Shown: one piece after another, positions 1 through 64,000 of the stretch
How positions within the stretch are numbered: position 1 is the first letter of the stretch
Layout of the letters: every line of letters starts with the position of its first letter
Source: Sphaerodactylus townsendi
Taxonomy: Eukaryota
Length of the DNA stretch: 64,000 nucleotides
Direction of reading: 5' to 3'
Assembly: GCF_021028975.2 (NCBI RefSeq)
Contig: NC_059426.1
Location: forward strand, 22,940,001-23,004,000
Program-made: the position numbers and the translations under genes
The notes under the pieces: model-generated
Databases searched by the model: none
Seen by the model: the letters and a program-made list of their open reading frames with translations, nothing else
What the model was told of the DNA's origin: nothing

Positions 1-212
1 GAGTGACAGACTCCCATCCGGTGAACAGGATGCGTTTCCCTGCTCCTACCTATGAAGCCTGCTGGGTGACCTTGGGCCAGTCACAATTCTCTCAAGAACT
101 CTGTCAGCCCCTCCTGCCTCACAAGCTATCTGTTGTGGGGAGAGGAAAGGAAGGAGTTTGTAAGCCACTTTAAGACTCCACGCAGGACAGAAATCCAAAC
201 TCTTCTTCTTCT
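1..212 (+). mobile_element. tRNA-derived SINE (Squam3-like), 5' end cut by the window edge
   Basis: gctgggtgaccttgggccagtcac...tgttgtggggagagg...aatccaaac(tct)n, shared with many copies in the window. Confidence 0.8.
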
Positions 213-429
213 ATCTAAATCTCCACCGACTTCACTGGGCCTCATTTGTGTACCAAGGATCAAAACACCTCAGTTTATGTTCATGCTAAGTGAAGGATCT
301 GTTGAATTTGGGTCAAATCCTTCCTGTACAAATACATATTGGGAGAGAAACGGTCCTCAAGTCCTAGTAAAATAACAATTATGCTACATCTGGTCATGAG
401 GACATTTTAGGATAGATCTTACACTATGC

Positions 430-577
430 CCATGGTGGCGAACCTATGGCACTCCAGATGTTCATGAACTACAATTCCCATCAGCCCTTGCCAGCATGGC
501 CAATTGACCATGCTGACAGGGGCTGATGGGAATTGTAGTCCATGAACATCTGGAGTGCCATAGGTTCACCACCACTG
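430..577. mobile_element. 148-bp palindromic hAT MITE (subfamily A ends)
   Basis: Near-perfect foldback centred on ggccaattgacc; 8-bp TSD cactatgc at 422-429 and 578-585. Confidence 0.9.
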
Positions 578-615
578 CACTATGCTATTGTGGCCGTTCT
601 CCCATGGTTCCAGTC

Positions 616-763
616 CAGGGGTAGGGAACCTGCGGCTCTCCAGATGTTCAGGAACTACAATTCCCATCAGCCCCTACCAGCATGGCCAATTGGCCATGCT
701 GACAGAGGCTGATGGGAGTTGTAGTTCCTGAACATCTGGAGAGCCGCAGGTTCCCTACCCCTG
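616..763. mobile_element. 148-bp palindromic hAT MITE (subfamily B ends)
   Basis: caggggtagggaacc...ggttccctacccctg; 8-bp TSD ttccagtc. Confidence 0.92.
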
Positions 764-1649
764 TTCCAGTCCATGTTGCTATTGCAATGCCTGTACCTGG
801 AAGTGATGTGCCAGAAACCGGTGACACAGTTGTGCCACACAGCACTGTAATGTGCTGCTCAGCACCAAAGCAGAGCATAAGCAGTACACTGGACAATCCC
901 ACATGATCTCCAGCATGCAAATTCCCTTACCAGACAAGCATAGTACAGGACAGAGCCACAGGTAAGACACCACACCTGCAGCACAAAAACTGGACTTCAG
1001 CCTATAGCTAGCAACAAAGAGTTTGAACAAATATGAAAAACTGATCTGCATGATAATTCTCTTTGCTTCCTTCCACCTCCACCCCAGCAAATTGTGCTCC
1101 ACCAAGAATACTTGGCTACAACATCAGTTGTTGAGGCGAAGGTTTTCTCTCAGAGCAGATTTCCACAAAGCATTTCCATATGCATATACAGAGTTAGGCC
1201 AGGGAAGTATAAAATTAAAGCCAAGGAACAGCCACGTTTGGGTATTCTTTCCTCCCAACGTGTGATAGATAGCACTACCACTGAGATGAAAAATTCCTGT
1301 GTTACAAAGCATGTTCCCATATGAGAATTTGTTTATTAATATACAATGCTGGAATCAGCCCTGAGTTTCTTCACCAGAGATATTAGCCATCTGTAAATAA
1401 TTCCAGCATGGCTTTATTTACTGAAATTTATTCCTTACTACCCTCAGCCCTCGGTTGCCTTCAAAACAAGCAGGCTGAACTATGTATTTACTTAACTTAA
1501 AAGTAACGAGGGATGAGCAATAGCATAATAAATTGGTATTTCTCTAGTACAGATTATACTATTACTTGTCTAAGGATCTCAGAGCTGCAGACGTAGTTCT
1601 GCTTACCCCATTTTATCATCATAGCAGCTTTGAGAATTAGGTAGGCAGA

Positions 1650-1801
1650 GGCCCCTTCCACACATGCAGAATAATGCACATTCAATCCACTTTCACGATT
1701 GTTTGAAAGTGGATTTTGCTATTCCGCACAGTAAAATTCAGCTTCAAAGTGGATTGAAAATGGATTGAAAGTGCATTATTCTGTGCGTGCAGAAAGGGGC
1801 C
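1650..1801. mobile_element. PIF/Harbinger-like palindromic MITE
   Basis: ggccccttcc..gcagaataatgcac / gtgcattattctg..aaggggcc; 3-bp TSD aga; inserted in an older SINE. Confidence 0.8.
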
Positions 1802-2168
1802 AGAGAGGGCGCGACTGTACTAAGGTCACCTAATAAGCTTTGATGGGTGAGTAGGGGTTTGACCCAGAATCAGTAGCCCAAAACTGTAACCACTACACCA
1901 CACTGGTCCCCAGAATGTCCACTAGCATGGCAGGATGCAGCATGGATAAATTATGGCTCCATTAGATGGCGGGGGATGGGGGGGAGAAGAAGAACAATGT
2001 GCTGTTGAGTTGCAACTGAGTCATGGTGTATTCAAGGCAGGAGATGAGGAGAGGTGGTTTGCCAATGCCTTGCTCTGCACACCAATCCCACTCAGTCTTT
2101 CTCGGTGGCCAAGTTTGAGGAATTAGATATGGGTAAAGAAGCACCAGCTCAGAAACATCTCAGAATAG

Positions 2169-2499
2169 CAGGGGTGTACCACTAAGGGGGACACATGGGG
2201 TCAAATGTCCCTGGGCTGTGGCCATTTAGTCATGTTGGGAGCAGAAAATTGACCCCCACACCCTTCCAGGAAAACTCCCCCGGGGAATTTTATTTCCACT
2301 GTGTGTCATGGACCATTGCTGTGTTCAGATCGGTGAGTTGGGGCATGTTCTATCATGTGATGGTGACTGTGAGATGACCTGGTGCAAAAAAAAATGTTGT
2401 TTGGCCGTGGTGGGGAAGGGCGGCTGCCCATACAGGGGGAATGGGGGATGAAAAACTCAGATTTTGCATTGGCCTACATTTTCCCTACATATGTCTCTG
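2169..2499. mobile_element. Non-autonomous hAT element
   Basis: Ends caggggtgta... and ...tatgtctctg, with 8-bp TSD cagaatag. Confidence 0.75.
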
Positions 2500-3265
2500 C
2501 AGAATAGATTTTGACCTCAGAATAGATTTTGATCAGTAGTGATGCAAAAGGGAGAAGGTGGAGGAACTGGAACAGCCAGCCCACGCTCATCGGTGACAGA
2601 ATATGAGGAACTGTTTTTTATAGAAACAGACAGGTTTCAATGACTGCAGTCGCTCTTGCGAACAGTCAGGTCAAACATTCCGTTTTTTCAGACTGGAGGT
2701 GCAGGAATGTCAGTAACCCTTTCCTCAGAGCAGAATGTGATAAATTAGGGACAAAAGAACCTGGAATTCTCCCTCCCCCAAGACCATGTGTTATAGCATC
2801 TACACAGTACTCTACATAACCTGGTCCTTTCTTTTTATTTCTTAACCATCTTGTATATTGTCTAAATTTTGCATGGGTCATAGTCTTCTGAAAGCAGATC
2901 ATTGCCAGTTGACCTGAATGTAAACACCTGAGTGTAGAGACTTACTGAATAAGCTGCTTGAAAACCAGACTAACAGTTGCACCAAAACCTTTCCGCCCCA
3001 ACACACACCAAGATTGTAGAACCCCTTCTACCCAAGCATGTTTGAAAAAGATCAAGGGCTGAACACGGAATGTTCCGAAATGCAAAAGAATGTGCTTCTC
3101 TCCTTTACACTGTGTTCTGCCCATCCCACAAGAAGCTCAGGGCTGTTTATCTGTTTCTCCTCCCACGCCCCCGTATCACCTTTAAAGTCTCAGGAGACAG
3201 GTGAAACTAAGAGAGAAAATGATTGGTGTGTCCAAGGTTAGTCAAATGATGATGAAGATGAACAG

Positions 3266-3520
3266 GAAGAGTTTGGATTTATACCCCACCTTTCTCTCCT
3301 GTAAGGAGACTCAAGGTGGCTTACAAGCTCCTTTCCCTTCCTCTCCCCATAACAGACACCTTGTGAGGTAGGTGGGGCTAAAAGAGTTCCGAAGGACTGT
3401 GACTAGCCCAAGGTCATCCAGCAGGAATGTTGGAGTGCAGAAACACATCTGGTCCACCAGATAAGCCTCTGCCACTCAGGTGGAGGAGTGGGGATTCAAG
3501 CCCAGTTCTCCAGATTAGAA
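3266..3520 (-). mobile_element. tRNA-derived SINE (Squam3-like)
   Basis: Reverse-complement copy of the same family. Confidence 0.8.
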
Positions 3521-6500
3521 GCCACTTGCTGAGCAGGAGTATGAATCTGATTGTCCCTATCATTGCAGACTCTGCATCAACTGGCAGAGTCTGCCCCCCA
3601 CCCATATAAGCAAGAAGTCAAGATTCTCGGGAACATGACTTCTGGATTATAAAGTAGTCACAAACCACACAGTAAAACAAGGTGCGGTGGGTGGGAGTGG
3701 GCGGGGAGGCTTTCTCCGTGATTGTGCACAGAGGTTGAGTCTTTCTTCCACATGTGGTGGACTTGCAAAAAATCAAGAAGTATTGGATGGACGTGCACAG
3801 GAAAATGCAAAAAATACTTGAACACATCTTTTCATTCACAGTGACTGCTCTGTTGGAGGATGGCTTAGCAAAAAGGAGCTGGGGAATCCGTCATAAAACT
3901 TTTTATTTATTTTATGCCACCACTCTAGGAACCTGCCCAAGGCAGCTTACATCAGAAAGCATTAAGCATTATTCACTAAAATTTAGAACTAATAAACCCA
4001 GTCATAGCACAAAAACATAGACCACAATGCAACTTAAAGTAGCAATTTTCAGACTAAAAGAACGTTATTAGTATTTTTAATGGCACATACACAACTTGTT
4101 CCTAATCCTGGGGGCTTTCCGCCACTTGTACAAGGTCATACTTAATAGATGTTGAGAGTTATGTTTATTTATTTACTCCATTTATATCCCACCTTTCTCC
4201 CAAATGGGGACCCCAGAGTAGCTGACATCGTTTTCCTCTCTTTCATTTTACCAACACAACAAACCTGTGAGGTAGGTTAGGCTGAGAGTGTGTGACCGGT
4301 CCAAGGTCACCCAGCAAGCTTCCACAGCAGAGTGCAAATTCGAACCTGGGTCTCCCAGACATGAATCCAACACTATGTAGTACAAAGAAAGCTTCCTACA
4401 TCATAGTTCGTTAGCACCTTCTGCATTTTCAGGACATACCAATGTTAATTTTCAATATACCCAGCCAGAGGCATGTTTTAAAATGAGAGCTGGGATCATT
4501 GCAAGAGTTGAAAGAATACCACTAGTGTGATTTTGCCCAAGTTCAGGCCATACTTAATGAAACAAACAAAAAAAGTTAAATTCCTGCTGGGATGTACTTC
4601 ATTAAGCAGTTTAGCAAGTCTTTGGAGTTTACAACACATCAAAAGTGAAGTTCTCATTCTGCCTCTTCACAAAAAAGAAAAAAAAATGAAGCACATTTGT
4701 GTTTGCATTACAAAACAAGTGCAGAGGCTGCCTTCTCCAGAGAAACCTGTTTGGCGACATGTAAAATGCATCACCTAAGCAATTATGCTGTGTCATCTGC
4801 CTAGATTTTTTTTTTTTTTGGCAACCATGTGTTTCAAAGGAGGGCGAATTAGAGGGAAATGATTATTTTAAGTTCCCGCCCCCGCTTAAAAAAATAAAAA
4901 CTGAAAACATCACTCATAAACAAAGTGTAGTATGAAAATCAAGAAGCGTGTGTTACTGTACGGCATCAGTAGCTGTAAAACTCGGTGGATTTTACATAAA
5001 TGTCCGAAGAATGTTTTTATGGCTTTAAAAGAAAAAAAGAGGAAAGGCCATACCAATCGGCGTAGGCTTTAGATAGTGTACAGTTCGCAGCATGCCTACT
5101 AAAAACATCACTCAGACTGCAATAAAAGTTAGAGAGCAAACCACGGTCTCCTCTGCAGCGGCACGACACCATAAACACGTCTGAAATTCATAACATTGTG
5201 TGCTGAAGAGCATAACTCTGGCATGGGAAGCGAAATGGCCCGAGAGGCACAGGGGCCCTGGTTTGAAAGAAGAGAACGCTTCTGAACCCAGTCTTGGACT
5301 TCGGAAACAGGCCGCAGTAAACAGGTTGACAAGAATGCGATCGTTCACCTCGGCACCGGAATAGGGCTCTCATGTGGCCCAGAACGAAGGGTAAAAATAG
5401 AAAGACTCAGACAGCAAATGAGGGTAAGACAAGCTCATTGCTTAATTACTAATAAGAATGAGGCCACCAGCTGAACTGAGCGCACTCACAAGCACAGAGA
5501 CCTGGATGCCTCTATTCACCTGCGTTCCAAACTTTTGATCCCTGGGGCAAAGTTTCGTCTCAGAGACACCTGCTCAAAAAGATATATGTGGGCATTTTCT
5601 CAGCCAGCTGCTGTGGCAATGGGCAAGCTCCTCCCCCCCCCCCCCCCGCCACCTATGTCACTCATGTTTAGATGAGTCTTCATAAATTAGGAGGATCAGC
5701 CTGGCTTACTTGATCTCACTTTTCCCCATTTCAGCTATTCAAGAACCCAACGAGGCAAGTAAGGCTGATGCCAACATTTCTAAGCTGTTCAGTGAGCTTT
5801 GGGGATGAGTATAAGTCTGAACCTGTGTCTCCTATTCCAACTACAGCACTTCACACAGAAGACCACAGTGACTGCCTTTTCTACTTATAGCTGTTCTTGA
5901 TGCTGCCTGAACCAAGATGAAGGACATTAAAGACGTTTGTTTCTCAGAAGAAAAAAAATACATGTTTTGCTTGTGCTTACCAGCCTTGTATAGCTTGGAA
6001 GAAATATTTTGGACCCACGGTTTTGTTTCGTGGGCAAGAACAAAACGTGTGTAAAAGACGACAAAGGTACCCTTTACCGCAACATCTAACAACGTATGGT
6101 GATTCTGAGGTTTCTGAGATTAATTCTGAGGTTTCTGATGTCTACCAATTGCTTTCAAAATGGATCTTAGATTTCTGTTAAAATGCACAACCCAGATTTC
6201 TCTCAGCAAGGAAAGCAGGAAAGAATAAGCCTCGGAGCGCTCCAGACTATAGCAGAACAGCCACGTGCAAGAAACAAGCCCCCAAAGTGCTGGAAGTGCT
6301 CAGCTTACTCCCTGAGTGTCTGCTCAAGGACAGCCCTTTTAATCTCTGGAACATCTTCACAGGGAGATATTGCAGGGTATATGGGATACAAAACGAGGCC
6401 TGCTCTCATCCTTCAGCATGATGCCTGGTTCTTTCTGTGTTTTTTCCCCCTCACGAGAAGTCCCAACAACTACGGCTAGTTGCACTCAGCCTGGAGAACA

Positions 6501-7036
6501 AGCCAGGCTGTGTAATCTTCCAGTTGCTGAGAAACTGATGCACATATGATAAACATAGACTTTTACTGAAGGTATTTTCCACATAAGGACAGTTGTGATT
6601 TCCCCGTTGCTGCTGTGGCTGCTAATGCAGCGTAGCAGCAACAGGTTTTCCACCTGACAGGTTTTAGGATTTCCCTGCTTTCACGGATGCACGGCAGTGG
6701 TCGCCCGCTTGAGCTTTTTTTTTTTTTAAATAAGCAACTCTGAACATTGTTCTAACAATATGTGTGACAGGTGCTCTGAATTTTCAGCTGTCATTTTTTT
6801 TTAAAAAAAGAACAAGTTTCTAGCCTCTTTTGATGCAGAGATATGCCTTTCCCTTTATGTCTCTGCACTGAAAGGGGCTAGAAATGTGCTTTGAAAAAAA
6901 ATAAATCTGGGGATTTAGAGAGGCTGTCACACATATTGTTGTATTTCGTATCGGTTTTAAAGTTTTAATTATTATATTATTGCAAATGTACATGTTGTAA
7001 CCCGCCCTGAGCCTTCCGGCGATAGAGAGGGATAGA

Positions 7037-7090
7037 AATCAATCAATCAAATCAATCAATCAATCAATCAATCAAATAAATAAATAAATA
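7037..7090 (+). repeat. (AATC)n(AAAT)n microsatellite at an L2-type 3' tail
   Basis: Directly visible. Confidence 0.9.
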
Positions 7091-7381
7091 TTCAGTTCTG
7101 ATTTTTTTCAAAGCTCCCTGTGGTAAGAAGGAGAACATGATCACTACCGTATGGGGAAATTATTGCCATGTGAGAAAAATCTGACTTCTTTTGCCTATAC
7201 AATAGTTTCCCAAATTTCAGAGCAAAGTAGGCTTGTGAAAGACTGGGGGGGGGGGGACCCAGGGAAACACCAGGTGGCGTATGAATACGCAACAGTGATG
7301 TGGGGAAGCAATTTAAAAAACTCACTTCCAATAGTGAGGGAAATAACTGGCCACTGTGTGAGGCAGGATATTGGATTAGAT

Positions 7382-7529
7382 CAGGGGTAGGGAACCTGCG
7401 GCTCTCCAGATGTTCAGGAACTGCAATTCCCATCAGCCTCTGTCAGCATGGCCAATTGGCCATGCTGGTAGGGGCTGATGGGAATTGTAGTTCCTGAACA
7501 TCTGGAGAGCCGCAGGTTCCCTACCCCTG
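7382..7529. mobile_element. 148-bp palindromic hAT MITE (subfamily B, opposite orientation to 616-763)
   Basis: TSD gattagat; inserted into a CR1-type 3' tail remnant. Confidence 0.92.
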
Positions 7530-8095
7530 GATTAGATGGACCTCTGGCCAGATCTAGTGGAGATCTTCTTATATTCTTTGCATTGAACCCAGGGCAAATC
7601 AGCCATGTGAAAACAGCCTATGTCACACACCTACTTTTTAGAGCCTTGTTGCCAAATCAGTTCCAGAATATTCTCAACTGAAAAGGCCCAACACATTGCA
7701 TTTCTGTGCAGTCAGTGTTCTGAGGGAACACTCAAATCCTGCATGCAGCATACAATTTAGGCTTGAAGAATATGCAATTTTAAGATTTAAAACGGTCATG
7801 TGAAATGACAGGCTTTGGTAATAAAAACACATAACCTTTCAATTTCTCTACCCAGTCTTTGAAGTACCGAGAAGTCAAACCATTAACTGAGGTTAACCCG
7901 CCTTGATTTCCTCCCTGTCATTTAAGATGCCACTTTGCCAGAAAAACACCATGATTTGAAAACTAACTGGGAAGCAGAACAAGACATTTTGGGTGGGCTG
8001 AGCTTCGAGTACCAAAATCAACATATCAAATGCACACTCCTGAGAAATAAAAGGGTTGCGCAGAGCTGCCTGCAAGGAGAAAGAAGTTCACTCAC

Positions 8096-8168
8096 CTTTT
8101 TTTGTTTTCGCTAGGGCCAGCTGGCCTGTACTAGGGGTATGTGGAATCTCTCCCTCGGTGCTTTGAAT
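8096..8168 (-). CDS. ITPRID2: ITPRID2 coding exon 9 (73 bp)
   Basis: ttgtgttgtag|ATT CAA AGC ACC GAG GGA GAG ... AAA AAA G|gtgagt encodes IQSTEGEIPHTPSTGQLALAKTKK, similar to mammalian VQSTEGEAPHVP...TKSKR; phase 0 after exon 8. Confidence 0.93.
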
Positions 8169-9348
8169 CTACAACACAAGAAGAAAAAGCCAAGCATTTT
8201 AGAGTTACGATTAACAGGCACTGCGTTCACATGAAACAAAACACCCGGCAGAACTGGTTATTTTGCTGATCAGCAGTTTTAATGCAATCAAGTTTGGCAA
8301 GCTGAAGAAACCGCTCGGGGTTCCTCACCATTCGAACATCTCCTTTTGGACTTCCTGGACTGGCAAATAAGTACTTTGGCAGAAGCACACAGGACTCTAA
8401 TGTTAAAAGATCATGACATCATGTCAGTAGTTCATGCTGACCAATTATTATTATTTTTTTTAGGGAGATGGTCACAAGGATTGCTTTGTTCATATTTACT
8501 CCAGGGAGCTCTTTAAAAAAATACAAAGCAGAAAGAATATACTGTTGCATTACACAGAATTCTTCCTCAGGCTCTGGATTATATTACAGATCTTCAGAAA
8601 GTAACGTAAAACCCTTTCAGATGTTACAGTTGACATATACCAGAAGCTCAGCAACTGAGGTCAAATCCTCTTGATATGTGTGGCCACTGGTCGTCTAAAA
8701 GAAGAAATGTGTAGACTCTCAGCTTCAGTACATGCTATGCCAAACTGTGCAAAAAAAATTTGAGGTTTTGTAAAGCATGAGCAGAAGTTGCTCATGGATG
8801 TGAAATCCACCAGCTGCCCCATTCAGATGGCATGGAGGCCGGGCTGGGAGGAAGCTCGCGCTCCCAATAAGCATGGTTGGCAAATATGTGTGATTGTAAC
8901 ATCTGAAAATGACCCTATGCCCCCCTCCACACAGCACATGTATAATGGGTTGCAGTCAGAATAAAGTAACCTGTTTTCCTGTTTTTTGTATTCACAAGCA
9001 TCCATGCAGGCAGCAATTCGAGCCCACGGAAACAATCTGTCGAACCATCACACGGAGATCTCTTTTTTATTTACTTCTGACCGATGCATAGCTAAGCAGG
9101 CATGCACAAGTGAGCCTCCACAGCCATGCTGATGTCTCACAAAACAACCATCTGCCCCTGTGTATCTACGCAGATGTAAGCTGCAAATATTTTTTAAAAA
9201 GTAAACGGAGGCGAAAAAAGCACCTCCTGCCTGGTTGCAACCTGCCATTTTTAAAAAGACTCGCTGAAAGTTCAATTCTCAAAAAACAAACAAACACGGA
9301 TTGGGGGAAATAACACAGGGCAGACTAATTTTAGGGGTGGGATCTGTG

Positions 9349-9725
9349 CAGAGGTGGGATCCAGCAGGTTCTCACAGGTTCCCAAGAGTAGGTTACTAAT
9401 TATTTGTGTGTGCCGAGAGGGGGTTACTAATTAGTGATTTTGCCACGTGACTTTTGCCTTAGTTACGCGCCCCCTCTGCTCCTCAGCAGTAGCGCGCAGA
9501 ACTTGAAGCAGTCTAGCAGGAGGTGCACCGGCGTGGATGGCAGCCTGCGCCTGCGTGCATTCGTTTCATACCCAAGGACCGGTACAGCAGCTGCATCCTT
9601 GCCACAGCCCCGCCCAGGAATGCCCCGCCCCCAAAGTGCCCCGCCCAGCCCCATTGGCGCTACGCCACTGATTGAATCCCACCACCATGGGAACCTGTTA
9701 CAAAAATTTTTGGATCCCACCACTG
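9349..9725. mobile_element. hAT MITE (CAGTGGTGGGAT-type TIR)
   Basis: cagaggtgggatcc...ggatcccaccactg; TSD gatctgtg. It accounts for ORFs 9434..9874 and 9463..9861. Confidence 0.9.
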
Positions 9726-10408
9726 GATCTGTGCGAAGCCCCCCCCCCCCCCCCACACGTTTTTTTTTACAGTCTACACCCATGTTTACTGGCCTGAGCA
9801 GAAAAGGCCTCAGGAAGCAACAATTCCATCCTTTGCTCTTCCCACTCCCCTTTCTATTCAACCTCTATGCTTAAACAAATAAGAGACTGTGAAATACAAA
9901 AGCTAGATCTTATTTTGTCACTTTTTAGCTGGTCCTAACGAAGATACTGAGAGGGAAGGCAACATGGAATATCCCAGTTTTGTCAGATGTTGGAACATAT
10001 AAACTATATAGCCCTCACAGTACTACAGACTTCAATGTAACATTGAAATCAATTTGTTATGGCAAAATCAAATCAATTTTCACTAAATACCAATGTTATT
10101 ATGATTTAGTAATTTGTCGTATTTTCACATATAAGAAAGATTGCTGAATAAAAAAAATCCCTAGTTCGCCTCAATTTTACTGGGATAATATAAATACAAA
10201 ATTGTGTCAAATTACCTAATACAAACAAAAGGGCAGACTTGACTCTAAGGCAAATTTCAAATGACACAAGGTTGATTTATGTAATTTTTTAAATAGATAA
10301 GCAGGACTGATGATGGAATGAAATGAGAACGTATTGGAATCTTGTGTCTTTCTTACGCTGGAATATATGTTTAGCCTCAGCATTCTTAATCTACTTGTCC
10401 TCATAAAC

Positions 10409-10541
10409 CAGGGGTCTGCAACCTGCGGCTCTCCAGATCTTCAAGGACTACAATTCCCACCAGCCAATTGGCCATGCTGGCAGGGGCTGATGGGAATTGT
10501 AGTCCATGAACATCTGGAGAGCCACAGGTTGCAGACCCCTG
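10409..10541. mobile_element. Palindromic hAT MITE (subfamily C ends, 15-bp internal deletion)
   Basis: caggggtctgcaacc...ggttgcagacccctg; TSD tcataaac/ccataaac. Confidence 0.9.
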
Positions 10542-10841
10542 CCATAAACCATTACTACCTCTACACAGTGTTTGCTGGGATTTACAAGAATTGTGATATT
10601 TCGTATAAAGACACATTATGTGACTTTCAACCAACGTGAATAACAGTGATGACTCTTTGTGAGGCAACTCCTCCACTAAGACAGTTCAGAAATAGTGCTT
10701 TAGCTATTACTACACAACCTATTCTTAAAGGAAGCCTTATACAGGAATTTATGATACAAGAAACCTGGATTTATTTACATATATGAACCTTGTGTCATTA
10801 GAAATTTACCTTACATTCAAGTCTGTTTGTAACAGGCAATT

Positions 10842-12030
10842 GGCGATTATGCACAAGGTGTTTGCTATGTGGTGGAGGCAAATGTCTGCAGTGGCAAGAT
10901 TTCTTATGCAGACATATTTCTTCTAATCCTGTTTTCACTTTCCATTCTGTCTGCGGCAAGCAAAACCACTTCTAGCATGATTTGAATTTTGCTTCGTTCC
11001 CTAAACATGGCAGATTTGCCAGTGAGCACAACTTTGTCCTGACCTCTTCCCTCTGACCGTGGCCAGCCTTCCCACTTCCTTGTGCTGTTTTGCAGGCCTT
11101 CTTTCTTGCCTCCCCTTCCATATTGCCAGCTCCTTCCTACTTCTCCAAATGCCTCTACTGATGTATTGATATTATAACAGAGAATTGGCATCTGGCGCAC
11201 CCTCCCTCCCCACACACTTCATCGGAGGTGCACACCTACCCCTGCTGGCAGTTACTTCCCTCCCCTCTTTCCCTTCCCACAGCAGCAGGGCAAGGCTCCT
11301 TAGTCCGGTAGCCTAGGCTCCAGTTGTCAACTCAGTGGAGAGCCCACTGGACACCACCCAGTGGTGGGATTCGAATAATTTAACAACCGGTTCCGGGGAT
11401 GGGATTCAAATAATTTAACAACTGGTTATTTACAGTAACCATTTTAACAACCGGTTCAGCCGAAGTGGGGCGAACCTGCTGAATCCCACCACTGATACCA
11501 CCACCACCCCTGTGCTCCCTGGCAGCCTGCTCCACATTCTGGCACCAACTGTCAACCCCTTCCAGGCAGGTCAGCTTCTTCAACCCTGCAGGATGAACTG
11601 CGCTATGCAGAGTGACAAAGTGGAAAAGGGGATGCTGGCCAGACCACACACCTCCAATCAGGGCTTCTGCAAATTGCAAAAATAAAAGGAAGGGAGCAAA
11701 ATTCAACCCCACATGCAAGCGGACAAGTCTTTATTTTAAAACCATTCAGTGTGTGTGTGCACGCACGTGTGTGTGGTGATGGGAAGGGAAGGGAGGGGGA
11801 GAGATTATCAGCTCCAGTATTGGGTCTTCCCAGTGTGATGAGCTCTGTGCCTTTAAGGCTGTTGATGGGAGGAGTTAAGAGAACCAGGAGAAGGAGAGGC
11901 CAACAGAGAAACTATGATGCAGGCTGTGGTCTGCCTTCTCACCTGTAAACAGAAAATCTTGAGGACAATCCACTAAAAGCCCACTGCTCAGAGAACAGTC
12001 CTGAGGTAAGCATCCCATGCATAATCAGCC
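10842..12030. mobile_element. About 1.2-kb Harbinger-like non-autonomous element containing a nested hAT MITE
   Basis: ggcgattatgca at 10842 and tgcataatcagcc ending at 12030, both flanked by att. Confidence 0.55.
11359..11494. mobile_element. hAT MITE (CAGTGGTGGGATTC TIR)
   Basis: TIRs cagtggtgggattc/gaatcccaccactg; TSD acaccacc/ataccacc. A truncated, opposite-orientation relative lies at about 58411-58535. Confidence 0.88.
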
Positions 12031-13016
12031 ATTGACAAAACCTTGTATTTTGTGTTTATCTTATCTTAGTGAAACTGACCTGAATTGGCAAAAGACTAAA
12101 TCATAACATTAGACCTTGGAAACTATGCAGGCTTGGAATTGGGTGGAAGACCACCAACAAAGACTCTGTAGGAGAAGGCAAATCATCTTTGCTTCTCACT
12201 TGCCTTGAAAACCCCTTGCTAATGTGGCCTTCAGCCAATTGCAACTTGACAGCATACACATTTGTAAAAACAAAAACGCAAATTTTGTAGAATAGAGGGT
12301 AAGGGTGCATTCACAAATGCAGGTTCATCATCACTCAACGACTTCAAACAGCACCGAGAGGTTTCCATTCATATTAGCTAGCATTATCATTAAAACCAGG
12401 CATTCCAACAAGTCATCACTGCGGGATAAATCCTGTATATGTAACTATACAATTTCCCTTTGGAGACCCTGCCATGTACTCCAATACAGGTTGTCCTGCT
12501 TATACAGGCTACAGATATAATACAGTGTAGCAGCTCCTTTGTTTAAGCAGTTGGGGAAAAAAGGACCACTCTAAATTAATTGTTAGGTAAGCAGTTCTTG
12601 TGTGATTTTATTTTTCAAACCATGGAGCTAAACAGGAAAGCTTTGAGGGCTATTGCACATTTACGCACACAATTAAAAAAGCCATTTGACAGATGCCAGT
12701 TTAGGCTACTGAAGGAAAATCAGCGTCTATGCAGAAATCAAATTAAAATGTAACAGTTACTAGAAGAGAAACCATCTCATTAACGAAAATTATTGTTATG
12801 GGCTTTATGATCATAAACGCACCACAGAGCTTTGTGGTGTTTGCTCCATCATTAAAGTAGCTTTGCCCCCAGGGTACTCTTCGGGTTGCAAGTCTGCTTT
12901 CATTTACCTCTCAGGAGTTACCTCCAGCTTTTAGATGTTGTGATCACTCACATGCAAAATACAGCAACTACTTCTTGTCATATTAGCTAAGAAGAAAATC
13001 TCAGTTATGTCATTAC

Positions 13017-13467
13017 CAGCCCAATCCAGGATACGGGGAAGGGGGGCAAACTGTGTCCTGGAAGCAGTGTGGGCCTGCGCCAACACATTTGTCTACCCCA
13101 CCAGCATAAGTAAGCACCTATGCTGGCAGAAAATGCAAATAGGGCAGCAGGTAGGTACAGCACAGCTCCACACCACCTGATTCAGAAGAGGCTGCCTCCC
13201 CCAGAGTATTGCCAGCATACTGGAGGACGCCAACATGACTAGGAGGCAGGCTGTGGTGTTCCAGGGGGTAGAGCTAACTTCAGTTGGCTTTGGCCCAGGA
13301 ATGCCCAGGAATGCCCCACAGTTCATTTGCCCTATGGCTGCTTTTCGAGCGACCAGGGTTTTTCATATCTTGCATGCCTTCCCGTGCCGCCTCAAAGTCT
13401 TTTGGAGAAGGCGAAGAGGAACAGCAGAGGTCCCATCCCTGGCAGCGGCACCCTCTGGATTGGGCTG
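13017..13467. mobile_element. MITE with CAGCCCAATCC TIRs
   Basis: cagcccaatccag...ctggattgggctg terminal inverted repeats; superfamily uncertain. Confidence 0.7.
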
Positions 13468-14176
13468 TAAAGAAATCTGCTTAAATTTTTAAAAAGTGAA
13501 TACGGAGAAAATCACTGTACTATTCTATTTCAGCCAAAACAATAGTGACTTTTGTGGCTCCTTAAAGACAAACATGAGTCTTTCTATTATTTTTAGAGCT
13601 ATTTTTGGGTGTTCAAATAGAGCTATTTTGAAGCGTTCAAACTCACTTCACGTTTGCTGGAGACAGCAGTATCTGTCTGAATAAAAAGTTAAATATTATA
13701 AAGCACAGGACACGGCCTCCTTGGTTATATTGGCTTTTTAGGGGACGGCCTGCACCCTTTTGTTATTCACATTAGAAACCGAAAAACACTATTTTTAGTT
13801 TGTGAAGCGTTCTGAAAGTGAATCACACAAGAAGCTATAAAAATAGCTACTTCTTAATTACAGAGGAGGAAGATGTATCCCAATTCTAAACATGCAAGGA
13901 AGGCAAACACAGCACTTAGAGAAATAAGAAATGAAAAACATTTGACTTTGTTTTTGAAGAGGGAGATAATCTCCTAAATTTCCCAGTATTGTTTTGCTAG
14001 TCTTTACAAGAAGGAATTTATATTCAGTGACTGGTCATCCGACAGAGTATTTCGGAATTTTCTAGAAGTAGAGGCACAGCATCTGAAATTTAAAATCACT
14101 GTCAATAGTTTACTCAACATTTATTTTATATGTACGGGTGCCAGTCAATATGATTTTTTTTTCAAAATTTCCAACA

Positions 14177-14270
14177 GGCATCTGACGAAGGGAGCGTTGA
14201 CAATCAAAAGCTCATACTCTAAAAATCTTGTGATCTCTAAGGTGCCACTGGACTTAAATCTAGCTGTTCA
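14177..14270 (+). mobile_element. Penelope-like element terminal remnant with decayed minimal hammerhead
   Basis: ggcat-CTGACGA-agggagcgttgacaat-CAAAAGCTC-atact followed by aaaatcttgtgatctctaaggtgccactggact, resembling reptile PLE terminal repeats (recalled). Confidence 0.6.
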
Positions 14271-14859
14271 TAATTTGATGGATGATTTATATCCTTAAAA
14301 ACTCCCATGAAATGTGGGTGAAAATTCATTGTTTTGCCATAGCAACCAAGCCATGCATTGGTGTGTGTGTCCCCAGTGTGGTACCCACAGATGCAATGGC
14401 ACCTGCTGACACCTTTTTTGGCACCCACCAATCAGCCTGCTCTTCCTCTACAGAGCCTGGGGAAGTATACATAGTCCTTTCCTCTCTTGTATCCATTCAC
14501 AAGACTTTCACCACTACATTAGCTTTGTAGAGCTCAGAGTGCCCCATCAGAGACATGGCCGAGTAGAGATAAGGTCTTCCCTAGAATTGCCAAGCCTACA
14601 CTGATTGCTGTCATTGGCCACAACCACTCAAAAAGTTAAAAACGCCAGCATATTCAGCGCTGGTAGATCACTTCCAGATACAACTCGGAAATGACAATGG
14701 GTAGCGCTAAAAATTGCCAGAAATGCTATGGCTTTACAAGAGTTTCCAATGATTCCTAGAGCTACCCACCAATATCACATGCCCCCATGCTCCCGCCTAG
14801 TAGTTCCCAGGGTTGGCTGGCAACCCTATAATCCATACTGCTCTGACTTCTAACCACTT

Positions 14860-15340
14860 TATTTATTTATTTATTTATAATTGGTTTTATACACCGCCCC
14901 TCCCCCGAAGGGCTCTGGGCGGTGAACAACACAATAAAACAATAGTTACAATAAAACCCTATTAAAACAGCAATTAATAATGTTACATTGGCATCCAATC
15001 ATACAAACATAAACTTAATAGACCCACCCTGGAAAATAAAACAGAGGAGCGGAGAACCCAGAGTGTAAAGGAAAAGGAGGGGGAAAGGGGAGGGGGGGCC
15101 ATCAGCGGCTGGTCCCTCCAAACGCCCGGTGGAACAATTCGGTCTTACAGGCCCTGCAGAACTCTCCAAGATCCTGCAGGGCCCGGATAGCTGGTGGTAA
15201 AGTGTCCAACCAGGCAGGGGCCACGGCTGTAAAGGCCCTGGCCCGGGTAGAGGCCAGCCACATCATCGAGGGGCTAGGGACCACCAGTAAATTGGCCTCT
15301 AACGAACGTAGAGGCCGTGTAGGGACATATGGGGTAAGAC
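14860..15340 (-). mobile_element. L2 LINE 3' fragment
   Basis: YVPTRPLRS...RARAFTAVAPAWL..LPP..R...FCRACKTELF peptide, 3' UTR and (taaa)n tail. Confidence 0.85.
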
Positions 15341-18300
15341 TATCACACTGGCACTCAGTTTCTACTGGGAGAATATGACCTATCTCCCAGCAAAGAATGT
15401 AACAAAAGTGGGGTTTCCAATTACTATCAAAAGATTGCACTTTCTTTCACTGTTGGCCTGACTGAAAGCAATCTACATGTTAAGATTAACCAGTGAGGAA
15501 AAGGTTGAAAAAGAACGACTGTGCCGGGCTTTTGGGAGAAAAAATCTTTATAGTATGCACAATTTCCCAAGCATTCTTTCTCTGTTCTAATAGAGTGACC
15601 TCAATAGCCATTTCTATCACAGCACAATAACCCGATTGTCTAACGGCTGTTGAAAAATGCAGGTTTAAAATGGTAAAAGACAAAATGCACTTGAAATGGG
15701 GTCAAGAAATGGATTAATGGAACATGAAAAATCACCTTTAAAACCCTCAGCGCTACTGACTTTCCTTCTGGCTTCAATACAAAGCATGAAGTATGTAAGA
15801 GTTGCAACTATTTAAGCCTATTAGATTAAGCAGCTCACCACCTAACTACAGGGAATCTTTTGTTAAGCACTCGGCCTTCTCATTTCACCCCCACTCAGCT
15901 TCTCTAGATGTTTCCTCAATCTTAAGATGTCCTTTGTTGATAAAATTGCCGTCGTTTCTCTTCTTTCTCAAAACAAGCTCCGACAGCATTGTGGTTTATT
16001 AATATAGGAACAGCCAGTATCAAAAGACTTCCTCTCAGGAAAAGGCATATTTTCAAAAAATAAAGCTGAAAGCCCTTTGTCCCTCCTAGTGTGCCTTCAA
16101 AATGGATAAAATACTACTGAAACAAAAAGTGCTTGAGCTTTGCCCAGGGGAACAATGTAGAGATATTTTTGCATTCATTTTTTTTTGTAATACCAATTGT
16201 ATTCGGGGCTGAAGGGAGGCAAAATATCCTCCATGCGCATACTAGCTAACATGCCGAACAATATGGTCCTACGTAAGAGAAGGGATGACAGATCCCTCAG
16301 GGGGTTGGGCCTCAAATGTTATGTTACAAATAGGAAATAGTTCAAAACAAGCCTTACCAGAGAGAGGGGGGGAAACACACTGCATGAAATCAACGAAGTT
16401 GGCTCTGGCCCGCAAAAATTCACCATAAATAGAAATCAATAAATGTGCTGTTTTAAAAGGGACAATGGACCCTTTGGGGCATTACACAGCAACATGGCTA
16501 CTCCTTAGGTTGCCACGTGTCTGCTGGATCAAGAGATCTCTTGCACAAGGCGGGTCTTACCCACTGGTACTACGCTAGCCAGCAGAAAACTAAACTGCCA
16601 TTAACGATGGCATGACATCACTTATGGGAAAACCCAGATGTGGCATCATGCCTCTCTAGGAATTGCCAGAAACTGTAACGGTTTACCATAGAGTTTCCAG
16701 CAATTCCTGGAAAGTTGTGACACCACTTCTGGATTTATCCTGCAAGTGACGCCATGTCGTTGCTGATGGCTGTCCTCCATGTCACCAATCTTCCCAATCT
16801 CTAGCTGGCTGCAAAGCCTGGGAATCGTACCACTCCTCCAGAAGAATATTTGGCAAGCCTGACAACCCTTCTATTCCTCTGGAAGAATATCACAGACTAT
16901 CTCTGAAATCAGTATCACCTTGGACACAGCAGCTTCACCATTTTCCTTTCCTTTCAAGCTCCTTTGATCTTAAGATCTTGAGCAGCAAATAGGGAACTTT
17001 TATTTCTTGGAGGTAATATGGTGGAGAAATACTTGGCCACTGCCAGATAGATTCTTGGATCTCTATCCACCAACAAGTAGGGGATCTATATTATCTTTTA
17101 TTATGATAGAAGGTAACTTAGTTAAAATAGGGGCAATCCATTGATCATGATAAGAATTTTAATGAGGGCATTCCAAAACCACAAAATATTAGGAAGTGAG
17201 GTGATGAGTACATCTAATAGTAACTCTTCCAACATTTCAGGAAGAGTTTAACAGGATGACATTTAAAATGAAGATATTGTTGAAAAATAATTTCTTGCAC
17301 ACACAACTTATCTTCAGTCATGTTGTGAAGATCCTTGTGCTGCGGTGGTAGCTGCTGCCAAAACAATGTTTTTGGAATGTTCACAGCTAATCAGATCTCC
17401 AATGGTCAGTCAGGAGCCATGTTGGGGAAAAGTCCTACCTGGCCAAATTCTCAAAAATATTTGGCAGGCACCTGGAACGTTGGTGGACACAAGGACTATG
17501 TTGGGAATTCCTGATATACACATTAAAACACATCTTAACTGCATGTCAAAGTTACACTTCCCTAATCTAAGGTTCTCAACACTGCCTAGGTAAATGCGAG
17601 GAGATTTGTGGGGGCAGAGGTAGATCACTTCTGGGTGACACTCTAGAAATTTCCTCTGATCCTCATGGCAAAGGCAATAGCAATTAGGGAAACATCTACA
17701 GTGATGCTTTGGAGGCCATGCTTTTTTCTCCTCAGTTTGTTAAGGATGGGAGATTGAGGCTGGGAGAAGGTAATTCCCCATCAAACCCAGGAAAGTGGTT
17801 AACTTATTCTGATAATTTCTGTAAGCAGGGGGATATATTGTGTTCTTATGTAACTTGGGAGGCAAATCACAAATTGCCCTCAGCACCTAACACCTGTTAA
17901 ACAGCAAACAGCTACACATTGCTCACTATATGGCTTGTGAACCATTGCATTAAAAAAACTGTCAATAGATCTAATGCATCAAATGTGTTATGCTATGTAA
18001 TAGGAATATTTTGTTATGAATAAAGAAATGAAATCTACTATAGGACAGAAGACATTCTTCCAGCTTTCCCTTAGTCTCTTCCACTGTCCCACTAAGCATT
18101 GGTCAGAAGCCAAGTGCCATTAAATCACTATTACTGAATAGAGCATTGTCAACATACATGGTATTTTACAGCTTACACACAAGATAGCATTCTGCCCCAA
18201 ACAGATTCCAATCTAAAATCTGATGGGGGGGATTAATTTTATTTACTTAAAATATTTACATCCTGCCTTTCTATAGTGCAGCCTCCAAAACAGAAACAAT

Positions 18301-19129
18301 CACAGCTGAAACATATACAGTAATTACTTGGCCCTTTTATATATGTACATCTAATTAACAATGCTACTCCTGCAACATATATCATCACCAGCAACTACCG
18401 ATCGATGATACTGATCTTTATTTAATGTAACAGTGAACAAGATAGGAAAAGGGATAGTCAAGCAAATGAACCAGGGGCAAATGGGAGCAAACACAGCTAT
18501 GCCATGAGACCAGAGATGCCAACGAGGGCTCCAAACGCACACTGAGGTTATTTTCAAGATGACTCCCTGCTCAAATCTTGTCATGAAATTAGTTTTCCTC
18601 AAATGATAAAAAACAACTGTATGTCAGTTTTTAAAATAATATTTTGATTACTTTTTAATAACTACAATATAAAGGATGTGAACACACAGTAGTGAACCAG
18701 TCACTCTAAACTATGTGGACAACAGGGCGATGCACACAACATATATACTTGATTTTCCACTGATAACCTGTTGTTAAAGTTATTCCTAATTTAATAGTTT
18801 TCTATTAATATCAAGACCAGCAAACTTTAAAACTATCCTGTCTAAAATTCAATTTCCAGACAGAATACTATATTATAACCTTATTTCCCCAACTTAGTTC
18901 TCAAAATTGAAGACAATTATATAAAATTCCACAGTTCCTCCTTACACTTTTATCATACAAATTATATAATTAAAACGGTTATTTGACATTTTTCTTGCTA
19001 CCGTTAATATCAGACATTCTAATCTATTTTACTAACTTTTATCTTCAGTTCAACTGTTCCAACAGCTCGATATCATTAAGTAAAGTTCTTATTGGTTTTC
19101 TTGTAAAATTATTTGGCACTTGCTGTAGA

Positions 19130-19790
19130 GGTGATTTTCTGCTGCTGTTCTTTGTAGTTTTAAAGGAGTCCTTCCCATATAAGCCATGTAAATCTTATCT
19201 GCTTCTTCCTTAGTGCATCCACTAGAAAAGTATAATCTTTTCTCTTCTGCAGGACCCTTGTTGGTATTTCTTTCATAACGATGACATCTTTATTGTACAT
19301 CTTGAACGCTGATTTTCGATGAGCCTCTATAATTTGATCTGCAGAATCTTTTGCATAGAAGAAAACAATGTCTCTACATATTCCATGTGTTTTGATTTTT
19401 TGAGCTGACTGTAAAATTTCTCAATTTCTGAAGCCATTTCTTTGTCCTTCATCTTCATAAATTTTGCCAAAGCTGAGGAGATTTTTTAAAGATTCATTTT
19501 TGAAGGATCTTGATCCTCTGCTAATCACCTCAGTCTTAATGCCTTCTCTCTGATCTGATCTTCAAGTTGAAGAATAGCTTAATTACGTGTTTTAAGTTCC
19601 ATTTGTACAGCATAACTCCTTTTTTCAGATCTTTAATTTTCTCCTTTATTCCTTTCATGTCCTCTTCTAACTGAACAATTTTCTTAAAATCAGTCTTTAA
19701 TTCATTAAACTCCCTCAATAGTTCAGACATAGTTGCTGGAATATTTTTTCAATGCTATTTTTTTTAGAGTCCATTTCAGACTGTAGATTC
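19130..19790 (-). mobile_element. Degraded L1-type LINE ORF1 fragment
   Basis: Coiled-coil-like SELLREFNELKTDFKKIVQLEEDMKGIKEKIKDL and CTD-like VIVMKEIPTRVLQKRKDYTFLVDALRKKQIRFTWLIWEGL, separated by frameshifts. Confidence 0.7.
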
Positions 19791-21214
19791 TGTATGCTTG
19801 CAGACATTGTTTTCACATTGTTAGAAATTTCCACTATTTCCAAGGATGCAGATCCTTTCCTCATAGCAGCCACTGTGTTTCAAACAGCTTACACTATGTA
19901 ACAGTACCCAACCCAGCAGTTGTCTGTCCCAGGACCCTTTGTCACCCTCCTCTCTTGTTTGGTGATGCTTTTCTAATAGCGTTTCTTTTCTGGTCTTAAT
20001 CTGGCATTCCATCAGCTGGAGAAACAATCAACTCAGTCTTGTTTCATAGCTGCAAAACAGCTATCACTCTCTAATGCCCTCGATTCCAAGAATCTCCTTT
20101 AGTCAAGTTTCATTTTTGTTCTTTACAAACTTCTATGTTTCACCGTGCTTCTGAACATTTTAGATCTCATTTTTGCTGAACTTATCCACAACAGGTTTTG
20201 TGCTTCTCTTTTCCTCCTTTACTCCAAGCCAAGCTTTGGCTTGGATGTAATCTTCCCTAAGGAGGGTGAAGACTCCAGCAGGGAAATGGTGGCAACTCCG
20301 ACTTCTCTATCTCAGCAAATCACTACAGTAAGTATTTCTGCATGATCCCTACCAGACTGAGACTGTCTCAGGAGTCAGTCCGGCTTTCTCTGACTCTCCC
20401 CTTAATTCAGGGAGGCATGCATCTCCCTCAGAACTGTTGGCTAGAGTTTCAGGTCCTGGAGAAAGTCCAAGATCAACCATCTTACACCACAGATAGATCA
20501 AAAGCCTGCCTTTGTCAGCTTTTAGTGGGAAAAGATTCTCATTTACAAACTCAGCTCTGTGGTATTTAGATGTAATATCTAATCCCAGATCTCTAAAATA
20601 GGAACCAGGAGTCTGCTTCCATGTAGAACCTGCAAAAAACATAGAGTCTGCTTCCATGTAGAACCTGCAAAAGCTTTAAGATAATTTTCAGAGTCCTTCT
20701 TTGGGCATCTTCCATCTGCAGAAAGCTAGAGGAACAGCTACCAGAAAAAGGGCATGTTTTTTTACACAGCAATTGCAGAATACCCAGAAAAGGTCACCAG
20801 CACCCACTTTACTGTGCTTCAGATTAAATCATCTTTATTTGTGTGAGCTTTAAACTACCTTAGAAACACAGAAACATCGTTCTGGAAGGGACGACAGGGG
20901 TCATCTAGTCCAATCTCCTGCAAACCCTAAACAACCCTGTCTTCTACACCACAATGGCAAGTGATCCATAACTGACTTACAGCCCCTTCATTCATCTAAA
21001 TGAGAGGTCAAGACTCTCGGGAGTCTGACTTTGTTATTTTAAATCAGTCATGAACATCCAATAAACCACTAAAGTTACAAAAATAAAACTAGAAGGGATC
21101 TCAAGGGTTATCTAGTTCAACCCCCTGAACAATGCAGGAATTTCATAACTACTCCTCACTTTCACAGTGACCTTTGCTTTAGACCTAGAGGAAGGCAACA
21201 CCCCCCCCCCCCAG

Positions 21215-21355
21215 GGCCCCTTCCGAGCATGCAGAATAATGCGTTTTCAAACCACTTTCACAACTGTTTGCAAGTGGATTTTGGTATTCCGCACAGCTTC
21301 AAAGAGCATTGAAAGCAGTTTGAAAGTGCATTATTCTGCATGTGCGGAATAAGTC
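21215..21355. mobile_element. PIF/Harbinger-like palindromic MITE (same family)
   Basis: ggccccttcc..gcatgcagaataatgc...gtgcattattctgcatgtgcggaa. Confidence 0.75.
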
Positions 21356-21914
21356 TAGGATACCAGGCCAATCTGGTCTGAAGGAACATTTCTTCTGGAC
21401 CCCAAAGCTCTTCTGCTGTTCCACAAAGTTTTATCGGCAATTGACTAAGGTGTCCCGTACAGGGTTTTCCTGATGTATTTTTTTGTTGGAAGCCAGCTAG
21501 GAAATGCTTTTTGAAAGGAAGAATAAAAACACTGGAAACAAAATACAAAATATTAGCACGTCTTGTAATTGTATCAAAAATACAAGACCGGTTAGCCTAC
21601 TGTCATTTCTGACGCTGAACTTAAATCAAAAGCTAGAGAATGGAATGCTGACCCAGTGCACCAGTTTTAATATAAACCTTGGGAGTTTAATTAATCTCAT
21701 TGCTTCACTTAAGTACATGATGTCTCGAGGTTCATAAAATTTTATTATTTGGATAAGGTATTATGGCAATGATAAAAACTTTACAGGTCCCTGGATATAA
21801 ATGTGAAATACTTCATGGCTTGTGGAGAAATCGGCACTCAGAAAGTAGTATTTAAGAATCAATTCTATGGATGAAGACATAGACTATCACTCCCTACAAC
21901 ACCCCTGCTTGCTC

Positions 21915-22185
21915 AGCATGGTGTATTAGAGTAGGTGGACTCTAATATAGCGAACTGGGTTTGATTCCCCACTCCTCCACATGAGTGGTTGACTCTTATC
22001 TGGTGAACCGGATTTGTTTCCCTGCTCATTCCTGCTGGGAGACCTTGGACCAGTCACAGTTCTCTCAGAACATTCTCAGCTTCATCTACCTCACATGGTA
22101 TCTGTTGTGGGTAGAGGAAAGGAAAGGAGTTTGTAAGCCCCTTTGAGTCTCCTTACAAGAGAGAAAGTGGGGTATAAATCCAAAC
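21915..22185 (+). mobile_element. tRNA-derived SINE (Squam3-like)
   Basis: A/B-box-like head (tggtgta.../ggtttgattcccc) and the family body and tail. Confidence 0.8.
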
Positions 22186-22934
22186 AGTAGCAACAACAAC
22201 CTCCCTCCTTCAGAAGTTAAGAGAAGCTACTTGTATTGCTGTGGAAAGATATGCAACAGATTTAAGTACCAAACCCTAAATCTGTATTCATGGTCTTTAT
22301 TACACATATAATTAGTTTCTGTGCCTGCCCCAGCGTCTAAACTCTCATGCAGCTTCATGCTGCTAGCCCAGTATCTAACAGCAGTTGGGATAACACAGTG
22401 TGGCCATTTGCTTCTTGTGTGGCAGCTGTACACACTGCTTAAACATTTACAGCTAGATATACAAGTCACATGAAGCAGACCGTGAAGCAGACCACAGAAG
22501 TGTCTGTCAAGGTCTGTACAGTCTACTCCACCTGGCAGCAGCTCTCGCTCTCTCTCTCTCCCAGATGTCAGGCAAAGGGCCTTCACATCACCTGCTACCT
22601 GGGCCTTTAAACAAGAGATGCTGAGGATTCCACCTGAAACCTTTTGAATGCCAAGCAGACACGCCACTACCACGCCACATCCCCTCCTATTTTCAGGCTT
22701 CATGTTGAAAAACTAGACTTTTAAAAAAGAGAGGCAGCAAACAGAAACGATCCAGTGTATTAATGCAAATATGTCTGTATTAGAACTCGTTGTGTTTCAG
22801 AAGATGTATGCAGTATTCTGGGTGCAAGGAGACTAACCCATGAAGTGGTCATGAGTCAGAGCCTTGTAGTGCAATCCCAAGCAGAGTTACCCTTTTTCAA
22901 GCCCATTGACTTCAATGGACTTGGCAGCACAGGG

Positions 22935-23218
22935 AATCCCACAGTACAGAGAGATAAGCTGCAGCACTGCAGTCAAAGCTCTGCTCACAATCTGAGTTTG
23001 ATCCCAACAGAAGACAGTTTCAGACAGCCAGCTCAAGGTTGACTCAGCCTCTCAGCCTTCCAAGGTCAGTAAAAGGAGTACCGGGATCACTAGGGGTAAA
23101 GTGTGGACAAGTGGGGAAAGTAATGGCACATCATCCCCTAAACAAAGCCTGCCTAGTAAATGTTGTGATGTGATGTTACCCCATGAGTCAGTGCTTCTAC
23201 AGGGACTACCTTTACCTT
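22935..23218 (+). mobile_element. Sauria SINE-like element
   Basis: gctcaaggttgactcagcc...ccaaggtcagtaaaa...ggggaaagtaatggca...gggactacctttacctt. Confidence 0.75.
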
Positions 23219-25258
23219 AAGCATGTTTTGGAGTGCACTGCTAGCTTATCACAACCAGGATTATCTATTCTGAATGGCGGCAGCACTCCAGGGGTCTCAG
23301 GCATTTACATCATTTACTACTGGACCCTTTTCATTGGGAATTGAACCTGGAGTCCTCACCATGCAAGTCAACACTCTACTATTGAGCCTACTACATCTTT
23401 TAGCTTGGTCTTGGACAACCTGGAGAACTACATTCCCCAGTTTCCCAATACCTGATCTACCACTGCCATGTTCAAGATATCAGGGTGGGATGGAAGCTTA
23501 TGGCTTTGGCCTCATGATGACTTTGCTATTATTTCATCTACCAAGAACTAAATGGAAAGTTGTGGGCTGATGGCACATGCAGTTGTGGGCTGATGGCACA
23601 GGCAAGTTTATTTTAATTTTACCTATTTTTTTTGGCTCATGTCACTATTCTCAGCATGTTTCCTGACCAGAAAAAAGGCACTTCAGTAGCTCATGCAGAG
23701 ATACAACAGGCAACCTCCTCTTTGGGCAGAATGAGTCTGTGCACTGGGAATGATTTAAATGACTCAGTCATACATAGTGCACTGAGATGGAAAAAAATTA
23801 TCCCAGTGGAGGCTTAACTGGGAAGAAGAAAGCCAGATCACAGAAAGTTGAAATGAAGAATTTTCTTTGGGCATCGATTCTGACCATGGCCTTTAGTTTA
23901 CTAGATGCACAGGTGCACGAAGAATACAGGAAATGAACGCCTCTTCAAAAACCACCCTTAAACATCTTATCATTCTTCCCTGTTGACCAACAACAACCAG
24001 AACTCAGCAAAACACACACACACAACAAATCTGATAACTTCCTTAGGATTAAAACCAAGCACATATGAAGGCATTTGATTCCCTCCATCCCAATTGAAAC
24101 AAAAAGCAAAGTTGGTTAGACCCAAATTCCAAATTCCATCAGAGATTCAGAAGAATTTGAAATAGAGTCCTCCTAAATTCATCATGCTGCAATTGCCAGA
24201 GAGATGTGGGATGAAAAGGGAGGGAGGGAGGGAGGGAGGGCACAAGGGGATTCAGAAACATCACAGTGAATCATAACTGGGTGGGGAAAGGTCACAGGAG
24301 AGGGAGAAGCCTATGCAAAGGAATAAATCAAACCTTACAAATGGAAACACGCATATCCACACCCCTTCTAATCTCAGAATGGTATACAAATCTTGCCTTC
24401 ATCTTTTAAAAATTCATCTCCACAACCCCTGTGTGGAGGTTAAGCTCTTCCCTAAGACAAGGACCGAGTATCTAACAGAAACCCCCCAAAGCAGATATCT
24501 GCTGCCTGTAGCCATTCCATACATTAACACCCTTGCCTTCACCTGCTCTACAAAGCTCTTAGATCTGTCCTACCGTTGTCAAAACATGAGTCAAGATATA
24601 AAATGAAACACACATTTCCATAATTCAAACAGAACACAGACATCTACGAAGACAAATCTAAGCAACAGATATTGGATTTCAAAAAAAAATAAATAAATCT
24701 ATCCTATTTATATAAAATGTTACCTTACGAGTCATTTGATGGGTCTGGATTTGCAGGTGAGACACTCCTGTGGCTGTTACTTGTTCTTTCTGTTACCCGC
24801 CCCTTGTTTTGGCCACAGGATCCTGAATTTCTGTCCGCTGTTTTGCAAGCCTTCACCCAACCCCATTTCCTTAGCCAATATCAACATCGGGCACAAGCTG
24901 AAGAGAATCCTGATTGGATCACAGAATAGAGGACCAAAAAAAAAAAGTAGCTAAGGAAACTTTACTCTGACTCACTCCCGCAATGGATATCTTGACAGCA
25001 ACAGACTTCCTAAAGGAGCAGAAATTTCAAAGGCCTCAGGGCGCCATGGGAAAAAAACAACAACAATCCAGCTTTAACATCTCTGTCAAGTTCTTCTAAT
25101 GGAAAAGGTCGCCAAAGTAAAGCTAGGGAAGTGATAGGCCAACAGCCTTTCTGTCACATTACTAATAGCTCCTTATTGTTGAAAATATGTCCTTTGGAAT
25201 ATATCACCCACAAAAAAAATAAGAATTATTCCTATTTTTGGTTGTGTTTTGGTTATGG

Positions 25259-26370
25259 GATAAGAACATAAGAACAAGCCTACTGGATCAGACCAGAGTC
25301 CATCTAGTCCAGCACTCTGCTACTTGCAGTGGCCCATCAGGTGCCTTTGGGAGCTCACATGCAGGATGTGAAAGCGAGGGCCTTCTGCTGCTACTGCTGC
25401 TCCTGAGCACCTGGTCTGCTAAGGCATTTGCAGTCTCAGATCAAGGAGGATCAAGATTGGTAGCCACAGATCGACTTCTCCTCCATAAATCTGTCCAAGC
25501 CTTTTTAAAAGCTATCCAGGTTAGTAGCCATCACCACCTCCTGTGGCAGCATATTCCAAACACCAATCACACGTTGCGTGAAAAAATGTTTCCTTTTATT
25601 AGTCCTAATTCTTCCCCCCAGCATTTTCAATGAATGCCCCCTGGTTCTAGTATTGTGAGAAAGAGAGAAAAATTTCTCTCTGTCAACATTTTCTACCCCA
25701 TGCATAATTTTATAGACCTCAATCATATCCCCCCTCAGACGTCTCCTCTCCAAACTAAAGAGTCCCAAACGCTGCAGCCTCTCCTCATAAGGAAGGTGCT
25801 CCAATCCTTCAATCATCCTCATTGCCCTTCTCTGCACTTTTTCTATCTCTTAGATATCCTTTTTGAGATACCTGCAGGGCGGCCGAAGAGGGGCCCGGCG
25901 GCTCGGCCTGCCCGGCTGCCGGGAGAGCACCTGCCCCGCAAGCAGCGGGGCGGGCAGGAGCCAAAGCCCGCGTGCGGGCTGGAGATGTGCCCGCCCTGCT
26001 TCCTGCAGGGCGGCCGAAGAGGGGGGCGGCGGCTCCGCTCATGGAGCCGCAGAACAGCGGCGGAAGAGCCGCATGCGGCTCGCGAGCCGCGGGTTCCCGA
26101 CCCCTGAACTAAGACAACCAAATCCCTTTCCTGGTCTGTGACTGATAGCACTGACCCCTGTAGAGTGTATGTGAAGTTTGGATTTTTGGCCCCTATGTGC
26201 ATCACTTTACATTTACCTACATTGAACTGCATTTGCCATTTCTTAGCCCTCTCACCTAATTTATAAAGGTCCACTTGGAGCTCTTTGCAATCCTCTGTGG
26301 TTCTCACCACCCTACATAATTTGGTATAATCCGCAAACTTGGCCACCACGCTACCCACCCCTACTTCCAG
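25259..26370 (-). mobile_element. CR1 LINE 3' fragment, interrupted at 25870-26106
   Basis: RT C-terminal peptides KFADYTKL...WQMQFNVGKCKVMHIG and QRRAMRMIEGLEHLPYEERLQRLGLFSLERRRLRGDMI; (ttcttatg)n tail. Confidence 0.92.
25870..26106. mobile_element. One-ended CpG-rich hAT element fragment inside a CR1
   Basis: Ends gagccgcatgcggctcgcgagccgcgggttcccgacccctg (hAT-type terminus). Internal direct repeat cctgcagggcggccgaagagggg. No second TIR. Confidence 0.65.
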
Positions 26371-26414
26371 GGATTTCTCACTTGCATGGATTAACATTCT
26401 AAACCTAAAGAGTG

Positions 26415-26672
26415 TTTGTGTGCGCGTGTTTTATGGAGGGTCACTTCCAACTCAAGGTGACCCTAAGAATTAATGACCTCCAGAACTTCCTATATTGAAC
26501 AGCCTTGCTCAGATCTTGCAAACTGAGGGCCTTGGCTTCCTTTATAGAGTTAATCCATCTCACATTAGGTCTTCCTCTGTTCCTGCTGCCTTCAACTTTT
26601 CCGAGTACTACTGTCATTTTCCAGTGAGGGTTCTCTTTTCATGGTGCAACCAAAGCACAATAGCCTCTAGCT
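26415..26672 (-). mobile_element. RTE-clade LINE 3' fragment
   Basis: Minus strand reads ...LGKVEGSRNRGRPNVRWINSIKEA..., typical of RTE RT C-termini, ending in a (ca)n-like tail. Confidence 0.75.
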
Positions 26673-27739
26673 ATTTTTGCTTCTAAAATACAGGTGTTTT
26701 AACTACTAAAATGTAGATGTTTAAAATAAGTTCAGTATAATTGACAGACAACCAGTTATATAAAATAGTTGTATCTTTCTTGAATTCCAGGCTGCCTAAG
26801 AGAAAAGATGGGCCTATAAATAATTTGAGTTAAATAAATTAATATACACTTTGTTCATCAGTGCAATACTATGGTCTGGGTGTTTATGCACCTAATTGGC
26901 TAGTGTAGCTTAGAATATAAAAAAGTATTAACACCACCTGTAATAACCCATAAGCATTTGGACAAGTACTTTGCATTCAGTAATATAGGGGTGAGCATTC
27001 AGTAAGACAAAAAGAAAAAATGGGGGTTTAAGCTGTAGCCAGCATGCCCAAATCCAAAAAGCTAAAAATGTTACTTTTTTCAGGATAATGTTATTATCTC
27101 CAGCCACAGCAATAGAAAGGTAAGAGATACATTTAAAAAGAAAAAGCGCTTCCATTGGCAAATTCATACAACATTGCAAGTCTTTAAAGTTTAAATCCCA
27201 CTTTCTTGGAGGAAGGGTGGGTTTTTTAAAAGATAGAAGCACCAAATTTTCAACATAACTGCTGGTGACTCTCATTAGAAGAACCCCAAGTCCGGTAAAG
27301 ATTGGGTCAAGGTCCAATTTTATGGATCCCTAAAGAGGGTGCCTCATCCATCTCCCATCGGAAACAATGGAGGAAAAATAGGGGCCCATAAAATTGGACC
27401 CCCTGATTCAATCTTTATCAAACTTGGGGGTTCTTCTAAAGAGAAACTATGCTGAAAATAGGGAGCCTCTACCTTAAAAACAGTCCCTCAGAGTCCTGGG
27501 AAAAAATCCCATAGGTTATAACAGAGCCAATTTTTAAAAGATTTGGGGGGGGGGGGAGGAGAAAGCCCTGAAAAAAACCACATAACATTATGGGACTTAG
27601 GGAATTTTCAGGAATTCCAAAAAAGTTTGGCTCCAATCTACTTGGATAAGAATTTCTCCCCTTTTTTTATACACCCCTAGCTGCAACATTTTAGGAAAGG
27701 GAGAAGAAACAGTCTTCCCTTTCACATTCCAATCACATA

Positions 27740-27971
27740 CCGTGTTTCCCCGAATATAAGACAGTGTCTTATATTAATTTTTGCTCCCAAAGATGCGCTA
27801 TGTCTTATTTTCAGGGGATGTCTTATTTTTCTGTGTTCTGTTCATCAGGCATGCTTCCAAACAAAAACTTTGCTACGTCTTACTTTTGGGGGATGCCTTA
27901 TATTTAGCACTTCAGCAAAACCTCTACTACGTCTTATTTTCCGGGGATGTCTTATATTCGGGAAAACAGGG
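27740..27971. mobile_element. Tc1/mariner (pogo/Tigger-like) MITE
   Basis: TA|ccgtgtttccccgaatataagaca...tgtcttatattcgggaaaacaggg|TA, with internal repeats of gtcttattttc.ggggatg. Confidence 0.85.
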
Positions 27972-29175
27972 TATAACTAATCCTCAGGAGCATTTACAAC
28001 TTTCCTTAGGACCCTGGAAGTCTGCATTAAACAATTACAGTACAAGCCTTGTTATCTGGCACTGTAATATCCAGAAAATGTGGTTAACCAACATGCAGAA
28101 TAACCAGCTTGGCTTGTGGGGTTAGTGGGTAGGGAGAACAGACAGTGAGATGCCATTGCAGTTGAAGGAAAGCAGTAGGAGGAGTCTGAGGAAAGGGTTA
28201 GAGAAAGGTAAGGCAAACCAGTGGCAGAGACCCTGATACATGTAGACCAACACCTTCTATGTCGACTGGCAATGGTGACCTAAGGCCACAGGCCTTTCCC
28301 CTGGACCCATTTAATATACCATTGGCTGAACTGTGGGACACTGTCCTCATCCCCAGACCTCCTATCAGTTGGGAATTCTCACCACCAACAAAGCTACAAT
28401 TAAGTATTAAATCAAACACTGACATTAGATGAAGTCAAGGCTAACCAGGACAACAATCAGGAACTTAAAGCAACTTCAAATCTTGATTTGACACATGAGC
28501 TTAAAGAAGAATCCTGATTAACCTTAACTTCAGCCAAGGTCACTGCTAATGCTTCCCTTAACTTGTTTTTGAGAGTGGGAGTGTTACACAAGAGCTTTAC
28601 AGAAACTACTATGCTGTTATACTTCTACATAAGCTCCGTGCATATTTAAGAGAACAGCTGTCTTATTTAGTCTGAAGGATTCCCTTTTATCTCAAAGCCA
28701 CACCCACACATTGACCATACTGTAATTCTATCAAATACAGCTAAAGCATCCTGCTCTTTGGGTATAACTAGGAAGTCTATAAGGGCCTTTTGTGGCAGTG
28801 AAATTATGTAAAAAAAAACAAACATTACGGTAGGCAAGGGGGGCAGCATAACACATGTCTCCTCAGAACCCAACAGAGAGGTACCTTTAAAGATGTTACA
28901 TTAAAAGGGTTTCAGAAAAGAACAAAACATTACAGCTATGGAACTGTATGTGTTGGATTTGTTAGCAAAGCAACACAACAATAAAACTAATTACTGTTAT
29001 TACCTGCCGTGGGTCCCACTGTGGCATGGGAGAAAGGTGGTTTACAAATGTTTCAATAAATACAGAGAAACAAAACTTCACTTAGTTGGCCTATGAAGTC
29101 TAACATGCCAGTTCTGATGTTAAGGTACAACATGATGGAGAACACGAATATTGAAATGTGCAGTTTTCCACTTAC

Positions 29176-29882
29176 CTCTTCCATCTCAAAAGAGTCCTTC
29201 TGCTGTAGCATGAGACTGACAATGGATGGGTTTGCTATCAGAATGCAGGGTTCCTTATCCGGTGGTGATGTAGGAAGCACAGGCAGCTCAGAGTTGCCCT
29301 CAAGACCACAAGTGCCCAAGGCAGGCATTTCGCTCTCCATCCTGGACGAGCTTGTAATACCAGCTTGCTCCCTAGGTCTATCTGAATGACCAAAGGAGTC
29401 CTTATTTTGCTCAGCTTCAGAAGGCATGTGGTCGCTTTGCAATCCTTGTGCAACGTTAGAGTCAGAAGAAAGTTCAGAAGCATGAAGAACATCCACAGTG
29501 CTTGGCTGATTACCAGGTACCTCCTCTTTTACTGTAGCCAGCAAAGTTGTTTTGAAGTGCTTTGGTGTTTTGGGTTCGTTTTTAGTGTCACAGTCCTCAA
29601 ACTGTCCGTTTTCAGCTTTCCCCTTTTCAACCGGCGAAGGCGTAGAACAGCTGCCCGCTTCACCTGCCTGCTGGTTCCCACAGAGGTTGAGTTTAGATAA
29701 GGTCTTCATCAAACGGCTCGCAGTGTTGCTTCGGGTTAGAGGCGGCGGGTTGGCTGGCTCTTTGCTGGAAGCCGTTGAATTCATGCTCCCAATTTTCTGC
29801 AACGGGGTGCCAGAAACTTGCGAATATAAGGAAGAGAATGCATTGGCCACAGTAGTGAGAACTTCAATTTGACGAAAGCGAC
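29176..29882 (-). CDS. ITPRID2: ITPRID2 coding exon 8 (707 bp)
   Basis: ccctgccag|GT CGC TTT CGT CAA... encodes RFRQIEVLTTVANAFSSLYSQVSGTPLQKIGS...PPPLTRSNTASRLMKTLSKLNLC...QQKDSFEMEE|gtaagt. It is the core of ORF 29053..30084. Confidence 0.96.
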
Positions 29883-30839
29883 CTGGCAGGGAGACAAAAC
29901 AGATGACAAACCGAACAATGGATGGCATTGTAAAATTCAGCCATGAAGCTACAAATGATTTGGAACTGGCAAAGGTGAAAGAGCAACCACACAAAAGCAG
30001 AGAAGAGTTCAGTTTCTCACACCAAGAAAACTTGGCTGAAACACATTGATAGCTTCGAGTTTCAGACATTTTGTTAAAACACAAGTCTGAACTTTAAAGG
30101 AAAAGAGTCCCTCTTCAAAGGAAATCTGTTTTCTCAAAGTGACTGCCAGACAGATTTCATACTTCCATTTCTTTTTCGATCACTACCGTCAACACTCACA
30201 CCTACTAAACTCCACTGGTGCTGAGGAACCATCTTTGGAAAGAAACTATACATTGGATCCAGGCAATGGATCATGGAGAGACTGTAAATCTTCCCAGCCT
30301 TCCTGTTTCCCCCAGATCTTTTTCAAGTCCAGGAAATTTTCTCCTCAGGTTGTGGGAGCCACATAGAGTAAAAGCTACATGGTACACAGGGAACACCAGG
30401 GAGAAATCATTCATCCTCATACACCAGGAGCTCCACTCTTGGAAGAAGCTACGAGTCACGTTGCCCACCTCCTCCTACAACCTCCCAATCTACACAGCTG
30501 TTACTACACATGGGTCCTGCAACTCCAACTCCATGTAGCTGGAAAAGATTGTTTCTGGGAGGAAATAACTAAGAAGATGGCTCTAACATACAAGGTATAT
30601 TTCCAATTATGTGCCTAAGAATTTCAAAGGTATAGAAGCAGAAGGAATTTTTTGTGATGTAGGTAAAAAGCGGGCAGAGAGCTTCTACACCCTTTGCCCA
30701 CACAAATCCTTACGTTCTCTTCCTTTCATCCCCTTCTCCATTGAGTCCAGCCCCTTCATCTCTATCAAGACAGCTCTTCTCCCTTTTAATTCATTTATTC
30801 CCCATGAAATCATCTTATTTATCTATTTCATTTAGGAAT

Positions 30840-31278
30840 CAGAGAATCATAGAGTTGGAAGACACCACAAGGGCCATCAACTCCCTGCCATGCAGGAACA
30901 CACAAAGCACTCCCAACATATGTTCATCCAGCCTCTGTTTAAAAACCTTCAAAGAAGGAGAATCCACCACTTTCCAAGGCAGCATATTCCACTGTTGAAC
31001 AGCCCTGACAGTCAGAAAGTTCTTCCTAATGTTTAGGTGGAATCTCTTTTCCTGCACCTTGAATCCATTACTCCATGTCCTAGTCTCTGAGGCAGCAGAA
31101 AACAAGCTTGCTCCCTCTACGACATGACATCCTTTAAAATATTTAAACATAGCTATCATGTCCCTCTTAACCTTTGCTTCTCCAGAGTAAACATCCCCAG
31201 CTCCCTACATCTCTCTTGGTAGGGCATGGATTCCAGACCTTTTACCGTTTTGGTTGCCCTCCTCTGGACACGTTCCAT
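30840..31278 (-). mobile_element. CR1 LINE 3' fragment
   Basis: ORF 30839..31159 reads FKYFKGC...RTWSNGFKVQEKRFHLNIRKNFLTVRAVQQWN; (attctatg)-like tail. Confidence 0.9.
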
Positions 31279-31513
31279 TTATACCCTGCCTTTCTCCCCA
31301 GTGGAGATCAAAAGTAGCTTACATCATTCTCCTCTTTCTCATTTCATCCTCACAATAGCTCTGTCTTTAATGCATCACAGACACAAGGATGGAACTCTGC
31401 ATTTTTGCTTCTCGAGAACAAGAACAAAACCAAGACTGTATTTTCCCAGAACGTGGGCGCAAACCTCTAAAGCAACACAGCTCCTTACTATGCTTTAACT
31501 GCTAACTGTATTA

Positions 31514-31756
<243 letters not shown>

Positions 31757-32687
31757 TCATCTCTCCCTCTAGGAAATAACTCATTTGGTGTGGATAGGTA
31801 CTCTTCTGAGTTTTCCTCCAAACTTTCAGTTCAGAGTTTAAGACTGAGATCTTAAGTTTGCTTATTTAGAAAGTAAATAAGACTTTCAAGGAAAGATGTT
31901 TAGAGCCAGGATGTGATACCACAACTTACTTCCCATGTAGAGTTTCAGACTGAAGTTGTGTGGATTTTAAGGGAAAAAAATTCAAAGCAAATTCCATGCT
32001 TATATCTGCCTTCAGTCAGTGGATATAAATCAGTTAACTCATAAAGCTGCCTTACACTGAATCAAGATCATGGCCTACTCAGCCACTCAGCACATTCAAA
32101 GCTAAATAAAAGCCTGAACAAAGGATTCCCCCAGTTCACCGACCAGCTCTCCTCTAACTGAGACTGAAGCATTGTGCTTTATTATGTCACAATATCTGTC
32201 CTCATTGGAAGTAGATGTCCAGACAATCGACTGCAGGACAGTTTCTCAAGACAGTGTGCAAAGTCTGGGGGAACCTTTAACGTGCTGTGTGTTTTAAGAC
32301 CTCAAAAAAAGTCCTTGTTCATCAAACTCTTCTGAAAACAAGAGGCAAAACAAAAGAGAAAACTTTTGGTGAGAGAGCCATCAGAAAAAGAAGGGGACAG
32401 TCCAACTGTGTCCCACCTCCCAACACTGACCTAGGTAGGGAAAAGAGAAAGAACAGCAGAGCAGCTAATAAGGCTGGTAAATCCAGTTTCCAAGCCCATT
32501 TGGAGCCTTGAAACCAACCCAAAGGGACAGCCATGTTTCCTGTTGACTTCTAGGAGGGGTGAATGGATCGTGGTCAGATTGTAACATCAAAAAGGACAAG
32601 TAGCGGAAAAGTGGGGATCTAATTGATCCAGGATGACAGAAAAAGCATGGGAAACTGGGGAGAAAGAAGCAGGAGAGGATATGGGGG

Positions 32688-32878
32688 AAGAGCTGTGGCT
32701 CAGAGGCTGGCCATCTCCTTGGCATGCAGAAGGTCCCTGGAATCCCCATTTTAAAGGATCTAACAGTGGGTGATGCAAAAGACCTCAACCTGAGACCCTG
32801 GAGAGTACCAGTCTGAGGAGCAATACAGGCTGTGATGGACCAAGAGCCTGATTCAACAGAAGGCAGGTTCATGTGTAT
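32688..32878 (+). mobile_element. Second tRNA-derived SINE family (CR1-like tail)
   Basis: gctgtggctcag...ggcatgcagaaggtccc...tgagaccctggagag...gatggacc...aaggcag.ttcatgtg. Relatives lie at about 22470-22685(-), 35680-35870(-) and 58874-59075(+). Confidence 0.75.
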
Positions 32879-33115
32879 TCCCTTCACGCAGGTGTCCCTT
32901 CCTAATATCAAAATCAGTTCCACCCAGTCAGTCAGCTTTAGCCTCAAAGTGGGCGGGACGATGAATGATTAACAGGGCTGCCCTCCACGATGTCTAGCTT
33001 GAACCACAACTCTGGGAGGTACGAATTTGTATCTATACCCCAAATGGGATGTTATCAAACAATAAAGAGCTATTCAGGACACTGATTGATGTTAAACCAG
33101 GAAGGGTATCCTAGA

Positions 33116-33360
33116 AAGAAGAAGAGTTTGAATTTATACACAGCCCTTTTCTCTCCTGCAAGGAGACTCAAAGGGGCTTACAAACTCCTTTCCCTCCCTC
33201 TCCCCACAACAGATACCTTGTGAAGTCGGTGGGGTTCAGAGAGTTCCAAAGGCCTGCGACTAGCCCAAGGTCACCCACCAGGCTTTGGGTGTAGGAGCGG
33301 GGAAACAAATCCAGTTCACCAGATAAGAGTCCACCTGCTCTTAACCATTATACCATGCTG
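33116..33360 (-). mobile_element. tRNA-derived SINE (Squam3-like)
   Basis: Same family, reverse orientation. Confidence 0.8.
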
Positions 33361-33423
33361 AAGAGAGAACAAGACATATAATTGATCTGTTTCATGTGTC
33401 CAGGATATTAATTCTCTGCTTAC

Positions 33424-33522
33424 CTTGAAACCGTTGCGCTGCTTTTCCCAGAGCCAGTAGAGTTCATGCTTCGGCCCTTCTGATGAAACTGAAGTCTCTT
33501 GTCCTTTGCCAACATACCGTTA
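33424..33522 (-). CDS. ITPRID2: ITPRID2 coding exon 6 (99 bp)
   Basis: atgttcag|T AAC GGT ATG TTG GCA AAG ... GTT TCA AG|gtaagc encodes [32 protein letters not shown](S). Confidence 0.95.
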
Positions 33523-33914
33523 CTGAACATGCAAAAGAATCAAGAGTAGTAAGGCAATAAGTTTCTTTTCTTCCTAAGGGGTTCAAGATTATCTTATTTC
33601 CATTTCCTTAAGGGTTCACCACTGTCACATGAACAAGGTCAACACTCTTGACTAAAACATGCCCTTGGAGTACTCAGTCCATCCACATAAAAGGAAGTAG
33701 GAGTCCTCCCAAACCCTCTATTCTCTTGCATCTTCTCTCCTCTGGTATTTTCTCTGCTGAGAAGAAGAAGAAGAGTTGGATGTATATCCCCCCTTTCTCT
33801 CTTGTAAGGAGACTCAAAGGGGCTTACATACTCCTTTCCCTTCCCCCCTCACAACAAACACCCTGTGAGGTAGGTGGGGCTGAGAGAGCTCCAAAGAACT
33901 GTGACTAGCCCAAG

Positions 33915-34443
33915 ATTATTCTGGTTCCTAAATATACAACTATATTTATATATTTGTATTTAATGATTGTGCCTAAAGTGGCTGAAGAAGACATAACAGT
34001 CGAAAGTATTGGTTTTTTCCCCGGATCAATACTCCCACCTTCTATTGACCACCAGCCAAGGATTTCTCCATCAACATCCTGATGTTTGGTACGTTCATCT
34101 ATAAGAACATGAAGCTCATCCATGGAAGTTGAGTATTTACAGGCATCAGACAGTTGCTATCCTTCACATCCACACCATTAGTGGATCTCTTTCAAAGTGA
34201 TACCTTTATTACAGAGACTTGATATTATTGTGTTTGGGATCCCCTTTGTGGGTTTTATTCATTGTTCTGTTGTTGTTATTTATAATATGTATACTTTGTT
34301 GTTGATTAAGAGTTGTAGTTCTGTTATATAAACATTTTAATTATTTTAATTAAAGACAGAGTTTTAAAGTTCGCACTAGAGTCAGACAGGTTTTTTTCCC
34401 TTCTATAAATTAGATGCTGTCTCTGGCTCATTAGATATTTTTT
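33915..34443 (+). mobile_element. 529-bp non-coding hammerhead-bearing insertion (Penelope-like pLTR or retrozyme-like)
   Basis: Flanked by the direct repeat ACTAGCCCAAG (33904-33914 and 34444-34454). It splits a SINE that resumes exactly after it, and it contains a hammerhead. Confidence 0.75.
33978..34038 (+). ncRNA. Type-I hammerhead ribozyme (predicted intact)
   Basis: GTGG-CTGAAGA-A-GAC[ATAACA]GTC-GAA-AGTATTG[gttttttccccggat]CAATACT-C-CCAC: stems I, II and III, full conserved core, CUC cleavage triplet at 34032-34034. Confidence 0.75.
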
Positions 34444-34945
34444 ACTAGCCCAAGGTCACCCAGCTGGCATGTCTTGGCGTGCACAAGCTAATCTAGTTCA
34501 CCAGATAAGCCTCCACAGCTCAAGTGGCAGAGCAGGAAATCAAGCCCAGTTCTCCAAATTAGAGCACACCTGCTCTTAACCACTACACGATGCTGGCTCT
34601 GGGGTTTTGTTTCACTTCCAGGGAACTGCCCCAAATGTCTTCCCATATCTAATGAATATGGAAATGACTCTGTTCTATATTTTTGGCACAGTTTCCTTCC
34701 AGGGTCTGATTTCTGTAGTTCAGGTCTCAGACCACAAATGGAACACTTTCACCACCTCCAGTGAGTCACATGACAGCAGCAAGGAGGGCACCCTTAGAGC
34801 CTGGACTTCTAGGCCTCACCCAGCAGAACCAGCTGCTGGACCACAGCATGAAGTCCTGAATGTGTCCAGAGACTCATACTGAAAGCCCAGGAGGAAGGCT
34901 TTGGGTTCAAACATCCATTCTGTTGTAAAGCATGTTGGGTTACAC

Positions 34946-35153
34946 CAGTGGTTCCCAAACTTATTTGGCCTACCGCCCCATTTCCAGAAAAAAAATATTA
35001 CTTAGCGCCCCCTGGAAATTAATTTTTTTTAATTTTAATAGCAATTAAACAGAAATATATATGTATTAATGTTTCTCCCTGTGGCCATCACCGCCCCCCT
35101 GAATCGCTGCAGCACCCACCAGGGGGCGGTGGCGCCCACTTTGGGAATCACTG
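34946..35153. mobile_element. hAT MITE
   Basis: cagtggttcccaaa...tttgggaatcactg; TSD ggttacac. Confidence 0.9.
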
Positions 35154-35478
35154 GGTTACACTGATCCAGTCATTCTGGGTCAGCCTTACTTCCTTTGAGG
35201 ACAAAGTTAAACAGGAGAACCACGTACTCCAAGCTCCATGGAGGAAAGGCAAGATAAAAATGCACTTTAAAAAAATGACAAATGTCAATGAGGGCCTATA
35301 AGTCTGTGGGGATCTGACACAAGTCTTTTCGGTTTGCTTGGACATTGTTAAAAACACTTCCCCCAAACATTTTTTCTAAACCTACGGAATACTGCTCCCA
35401 ATAGCTACATTTTAGAGAAATTAATGTTTTGCAGAGAATGCCAGCCATTACCCCCAAGCCAGGAATGAGATTATTTAC

Positions 35479-35518
35479 CAGATCTCCATTTGTTCACCAC
35501 CTTGGTGTAGCTGATTAG
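35479..35518 (-). CDS. ITPRID2: ITPRID2 coding exon 5 (40 bp)
   Basis: cccttttcag|CT AAT CAG CTA CAC CAA GGT GGT GAA CAA ATG GAG ATC TG|gtaaat encodes NQLHQGGEQMEI(C); phases join exons 4 and 6. Confidence 0.88.
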
Positions 35519-36343
35519 CTGAAAAGGGAAACAATACATATAAATTTCCTGCACTGTAATATAAATAACCACGAACAAATAGCAACTACTTGGTCCAATA
35601 ATAAACAGTACAGTTCCTTTCAGCCTGTACACTGGCGCTGTAAACTCATACGGTACATGCAGCCAACTTCATATATTAGCACACGTGAAGCTGCCTTATA
35701 CTGAATCAGACAGTGTCTATTTAGAGAGACAGCAACTCTCCAAAATCTCAGGTAGAGGTCTTCTACATTACCTATTGCTTGGTCCTTTTGACTAGAGATA
35801 CCAGGGATCGAACCCGGGGCCTTCTGCATGCCAAACAAAGACTCTACCATTGATCCATCACCCCTCCCAAACATACTGGATGAGGATTAAGAACACACAG
35901 GAAGCTTGCACAGGAAACGTTTCTAGGGTCAAGTTGAGGGACACTGATGTACAAGGACAAAGAGTCAGGAGACATGAGGAGGAGACTGTCCTCCCACAAT
36001 TCTCTGTGAAAAGACAACCATCTCCTCCCTTATTTGTGAGATAAGACTGAGCAACTGGAATGGCCAGCCAATCCCAAGGACTAACATAATGCTGAGCCTA
36101 CCGTATCAAGGATCAAAGTTGATCTGAATATTAACAGTGTGTACGGTTTAGAATATACCCGGCACAACTGTCACCCCTGCCTCCTACCCTTTGAAAAGTG
36201 TCTCTGTGTTCCTCTGATATCTGAAGAGCCAACTGAGGCAGGGCAGAGGGAACTAGCTTTTCAAAGACTTGATGAACGATGGCACTACTGCTGTTCATGG
36301 GGCATGTATTCAGTGCCAACTTCCGTTATGGTGACTTCTCAAA

Positions 36344-36473
36344 GGCCCCTTCCACACATGCAGAATAATGCACTTTCAATCCACTTTGCAGCTGTGCAGA
36401 ATTGCAAAATCCACTTGCAATCAGTTGTGAAACTGGACTGAAAGTGCATTATTCTGCATGTGTGGAAGGGGCC
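36344..36473. mobile_element. PIF/Harbinger-like palindromic MITE (same family)
   Basis: Long TIRs ggccccttccacacatgcagaataatgcactttca and its reverse complement; 3-bp TSD aaa. Confidence 0.85.
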
Positions 36474-37908
36474 AAAAAGTTGCTTCAGGAAAACTCATAA
36501 AATTTAGCCTGACTGAGGATCAATACAGATCCAGGATTAGACCATAATGGGAACCCTCTTTTTAAGTAAACCTTGAACCCGATATGTCTGATACAGACCA
36601 ATTTGGGCAAGGACAGAGGCACGAATCCTTGGGTGTGAGCCGAAGGAGAAAAGGCAAGTGGCTCGTGGCCTTAAATGAACTGGACTACTGGATTGAGTTA
36701 TAGCTGGTTATGTTCTCTTTATTTTATTTAAATTGTATCTATGAACACAGTAAACTGATCGGTTAACTTGCAGGAGAAAAGTGATGAATGAACATGCTAA
36801 TTAAGTAAACAACAGAGGGACAGGGACAAAAAATGTACCAAATTCATCACTACCAACAATAAAAGTCATGCTACCCTGCAAGGTAAACAATTCATGACCA
36901 AACTTCTTATTCTACAGGTCTGACTTCGCAATAGAAAGCATATATTGAATATTCAGAAATCACTGGTTTAAAGCAATTTCAGAAAGCAGGTCTTGTAAGT
37001 CAGTCTTGGCAGACTTCAAGGCAAGCCATAAATTCCTCTCCATATTCTGGCATTAAATGTAATCCTCATCTCCTAGGCTCCTTTGTGAATGCCGCTTCAA
37101 CACATTTATTTCACAGTCAAGTCACTTTAACTACAGGCAATTACAGCAAGACACCGACTGCACCTGGTAAGGGAGGAGAAGATTAACAAAACGCATTTCA
37201 CAATAAAACCCGACACCTATACGATCACCTACACAAATGGTAAGCTGTCTCAATCTTGGTTCGATTTTTTAAATACTCTTTGCAAAAAAAATGCTACTTT
37301 TGATACATACCCTGATAAATGACAGCAAATTAATACCCGCTGTAGACCAATCTTTATAAAGAGACTGAGGAGTTGTTGCAATTCCCTTCATACAATGGGC
37401 ACCGTAACACACAATGCACTATGTTTTCAACTGGTACAACATTCATTTTTACTCATAAATGGATACAGTTGAACAGATAAAGTAAATTTTATCAACCTAA
37501 ATTGAAAGCTTGTTACAGGAAAATTGTTTTACCCCATGTATTACTGATTTCATACAATTTTGTAAAAGGAAAAGCAATATGTCTGCTATGTGTGTTTAGA
37601 GCAACACAGATGTTAGTAAATAGCTTTCCTTCTCTGCTGCTATTCTGAATGTTTTTAGCATTAATTATGGCACCTCTAATCAAAGCCCTGATCCTGCTGC
37701 CTTGGAGGCACAACTAAACAAGATGTCAACAACAGCTGACAAAACATACAAGAGATGGCATTTCCTCCAAAATATTTTAGTATCCCAAGAAAGACCAAGA
37801 ACAGCAGCCTCTGTTCCTGTTATCACAAACATCTTAGAACCCAAGATAAATGGGTTAGGTTGATCAACCAGGAGTAACCTGTCCAATTATCTTATTATTA
37901 TATTATTA

Positions 37909-38925
37909 CTAGCAGGGCCGGCCACCCGTTGCTGTGGCAATTGTCCTTCTCATCACAGTCCGCAACCCACACAGATGTCCTTGCAGGTCCAATGATCCGC
38001 AGCATAGCCTTTTGGGGTGGTCAAATGGAATCCCTCTTTCCCTTTTCAATTCACATTGTTATATGGTAGTGTCTTGTTTTTTTAGTATAATGTAACCCTT
38101 TCCATTCCACAAGGAACTGTCCAGAGTGCGAATCCCGCTGTCCACGAGGTTGGTTGACACACACAGTCCTGGCTTGGGTAAGGCAGAACTGGGGCAAGCA
38201 GGCTATCCCAGTCAGGCAGCAGAGGCAGGGTGGTGAGGCGCTCAGATCGAGGCCAGCTCCCTGGGTTCTTAAAGGGCCACGTGCAAAAGAAGCGGAGCTG
38301 GTAGTGTTGGTTCACCCCCACCCCGTGGATTTTCTTAGAAGAAAAAGGCAAACTCCAGCTCGCTTTTAGTAAAAGAGAGCTGTGGCAAATATGGGTGAGG
38401 AAGTGGGTAAGTGGTGGTTGGATGTGAGGGAGGGCAGAGTGAGGTGTGTGAGGATGAGCTGGATGTGTATGAAAGTATGTGTGTTATGTGGTAGCAGTGG
38501 CTGAGGCGCAGAGAGTGAAAGTTACCTGCATGTGTGTGTAGGGGAGAACCCCACCTGACGTCTCACATGGCAAAGTGTGTATGTGTTTCACTTCCACTCG
38601 TATTATCTAACAGTATTGTCTATGTACTGTTTTCACTGCTCCTCTCTGCCCATCTGCGCGAACATTCTAAGCCCTCAGGCCACAGACAGACAGGCTGCAC
38701 AGACATTCTAAGGGTGACAGTTAAACAGAGTCAGCTTCATGGCCTGGTGCGCCAGGAAAAAGACATTTTACCTGGCTCAGGTATGGACTTTCGGTGATTT
38801 GAAGGTCCGATTACCTGCCCGCAACAGGGAGGAACGTCATGTGAAAATTGGGGGGCGATCCGTCCAGCCATTTCTGCGTTAGGGAGTGACTAACAAAGTC
38901 ACTGTTTGCTTTTTATATATATAGA
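37909..38925 (-). mobile_element. Non-autonomous Helitron (about 1 kb)
   Basis: On the minus strand: A|TCTATATATAT 5' end, 3' hairpin gccac...gtggc (37921-37938), terminal CTAG|T, no TSD. Confidence 0.85.
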
Positions 38926-39404
38926 TTATCATTATCTTGCCTTACACCCCGTCCTTATTGACAATCTTCTATCGATTGCAAACATCTCTGGCTATACCTG
39001 CTTTTGCTTAAGCCAGCAATAGCTGAAAGCTCTAGGATCACTTGAAAACCATTCCAGGTAAAGAATAGCAGACCCCATGGCGTTTATCCAGTACAGGGCA
39101 GTTGTCTAGGTACTTTCCATTCTCCTATATCAATTTCATGCTGGCCCAAGAATTTGAGAAGGAGTATAACAAGATAATGGCAATTGGCGGAGATGCTCCC
39201 TGCTTCGAAGCTCAGATGAACTATGAAGACAATAGACAACCTTTTTTGTACAGAATACATGAAATTTTTATATGTCTGTCATGTGCTGGATAATCTCGCT
39301 ATAAAATATCCTAACCATATAAACTGTAGGAGGACTGGATCAGAAATAGCATATTGATCATACAGGCTGTAAATATAACGCGACACAGAGTATAGCTGTA
39401 TTAA

Positions 39405-39995
39405 AGAAGAAGAGTCTGGATTTATACTCCACCTTTCTCTCCTGTAAGGAGTCTCAAAGCAGCTTACAAACAGCAGCAGTGGCGTAGGAGGTTAAGAGCT
39501 CGTGTATCTAATCTGGAGGAACCGGGTTTGATTCTCCGCTCTGCCGCCTGAGCTGTGGAGGCTTATCTGGGGAATTCAGATTAGCCTGTGCACTCCCACA
39601 CACGCCAGCTGGGTGACCTTGGGCTAGTCACAGCTTCTCGGAGCTCTCTCAGCCCCACCTACCTCACAGGGTGTTTGTTGTGAGGGGGGAAGGGCAAGGA
39701 GATTGTAAGCCCCTTTGAGTCTCCTACAGGAGAGAAAGGGGGGATATAAATCCAAACTCTTCTTCTTCTTCTTCTTCTTCCTTTCCCTTCCTCTCCTCAT
39801 AACAGACACCTTGTGAGGTAGGTGGGGCTGAGAGTGTTCTGAGAAAACTGTGACTAGCCCAACGTCACCCGGCAGGCTTCATGTAGAGGAGCAGGGAACC
39901 AATCCAGTTCACGAGATAAGACTCTGCCACTCATGTGGAAGAGCGGGGAATCAAACCCAGTTCTTCAGATTAGACCCCGCTGCACTTAGCCACTA
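39405..39995. mobile_element. Minus-strand SINE with a full-length plus-strand SINE (39471-39780) nested inside
   Basis: The host breaks at gcttacaaa| and resumes at |ctttcccttcctctcc. Confidence 0.85.
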
Positions 39996-40769
39996 CACCT
40001 TGAGTCTCCTTACAGGACATAAAGGCAGGGTATAAATACAAACTCTTCTTTTTCAGCCTGAGACCCTGGAACGCACAGCCAGTCTGAGTAGACAAGATTG
40101 ATCTGGGCAAACCAGTATGAATCTGTATAAGGGCAGCTTCATGTATTCATGTAATGAGGTAATTCAAACACTATATACTTTTTATTAGCCCTTTGGATTG
40201 TCATTACATATTTGTGGCCCACCAGGAACAATGCTTAATCTCCAGAGTGAGAGATGCCAAGACTCAAGGTTGGCACTTCTCATTTTCATGCCATTTGCTT
40301 GAAGTTCTGGACATGTGGAGGCTGGCTGTGGCAGCTTCAGAACAAACAGAAAGTACTCCGTACCCGCTCAAAGGCACTCTTACTTCACATATTCCATGGC
40401 TGATCCCTAGCAACAAAGCCAGCTCCATAGCAGAACTCTCTTCCAAATTAAGCCCCAGATAGAGACGTCTCAACTGTTTTTATAACACAACTGACGTTTA
40501 AAAACCAGCTCAGATTTTTTTTTCATGTAGAAACAAGAATCGGTCTTTTTTCAAAACAGCAACAAAACGCGAGTTCCATAAAACTGCTGTGCTTCACTGA
40601 ATCACCCTGTACCGGACGCAGAAGTCTGATTTCGAACTCTGAGCTTTGCCTCCCGCCTCTGACCCCATTACCAACCAACCAAGTCCCACTCGTCTAAGAA
40701 CGGTCTTCCATTCAGACAGTAGGCAGCTTTGAAGTAGAAGATCAATCACATGCTAATGGCCACACCTAC

Positions 40770-40826
40770 CTTCGGCTCCCAGGGATAAGTCATCTTCAAA
40801 ACTTCCTCCATTTCTCACCAGCATGC
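40770..40826 (-). CDS. ITPRID2: ITPRID2 coding exon 4 (57 bp)
   Basis: ttattaaag|GC ATG CTG GTG AGA AAT GGA GGA AGT TTT GAA GAT GAC TTA TCC CTG GGA GCC GAA G|gtaggt encodes MLVRNGGSFEDDLSLGAE(A). Confidence 0.95.
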
Positions 40827-41772
40827 CTTTAATAAAAAAAAGGATGTAAAGTTTAGCATTGAGCATCAATGCCTACACGTCAGTAATCAGGACTGCAATA
40901 AACCAGACACTAAAAAACTATTTAAAAATGCTTCCCTCTCCATTTCTTTTTAAGTTAGAGACCCAATTAGCTCTCAACAATGCCTTGCAGAGAGCCTCAA
41001 GTGGACAGATGTTACTCTTCAGAATGCCTTGATTAAAAGACAGGAAGGGATGCCGGTGATTTCCACAGTTACTCTTTCAAAACTTCCCTGCTAGGGAAAA
41101 CTGGCTTGTCATAAATCATGAGCAGAGCACCGGTCGGTAGCATGCACTGCTTACAAACAAAAATGCGAAGACTGCATCTTAAGACACACTTTGGAAACCT
41201 TACCGGGGAGCTCCAAACCCGCAGGACACCAAGGATCAGACATCCCTTCTCGGCTCTGTGCATTGGGAAATAAAAAGGGCGCTCCAGCGACCGCTTCTTA
41301 TATACCTTGTCACTACCTGTAGATTCTTGTTGTACTTTGAACTTTTGCAGTCTGGTTGGTTCAGGTGGTAACTTTTCAGGCGTGGCAAGTTCAGTCACAG
41401 CAACCCGAGAAAGACTGTACCAAAAAAAGCTGACCTACTTCTCCACGTACACGCTTGACAAACTTCTTTCCCACACGCCACACAACCTCACTCCTTTCCC
41501 TGAACAATTAAAACTCCCTGTCGAACCCCTTCAAAGAAAACAAGGTGCTCTCAGCAACTTTCACCAGCAGCCAGTCTAACTGACTGCACTATTGTTTTCA
41601 AGTAATACCTCCTCAAAAAAGACAGACAGAGAAAGACAGAGAGAGGAGGAGGAGGAGGAGGAGTTTGGATTTATATCCCCCCTTTCTCTCCTGTAGGAGA
41701 CTCAAAGGGGCTTACAATCTCCTTGCCCTTCCCCCCTCACCTTCATACACTGCTTAACCATAAGATCCTTAC

Positions 41773-41822
41773 CCTTCAAAGTGAAGTTGCTCTGCTCATC
41801 CAGAGAGGCTCCCAGCGGCGTT
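41773..41822 (-). CDS. ITPRID2: ITPRID2 coding exon 3 (50 bp)
   Basis: tttcag|A ACG CCG CTG GGA GCC ... TTG AAG G|gtaagg encodes TPLGASLDEQSNFTLK(G); phases are consistent with neighbours. Confidence 0.95.
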
Positions 41823-42619
41823 CTGAAACCAAGGAAGAGATTAAAAGAAATACATGACTGTCTCCAAAAGTTGCTTCTTCACATCCTTCCTTAAAGCAGC
41901 ACATTGTCATATCTGCAACCCCCACTCTTCCTGAACCCACATGGGAGAAGATCGAAAAACAACCCATAAAGCAAGCTGCGGCACAGTCAAAATCATAACC
42001 CTGCAAAATAAATAAATAAAACAGGCACATTGGTTGGTAAGAACCGGCTACCAAACCAAGCTTGGAGAAAGAGAGGCGTGTGAGCTACGCAATGGCAAAC
42101 TGCCTCTGTTAGTCTCTTGCCTTGAAAACCCTGCGGAATTACGGTAAGTCAGCTGCAACTCGATAGCACCACACACACGAAGAAAAAAAGCGTCCGACAA
42201 CTGATGAGTTGCTCCTTCAAAAGAAAAAGATGTCCACTATCCTCTTTGCTATTAACTGGTTAAAAAAAATCCCTGCAGCATTATATTTCATTGGCATTCA
42301 CTATGGTGGGAGGATGTCCTGGTCAGAAGACCCCAAATTAGAGTGAGAGTCCATTCATGGGGTCTTTCCATTGCTCTCCCTCCGAGTGACAGGCGGAGGG
42401 CCCACTCCCAAGGGCATAGTAGCGGGCCTAGAAGATTAATAGAGGGCGGGGGGGGGATGTGACTGGTGAGGGGAAGGGCAGGGAGGCTGGGGCCATCCCA
42501 GTGCTTATGGGCAGGGGGCCTTATGGCACTGGGGGTCAGAGGAGAATGGTTTTCAGAAGGCGCACTGGATGTCCTTCTGCTCTGCTACCCATCCAAAGGG
42601 AGGCAGGGAGGTGACTCAG

Positions 42620-42780
42620 TTGTTCTGCCCACTGGCCTGGTGCTGCTGCTTTTGAATGCTGGATTTGATTTTGGGTGAGGGGCCCGACCTGGCTTATATA
42701 ACAGAGATCTGGGAAAGTGAACTGGGGAGGGTTAGAACTGACCCAGTTTTGTCCCCCCAGGCTATCAGGTGCAGCACAGC
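42620..42780 (+). mobile_element. L2/CR1-type ORF2 endonuclease N-terminal remnant
   Basis: LVLLLLNA followed by LDLILGEGPDLAYITEIW, resembling the APE 'D..CITETW' motif. Confidence 0.5.
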
Positions 42781-44093
42781 CCAGACTGCCAATTTCAGCC
42801 CTGGGACAAGGTTGAAATGGAGCAGAACAGAAGCCCAAAAGAAGCTCTCGTGCTTTTCAACAGCAGCTGTGGTGAACAGGAATCCGCAGGTGAAGCTTCT
42901 AGCATCTGGGAGATGAAGCACTGCCATATGCAAATAGCTGCACACCAACTTGCTGTAGCAGGTTGAAAACTGGCAACCCTCCCCTACAAGGGCAGAAAAC
43001 CATTTTGCATAGGTATCGAGTTGCTTTTAACCCACCCAGGGAGACAGGCTATCAAAGGAAACTGGGTAGGTCTCCACCATTAGCTGGCTTTCAATAACGC
43101 TTACACAAGGCACTTGAAATCACCCAGGGCAATCCAGCCACTTCAAGTTCTTTAAGTAAACTGTAGGTAGAAAGAGAGAAGGAGAACGAAGAATGATTTT
43201 GTATGCTATTCAAGCATTGCGGGAGCAACTGTGTATGGTAATGTGCCAACAGTACCGGCCATGCAGATTCCTGGGTTAGACAAGCAACAGGATTACTTTC
43301 TGTGCCAAAGACACTGATCCGTAGGGGCAGGGCAACCTGGCATGTGAAGTAACCACATCAGATCTGTACAGTTACTATCAACAGATGTCACTACAGCAGC
43401 CAAACCAAACCAGCTTCCACAATGTACAATAGGGGTCTTATACAGATCAACTCCGACTGTCTGTATGGTTTCCATATCACAGTTGTTAGCGCTGAACAAC
43501 ATGAATCTGAGGTAAACAGTAAGATTGTCATCAACACTGGACAGACCATCTCATTGCCCCTACTGTAAATAGTTCCTTATTCTGTAATGTGGCAGTCCCA
43601 CAGAAAGTAACAAAGTACTCGTTTGAGACAACACTGCTCCTCTGTGTTGCATCTACTAAGCTGCGGGGCTACTCTATGGAAGATTCTTAGTTCTGGCTAC
43701 CAGGAAAGAACTTGGTTGATTTTCTTCAGGGGCTCCCTGTGTTACAGGTAATCAACATGGTCACTGTAAAAAAAGGACCTGATATACTAGATAGGGTAAG
43801 ACAAAATATGTACAAGGCACTTAACATCTGAATACCAGATGACTTTAGACAACCTGAAGCCTTCAGTTCAAGAATCAGGAACAGACAGACTTCCTACTTC
43901 CAACCTTACACCCAATGACACTTCATTGTCTTTTCTGGTTCCTGCCAGCTTTCAAGCCTTTGGACATCGTTTGAAAATATTCAACCATTCAGCACTTCAG
44001 AGTTTTTCATGCAATTTTAAAGTGCTATTCCTTGCAAACAGACCTGAGGTTGGATCTAGCTATCTTTGTCACTCAATCTTACTCCACTATACC

Positions 44094-44372
44094 CCAGCAT
44101 GGTGAGTGGTTAAGAGAAGGATTCTAATCTGAGTTTGATTCCCCACTCCTTTCACCTGAGTGGCAGAGGCTTATCTGGTGAACCAGATGTGTTTCCACAC
44201 TCCTACATTTCTGCTGGGTGACCTTGGGCTACTCAAGTTCTTTGGAACTCTCTCAGCCCCACCTACCTCACAAGGTTTCTGTTGCGGGGGGAGGAAGAGA
44301 AAGCAGTTTGTAAGCCACCTTGAGTCTCCTTACAGGAGAGAAAGGTGGGGTATAAATCCAAACTATTATTAT
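44094..44372 (+). mobile_element. tRNA-derived SINE (Squam3-like)
   Basis: Family head, body and gggtataaatccaaac tail. Confidence 0.8.
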
Positions 44373-47300
44373 TGTTATTGCAGCCCCTGCTTCAATTGCT
44401 TTGGAACATATTGGTCCCAACATCTCCAGCATACATTTTTTTGATTAAAGGGGACTTCTGCCTTTTTACTAGTAGACAAGTTGGCTGGATCCAACCCTTG
44501 TTAGGTAAATCCTATACCAGCAAAAACTTCACAACTGACATTTAAAAGAAAGCAGAGCAACAAATCACACACCTTCTGTCCTCCAAGAACTATGGATGGA
44601 AAACTGGCAAACAAAACACTTAAAAAACCTTTCTGTGCATTGGAAGCCTGAAAGTTTTCAATATGACAATCTGGAGAATCTGGGACAAACTTCCTTGGTA
44701 ATGGCAAAGCTGTGTTTGCTCCATTTTCAAAGTCAAATCCTGTTACACGTCCATGGTTGTATTCACACATACTCATAGCTTGTCATTACCGAGAGGAGCC
44801 CTGGAAACATTTTGGGTGGTGTATTTCCCCTTCCTGATCAGGAATCGAAAACTTCCATAAACTTTGTTAATAAATCATGATTCCCATCAAAGATTCAACC
44901 ACTGTCAGAAATCCTAGTCCACATGCAAGGGAGCACACCTATATTTGGCCACTTTGTCCAGTCTGGACAAATGAAAACCTGATTAGTTGAGGAACAATTT
45001 TCAAACAGTTCTCAAGAAGGAATGCAGGAGCCCAAGGATTTAAGAGTCCTTTTTCTTAATACCACAGAATGTGACCTGTCCTTAGATCCAAACGCAGACC
45101 ATTCCCTGATAGCCTTGCATGTTTCCCAGTGACAAGTTAGTAACTATGTTACACCACAAAACAACAACACACACTTTGCAACACCCATTCTGGACATGAA
45201 CAACCAATGGAAAGGAGTGAGAAAGTTTCAATATGGAACCAGTGCCAGATGGCAAACAAGTCTCTGGCAATCAGAGTCTGATGCAATCCCAATGAATTTT
45301 CAGGTCAACGAGCAAAGTTTCAGAAAAAAAAACTTTTTCAAGTAATGGCCTTCTTAAAGCTCAGGTTGAAAACAACAGCCCTTATTGTTTATACCACAGA
45401 CTTTCAACAGCTCTTTTCTCCTCAGCTTACTTAGTGGCCTCTTCAGAAAGCCTGTCTTTTGTTTCCCATACCCTCCTAAACTGGTGCCAATAATGCCCAT
45501 GTCGGCCAGTAGCAAAATGGTAACTGATCACCAGATGTCGGTACTCTTCTTAAAGAGCTAAACTTTCCCTCTCAGAAGCCCATTAACCAGCAGAGCAGCT
45601 CTGGCAAGTGGCTTGCATTTCTAGGCACAGACAGACAACTAGAAAATATCTGCTACGCTGAAAACCTGAAGAGAGAAAACACAGCCTGTGTAGAAGGCTC
45701 TTGGGATTCAACAGGAAACACTGGCAAATAAAGCTGTTTTACAGCAGAAGCAACTTGAAGCAACTTGTTTCTCACCTGTTTATAGAGGTGCATTTTACTG
45801 CTAACTGGGAAGCTTGCTTTCAGGAGGGAGACCTCTGATCCTCTTTATTTCCTTACTATATTTAGATCCTGCTTTTCAGCTGTTACATTCTGAATGCCAA
45901 TTACAGCATTTTCAACATACACTGGAGTGGATCTGGCCTCTACCCTACCGCTACATTGAGCAAAGCTTCTTTATTGAAGCTTCTGCCTCAAGTCTGAAGT
46001 CCTCCCCCAATTACAGGATCCCCTTTAACAGAAGAATGTCTTTAGCTGGAGGAAGGCTCCTTAGACTGGGAGTAGGCTGCTTAGTGGATAGATAGTTCCA
46101 CCCTACTTAGATTCTTCCTCTCTGTCCCCCTTAATATATTAGTCCCTGTCGCTAAGTAAAGTTCTAGGCCTTACCTCCCAGGATGGCAGGACCAATCATG
46201 GAGACAACAGAGACTTCTCCATCTTCAATGGCAGCTGCTTATTGAATACTCTGCCCAAAGGGGTACTTGGATGCAGTTCAGCCGTAACATAAAACCATGG
46301 TTAGTCTGCAAACCCAGAATTCAGCTCACAGACAACCAGGCTGGCCTCCACAAATAGTGGACTCACCACCTTCACTCTAACTGAGCATCTATGTAGCTCA
46401 GGTGAATGCAACAATATCACCTGGGAGGAAGCCAGGATATCTGCATGTGCATGCCACAGGAAACCTTGCTTAAGATTAAGGCAGTGTCTACACTTGGATG
46501 TTGCAGTATCGTTGCATTCCAACAGGCGTTTGTATCTAGGTTCTTTCGTCCACACCATGAAAATCCAGTTGTTACAGTGCAACAATAACACAACATCCAG
46601 TGATCTGTGGGTGTTGCCTGGCTGCGGTTCATCAAGCCACATAGAAACCATGGTTTCCAGTCTTAATTTGATGGATCCTAACTAATCCCAGAGGGGCCTG
46701 CCCTTGCACTCAAGTCAAATACAGAGCTGCTTTAAATAAACTACATTAAATGATATAGCTGAACTAGGGAAGAAAGAGAATGTCTTCTTTTAGTGTTAAA
46801 TATAACAAGAAAACGATTGAAAAGCAAAATTAGAGTTTACAAAGCCACGGGCCAGAAATTCTTTATTACTTAAGATAATTATTCCCCTACCGCTCTATCA
46901 AAATAGTCCCTTGAACGCGACTTTAGATGCACAGTGCTCAGCGTCTCTTGGGACAGATCTAACAGCATCTTGTTCCACAACATGATTCGGGCATGACATT
47001 TGACATAGTCCACTGTAAACTTTTACTAGCTGACACAGCAGACCTCACGCATGAGTGCTAAGAACATAAACCATAAACTTTCTTGTTGGTTTTGAATATT
47101 TGTATTGACTTTCAAAGGCATGGAGAAAGAAGGGACCAGCTCACCTTTCTAACAGAGAACAGGCAAACGCCACCTTATGCATGCCACTTTCCCATCTGTA
47201 AAATGGGAACAGCAGATTGATCTGTCCACTTAGGGCTGTCAGGAGGATACCAGAAATAAACTGACATTTGTTCCACATCAGAAGAGCCATAAAAGCAATT

Positions 47301-47929
47301 ATATTTCCAATTGTTTGAGGAAAACCAACGAAGGATATGCCAGCAAATGCCGATCTTTCAGCTGGACACCTACCCCAGTCAGGATTTTTCTTTGTTTTCT
47401 AAACTGTTCCATCTCCAAACCAGGTACAGTACAGTGGTTGGAATGCTGGACGAGAGAGGCCCAAATTTATACCCCCATGCAGCCCTGGAATCCCACTGGG
47501 TGACCTTGGACCATTCACTGTCTCTCAGCCTCAGCTACCACATAGAATAGCTGTGATGGTCAGACAGAAGTAAGGAGAACAAGATAGGCTATCCTGAGCT
47601 TGTTGAAAAACGGGCAGGACATAAATATCACGAATGGATGAATCTTCCTCAGTGCGGCACATCAGTCTGCTAGCTCCTCCCAAACATTTTCCAGTTTCCA
47701 GACCTTTCCCTGGACAAGATAGTGCCTTTTTTCTAATATATCCATGAGGGAAGAAACTTTTTAAATGAAAGCTGGGAATTCAGAGGACCTGCCTGATCTA
47801 TCGATTACAACAGTATATCGATATTTTAGCGCCCTTTGAAGAATAAAAACATAACTGCTCATCTTCAGGGCAAAGGGACGAAAGGAAGTGGTTTGACCAT
47901 GGCAGTCTAATCATCAAAAAGTGGGCTGG

Positions 47930-48166
47930 AAACAGCCCTGTGGTACAGAGCGGTAAGCTGCAGCACTGCCCAAGCTCTGCTCATGACCTGAGTTTGATCC
48001 CAAGGGAAGTCAGTTTCAAGTAGCCAGCTCAAGGTTGACTCAGCCGTCCATCCTTCTAAGGATAAATACCCAGCTTGCAGGGGGTAAACTGGGGAAGGCA
48101 ATGGCAAACTACCACATCACCTCATGGGTCAGTAATCAGCTGGTCCTTGCACAGGGGACTACCTTT
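47930..48166 (+). mobile_element. Sauria SINE-like element
   Basis: Same diagnostic blocks as 22935-23218. Confidence 0.75.
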
Positions 48167-49127
48167 AATTATGGTCTTTAAAGAACCAGGGAGAAAACCC
48201 CCACAAAACCTGAAACAACAACTAAAGGCATAAATGAAAGTAGAAATCAGGGCACAAACCTTTGGGGGAGGGCAGCTTATAAATATAAAGAAATAAAAAG
48301 GAGATGGAAAAGGCCGTCAAACAGCCCTTTTGGCTCCCTCTCAGGTTGGCCCTACCAACAGAAGAAACCATGAAATCAACTTAAACTCTTCTAGCGCAAG
48401 TGAACATGTTGATTTTTTTCCCACACCAGTTATATAAATTTAGAGAATAAGAAGGAAAGAGGAACTTCTGGGCAGTACTGATACTCATGCAAGGAAATAC
48501 GCTGCAAGTGCAGATTAAAAAAATCAACCCAGCCACAATGCTCATTGACTTTGTACAGAAAAAAAAAACAACCCACACAGTTTCTCTTTCCTGATTCAGT
48601 ACTCTGGACACTAGTTTCCAACCCAAGAGGACAAATCTCACGAGGTCTGCAACTCCTTACAATTCAATCACAACTGTTTAAGAACCCTATACTATGCAGA
48701 ACAATCTCCTCGCCTGTGAAAATTGAAACAAGATTTTAAAATATTTCTATTGCTTTTTAAACATTTCCACAGGGCAGGCTTCCCCTCACTGCGGTTTAAC
48801 ATGTTCACAACAAGCCAGATCCATTTAGCCGCAGCCATCCCAATCTGAGGGCAACGAAGCCCGAGGACATCAAATGCAGTTCCCCTCTCTCCCCAACCAG
48901 CACTTTTAATTCCCTCAATAAGCGTAAAGCATTTTTTCCCCACAGCTGCATCTTCAGGTTAAAATGTCAATCAGACAGGCAGCTATGAATGCAAATGTAC
49001 AAAATTTAAGCTTAGGAAGTACAGCCAATGAGGCTTGCCTGTGGACTTGCTGACCGCCATTCTGTTTTGCTTTGTTGTGAATTTCCAGACCTGCAGTAGC
49101 ACATATAATTAGGTAAACCACTACTGA

Positions 49128-49420
49128 GCTAGCATGGTGTAGTGGTTAAGAGCAGCAGACTCTAATCTGGAGAACCGGGTTTGATTCCCCACTCCTTCAC
49201 ATGAGTGACAGACTCCCATCTGTTGAACTGGGTTTCTTTCCCTGTTCTTACACATGAAACTGCTGGGTGACCTTGGGCTAGTCACAGTTCTTTCAGAACT
49301 CTCTCAGTCCCACCTACCTCACAAGATGTCTGTTGTGGGGAGAGGAAGGGAATGAGTTTGTAAGCCCCTTTGAGACTCCTTACATGAGAGAATGGTGGGG
49401 TATAAATCCAAACTCCTCTT
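49128..49420 (+). mobile_element. tRNA-derived SINE (Squam3-like), full length
   Basis: tggtgtagtggttaagag (A box), ggtttgattcccc (B box) and the family tail. Confidence 0.85.
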
Positions 49421-50658
49421 CCTGTATTGGGTTGGCATAAATTGCTAATTATTTCATTTCGCTGGGGGACAGGTCAGTCTGTCAAGAGGATGGGAGTGCT
49501 CTGAGGAAGAAAGATGGCAGCTGTCTCCAATTCAGGTAGCCTCAGTTGGGTTTGGGTGATCAGCTACAACGGAGGGCAGATGCCCTGCGTCTAGAATCCA
49601 ACATCCCATATTTTTATCCTACCCATCCTTTAAAGAGCTCAAGACATAATAGCTGGTTCTCTTAGCTTATACCCTCACAACACTCCTGTGACACAGATTA
49701 GGCTAAGAGACAGTGACTGGCCCAAAGTCAATTTCTTACTTTGGTCAGCAAGAGCTGACAGTTTGACAGTTGTGCTCACAGTTTGACTGTCTCTTACCCT
49801 AATCTGTGTCACGGGAGTGTTGTGAGGATATAAGCTAAGAGAACCTGCTATAAGGCAATTTCGTATGTTCAGGTGTGAGAACTGTAAATTTAAATATACA
49901 GTTCTTTGTGATCACCCTCTTTACTTAATAGTTTGTTTGAAATCTAATTTTCAGAAATGCCCTCAAGTTACTAAATTTCTTTACTATTTTTGTACTTGTG
50001 AAAGAACTCTCCTCTCCCCCAAGCACTCATTGAGATGCTTCAGACTGAATGTTCACTAATATTCCGATTGCTCAAGGGGAAGTTCTGCAGTAAAATGATG
50101 ACACGGTAAAAATGAGGGAAGTAAATGTGGGTTGGAAAAATCTGATACAAGACCTCAGGAAAACAGAAGGAGCTTGAGCCACACAATAAGAGGAGGGGCT
50201 GCAAACAGGCTAGGAGTCTTATATTAAATCAATAGCAACTATGGATCATTATTTTGCTCAGCACTTTTATCAGATACTTTGCATTGAAAAACCAGAGCTG
50301 AAAAACCTGTTTGATTGAGTACCGGCAGAAGACAATAAAGTACTGCTTTAGGGCTGTGTCCACTTGGTGTGGGCATGGAAGCCAAGTAAGAAAAAAAGCA
50401 CCAGAATATGGTCGCTACAAGAAAGAGACCATAGCTGGACAGACCTAAGTCTGACTGAAGGAGAAAAAGGAAGGATGAGAGTTGAGAGGGGACAGCAGAA
50501 TATGCAAAAAAAGGGAGGGATGGGGAAAAAGAGGAACTGGGACATTTGTTGGTGACACAAGAGACTGAAGAAAAGACCAACATTCCAGACATCTGGTGCC
50601 AATGGCAGATGCACCTCTTGAAAAGGCTACGGGATTGCCAGTGGTCAGGTGCAACTTG

Positions 50659-50662
<4 letters not shown>

Positions 50663-50689
<27 letters not shown>

Positions 50690-50728
50690 TGACAGAGACA
50701 CAGAGAGAGAGAGACAGAGACAGAGAGC
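50663..50728 (+). repeat. (AG)n/(AGAC)n microsatellite
   Basis: Directly visible. Confidence 0.95.
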
Positions 50729-51745
50729 GTGTGCGTTTGCTGGTCTACTGAAACAGAAACCACCAAAGGTCCTGCAGGACCTTAAAGACCAGCAAACCAA
50801 TCTGGCAGGTGTTTTTAAGATCCACAGCTGAGGCCAGTTTATGACACTACTTAGCACAGATGGAAAATACGGTAAGACCAAGTCTAAAGGAGTAAACCAG
50901 ACCGGGCACAGACCTTACTGTCAAAGTACATCATAAAGCTGTACAACTGCTTTCTTGCAAAAGGGCACTTTCACACATGAAGATTAATACTCTTTCAAAA
51001 CACTTTCCACCTACAGTTCACCGGGGCCTTTTACGCACTTTTGGTCAGCTTCGGACTGACCATGCATTCCCACCAGTTTTGAATCGGGCAAATGCATGTT
51101 CCTCCACATCTTGGGCTCCCACCCCGCCTCAGATTACAGAAGCTCTGCTGTTTCCAAAAACTCTTAAAACTATTATTTTTCCTCTTCCTTCAGGTTTTCT
51201 CACTCTACCCACAGTACAGTAGTTCTTCCCAGTAGATCATGGAGGTTGCTGTCACCCAAGCACCAAAGGGAGAAGCAGAAGTAGGGGAAGAAAGAGACCC
51301 AAGTGAACAAAAACTGTCAGGAAACCCCACTGTGAAGAAAACAGTAATGGGTTAAGTAGGGTGTGCATAAAAGGCCGGATGAAAGGAAAAATACACTTGC
51401 TAATGATTGCCAGTGTGGACTGAAAGTGGATTCAGTGTGTGTGCCTGCCATCCTTGGCTCTTAACTCCAAGCATATTATACCCATCTACATCTGATTTTC
51501 CACATAATAAACAATCTTGCAGTCATTCTTTGAAACTTTGATTTTGCCGATGGCATCCAGGAATGCCTATTGGCATCTGAGAACTTCCACATTTAAATGC
51601 CTGATTTGTATCCATTTTAAGCAAGAGAACAATGGAGCAACTAGAGACTGGGCAAGAGACTCTGGTGGTAAAAGAAAGACAATGGGCTGAGAGGCAGAAA
51701 CTTTGGGGGATGATTTATGGGGGCAGGGGCAGAAATGCAAAGCAG

Positions 51746-51960
51746 AGAAGAAGGAGGAGGAGGAGTTTGGATTTGTAGGTGGGGCTGAGAGAACTCCAAA
51801 GAACTGTGACTAGCCCAAGGTCACCCAGCTGGCATGGATAGGAGTGCACAAGCTAATCTGGTTCCCCAAATAAGCCTCCACAGCTCAAATGGCAGAGCGG
51901 GGATCAAACCCAGTTCTCCAGATTGGAGTGCACCTGCTCTTAACTACTACGCCATGCTGG
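51746..51960 (-). mobile_element. tRNA-derived SINE with internal deletion
   Basis: The tail joins directly to gtaggtggggctgagag. Confidence 0.75.
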
Positions 51961-52341
51961 TAAGGAGGAGGAAATGGAGGGGGAAAAGGGCTGAAGAAAA
52001 CGTGATCCTAGGAAAGCAGAAACTGTGGGGTATAATCAGGAAAAGAAAAACCAACCAAGATGCTTACAGAGTCAGGGCAGCTGATGAGTCATGCATGTTG
52101 GAGAGGAAGGGAGGAGAAAGAATGATCCATTCCCCCATTCAGAATGCATGCATTTTTTAAAATAATATGACAGACGAGACAACCACTTTGAATTCCTTGG
52201 AAGAAGGGTGGAGAACCATCAAGATCAATAAAAAAAAAATGACTAACTAGCCAAGTTTTTTGGCAGCAGCTTTTATCGCCTTTAGCCTCCAATTGTACCT
52301 ATACACGCCCATGAATGTTAATATAATTGTGCATTACAAAC

Positions 52342-52365
52342 ATATATATATATATATATATATAT
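52342..52365 (+). repeat. (TA)n microsatellite
   Basis: Directly visible. Confidence 0.95.
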
Positions 52366-53311
52366 TTCCAGAAGACTAAACCACATTATCTATAGCAAAT
52401 AATATGGTGGCTGGGAAAGGACTTGTGGTTGCAGAATGAGATCATTACATCAATGCCAAACTACTAAACCCTAAAAAACACATGCAGTCCAAAAGTGAAA
52501 TGGCTGGCAACAGTTAAGAATCAGTTTCAACAAAATGGTGCATGTGCAATTAGGGACTGTGTGTGCAGTAGTCAAATCAACTGAAGGCAGGAGAAGTTTT
52601 ACTTCTGTCAGGATGCCATTGCTGGGAGGTGGGAATTGCTGGGGAGAGCTTTAGCATTTGCAGGTGCTGCTTTATCTGTTTCCCCGGCCTTGGAACTTGG
52701 CGACTGGGATGAGCCTTCAGGCTGGACTTTTCCTAACTGAACCGATTCACATGTGGGGGTGGGGATTTGCTGCAACATATTATCAACTGCCTTGGCGCCT
52801 TTTTGCCAGAACTGTCTTCTCCTGTCTTTCTCATGTCTTCAATAAAATCCTTAAACCCATCCAGTGAGTTATTGTCTGAACGGAGAAATTGACAACTTCT
52901 CAATGAGTAATTTGGTGAAAAACTGCATAGGCATTTCTTCTCCCCTATCAAGGAAAGGCCGATAGTCTGTCTCAGAAAAAGATGTTAGTAGAGTGGTCCA
53001 ACATACTATGACACGTTCCGGATCCCAATGGCAGCTGTTTTGTGGTAGTACACAATGCGTCTCCTGAAAATTCCTCACCTGCCCATAGACTCAACAAGGA
53101 CCTCGGACCTATATCCTCAAGCAAAACACATCACCATAGCACACACCATCAATGAATATGGTCTTATTAGCAGTAAAGGTCATTGTATGAACAAAGAAAA
53201 TGGGTTCTAGACAACTACTGGTGGGTTAAGCACACCCACTGAGGGGGGCAAGCTCTCTTGTCTTTCTTCCCCCTTTGGCCAACATTAGATATTTCACTCC
53301 CTCTTTGCCTG

Positions 53312-53312
<1 letters not shown>

Positions 53313-53352
<40 letters not shown>
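53313..53352 (+). repeat. (CT)n(CA)n compound microsatellite
   Basis: Directly visible. Confidence 0.95.
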
Positions 53353-56300
53353 AACACCATCCCCAGAGGGATTGCTCTCCTCCAACAACAGATTCTTCTC
53401 CCACCTGCCCCACTTTATTCTTGTGCTGCTCTGTGTTCTGTCCTCATCCTTCCCCCTCATGTTTTAATTTTAATTGTATTTTAATTAGCCTGGATTTTAT
53501 TTTAATTATTAATAGCTGTTTTAATTGTTTATTATATCGAGTTTTATTATGTTATGTTTTATTATTGTCAGCTGCTGTGAGCCGTTTCGGGGAGAGCGGC
53601 ATATAAACAAACAAATAAATGTGTTCAAGCTTTGCGCTTAGTTTGTCTCCTGTGCTCAAAACGTTGCCTCAGGCCCGCATCTTGCTCAAATGGGCGGAGG
53701 AAGGAGAGGCAGGAGGGAATGAAAAAGCAGCCGCCATGGAGAGAAAGGCAGGGGACAGGCAGAGAGGAAACGGTAATGGAAGGGAGGGCGGGAGGGAGGG
53801 AATGTTAATGCAGCCTCCCTTCAGTTATGAGGCACTGGGATTGCGCCACAGTGACTGGCTGGGAGTGGGGAGTGAATCGCCAAGACTCCCACTCCTCAGC
53901 AATTGGAGCGGTTGCTGTCGCGCACCTCACCCCCAAAGCCACTTGTGCTGGAGCCATTGGGCACCAGTGATTGGCTAGAAGTTCATCGTCACCACCCGGT
54001 CAGGTTCCCACTCAATTCCAAGACTGAGAATAGGGACACACTAAAAGTTTTCTCCTCAGATAGTATCACTGGAATCAGGGAGGTTAAATGTCTCCAGTAC
54101 TTTTATATTTTACATCCTGAATTTCTTTCTCCTCAAACAATGCCACTAGAGACCTACAGGGCTTGCCATAAGTCACCTGTGACTTCACAACACATGGGCA
54201 CAGAGTGCCATTGTAATCAGTTGCGGGTAAATTTCTCCCATATTTTAACAAATGCCATCAGAGGGACGTCTACATCCCTTTAATTTCAAAGCTGACCCCT
54301 GGTCTTCACAGTAGTTCTCAAACAGAGCGCAGCAAGGGTGAGACTGAAAGAAACACGTATCACGAAACACCTAAGACTTGGAATAACCAAGCAGGAATCT
54401 CTGCTCTGCCAGAGGAGCTTGCAAGGGCCAAACTAGATGTGACAGTGTCCTTGCGGCTCCACAAGGACACTGGTGCCAAGGTGCTCTTGTTCCCCTCTCC
54501 ATGACTCATCCGAACAACCACACACACTCACACAATGGCTATTTTAGAACCTGATAAGGCGTATTGGGGGGGAGGGGGCAAAAATGTTGCCTTGTGGGCC
54601 AGATCAAGACCTGGCCCTCATGGTATTTTTAAAATCACTTAGTCAAGTTCAAGTTCAATAACCATTATTAAGCATACAGAGTAAAAAAATCACTTAGTCC
54701 TTGGGCTGCCCATGTTGAATTTCAGCTAGGGATGGAATCCTTGTGGTTGGAGAGGCCCTGCTCTTCCTTTAGAAGTCTGTTTACTTATATCCCAGACTTT
54801 CTCTCCAGAGGGAACCCAAAGCTGCCTTCATTGTTTTCCTCTCCTCCATGCTATCCTCATGACAACCCTGTGAGGTAGGTTAGGTTGAGCAAATTTGGCT
54901 GGCCCAGGGTCACCCAGTAAGCTTCCGGCACTGTTTCAGTAAGCTGCGCCTCTGCACTTCAGGTCCCCGTTAAGGAGCAAAATAGGATATAAATAAAAAA
55001 CCATCTCTCACAATCAACCCCAGCTTCTTATAGCTGCTATCATGTGCACCGTTATTGGTGCCAACTGAATTCAGAGCAAGTTGTTTTTAAGTAGACAGAC
55101 ACCATTCAAGGCAGCTTCTCTTGGTTCGGAAAGATGAAACGCTGATCAGGACTGAAGTGTTGAGATTCTAAAGAGAATTACACCCTTTAGAAGGGTATAA
55201 AACCCATAAACGGGTTTAGAAGAGCACTGTAAACTTTGCAGCAGCTTCAACAACAAAGGCAGGAACAAGTTCTGGCTGAGCCCTCCTTAGCCCCGAGGAG
55301 AATGTGGAAGGATTTCAAGGATAAGTTTAAATGTTCTATCCCACACAGCTGTACTAAAATATTTCAGAGCATCAAAGCTAGAGGTACAACCGAAACAAGT
55401 TATTTTCAAACAAGCTACAAATTAGCAAGGCAATAAAAAAAAACCCACTGCAAACTCTGGCTTTCATGCGTAATATATCCTTTGCAGGCATTAGTTTGGA
55501 GAACACTCCTGACATTGCTTTACAAATCAGGCAGGCAATTTCCTCCTTTGATAACAGAACAGTTAAAGGGGGGCAAAATACAGGAGATGGGATGCCCAGC
55601 CACTTAATTTAACCAAAAGGGCTAGTTTCACCAAGCAGCCTCTGCAGCGGTACTGTTTCCCTAAAGAAAACCCACTGAGGAAATGAACTTTTGAGCAGAA
55701 GTTCTTTCTGCAAGGAGGAGAATCTCTGAATGACCCTGAGGACAATTATTCCCTCCATCAAAAAAATACTCCCTTGTAGCCTCAGCTGCAGATCTCTGCA
55801 GAGAGAACAAAGCTGCTAAAGTCTGGTTTCTGCTGAAAAGTTAATTCCCTTTCAGACAAGACTTTAAGTCACAGAAGCAGTATTTCCCACCCCCTTACAC
55901 TCCTCATCCCAGATGAAACAGTCATTTACAATCAAATCAGTGAGATATGCCAGATCTAAATTCCAAGCTTCTGCTGTGTAGCAAATACTGCAAACCTTTC
56001 CCCTTTCCAGACCTGGGAACAGCTTGCTTGATTCACGCATCAGTGTTTCATCCTAGACTTCTAAAGCTCAAGTATGTGAGCTAGATAGCTAACCACTGGC
56101 TTTCCTTCATTGGCCAAAACAACAAAAGACGAAGTCTCAGCAATCTGACAAAACGCTTGCTGAATAGCTAAAGCAATTCTGCTCCCCCCCCCCCCCACCC
56201 AACACTCTTCCATCCATACTATATTCTGCTTAGGATCAGGCACCTGACCTGTCAAAACAAACTGTTGACAAGTCAAATGTTTTCAAAACAATGCATTTAT

Positions 56301-56472
56301 CAGAACAAAACAATCCTTTTTTTATTATCAACAGGCTCGGAAACCCAATTAGCATAACTGTGACGTGGAAGCAATGCAGTCAATTGTAATATCTTATCAT
56401 GACTTCCAACAACAGTAAGCAAGATTGCCGCCCAAGGGGAACAATTCTCTCTGTTGGGTTTTTCTCCTAGAA

Positions 56473-56670
56473 CAGCGGTTCTCAACCTGTGGGTCGTGAC
56501 CCCTTTGGGGGTCAAATGACCCTTTCACAGGGGTCGCCTAAGACCATCGAACAACACATATTTTCGATGGTCATAGGAACCGAGACACAAATAATTTTGT
56601 GGTTGGGAGTCACCACGACATGAGGAACTGTATTAAAGGGTTGCGGCATTAGGAACGCCGAGAACCACTG
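56473..56670. mobile_element. SPIN (Space Invader)/URR1-like hAT MITE
   Basis: Ends CAGCGGTTCTCAACCTGTGGGTC..CCCCTTTGGGGGTC..GACCCTTTCACAGGGGTCGCCTAAGACCATC and ...CATGAGGAACTGTATTAAAGGG..GCATTAGGAA..GAGAACCACTG resemble the recalled SPIN consensus; TSD tcctagaa. Confidence 0.85.
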
Positions 56671-57447
56671 TCCTAGAACAATAGGCACAGTGATGAAAAG
56701 GAAAAGGAAATTTTCTGGTGGTCCCAGGATACCTGGGAAAGAGATGGATATATAAATATTTCAAACCAATAAATATTACAATAAATATTACAGAAAATAA
56801 AACAGAAATAAAGCAAAGCCACGGTTGATATCAAAAACAAGACAAGTTTGTTTGGAGATGCCTGGAGTTACACCTGGTGGCCAGCAGGAGAAACTTTGGC
56901 ATGCTGATCAGTCTGTCCCTGGATGCTGATTGGTTACAAATCAGCAACTCTTGGCCTTGACCTTGCTAACAAAAAACACGGTTAGGAAATTTCACAAGGA
57001 AACTGCCATCTCTTCAGCAGCCTCCTGTCTTTGGGCAAGAGTCTGACCGTGACCAATTAATAAGCGGTACACTGCCTACCTTGGGATGATATGCCAAACC
57101 ATAATCAGTGTTTGAAATTCTTCCACAGTTCCAACAGTGGTTTGTTACACTGTCTTTGAACTTTTGTCTGAAATACTGGAATCAGCTGCATGGGGAATGT
57201 TCAGCGCCGCTATTTTGCAATCAAACAGTGAAATATGTTTATTTGGAAAAAATGGGGAAGGTTGCTTTTAACTAGTGATCGGGAAACTTCTCAGGGTTAG
57301 AGTTGGCTGCCAACTTCCCCTTCTCACCCCCAAAAAATATCAAGAGGAAAGAACTACTGAGATCAAACTTGCTAATTGCATATCACTCCAAAATTCTGTG
57401 GTTGGATTTTTTTAATTTAAAAAAGCCAGCTTCCATTAAAAGAAGTA

Positions 57448-58324
57448 CCATATATACTAGTGTATAAGTCGACCTGCATAAGTCGAGGCACTTAATTTTA
57501 CCACAAAAAACTGGGAAAACTTACTGACTCGCATATAAGTCAAGGTTGGGAAATGCAGCAGCTACTGGTAAATTTCAAAAATAAAAATAGATACCAATAA
57601 AATTACATTAATTGAGGCATCAGTAGGTGAAATGTTTTTGAATATTTATTTCAAAGAAAAACAGTAAACTACCTCTGTTAGCTATTAGCTCCCATTGGAA
57701 ACAATGGGGGATGGGGCACCCCCTTTGGAGGTCCATAACTTTGGACCCCCTAAACCAAACATCACCAAACCTGGCTGGTATCAGCAAGAGATTATCCTGA
57801 GGATAACCCCCAGGTTTGGCGAACTTTGGTTCAAGGGATCCAAAGTTATGGACCCTCAAAATGTAGCCCCATCTACTATTAGCTCCCATTGGGAACAATG
57901 GGGGATGGGGGCACCCTCTTTGGGGTCCATAACTTTGGACTCCTTGAACCGAAGTTTACCAAACTTGGCTGGTATCATCAGGAGTGTCACCTGATGATAT
58001 CCTGAAATTTTGGTGCTGCTAGCCCAGGGGTCTGCAACCTGCGGCTCTCCAGATGTTCATGGACTACAAATCCCAACTGCCCCTGCCAGCATGGCCAATT
58101 GGCCATGCTGACAGCGGATGATGGGAATTGCAGTCCATGAACATCTGGAGAGCCGCAGGTTGCAGACCCCTGTGCTAGCCTAAAAACTGCGCCCCCTGGC
58201 GGCTGACAAAGTAAAGACCCTAAAATATTTTTTAAAATACATCTGACTCGTGTATAAGTCAAGGGGGGCTTTTTCAGCACAAAAAATGTGCTGAAAAACT
58301 CAACTTATACATGAGTATATACGG
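57448..58324. mobile_element. Tc1/mariner-type non-autonomous element with nested insertions
   Basis: TA|ccatatatactagtgtataagtcg...caacttatacatgagtatatacgg|TA. The paralogous copy at about 59215 shows the empty site. Confidence 0.85.
58025..58172. mobile_element. 148-bp palindromic hAT MITE (subfamily C), nested
   Basis: TSD tgctagcc; lies inside element 57448-58324. Confidence 0.92.
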
Positions 58325-60864
58325 TAATTATAATCTATCTGCAGATCATTTTGGTTTCCTGGTTTCAGGAATGATTTTTGAAGTTTAACCTCTATGGTTT
58401 AGGAAAACGTCAGTGGTGGGATTCAGCAGGTTCGCACCACTTCGGCAGAACCGGTTGTTAAAATGGTGCTTGTAAACAACTAGTTGTTAAATTATTTGAA
58501 TCCCACCACCAGAACAGGTTGTTAAATTATTTGAAATTATTAGTGGTGTAGGGTAAAAGTGTTGGACTAGGATCCAGGAGACCCAGAATCAAATCCTCAC
58601 TCGACCATGGAAACTCTCTGAGTGACCTTGACTACCTCACAGGCCTGCTGTGAGCATAAAACAGAGGATAGAAAAAGAATATAAATACTTTTAGGTCTCC
58701 AGTGCAAAGAAAGGTAGGGTATGAATAAGATGAAATAAAATATTAAAGGTGTATAATACAATTGCAAAAACAGCACATGGGAGGAACAGCTATTCCGTCT
58801 TGCTGGTTTACATTTAACGGAAGCAAGGAATTCAGGATAAAAATGGGGGGGGGGGTTGTGAGTAACTAGGACAGAGGCTGTGGCCCAGTAGAAGAGCCTT
58901 TGCTTAGCATGCAGGTTTCAGGTTCAATCTTCTGCATCTACAGTTCAAAGGATCAGGCAACAGGTGATTTGAAAAACCTTCACCTGAAACCATGGAGATC
59001 TGCGGCTGGTTTGAATAGACAATGCTGCTTTTGATGGACCAATGGCTGGATTCAGTACAATGCAAATGTGTGCATGGGTAAAAGCCAAACCATAATGCCT
59101 GTTTCCCTCCAAGGTTCATCCAATTACTGTGCCTTTTCCTAAACCATAGAGGTTAAACTTCAAAAATAATTTCCTAAAACCAGCAAACCAAAACCCTCCG
59201 CAGATAGATTATAATTACTTCTTTTTAAAAATGGAAGTTGGCTTTCTTAAATTAAAAAATCTAACCGCAGAATTTTGGAGTGATGTGCAATCAGCAACTT
59301 TAATCTTTATCTGACTTTCCTCCACCCCTACTCTAAAGGAGGCAGCGCACCTCAGCTTCACCTCCTTTACCCTCTAAACAACCTTAACTAGGAGGATAGT
59401 GACTGATCAAAGGATACCAAGTAAGGCTTGCAGCTAAGAAGAGGATTCAAACACAGGTCTCCCTAATAATCACCATGTTGATTATTTCCCACTTTCTTCT
59501 AAGGAATTCAGGGCAACATATCTGGTTCTCTACACACCTCTTTTTTCATTTTGTTCTCACAACAACCCTGTCAGATCAGTCAGGACGAGCCTGTACAGAA
59601 ATTTGAACCTAGATTACCAGAGTCCCGATCTTAATTGTTCTCTACCAAGGCTGGCATTAACCGCTGCATCACTCTGTCTCACAATGACTCCCTGGATTAT
59701 TTCATCCTCCTGAGAAACCTCAACTGGAGTATACCACAGCTAACTAGCCTCTGCAATATTAATGGAATAAAACACATTTCTCAGTATCAGCAGAAATACC
59801 CGAGTAATTGTAACACCAGATGGCACAGGAGGACTTCCGTTCTGGACACATTTGCACCTAGATGTTTGACTTCAAAGCAACTCACTTCAGGTAACAGACT
59901 TCAGAGGAACAGCACAATTCTACAGAGAGATACTGCAGTCCAAACCCACTGATTTCAGTGGGTTTAGACCAGACTAAAATCTGCACAAATTGCACTGTAA
60001 GGTTCTAGTACTTAATGTATTTCCTCACCCAAGAGTAAACCTGAACAAACACCCTTCTCAGTAAACCTACACATGACTGTTCAGCGGAGTCTTACAACAA
60101 CCAGATTTCAAACATATTATTTTACAGGGAAGGAAACGCAGCTAATTGCAAAGTGACACGTTCAAGACTGCAGCTCCAACGCATTCAAGACAACAGCTGA
60201 AATCACAAATTGCAGGGAATATACTGGATTGAATTTGTTTCCTTAAAAAAAAAATCATGTTTCCAAACTACAACATTACACTGTGGCTTCGCGTCTCTCT
60301 TTATGACACAGAACCTGCAGTTCCAAAGAACAGCTGCTGTTTCCTGAACAACATCGTAAACTGCAAAGCAAACAACACTGACAGAGGTTTGGTTTTTTTA
60401 CTTCGTTCCCTAAACAGATTTACTAAAAGTACACACACACAGGAAAAAAATAAAAATAAAAAACAGGATTTGGTCACAGCCCAACACAGAAGTAGGAAAA
60501 TGTGAACCCAATGAAATCAACAGACTTAAACATGCCTGACAGCATGATCCAGGCAGGTCTACTCAGAAGCAAGACCCAAAGCATTCAGTGAGTCTGGCTC
60601 CCAAGCAAGTGTGTGGAATGCTTTCCCAAGCACACTTTTTGGGCAGGATTCTATGGCAATCGATTTACACATCAAAGCGTCTTACCCACAACCCACAAAA
60701 CTGAAGAAGCTCTTTCCAGCAGCGCAATCCTAAACAGAGTTACATTTTCCAAAGGCCATGGAAGGTTTGGAAACGCACAACTCTGTGAAAACAGGCGCAC
60801 TCCCTGCCCAAAATTAAAGTGACAGTTTCAGCTGTTACAGCAATTCATCAAACCACTAACTTAC

Positions 60865-60910
60865 CTGCAATCTTTAAGCCATATTGCAATTTTTTCGTTT
60901 GGAATACTGC
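60865..60910 (-). CDS. ITPRID2: ITPRID2 coding exon 2 (46 bp)
   Basis: tttttccag|GC AGT ATT CCA AAC GAA AAA ATT GCA ATA TGG CTT AAA GAT TGC AG|gtaagt encodes (G)SIPNEKIAIWLKDC(R). Confidence 0.95.
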
Positions 60911-61299
60911 CTGGAAAAAGGAGAGAAACAATGGATTATAATGGAGGAGTTGCATTACAAAGAGAGCAAATAAAAACAATACAGTGCAGGAAATAAACAG
61001 CGGGAGGGGAACGCTACATCTAATTTCCCAAATATAATTTGGCTCCTCGGAGTTCAAGCCCAAAGAAGCGTTACTCATAAGTAAGCGTGGCTGAAGTCTC
61101 ACCACCCTCCCTGGAAGCCAGCTCGACAGATCTCAGCGCCCGGACACACGTGTTTAGAGTTACAGGCTCAACAGTCTCCTCAATCCCAGCTGCAGGGGGC
61201 CCCGTCACCCCATCCGATCCTAGCCACGTTTACTCAGAAGTAAGCCCCTTGCAAATCAGTGGGATTCCTTCCTATCCTGTTAAGGGATTGCAGCAACAC

Positions 61300-62390
61300 A
61301 GCTGGTGGTCCAGCGGCTGTTGACCTTTCCGCTCCCAGACACGACCGATGCGAGAAAAGAGGGACTGCGGTGGGCGCTTGCACAGACCTCCTTCCCGACC
61401 CGGGTTCAGGTCCGGCGCTTCTGGCGAGAGCCGCTCGGCCTCCGAGGCTTGCCAGGAATCTCGGCTTTTCGCCCAGGCCTTCCTCTTGTGCACGGCCCCT
61501 CGTCCCCCGTCGCCCGCTTCCTCCATGGGATCTCTCCGGCTGGCTCTTGCCCGGCAGAGTCGCTCGCTCAGCACCACCAGGACCCACCACTGCCTACAGA
61601 CGTGCAAGAATAGCCCAACCCAGAGGCGGGTCGGTGTAGCAGCAAGCGGAGCTCCCGCCGCAGAAGTTGCTCGTCCTTCTGCAAAGTTCGCCCGGGACGG
61701 CGAGATCGGGGCCACCCGCCCCGCTAGGACCACCAGAGGGGGCAGCGCTGGGGGCTGCCCCACATCTGCCCGGCGCACAGCTGGCGGGAAACTTCTAGCC
61801 CCTGCCCCACCATCCCCGGGCGACTCCGCGCGCTCTGCCCGCTCGCAGCGCCGCAGCCGAGGGCGACCCCGCGGGCAGGGCGGGAGCAAAGGGAGGCGGA
61901 AAAAAAAAGGAACGAAGTTAAACTCTGCGTTTGCCGTCTCCCGCCCGCAGCGATCTTGTTCGACTCCGTCCCGGACGCCGCCTGAATGCTTCTCCGCCCC
62001 GTTGAGAGGAAACGCGGTTGCCCAACAGATCCCAATGCCTAGATTCGAGCAAGTACGCCCGCCCGAGGCTGTTACGGAGAAGCGCGCTAAGGGCAACCCG
62101 AAAGTTTAACCCAGCCGGGTGTTCGGGCTCCCCTTTTGCCCGGGCAGGGGAGCGCCTCCGAAACCCGCTGTTGGTGGCAGGACAGGGCAGCCTGCAGGGG
62201 GCGCCCCGGCCCGGGAGGGTGCGTGGCTTTGAGGCTCAGTGGGGTTGCCGGGGTTGTCCGCCCTGGGGCAGCCTCGCCTGACTTCCTCATACCACCGCCG
62301 CCCACGTAGCCAGCCGCTGCCTCCTGCTTCGCCCTGTTTCGTGACGACACGGGCACACGTTCAGACGTGCAAAGAGAGTACCGTGTCGAG
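61300..62390 (-). promoter_or_regulatory. CpG island / ITPRID2 promoter and 5' UTR
   Basis: Strong GC and CpG enrichment over exon 1 and upstream, with several CCGCCC (GC-box) motifs. The TSS cannot be placed from sequence alone. Confidence 0.88.
61388..61526 (-). CDS. ITPRID2: ITPRID2 (SSFA2/KRAP) coding exon 1
   Basis: ATG at 61526 gives MEEAGDGGRGAVHKRKAWAKSRDSWQASEAE..., resembling the RRKAWAKCRSSWQASE motif of mammalian SSFA2 (recalled). Donor GGAG|gtctgt is phase 1 and fits exon 2. Other phase-1 GT sites lie nearby, so the 3' boundary is less certain. Confidence 0.8.
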
Positions 62391-62438
62391 ATCAAGTTAA
62401 CAGTTTTCTAAACTCCCTTGAAGTCCATCGCCCTACAA

Positions 62439-62601
62439 CCGTGGCTTCCAACCTGGGGTGCGCGTACGCCTCCTGGGGTAGATGCCAGAACGTTTTGGGG
62501 TACGTGAAAAAAAGTGCATAATGGGTTTGTTAATATGGGGGTAGATTTGGGGAAAATGGGTTGCCAAGTGGTAGGTGAGTGGAAAAGGTTGGGGATCACA
62601 G
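62439..62601. mobile_element. hAT MITE at the upstream edge of the promoter
   Basis: Imperfect TIRs ccgtggcttccaacct/aggttggggatcacag; TSD ccctacaa/ccctagaa. Confidence 0.7.
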
Positions 62602-62631
62602 CCCTAGAAGAATCCATACCTGTTTATGATG

Positions 62632-62833
62632 TAGGGATGCCAACCTCCAGGTGGGACTTGGGGATCCCCTGGATTTACAGCTCATCTCCAAACTAGAGAT
62701 AAACTCAATTTCCCTGGAGAAAATGAATGCTCTGGAGTGTGGACTCCATGGTATTGTACCCACTGAGGTCCCTTTCCACCGCAGGCTCCATCTGCAAATC
62801 TCCAGGAGTTCCAAGCTGGAACTGGCAACCCTA
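62632..62833. mobile_element. MITE with TAGGGTTGCCA-type ends
   Basis: tagggatgccaacctccagg...ctggcaacccta. Degraded relatives lie at about 14580-14829 and 16505-16870. Confidence 0.7.
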
Positions 62834-62980
62834 CCCCCCATCAGTAGCCAAGGGGAACCCATCAACCCTATTAGAATTTCACTGTTAATGCCCAGATGTA
62901 GGGGGCCTTGATTGTAAGGCATAATAACCCAATTTTTCTTGACCTGAAATAGCTAGATGAATGTGAATAATGAGTTACAT

Positions 62981-63270
62981 AGAAGAAGAGTTTGGATTTA
63001 TATTCCCCCCTTTCTCCCTACAGGAGACTAAAAAGGAGTTTACAGCCTCCTTTTCTGCCCACCGCCCACAACAAACACCCTGTGGGGTGGGTGGGGCTGA
63101 GAGAGTTCTGAAGGACTGTGACTAGCCCAATGTCACCCAACTAGCATGTGCTGGAGTGTAGAAGTTAACCTGATTCACCAGATTCCACAGTTCAAGTGGC
63201 AGAGCGGGGAATCAAACCCTGTTCTCCAGATTAGAGTGCACCTGCTCTTAATCACTACACCACACTGGCT
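62981..63270 (-). mobile_element. tRNA-derived SINE (Squam3-like)
   Basis: Same family, reverse orientation. Confidence 0.8.
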
Positions 63271-64000
63271 CTCCTCCTCCCTGCCCCCGGGTGAGTTTGA
63301 GAAAACATGGAGTCCTCTCTCCTGGAGTGCGGTGGTCCTGGTCCAAATTGAGTCCAGGCACCTGGGAACTGAATTACAACTTGGCACTCTCAGAGCTATC
63401 CTGGTTGACAAAGACCTCTGGTTGACCCATAAGCAATTTATTTCAATCATAGGAACTGGAGTCTTGTGTCTCCTGAAAAGGGCCAAATTTAGTTACAGGT
63501 TCCATTGGAATTATTAGTCAGACGATCCCTCTGCCATCTGTCGGGTAGGAAAGGAGAAACTGGGAACTCGGTTGAGCTCAACCTTTCCCTCACTTTCTTT
63601 TCCCATTAGGTAGTTATCCTATATCTAATACCAATGGGTAGCCTTTCCCTGCGGATCGAGTATATACGTGTCAGTCATTTCTAAATTGGCCCAGGTTTGC
63701 AGAAAAGACTGATCTTCTGCCTAATCAAGATGGGGATCCTTGCAACACTGGTAGTACCCTCTGGACTACAGCATATAGAAGAACATGATGGGTAGCTGGT
63801 CCCATTCCCATAATCGCCTCAAAGACACATGGGTTTGAGGTGGACCCCTGAGGATCTGGAATTGGCGCTAACGTTCTGTTATCCCTGGTGGCTCTCTTGT
63901 GAAAGTTCACATCTCAGAATGTTCTCATACGTACTAGTAGAAACTAGCAGAGGAAGCCGAGGATGGGAGTACATTATTTGTTCTTACTTTACTGTTTGTA

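What the first reader, a model, noticed from the sequence alone, without database searches (positions are those of the whole stretch)
33904..34454. Young 529-bp non-coding mobile unit carrying a ribozyme: candidate reptile retrozyme or solo Penelope pLTR
Seen in sequence: the insert splits a SINE precisely and is bounded by a perfect 11-bp TSD (ACTAGCCCAAG). It has no TIRs, no tRNA head, no poly-A tail and no credible ORF. It contains a hammerhead followed by a long AT/T-rich tract. Being nested in a SINE makes it younger than that SINE. Inference: a small catalytic-RNA retroelement mobilised in trans by a Penelope-like RT/GIY-YIG endonuclease, possibly through a self-cleaved or circular RNA. 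I cannot tell from this window whether the family has been described.
Basis: partly seen in the sequence, partly recalled or inferred. Interest (0 to 1): 0.7.

Follow-up and report, generated by a model that had tools for sequence, protein, structure and literature searches.

The report
Spliced Penelope end in SINE hotspot
This 529-base insert is the ribozyme-bearing end piece of a Penelope-type jumping gene, a known kind, in a gecko; it lacks the element's intron exactly, so it was likely copied from spliced RNA, and its family lands at a mirror-image DNA motif that one very common short repeat happens to carry, which takes about a third of the sampled insertions.

Summary
In detail: an exact 11-bp duplication, a 529-bp ORF-less insert and an intact type I hammerhead. 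'Young' and 'retrozyme' do not hold. Other copies are at best 89-92% identical and have scattered 5' ends; longer ones run straight into an RT + Zn-linker + GIY-YIG frame. The insert is the 5'-truncated pseudo-LTR plus tail of a Neptune-type Penelope-like element. (1) It lacks a 106-bp GT-AG intron exactly. None of 22 intron-less copies has the ORF upstream, against 11 of 21 intron-bearing ones, so intron-less copies likely come from the RNA's spliced 5' leader. (2) 20 of 62 sampled insertions hit this same site in the CORE domain of a Squam3 SINE, in both orientations. Non-SINE targets share a palindrome, CTGGG-N15-CCCAG, with a modal duplication of 15 bp; the SINE matches 9 of 10 positions. 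I did not find this motif in three literature searches. The scan has already noted palindromic Penelope targets in other genomes and spliced Penelope copies elsewhere in this genome. All mechanism is inferred from DNA.

The parts
33760..34600 (-). Host SINE, Squam3 (B-type, CORE-SINE with CTT tail), split by the insert inside its CORE domain
   Evidence: Empty site collinear with window copies; CORE segment matches the Squam3B consensuses in PMC7983390 supplement 1
33899..33903 (+). Left arm (CTGTG) of the palindromic target, consensus CTGGG-N15-CCCAG
33904..33914 (+). Left copy of the 11-bp target-site duplication; its last two bases (AG) also fit the element (microhomology); 4 bp shorter than the modal 15
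33915..33961 (+). Remnant of pLTR exon 1, 5'-truncated about 75-85 nt short of the furthest start seen in intron-less copies
33961..33962 (+). Exon-exon junction: a 106-bp GT-AG intron present in other copies is missing exactly
33978..34038 (+). Type I hammerhead motif with an intact core, 3-bp stem II and a long (7-8 bp) stem III; predicted cut after 34034
   Evidence: sequence; same stems in a 70%-identical sister family
34039..34413 (+). Body of the pLTR, AT/T-rich in its 3' half
34414..34443 (+). Optional ~30-bp PLE 'tail': family 3' ends cluster at insert positions 495-499 (34 ends) and 520-529 (63 ends)
   Evidence: tail signature as in PMC11167929
34444..34454 (+). Right copy of the target-site duplication
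34459..34463 (+). Right arm (CCCAG) of the palindromic target

Best explanation
The insert is the 5'-truncated, intron-less pseudo-LTR and tail of a Neptune-type Penelope-like retroelement, likely reverse-transcribed from the spliced 5' leader of the element's RNA into a staggered cut that the element's GIY-YIG endonuclease is predicted to make at a palindromic site in a Squam3 SINE. Steps: (1) shown: the sequence continues, in longer copies, into an RT + CxxCxxC linker + GIY-YIG frame. (2) Shown: this copy lacks a GT-AG intron exactly; inferred: it was spliced, and transcription starts in the pLTR about 80 nt upstream of the insert's first base. (3) Shown: the family's targets fit CTGGG-N15-CCCAG with a modal duplication of 15 bp, in both orientations; inferred: a paired enzyme nicks both strands at the inner edges of the arms, leaving 15-nt 3' overhangs. 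(4) Shown: two 3' end clusters 30 nt apart; inferred by analogy with PAc: reverse transcription starts inside the RNA at the tail. (5) Inferred: the cDNA stopped early and joined through a 2-nt microhomology after 4 nt of the overhang were lost, giving 11 bp. The copy is likely dead on arrival; the hammerhead is inherited cargo whose activity is untested.
For: Family of at least 485 candidates (40 scored, 51 matches). Upstream of L004 and L006/L032 lie the endonuclease and RT frames with YIDD, a CxxCxxC linker and CCHH-type cysteines. The sister-family frame L124 hits RVT_1 at 1.7e-9. 38 of the 120 listed homologues carry GIY-YIG PF01541, and the family's own endonuclease frame aligns to one at 5e-18. 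Inverted partners occur in 38 of 192 loci (redundant loci included) and 3' ends are bimodal, as described for PLEs. Intron: 106 bp, GTAAGT...AG. ORF upstream in 0 of 22 intron-less rows against 11 of 21 intron-bearing rows (two classed by eye); without the five fetched by an ORF query, 0/21 against 6/17, p 0.0045. The six longest intron-less copies all begin within about 10 nt of each other. Target: 23 of 70 3' ends, 20 of 62 insertions, meet the SINE at position 0/1 or, reversed, 14/15; 10 of 1500 random window positions pass a looser test. 13 of 15 non-SINE duplications match the palindrome at 7 or more of 10 positions, against 0.4% of random positions, and arm spacing peaks at 15. Held-out ends: 15 of 39 against 5.9 expected, p 3e-4 (one of the 39, L113, was in fact in the training set). 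The genome holds 139,090 CTGKG-N15-CCCAG matches against 3,797 for the reversed control, mostly this SINE among the first 100 listed; the exact SINE 19-mer occurs 80,186 times.
Against: No full-length copy with a pLTR in front of the ORF was found, so the leader origin and the transcription start are inferred from copy boundaries only. Flanks were mostly 1.5 kb, and less for some copies, so distant ORFs could be missed. The palindrome was read from the same 15 targets on which it was first scored; 2 of 15 do not fit. Duplications were called for only 35 of 106 ends. This copy's duplication is 11, not 15. The sample came from exact patterns and best BLAST hits, which favours less diverged copies. 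Pfam found nothing on the family's own broken frames and no GIY-YIG on L124. No phylogeny against named Neptune elements was run. Hammerhead stem I is not predicted to form in the whole insert.
Confidence: 0.8

Rival explanations
1. A self-propagating, non-autonomous solo-pLTR family: intron-less copies are themselves transcribed and re-mobilised in trans, like a SINE.
For: Intron-less copies are numerous (22 of 52 rows), have their own duplications, and several start near one place.
Against: Intron-less and intron-bearing copies interleave in the tree, with mean distances 0.120 within and 0.129 between, and no close pairs. 5' ends vary.
Confidence: 0.08
2. A non-LTR retrozyme: a tandem hammerhead unit that makes circular RNA and is reinserted as monomers.
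For: Type I hammerhead with an intact core and a stable stem III. One tandem array of four hammerhead-bearing 200-bp units exists. 4 of 25 independent copies end 5-6 nt behind the predicted cut against 2 in the 72 nt before it, p 0.002. Reptile retrozymes derived from pLTRs are reported.
Against: The array's units differ by 0-1 base and all carry AAAA for GAAA, which fits local duplication of a dead copy. No permuted or head-to-tail 529-bp unit in 192 loci. The insert does not begin or end at the cut site. The strict motif is intact in only 9 of 40 copies. The stops behind the cut also coincide with the 3' edge of stem I and may be RT stalls.
Confidence: 0.04
3. The element homes to Squam3 specifically (recognising more of the SINE, or its RNA), rather than to a short palindrome that the SINE happens to carry.
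For: A third of sampled insertions sit at one SINE site. A sister subfamily hits the same site (L188, L189).
Against: Two thirds of insertions are elsewhere and share the palindrome. The SINE supplies most of the genome's best matches, enough to explain the share without homing.
Confidence: 0.06
4. One SINE-PLE chimera was amplified as a unit, so the shared site reflects a single event.
For: Many copies have the same SINE sequence right after their 3' end.
Against: Both orientations, at least four different 3' ends, many different 5' ends, different SINE subfamilies, and duplications of 11-16 bp and one of 19.
Confidence: 0.02

Closest known systems
Neptune-clade EN+ Penelope-like elements (Craig et al. 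2021, bioRxiv 10.1101/2021.04.23.441226 = PMC8557442; passages read)
   Same: [quoted passage not shown]
   Different: There the linker is hypothesised to bias Neptune toward microsatellites; here targets are a GC-rich palindrome with a 15-bp centre. There intron retention is stressed and called unexplained; here intron-less genomic copies are about as common as intron-bearing ones and are never seen behind the ORF.
PAc, Poseidon of Anolis carolinensis (Frangieh et al. 2024, PMC11167929; parts 1-2 of 4 read)
   Same: Lizard PLE; two RT start sites that give the tail; both strands cut and extended; predicted dimer; hammerhead not needed for insertion.
   Different: Other clade (no Zn linker); prefers AT-rich ATT sites; its ORF starts inside the hammerhead; no palindromic target in the parts read.
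Penelope of Drosophila virilis (Schostak et al. 2008, PMC2377424, passages; Cervera and De la Pena 2014, PMC4209133, part 1 of 4 and passages)
   Same: Internal promoter in the pLTR, short 5'-UTR intron ending just before the hammerhead, most transcripts spliced.
   Different: Intron 75 bp and 46 bp from the start, against 106 bp and an inferred 125-135 nt here; genomic copies are described as retaining the intron; its hammerhead has a short palindromic helix III, here helix III is 7-8 bp.
Animal non-LTR retrozymes (Li, Clavereau, Pollet 2026, bioRxiv 10.64898/2026.07.22.740005; parts 1-3 of 5 read; supplements not seen)
   Same: Non-coding, type I hammerhead, derived from PLE pLTRs, present in reptiles.
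   Different: Defined by two or more consecutive units with complete hammerheads; this is a single truncated unit, and the family's only array has broken cores.
Squam3 SINE (PMC7983390; passages and supplement 1 part 1 of 2)
   Same: The host repeat: tRNA head, CORE segment, CTT tail, very abundant in geckos.
   Different: No mention of it as a Penelope target in the parts read.

Membership tests
EN+ Penelope-like element (pLTR of) | Contiguous with a frame encoding RT and C-terminal GIY-YIG endonuclease | tested here: met
   L004, L006/L032, L036, L040-L042 run from the ORF stop into the insert's sequence; RVT_1 hit on the sister family; GIY-YIG by homologues and alignment, not by a direct Pfam hit
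EN+ Penelope-like element (pLTR of) | Type I hammerhead in the pLTR | tested here: met
   conserved stems in the sister family
EN+ Penelope-like element (pLTR of) | 5' truncation, inverted partner copies and optional 30-40 bp tail | tested here: met
EN+ Penelope-like element (pLTR of) | Partial tandem, with a pLTR also in front of the ORF | tested here: inconclusive
   no full-length copy among the longest fetched; all are 5'-truncated or inverted
Neptune clade | [quoted passage not shown] | tested here: met
   (CGKCRAC; YLISCTCPALYVG), definition; shared with Nematis
Neptune clade | RT phylogeny with named Neptune elements | not tested
   no named reference sequences were fetched; Repbase and Dfam are not held
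Non-LTR retrozyme | Two or more tandem units, each with a complete hammerhead | tested here: not met
   one array in 192 loci, core broken in all four units
Non-LTR retrozyme | Circular RNA monomer made by self-cleavage | not testable with these tools
   needs RNA
Independent non-autonomous retroelement (SINE-like) | Fixed 5' end and own clade of copies | tested here: not met
Squam3 SINE (host) | tRNA head, CORE fragment, CTT tail | tested here: met
   sequence against published consensuses read by eye; subfamily not aligned formally

The most novel reading that the evidence does not exclude
This Neptune-type element is a sequence-specific retroelement. A paired RT-endonuclease reads a 25-bp palindrome, cuts it into 15-nt 3' overhangs and primes from either or both, and the CORE domain of one SINE has become a sink for a third of its insertions. 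Its spliced 5' leader is copied as dead short inserts while only the pLTR behind the ORF keeps the intron, which would explain why Penelope elements retain introns without needing an antisense template.
Probability: 0.5. Interest if true: 0.65.

Novelty: new variant of a known kind. Interest (0 to 1): 0.45.

Why it matters
As an object the insert is ordinary: one of hundreds of decayed Penelope end pieces. Its family, however, speaks to two open points about these telomerase-related elements. First, why genomic copies keep introns is called unknown, and an antisense template was proposed to explain it (PMC3846280, passages). Exact intron loss in about half the informative copies argues that spliced sense RNA is copied, and the split between ORF-linked intron-bearing copies and ORF-less intron-less copies gives a testable rule. 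Second, it supplies a defined, symmetric substrate for an endonuclease class so far shown only with loose AT-rich or microsatellite preferences; the substrate can be tested in vitro and could matter for targeted insertion tools. The scan has noted both themes on other DNA, so this is a sharp further case rather than a first sighting.

Tried and rejected
Rfam at gathering and E-value thresholds found no hammerhead family; the motif was placed by hand. Free folding of 126 nt gave no signal against shuffles. The 83-aa minus-strand frame has no Pfam match, and the PDB sequence search gave nothing meaningful. The Atlas look-up gave no result. One search's pattern included bases that the target can supply, so its loci were left out of the SINE-site count, which uses only; they were used in the duplication calls. 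My first reading of the target, a 13-bp centre with GTGAC arms, was replaced by CTGGG-N15-CCCAG once non-SINE targets were aligned. Searches for a full-length element with a leading pLTR failed (one search had no match). Sequencing runs: no RNA holder listed. Contigs of four runs from four coded organisms hold family sequence and the flanks, but break inside the SINE, so presence or absence at this locus, and polymorphism, stay open. Literature searches for a palindromic or SINE target of Penelope elements and for spliced genomic copies showed none in the listings. One paper with the phrase 'palindromic target' (PMC12910113) did not show that passage among the 12 returned. Subscription papers (for example Arkhipova 2003 and 2006), Repbase, Dfam and bioRxiv supplements were not seen and may describe the family or spliced copies. 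No earlier scan note matched this sequence or place.

Full report
Observation. ACTAGCCCAAG occurs exactly at 33904-33914 and 34444-34454 with 529 bp between. Joining the flanks restores a SINE collinear with uninterrupted window copies. Its central segment matches the CORE part of published Squam3B consensuses and it ends in a CTT tail (PMC7983390 passages and supplement 1 part 1); it lies on the minus strand, about 33760-34600. The insert has no terminal inverted repeats, no Rfam family and no credible ORF. A type I hammerhead can be read directly: stem I 33978-81/34035-38, CUGAAGA, one extra A, a 3-bp stem II, GAAA, a 7-8-bp stem III and CUC with the cut after 34034. Rfam misses it and free folding gives z 0.03. 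Support comes from core identity and from the same stems with different loops in a 70%-identical sister family. By a strict rule 9 of 40 family copies keep the motif, this one among them.

Family and age. The insert has 485 candidates in the own genome; 40 were scored, giving 51 matches, the best other copy 89% over the full length and 92% over 252 bp. Among 24 aligned copies this one is 4.7% from the majority, the closest pair differs by 5.9% and the mean is 12.6%. It is younger than its host SINE by position but is not a recent insertion. The animal is a gecko (source label of P0001, identical to a frame of this genome). Contigs of four other runs hold the family but break inside the SINE, so presence at this locus elsewhere is open.

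Identity. In L004 and L006/L032 the DNA upstream of the insert's sequence is the end of a frame with RT motifs, a CxxCxxC linker and a GIY-YIG domain with two internal cysteines. The family's own frames are broken and gave no Pfam hit. A 516-aa open frame of the sister family hits RVT_1 at 1.7e-9; 38 of its 120 listed homologues carry GIY-YIG PF01541, and the family's endonuclease frame aligns to one of these at 5e-18. The linker marks Neptune or Nematis (passage); only Neptune and Poseidon were reported in vertebrates; no tree was run. 5' ends are scattered, 38 of 192 loci (redundant ones included) have an inverted partner, and 3' ends fall in two clusters 30 nt apart, 34 ends at 495-499 and 63 at 520-529. 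These are the published marks of PLE insertions, including the tail made by internal RT initiation. The insert is therefore a 5'-truncated pLTR with tail.

Not a retrozyme. The definition asks for tandem units with complete hammerheads. One array exists in 192 loci: four 200-bp units differing by 0-1 base, all with AAAA for GAAA, which fits local duplication of a dead copy. No permuted unit was seen. One result leans the other way: 4 of 25 independent copies (26 matches, two of them duplicates) stop 5-6 nt behind the predicted cut, against 2 in the preceding 72 nt (p 0.002). That may reflect cleaved RNA, or RT stalling at the 3' edge of stem I.

Intron loss. Other copies carry 106 bp or more, GTAAGT...AG, between 33961 and 33962; this copy joins the two sides exactly. 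Of 52 rows that reach this point, 22 lack the segment (21 insertions), 21 have it (19 by script, 2 by eye) and 9 were not classed: three have a secondary insert at the junction, one a secondary repeat, one is the sister family, and the rest are truncated or array units. The ORF lies upstream in 0 of 22 intron-less and 11 of 21 intron-bearing rows. Leaving out the five fetched with an ORF query gives 0/21 against 6/17, p 0.0045 (the 17 include one copy truncated inside the intron). The six longest intron-less copies (L002, L008, L027, L092, L096, L097) start within about 10 nt of each other, some 75-85 nt upstream of the insert's first base and about 185 nt behind the ORF stop. The two classes interleave in the tree. 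Inference: transcription starts in the pLTR, as in D. virilis Penelope, where most transcripts are spliced; the leader intron is spliced; RT starts internally at the tail and copies only the leader, giving short dead inserts; copies from the pLTR behind the ORF keep the intron. No full-length copy with a leading pLTR was found, and no RNA was examined.

Target. 70 distinct 3' ends came from two internal patterns that stop short of the junction (all 49 matches, and 30 of the 63). 23 of them meet the Squam3 site at position 0/1 or, in reverse, 14/15; a 24th fits by eye. Merging seven inverted pairs and one apparent segmental duplicate gives 20 of 62 insertions; 10 of 1500 random window positions pass a looser test. 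The junctions differ in orientation, 3' end, 5' end and SINE subfamily, so these are separate events. Duplications were called for 35 of 106 ends, 27 insertions. The 15 outside the SINE site have a modal length of 15 bp (8 of 15) and 13 match CTGGG-N15-CCCAG at 7 or more of 10 positions, against 0.4% of random positions; the right arm peaks at a spacing of 15. Because the motif was read from these targets, it was retested on other non-SINE ends: 15 of 39 show the right arm against 5.9 expected, p 3e-4 (one of the 39 belonged to the first set). The SINE site scores 9 of 10. CTGKG-N15-CCCAG has 139,090 matches in the genome against 3,797 for the reversed control, mostly the SINE among the first 100 listed, and the exact SINE 19-mer occurs 80,186 times. 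The hot spot is thus explained by a palindrome preference plus the SINE's abundance. Inference: paired endonucleases nick at the inner edges of the arms, leaving 15-nt 3' overhangs; PAc is predicted to be a dimer and cuts both strands. In this copy 4 nt were likely lost and the join used the shared AG, giving 11 bp.

Comparison and novelty. The element works like, and by the tested features belongs to, the EN+ Penelope-like elements, most likely Neptune; it fails the retrozyme and independent-SINE tests. Published preferences in what I read are AT-rich DNA for PAc and microsatellites for Neptune and Naiad. Searches for a palindromic or SINE target and for spliced genomic copies showed none, but subscription papers, Repbase, Dfam and bioRxiv supplements were not seen. 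Earlier scan notes report palindromic PLE targets with 12-bp centres in other genomes and spliced PLE copies in this genome. They are unchecked. I had the intron loss and the SINE hot spot before reading them, and they moved me from 'SINE site' toward 'general palindrome', which I then tested here.

Verdict. A real feature; a terminus of a known kind of element, with two family traits that appear undescribed in the papers searched. Interest 0.45.

Noticed in passing
L007:792-1518, L021 (minus strand, about 476-1499), L060 (minus strand, about 80-1102): Three family copies carry different 0.7-1.0 kb secondary inserts exactly at the exon-exon junction, with similar starts and a shared TA-rich end; the ends look Helitron-like (label recalled, not tested). 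The spliced junction may be a hot spot for another element.
   Followed up: partly
L082:2010-2810 (G000:C2 near 20.607 Mb): Four near-identical 200-bp head-to-tail units, each with a hammerhead whose GAAA is mutated: a pLTR-derived minisatellite that a retrozyme pipeline with a loose filter could call.
   Followed up: yes
window 34035-34041 and copies L022, L023, L025, L029, L057, L094, L102, L179: A minority of copies have their 5' end 2-6 nt behind the predicted hammerhead cut, at the 3' edge of stem I.
   Followed up: partly
just upstream of window 33915 in longer copies, and 34422-34432: The 9-mer just upstream of the insert's first base is the reverse complement of part of the tail. Several intron-less copies (L007, L010, L011, L013, L143, L171) start there, and L007 has an inverted tail piece joined at it, which suggests that two cDNAs primed from both nicks anneal there.
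   Followed up: partly
L124:5012-7420 (G000:C7), L182, L184, L186, L188-L192: Sister Neptune-type families (70-80% identical) exist; L124 keeps a 516-aa open frame and its own hammerhead, and L188/L189 hit the same Squam3 site.
   Followed up: partly
L154: One insertion falls in the Squam3 head near the B box, at a second, weaker palindrome (7 of 10 by eye).
   Followed up: no
window 33962-34081: An ATG lies one base behind the splice acceptor and opens a 39-codon frame through the hammerhead; significance unknown.
   Followed up: no
window 35793-35864 (-): Rfam tRNA match at 36 bits, probably a SINE head or tRNA pseudogene.
   Followed up: no
window 29053-30093 (-): 346-aa stop-free frame, probably a large exon of a host gene; the insert may be intronic.
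   Followed up: no

Follow-up and report, generated by a model that had tools for sequence, protein, structure and literature searches.

A hammerhead consensus in an ITPRID2 intron of Sphaerodactylus townsendi: a probable chance match within a non-coding insertion

Animal Penelope-type hammerheads combine a helix I of 4-5 bp with a bulged nucleotide before a helix II of 6-8 bp; they possess no stable helix III and act as dimers (PMC4209133). In PAc from Anolis, the one lizard Penelope element characterised so far, the ORF begins with stem II; counted from the ORF start, the cut site is at 26 nt and the start of reverse transcription at 111-118 nt (PMC11167929). From these figures we reckon that its insertions end roughly 90 nt past the cut site. 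Animal non-LTR retrozymes are low-GC tandem repeats with one hammerhead per unit, lengths of 51-972 bp and target-site duplications of more than 4 bp (PMC7229834, bioRxiv 10.64898/2026.07.22.740005). The de la Peña group uses a contact between loop 1 and loop 2 as the criterion for a bona fide type-I motif (PMC7229834). In fungal and protist Penelope-like elements there are type-I hammerheads that work as monomers, with a large helix III and without tertiary contacts (PMC4209133). Sites that merely fit the consensus are a further class: of the nine in the human genome only two show conservation, and matches by chance are to be expected (PMC3088659).

The locus compared here with these systems lies in a 64-kb stretch of Sphaerodactylus townsendi DNA (64,000 nucleotides, hereafter the window). 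Its positions 33978-34038 had been described in a first-pass annotation as an apparently intact type-I hammerhead ribozyme. The letters of the motif, the insertion that carries it, its predicted folds and the rate at which such motifs arise by chance were examined, and the orthologous locus of Gekko kuhli was used for comparison. On balance, the 61-nt stretch is probably a chance consensus match of minimal format, inside a 529-bp non-coding insertion.

The motif, its insertion and the host gene

Direct reading confirmed the letters of a complete hammerhead consensus of 61 nt on the + strand at 33978-34038. All 13 core positions are present, as a descriptor scan also confirmed, and three helices of 4 bp (stem I), 3 bp (stem II) and 11 bp (stem III) meet at the core. 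The core-adjacent pairs G10.1-C11.1, C1.1-G2.1 and A15.1-U16.1 are all formed. Stem I is not extendable, A33977 lying opposite C34039. The Watson-Crick part of stem III consists of seven pairs (AGTATTG 34005-11 with CAATACT 34027-33), which are followed by G34012-U34026, U34013-A34025, U34014-G34024 and U34015-G34023. The coordinates of these and all other features are collected in Table 1.

Every letter and coordinate of the motif in the first-pass annotation matches our reading. It had proposed a stem III of 7-9 bp, extendable by G-U and U-A pairs; these pairs are confirmed, and two U-G pairs bring the helix to 11 bp. Its predicted cleavage site after C34034 is right by hammerhead numbering, and a C at position 17 is the commonest cleavage-site base of hammerheads. 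The tolerance that it claimed for an extra nucleotide before stem II agrees with Penelope-type hammerheads, and the contrast it drew between this motif and the minimal Penelope-type hammerheads is likewise correct (both PMC4209133). The motif also passes the three false-positive filters of Perreault et al. 2011, i.e., an intact core, paired core-adjacent positions and no multiple mispairs (PMC3088659).

Our descriptor scan of both strands of the window returned 33978-34038 as the only good hammerhead match. A weak hammerhead-like core was noted at 57017-56922 on the - strand, with CUGAAGA, a bulge, a 4-bp stem II and GAAA; its outer stems are only 3 bp and 2 bp, which is chance level.

Table 1. 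Features of the motif, the insertion, the surrounding repeats and the host gene. Positions refer to the window unless L001, the Gekko kuhli ITPRID2 locus, is named.
Feature	Position	Strand	Description or basis
Stem I, 5' strand	33978..33981	+	GUGG, positions 2.4-2.1; pairs with CCAC 34035-38
Core C3-A9	33982..33988	+	CUGAAGA; sole CTGANGA on either strand of the insertion
Extra unpaired A	33989	+	Between A9 and G10.1; direct reading
Stem II hairpin	33990..34001	+	GAC (33990-92) / GUC (33999-34001), 3 bp; loop AUAACA (33993-98)
Core G12 A13 A14	34002..34004	+	GAA; direct reading
Stem III hairpin	34005..34033	+	11 bp from A15.1-U16.1, loop UUUCCCC; direct reading and descriptor scan
C17	34034	+	Predicted cleavage between 34034 and 34035, from hammerhead numbering
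Stem I, 3' strand	34035..34038	+	CCAC, positions 1.1-1.4; direct reading
Competitor CAGCCA	34053..34058	+	Pairs with UGGCUG 33979-84 in minimum-energy folds of 121-nt and 529-nt contexts
Insertion	33915..34443	+	529 bp, 33% GC, non-coding; alignment of the SINE halves to the intact copy
Target-site duplication, left copy	33904..33914		ACTAGCCCAAG, 11 bp; identical to 34444-34454
Target-site duplication, right copy	34444..34454		ACTAGCCCAAG, 11 bp; identical to 33904-33914
Split SINE, left half	~33765..33914	-	Alignment to intact copy 33120-33365
Split SINE, right half	34444..34601	-	Alignment to intact copy; joins left half seamlessly
SINE family copies, window	33120-33365, 39600-40000, 41645-41734, 44158-44373, 21919-22183		
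SINE family copies, L001	14841-14986, 19573-19802, 24409-24650, 27548-27816, 32007-32092		
ITPRID2 exon piece	61496-61416	-	tblastn with ITPRID2 proteins
ITPRID2 exon piece	60911-60864	-	tblastn with ITPRID2 proteins
ITPRID2 exon piece, other side of the motif's intron	40827-40723	-	tblastn with ITPRID2 proteins
ITPRID2 exon piece nearest the motif (downstream exon, ~460 bp off)	33521-33426	-	tblastn with P0003, P0006 and P0232, 84-97% identity
ITPRID2 exon piece	31735-31514	-	tblastn with ITPRID2 proteins
ITPRID2 exon piece	29892-29173	-	tblastn with ITPRID2 proteins
ITPRID2 exon piece	8168-8097	-	tblastn with ITPRID2 proteins

The motif starts 64 nt inside the insertion, which splits a SINE. 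The stretch ACTAGCCCAAG that flanks the insertion on both sides is uninterrupted in the intact SINE copy at 33120-33365. The - strand assigned to the split SINE is inferred from the tRNA-like head sequence at its 34601 end. The insertion contains no ORF over 80 aa, its + strand ends in T6, and neither terminal inverted repeats, nor poly(A) at either end, nor an internal tandem repeat with a period above 9 bp, nor a palindromic partner for the motif was found. Beyond the single CUGANGA core, no second hammerhead, minimal or of the U3-A8 variant type, was detected on either of its strands. From the cut site at C34034 to the 3' end of the insertion there are 409 nt, with nothing hammerhead-like near that end. 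A search by blastn for another copy of the insertion gave only short AT-rich noise in the 64-kb window as well as in the 34-kb G. kuhli locus. No coding remnant of a reverse transcriptase or endonuclease was found in it, and its 80-aa stop-free frame had no relative in the protein collection, where a blank means little.

Several identities were considered for the insertion and rejected: a DNA transposon (terminal inverted repeats are lacking), an L1-type retrocopy (neither end has poly(A), and the + strand ends in T6), the 3' end of a CR1 or L2 element (terminal motif at the wrong end), a tRNA-derived SINE (weak A-/B-box resemblance, no tRNA match), a delta-like agent (no ORF) and a coding fragment (no ORF and no homologue).

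In the ORF at 29056-30084 (-), Pfam recognises the domain KRAP_IP3R_bind (E = 8.6e-17), and the relatives of this ORF are ITPRID2 proteins. With the mammalian ITPRID2 representative P0003 as query, mammalian ITPRID2 proteins were the only matches, which confirmed the gene name. For the 36-aa exon ORF nearby, an exact-match query returned nothing. The motif's intron lies between the exon pieces 40827-40723 and 33521-33426. As the gene runs on the - strand and the motif on the + strand, the motif is antisense and intronic, as the first-pass annotation had stated and as the domain and the tblastn exon pieces bear out. At 60860-62100 the window is GC-rich, with long overlapping ORFs on both strands and the first ITPRID2 coding exon pieces inside; we read this region as the probable CpG-island promoter of ITPRID2.

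Among the collections examined, Gekko kuhli came closest, with 79% amino-acid identity over the large ITPRID2 exon; the source genome is therefore probably that of a gecko with no close kinship to Gekko. Its ITPRID2 introns (L001) align with the window at 70-82% identity and in conserved order. Window positions 33412-33764 align with L001 16040-15671, and 34602-34943 with L001 15662-15323. The segment in between (~33765-34601), which comprises the SINE and the 529-bp insertion, has no counterpart, and L001 15662-15671 represents an empty site, so that nothing about the motif is conserved there. Together with the nesting, this indicates that the SINE was inserted after the lineages had split and that the 529-bp unit was then inserted into the SINE. 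From the alignments, the 529-bp insertion is thus taken to be young and lineage-specific, absent from Gekko kuhli. The dated order of events in this ITPRID2 intron (empty site, SINE, 529-bp unit with its 11-bp duplication) is a solid by-product of the analysis, and the nested-insertion series could serve as a phylogenetic presence/absence marker in gekkotans.

One SINE family, with the core GACTAGCCCAAGGTCACCCAGC and the tRNA-like head GTGTAGTGGTTAAGAGCAGG, is very abundant in the ITPRID2 intron. Gekko kuhli has copies of it as well (75-88% identity), most of them at non-orthologous sites. The two adjacent ORFs at 25505-26397 (-), of 110 and 184 aa, resemble the C-terminal part of a CR1-type LINE ORF2 (motif LGLFSLERRRLRGDMIEVYK); they had no Pfam match at E<=0.01. 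Three 5S-rRNA-like matches were observed in the G. kuhli locus (L001 31706-31819, 31877-31989 and 22798-22897, - strand); their scores of 28-38 bits reach or narrowly miss the gathering score, and they may be 5S-derived SINEs or pseudogenes. A long near-perfect palindrome at L001 15150-15270, next to the position orthologous to the insertion site, matches plant miRNA-precursor models on both strands and is probably a fold-back or MITE-like element.

Covariance models, predicted folds and chance expectation

The Rfam covariance-model search proposed in the first-pass annotation was run and was negative for all hammerhead families: Hammerhead_1, Hammerhead_3, Hammerhead_II, HH9 and HH10 gave no match at E<=10 on segments of 2 kb, 141 nt or 69 nt around the motif. 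The Rfam search of the G. kuhli ITPRID2 locus also returned no hammerhead, so this search lacks a gecko hammerhead as a positive control. The sole Rfam match above gathering score in the window was tRNA-like (35793-35864, - strand, 36.2 bits); it probably represents the head of a further tRNA-derived SINE and not a tRNA gene.

The three-stem hammerhead structure, with a calculated energy of -12.5 kcal/mol, was never the predicted minimum-energy fold, either for the bare motif or in context. In the predicted folds stems II and III form, the stem III hairpin being present in every one of them, and stem I is displaced by alternatives. The probability that all hammerhead pairs form together came to 0.095 for the 61-mer by itself and dropped to between 1e-3 and 3e-5 when segments of 77 to 529 nt around it were folded. 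The competitor listed in Table 1 is predicted to form a 6-bp helix (33979-84/34053-58) that ties up C3, U4 and G5 together with part of stem I. Because nearest-neighbour energies leave out the tertiary structure of the core, the unfavoured fold is only moderate counter-evidence. No partner for a loop-loop tertiary contact was found for loop 2 (AUAACA): the 4 bp of stem I form an open helix, with A33977 opposite C34039, and thus offer no loop or bulge 1 to touch it. The RNA of the whole 529-nt insertion is not unusually structured compared to shuffled sequence (z = -0.75 for the + strand and -1.2 for the - strand).

Chance expectation was assessed with Markov sequence generated from the dinucleotide frequencies of the window, and rates are given per Gb of single strand. 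With stem I >=4 and stem II >=3 throughout, 1.74 Gb of such sequence yielded 8.0 matches per Gb for stem III >=7, 1.15 per Gb for stem III >=9 and 0.57 per Gb for stem III >=11. Matches whose hammerhead fold was at least as stable as that of the motif (-12.5 kcal/mol) occurred at 0.93 per Gb, i.e., two events in 2.16 Gb. A 2-Gb genome would hence hold roughly 2-30 chance matches, depending on whether equal stability or the looser criterion of stem III >=7 is applied, and about 0.04 equally stable ones are expected in the 19.6 Mb of the source genome scanned so far (307 windows), with tens over the full scan. In every simulated match the hammerhead fold was separated from the minimum-energy fold by more than 0.5 kcal/mol; the bare 61-mer stays within that margin. 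On the real window, 539 decoy cores of the same composition gave 24, 5 and 0 matches at stem III >=3, >=5 and >=7. These counts agree with the Markov rates, and real sequence is therefore not grossly richer in such hairpins. The motif is beyond chance within the 64-kb window and not so at genome scale; it is rare enough to merit checking and too common to stand by itself.

Weighing the competing explanations

A fortuitous match is the reading that we favour. No Rfam hammerhead model matched at E<=10, the chance rates are 0.93 per Gb for equally stable matches and 8 per Gb for stem III >=7, with decoys in agreement, and human consensus sites are mostly non-conserved (PMC3088659). Folding predictions place other structures below the hammerhead in energy, the locus presents a single core without a tandem unit or palindromic partner, and the insertion RNA is ordinary in structure. 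The orthologous G. kuhli intron lacks both the SINE and the insertion, and the 409 nt to the 3' end of the insertion compare with roughly 90 nt reckoned for the Anolis Penelope element (PMC11167929). ITPRID2 and, to judge from its head sequence, the split SINE both point along the - strand, so that known or likely transcripts would carry the inert complement. Considering the negative Rfam search, the failure to find a paralogue in the window or the G. kuhli locus, the empty G. kuhli site, the unfavoured fold and the chance rate, the description of the stretch as an apparently intact ribozyme exceeds the evidence. What argues against a chance origin is the flawless core with its core-adjacent pairs, C17 and the three filters passed; the expectation of only ~0.04 equally stable matches in 19.6 Mb, with no simulated match within 0.5 kcal/mol; the bulged nucleotide and 4-bp stem I, which are Penelope-type traits; and the setting in a mobile insertion with an 11-bp duplication and a low GC content as in non-LTR retrozymes.

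The same observations feed a different explanation, to which we accord a real but minor chance: a genuine inherited type-I hammerhead of an undescribed non-autonomous gecko retroelement, retrozyme-like or related to the Penelope pLTR. The long helix III would permit cleavage as a monomer, element transcripts would be processed, and the insertion would be a single retroposed unit. The intact core and core-adjacent pairs, the bulge before stem II and the short stem I speak for it, as do the 529 bp, 33% GC and 11-bp duplication, all within the ranges of animal non-LTR retrozymes, and the small number of chance matches (~0.04) expected in 19.6 Mb of the source genome; monomeric hammerheads with a large helix III do exist in fungal and protist Penelope-like elements (PMC4209133). 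It is weakened by the lack of a covariance-model match, by a helix II of 3 bp compared to 6-8 bp in animal Penelope hammerheads, and by the failure to detect a second hammerhead or tandem repeat, a further copy in 64 kb of the source genome or 34 kb of Gekko kuhli, or a related peptide in the protein collection (a blank there means little). Moreover, the motif is misplaced for Penelope-type initiation of reverse transcription, the insertion RNA is without a compact retrozyme-like fold, and in context the competing helix disrupts the core. The more specific proposition, that geckos carry an undescribed non-autonomous element whose hammerhead with an 11-bp helix III cleaves as a monomer, the insertion being one young copy, we consider doubtful. 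To our knowledge, all animal Penelope and retrozyme hammerheads described so far are dimer-dependent, and we know of no monomeric large-helix-III hammerhead in animals. A working ribozyme at this locus would be the first animal retroelement hammerhead built for monomer action, and a handle on RNA processing by such elements.

We regard it as very unlikely that the hammerhead comes from a canonical Penelope-like element (Poseidon or Neptune) of which the insertion would be a pLTR fragment, solo or 5'-truncated. In Penelope hammerheads helix II is long and a stable helix III is missing (PMC4209133), the insertion contains no reverse transcriptase or endonuclease remnant and no ORF over 80 aa, and its 3' end lies 409 nt past the predicted cut instead of roughly 90 nt, with nothing hammerhead-like near that end; these points weigh against the abundance of Penelope-like elements and hammerheads in reptiles (PMC4209133, bioRxiv 10.64898/2026.07.22.740005), the variable length of Penelope target-site duplications and the fitting bulged nucleotide. 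Host exaptation, with an intronic ribozyme regulating ITPRID2 or an antisense transcript in the manner of HH9 and HH10, is scarcely credible. The intronic position some 460 bp from an exon would suit it, and the antisense orientation of the motif and the lack of a match to the HH9 or HH10 models do not; since the insertion is lineage-specific and missing from the orthologous Gekko kuhli intron, this explanation is effectively refuted.

If the match is fortuitous, as we favour, a + strand transcript could in principle still fold as a minimal hammerhead. Such an RNA would be expected to cleave the C34034-C34035 linkage, with a 2',3'-cyclic phosphate and a 5'-OH as the resulting ends. Cleavage would probably be slow or nil at cellular Mg2+, as predicted from the 4-bp stem I and 3-bp stem II, the missing loop-loop contact and the stronger competing helix. 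Judged by its sequence, self-cleavage as a monomer in vitro is possible, and by analogy with any minimal hammerhead even a chance match might cleave slowly. Nothing points to a biological role of the motif. Even a flawless hammerhead consensus that includes a long helix III arises by chance a few times per vertebrate genome; the label ribozyme needs family conservation, a covariance-model match or cleavage data, and the present motif is a worked example.

Comparison with known hammerhead systems

The motif shares with Penelope-type hammerheads the type-I topology, the 4-bp stem I, the unpaired nucleotide (A33989) and the location in a retro-insertion of a reptile genome. Unlike them, it has a helix II of 3 bp (theirs 6-8 bp) and a helix III of 11 bp (theirs unstable). 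Penelope hammerheads also form large families and sit where pLTR and ORF meet, close to the insertion's 3' end, and neither feature was found for the motif.

With non-LTR retrozymes it has in common a low-GC non-coding unit of a few hundred bp, a type-I motif and a duplication of more than 4 bp, all of which are generic traits. Retrozymes are tandem, their loops 1 and 2 are in contact, and their circular RNAs are compact; the insertion is one unit with one motif, no such contacts and an ordinary folding energy.

The long helix III, the modest helices I and II and the lack of a recognisable tertiary interaction resemble the hammerheads of fungal and protist Penelope-like elements. The existence of these monomeric hammerheads means that the architecture of the motif is not absurd. 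We know of no link between them and vertebrates. They belong to endonuclease-deficient, telomere-associated elements of other kingdoms (PMC4209133).

Like HH9 (RECK) and HH10 (C10orf118), the motif is of type I and lies within an intron of a protein-coding gene. HH9 and HH10, however, are on the sense strand, conserved in amniotes or mammals and detected by Rfam, whereas the motif is antisense, lineage-specific and undetected. With minimal laboratory hammerheads and consensus sites (PMC3088659) it shares a complete core, three short helices, the lack of a tertiary contact, and an isolated, non-conserved occurrence; it differs from both in the extra unpaired A ahead of G10.1 and in a helix III that, at 11 bp, is unusually long.
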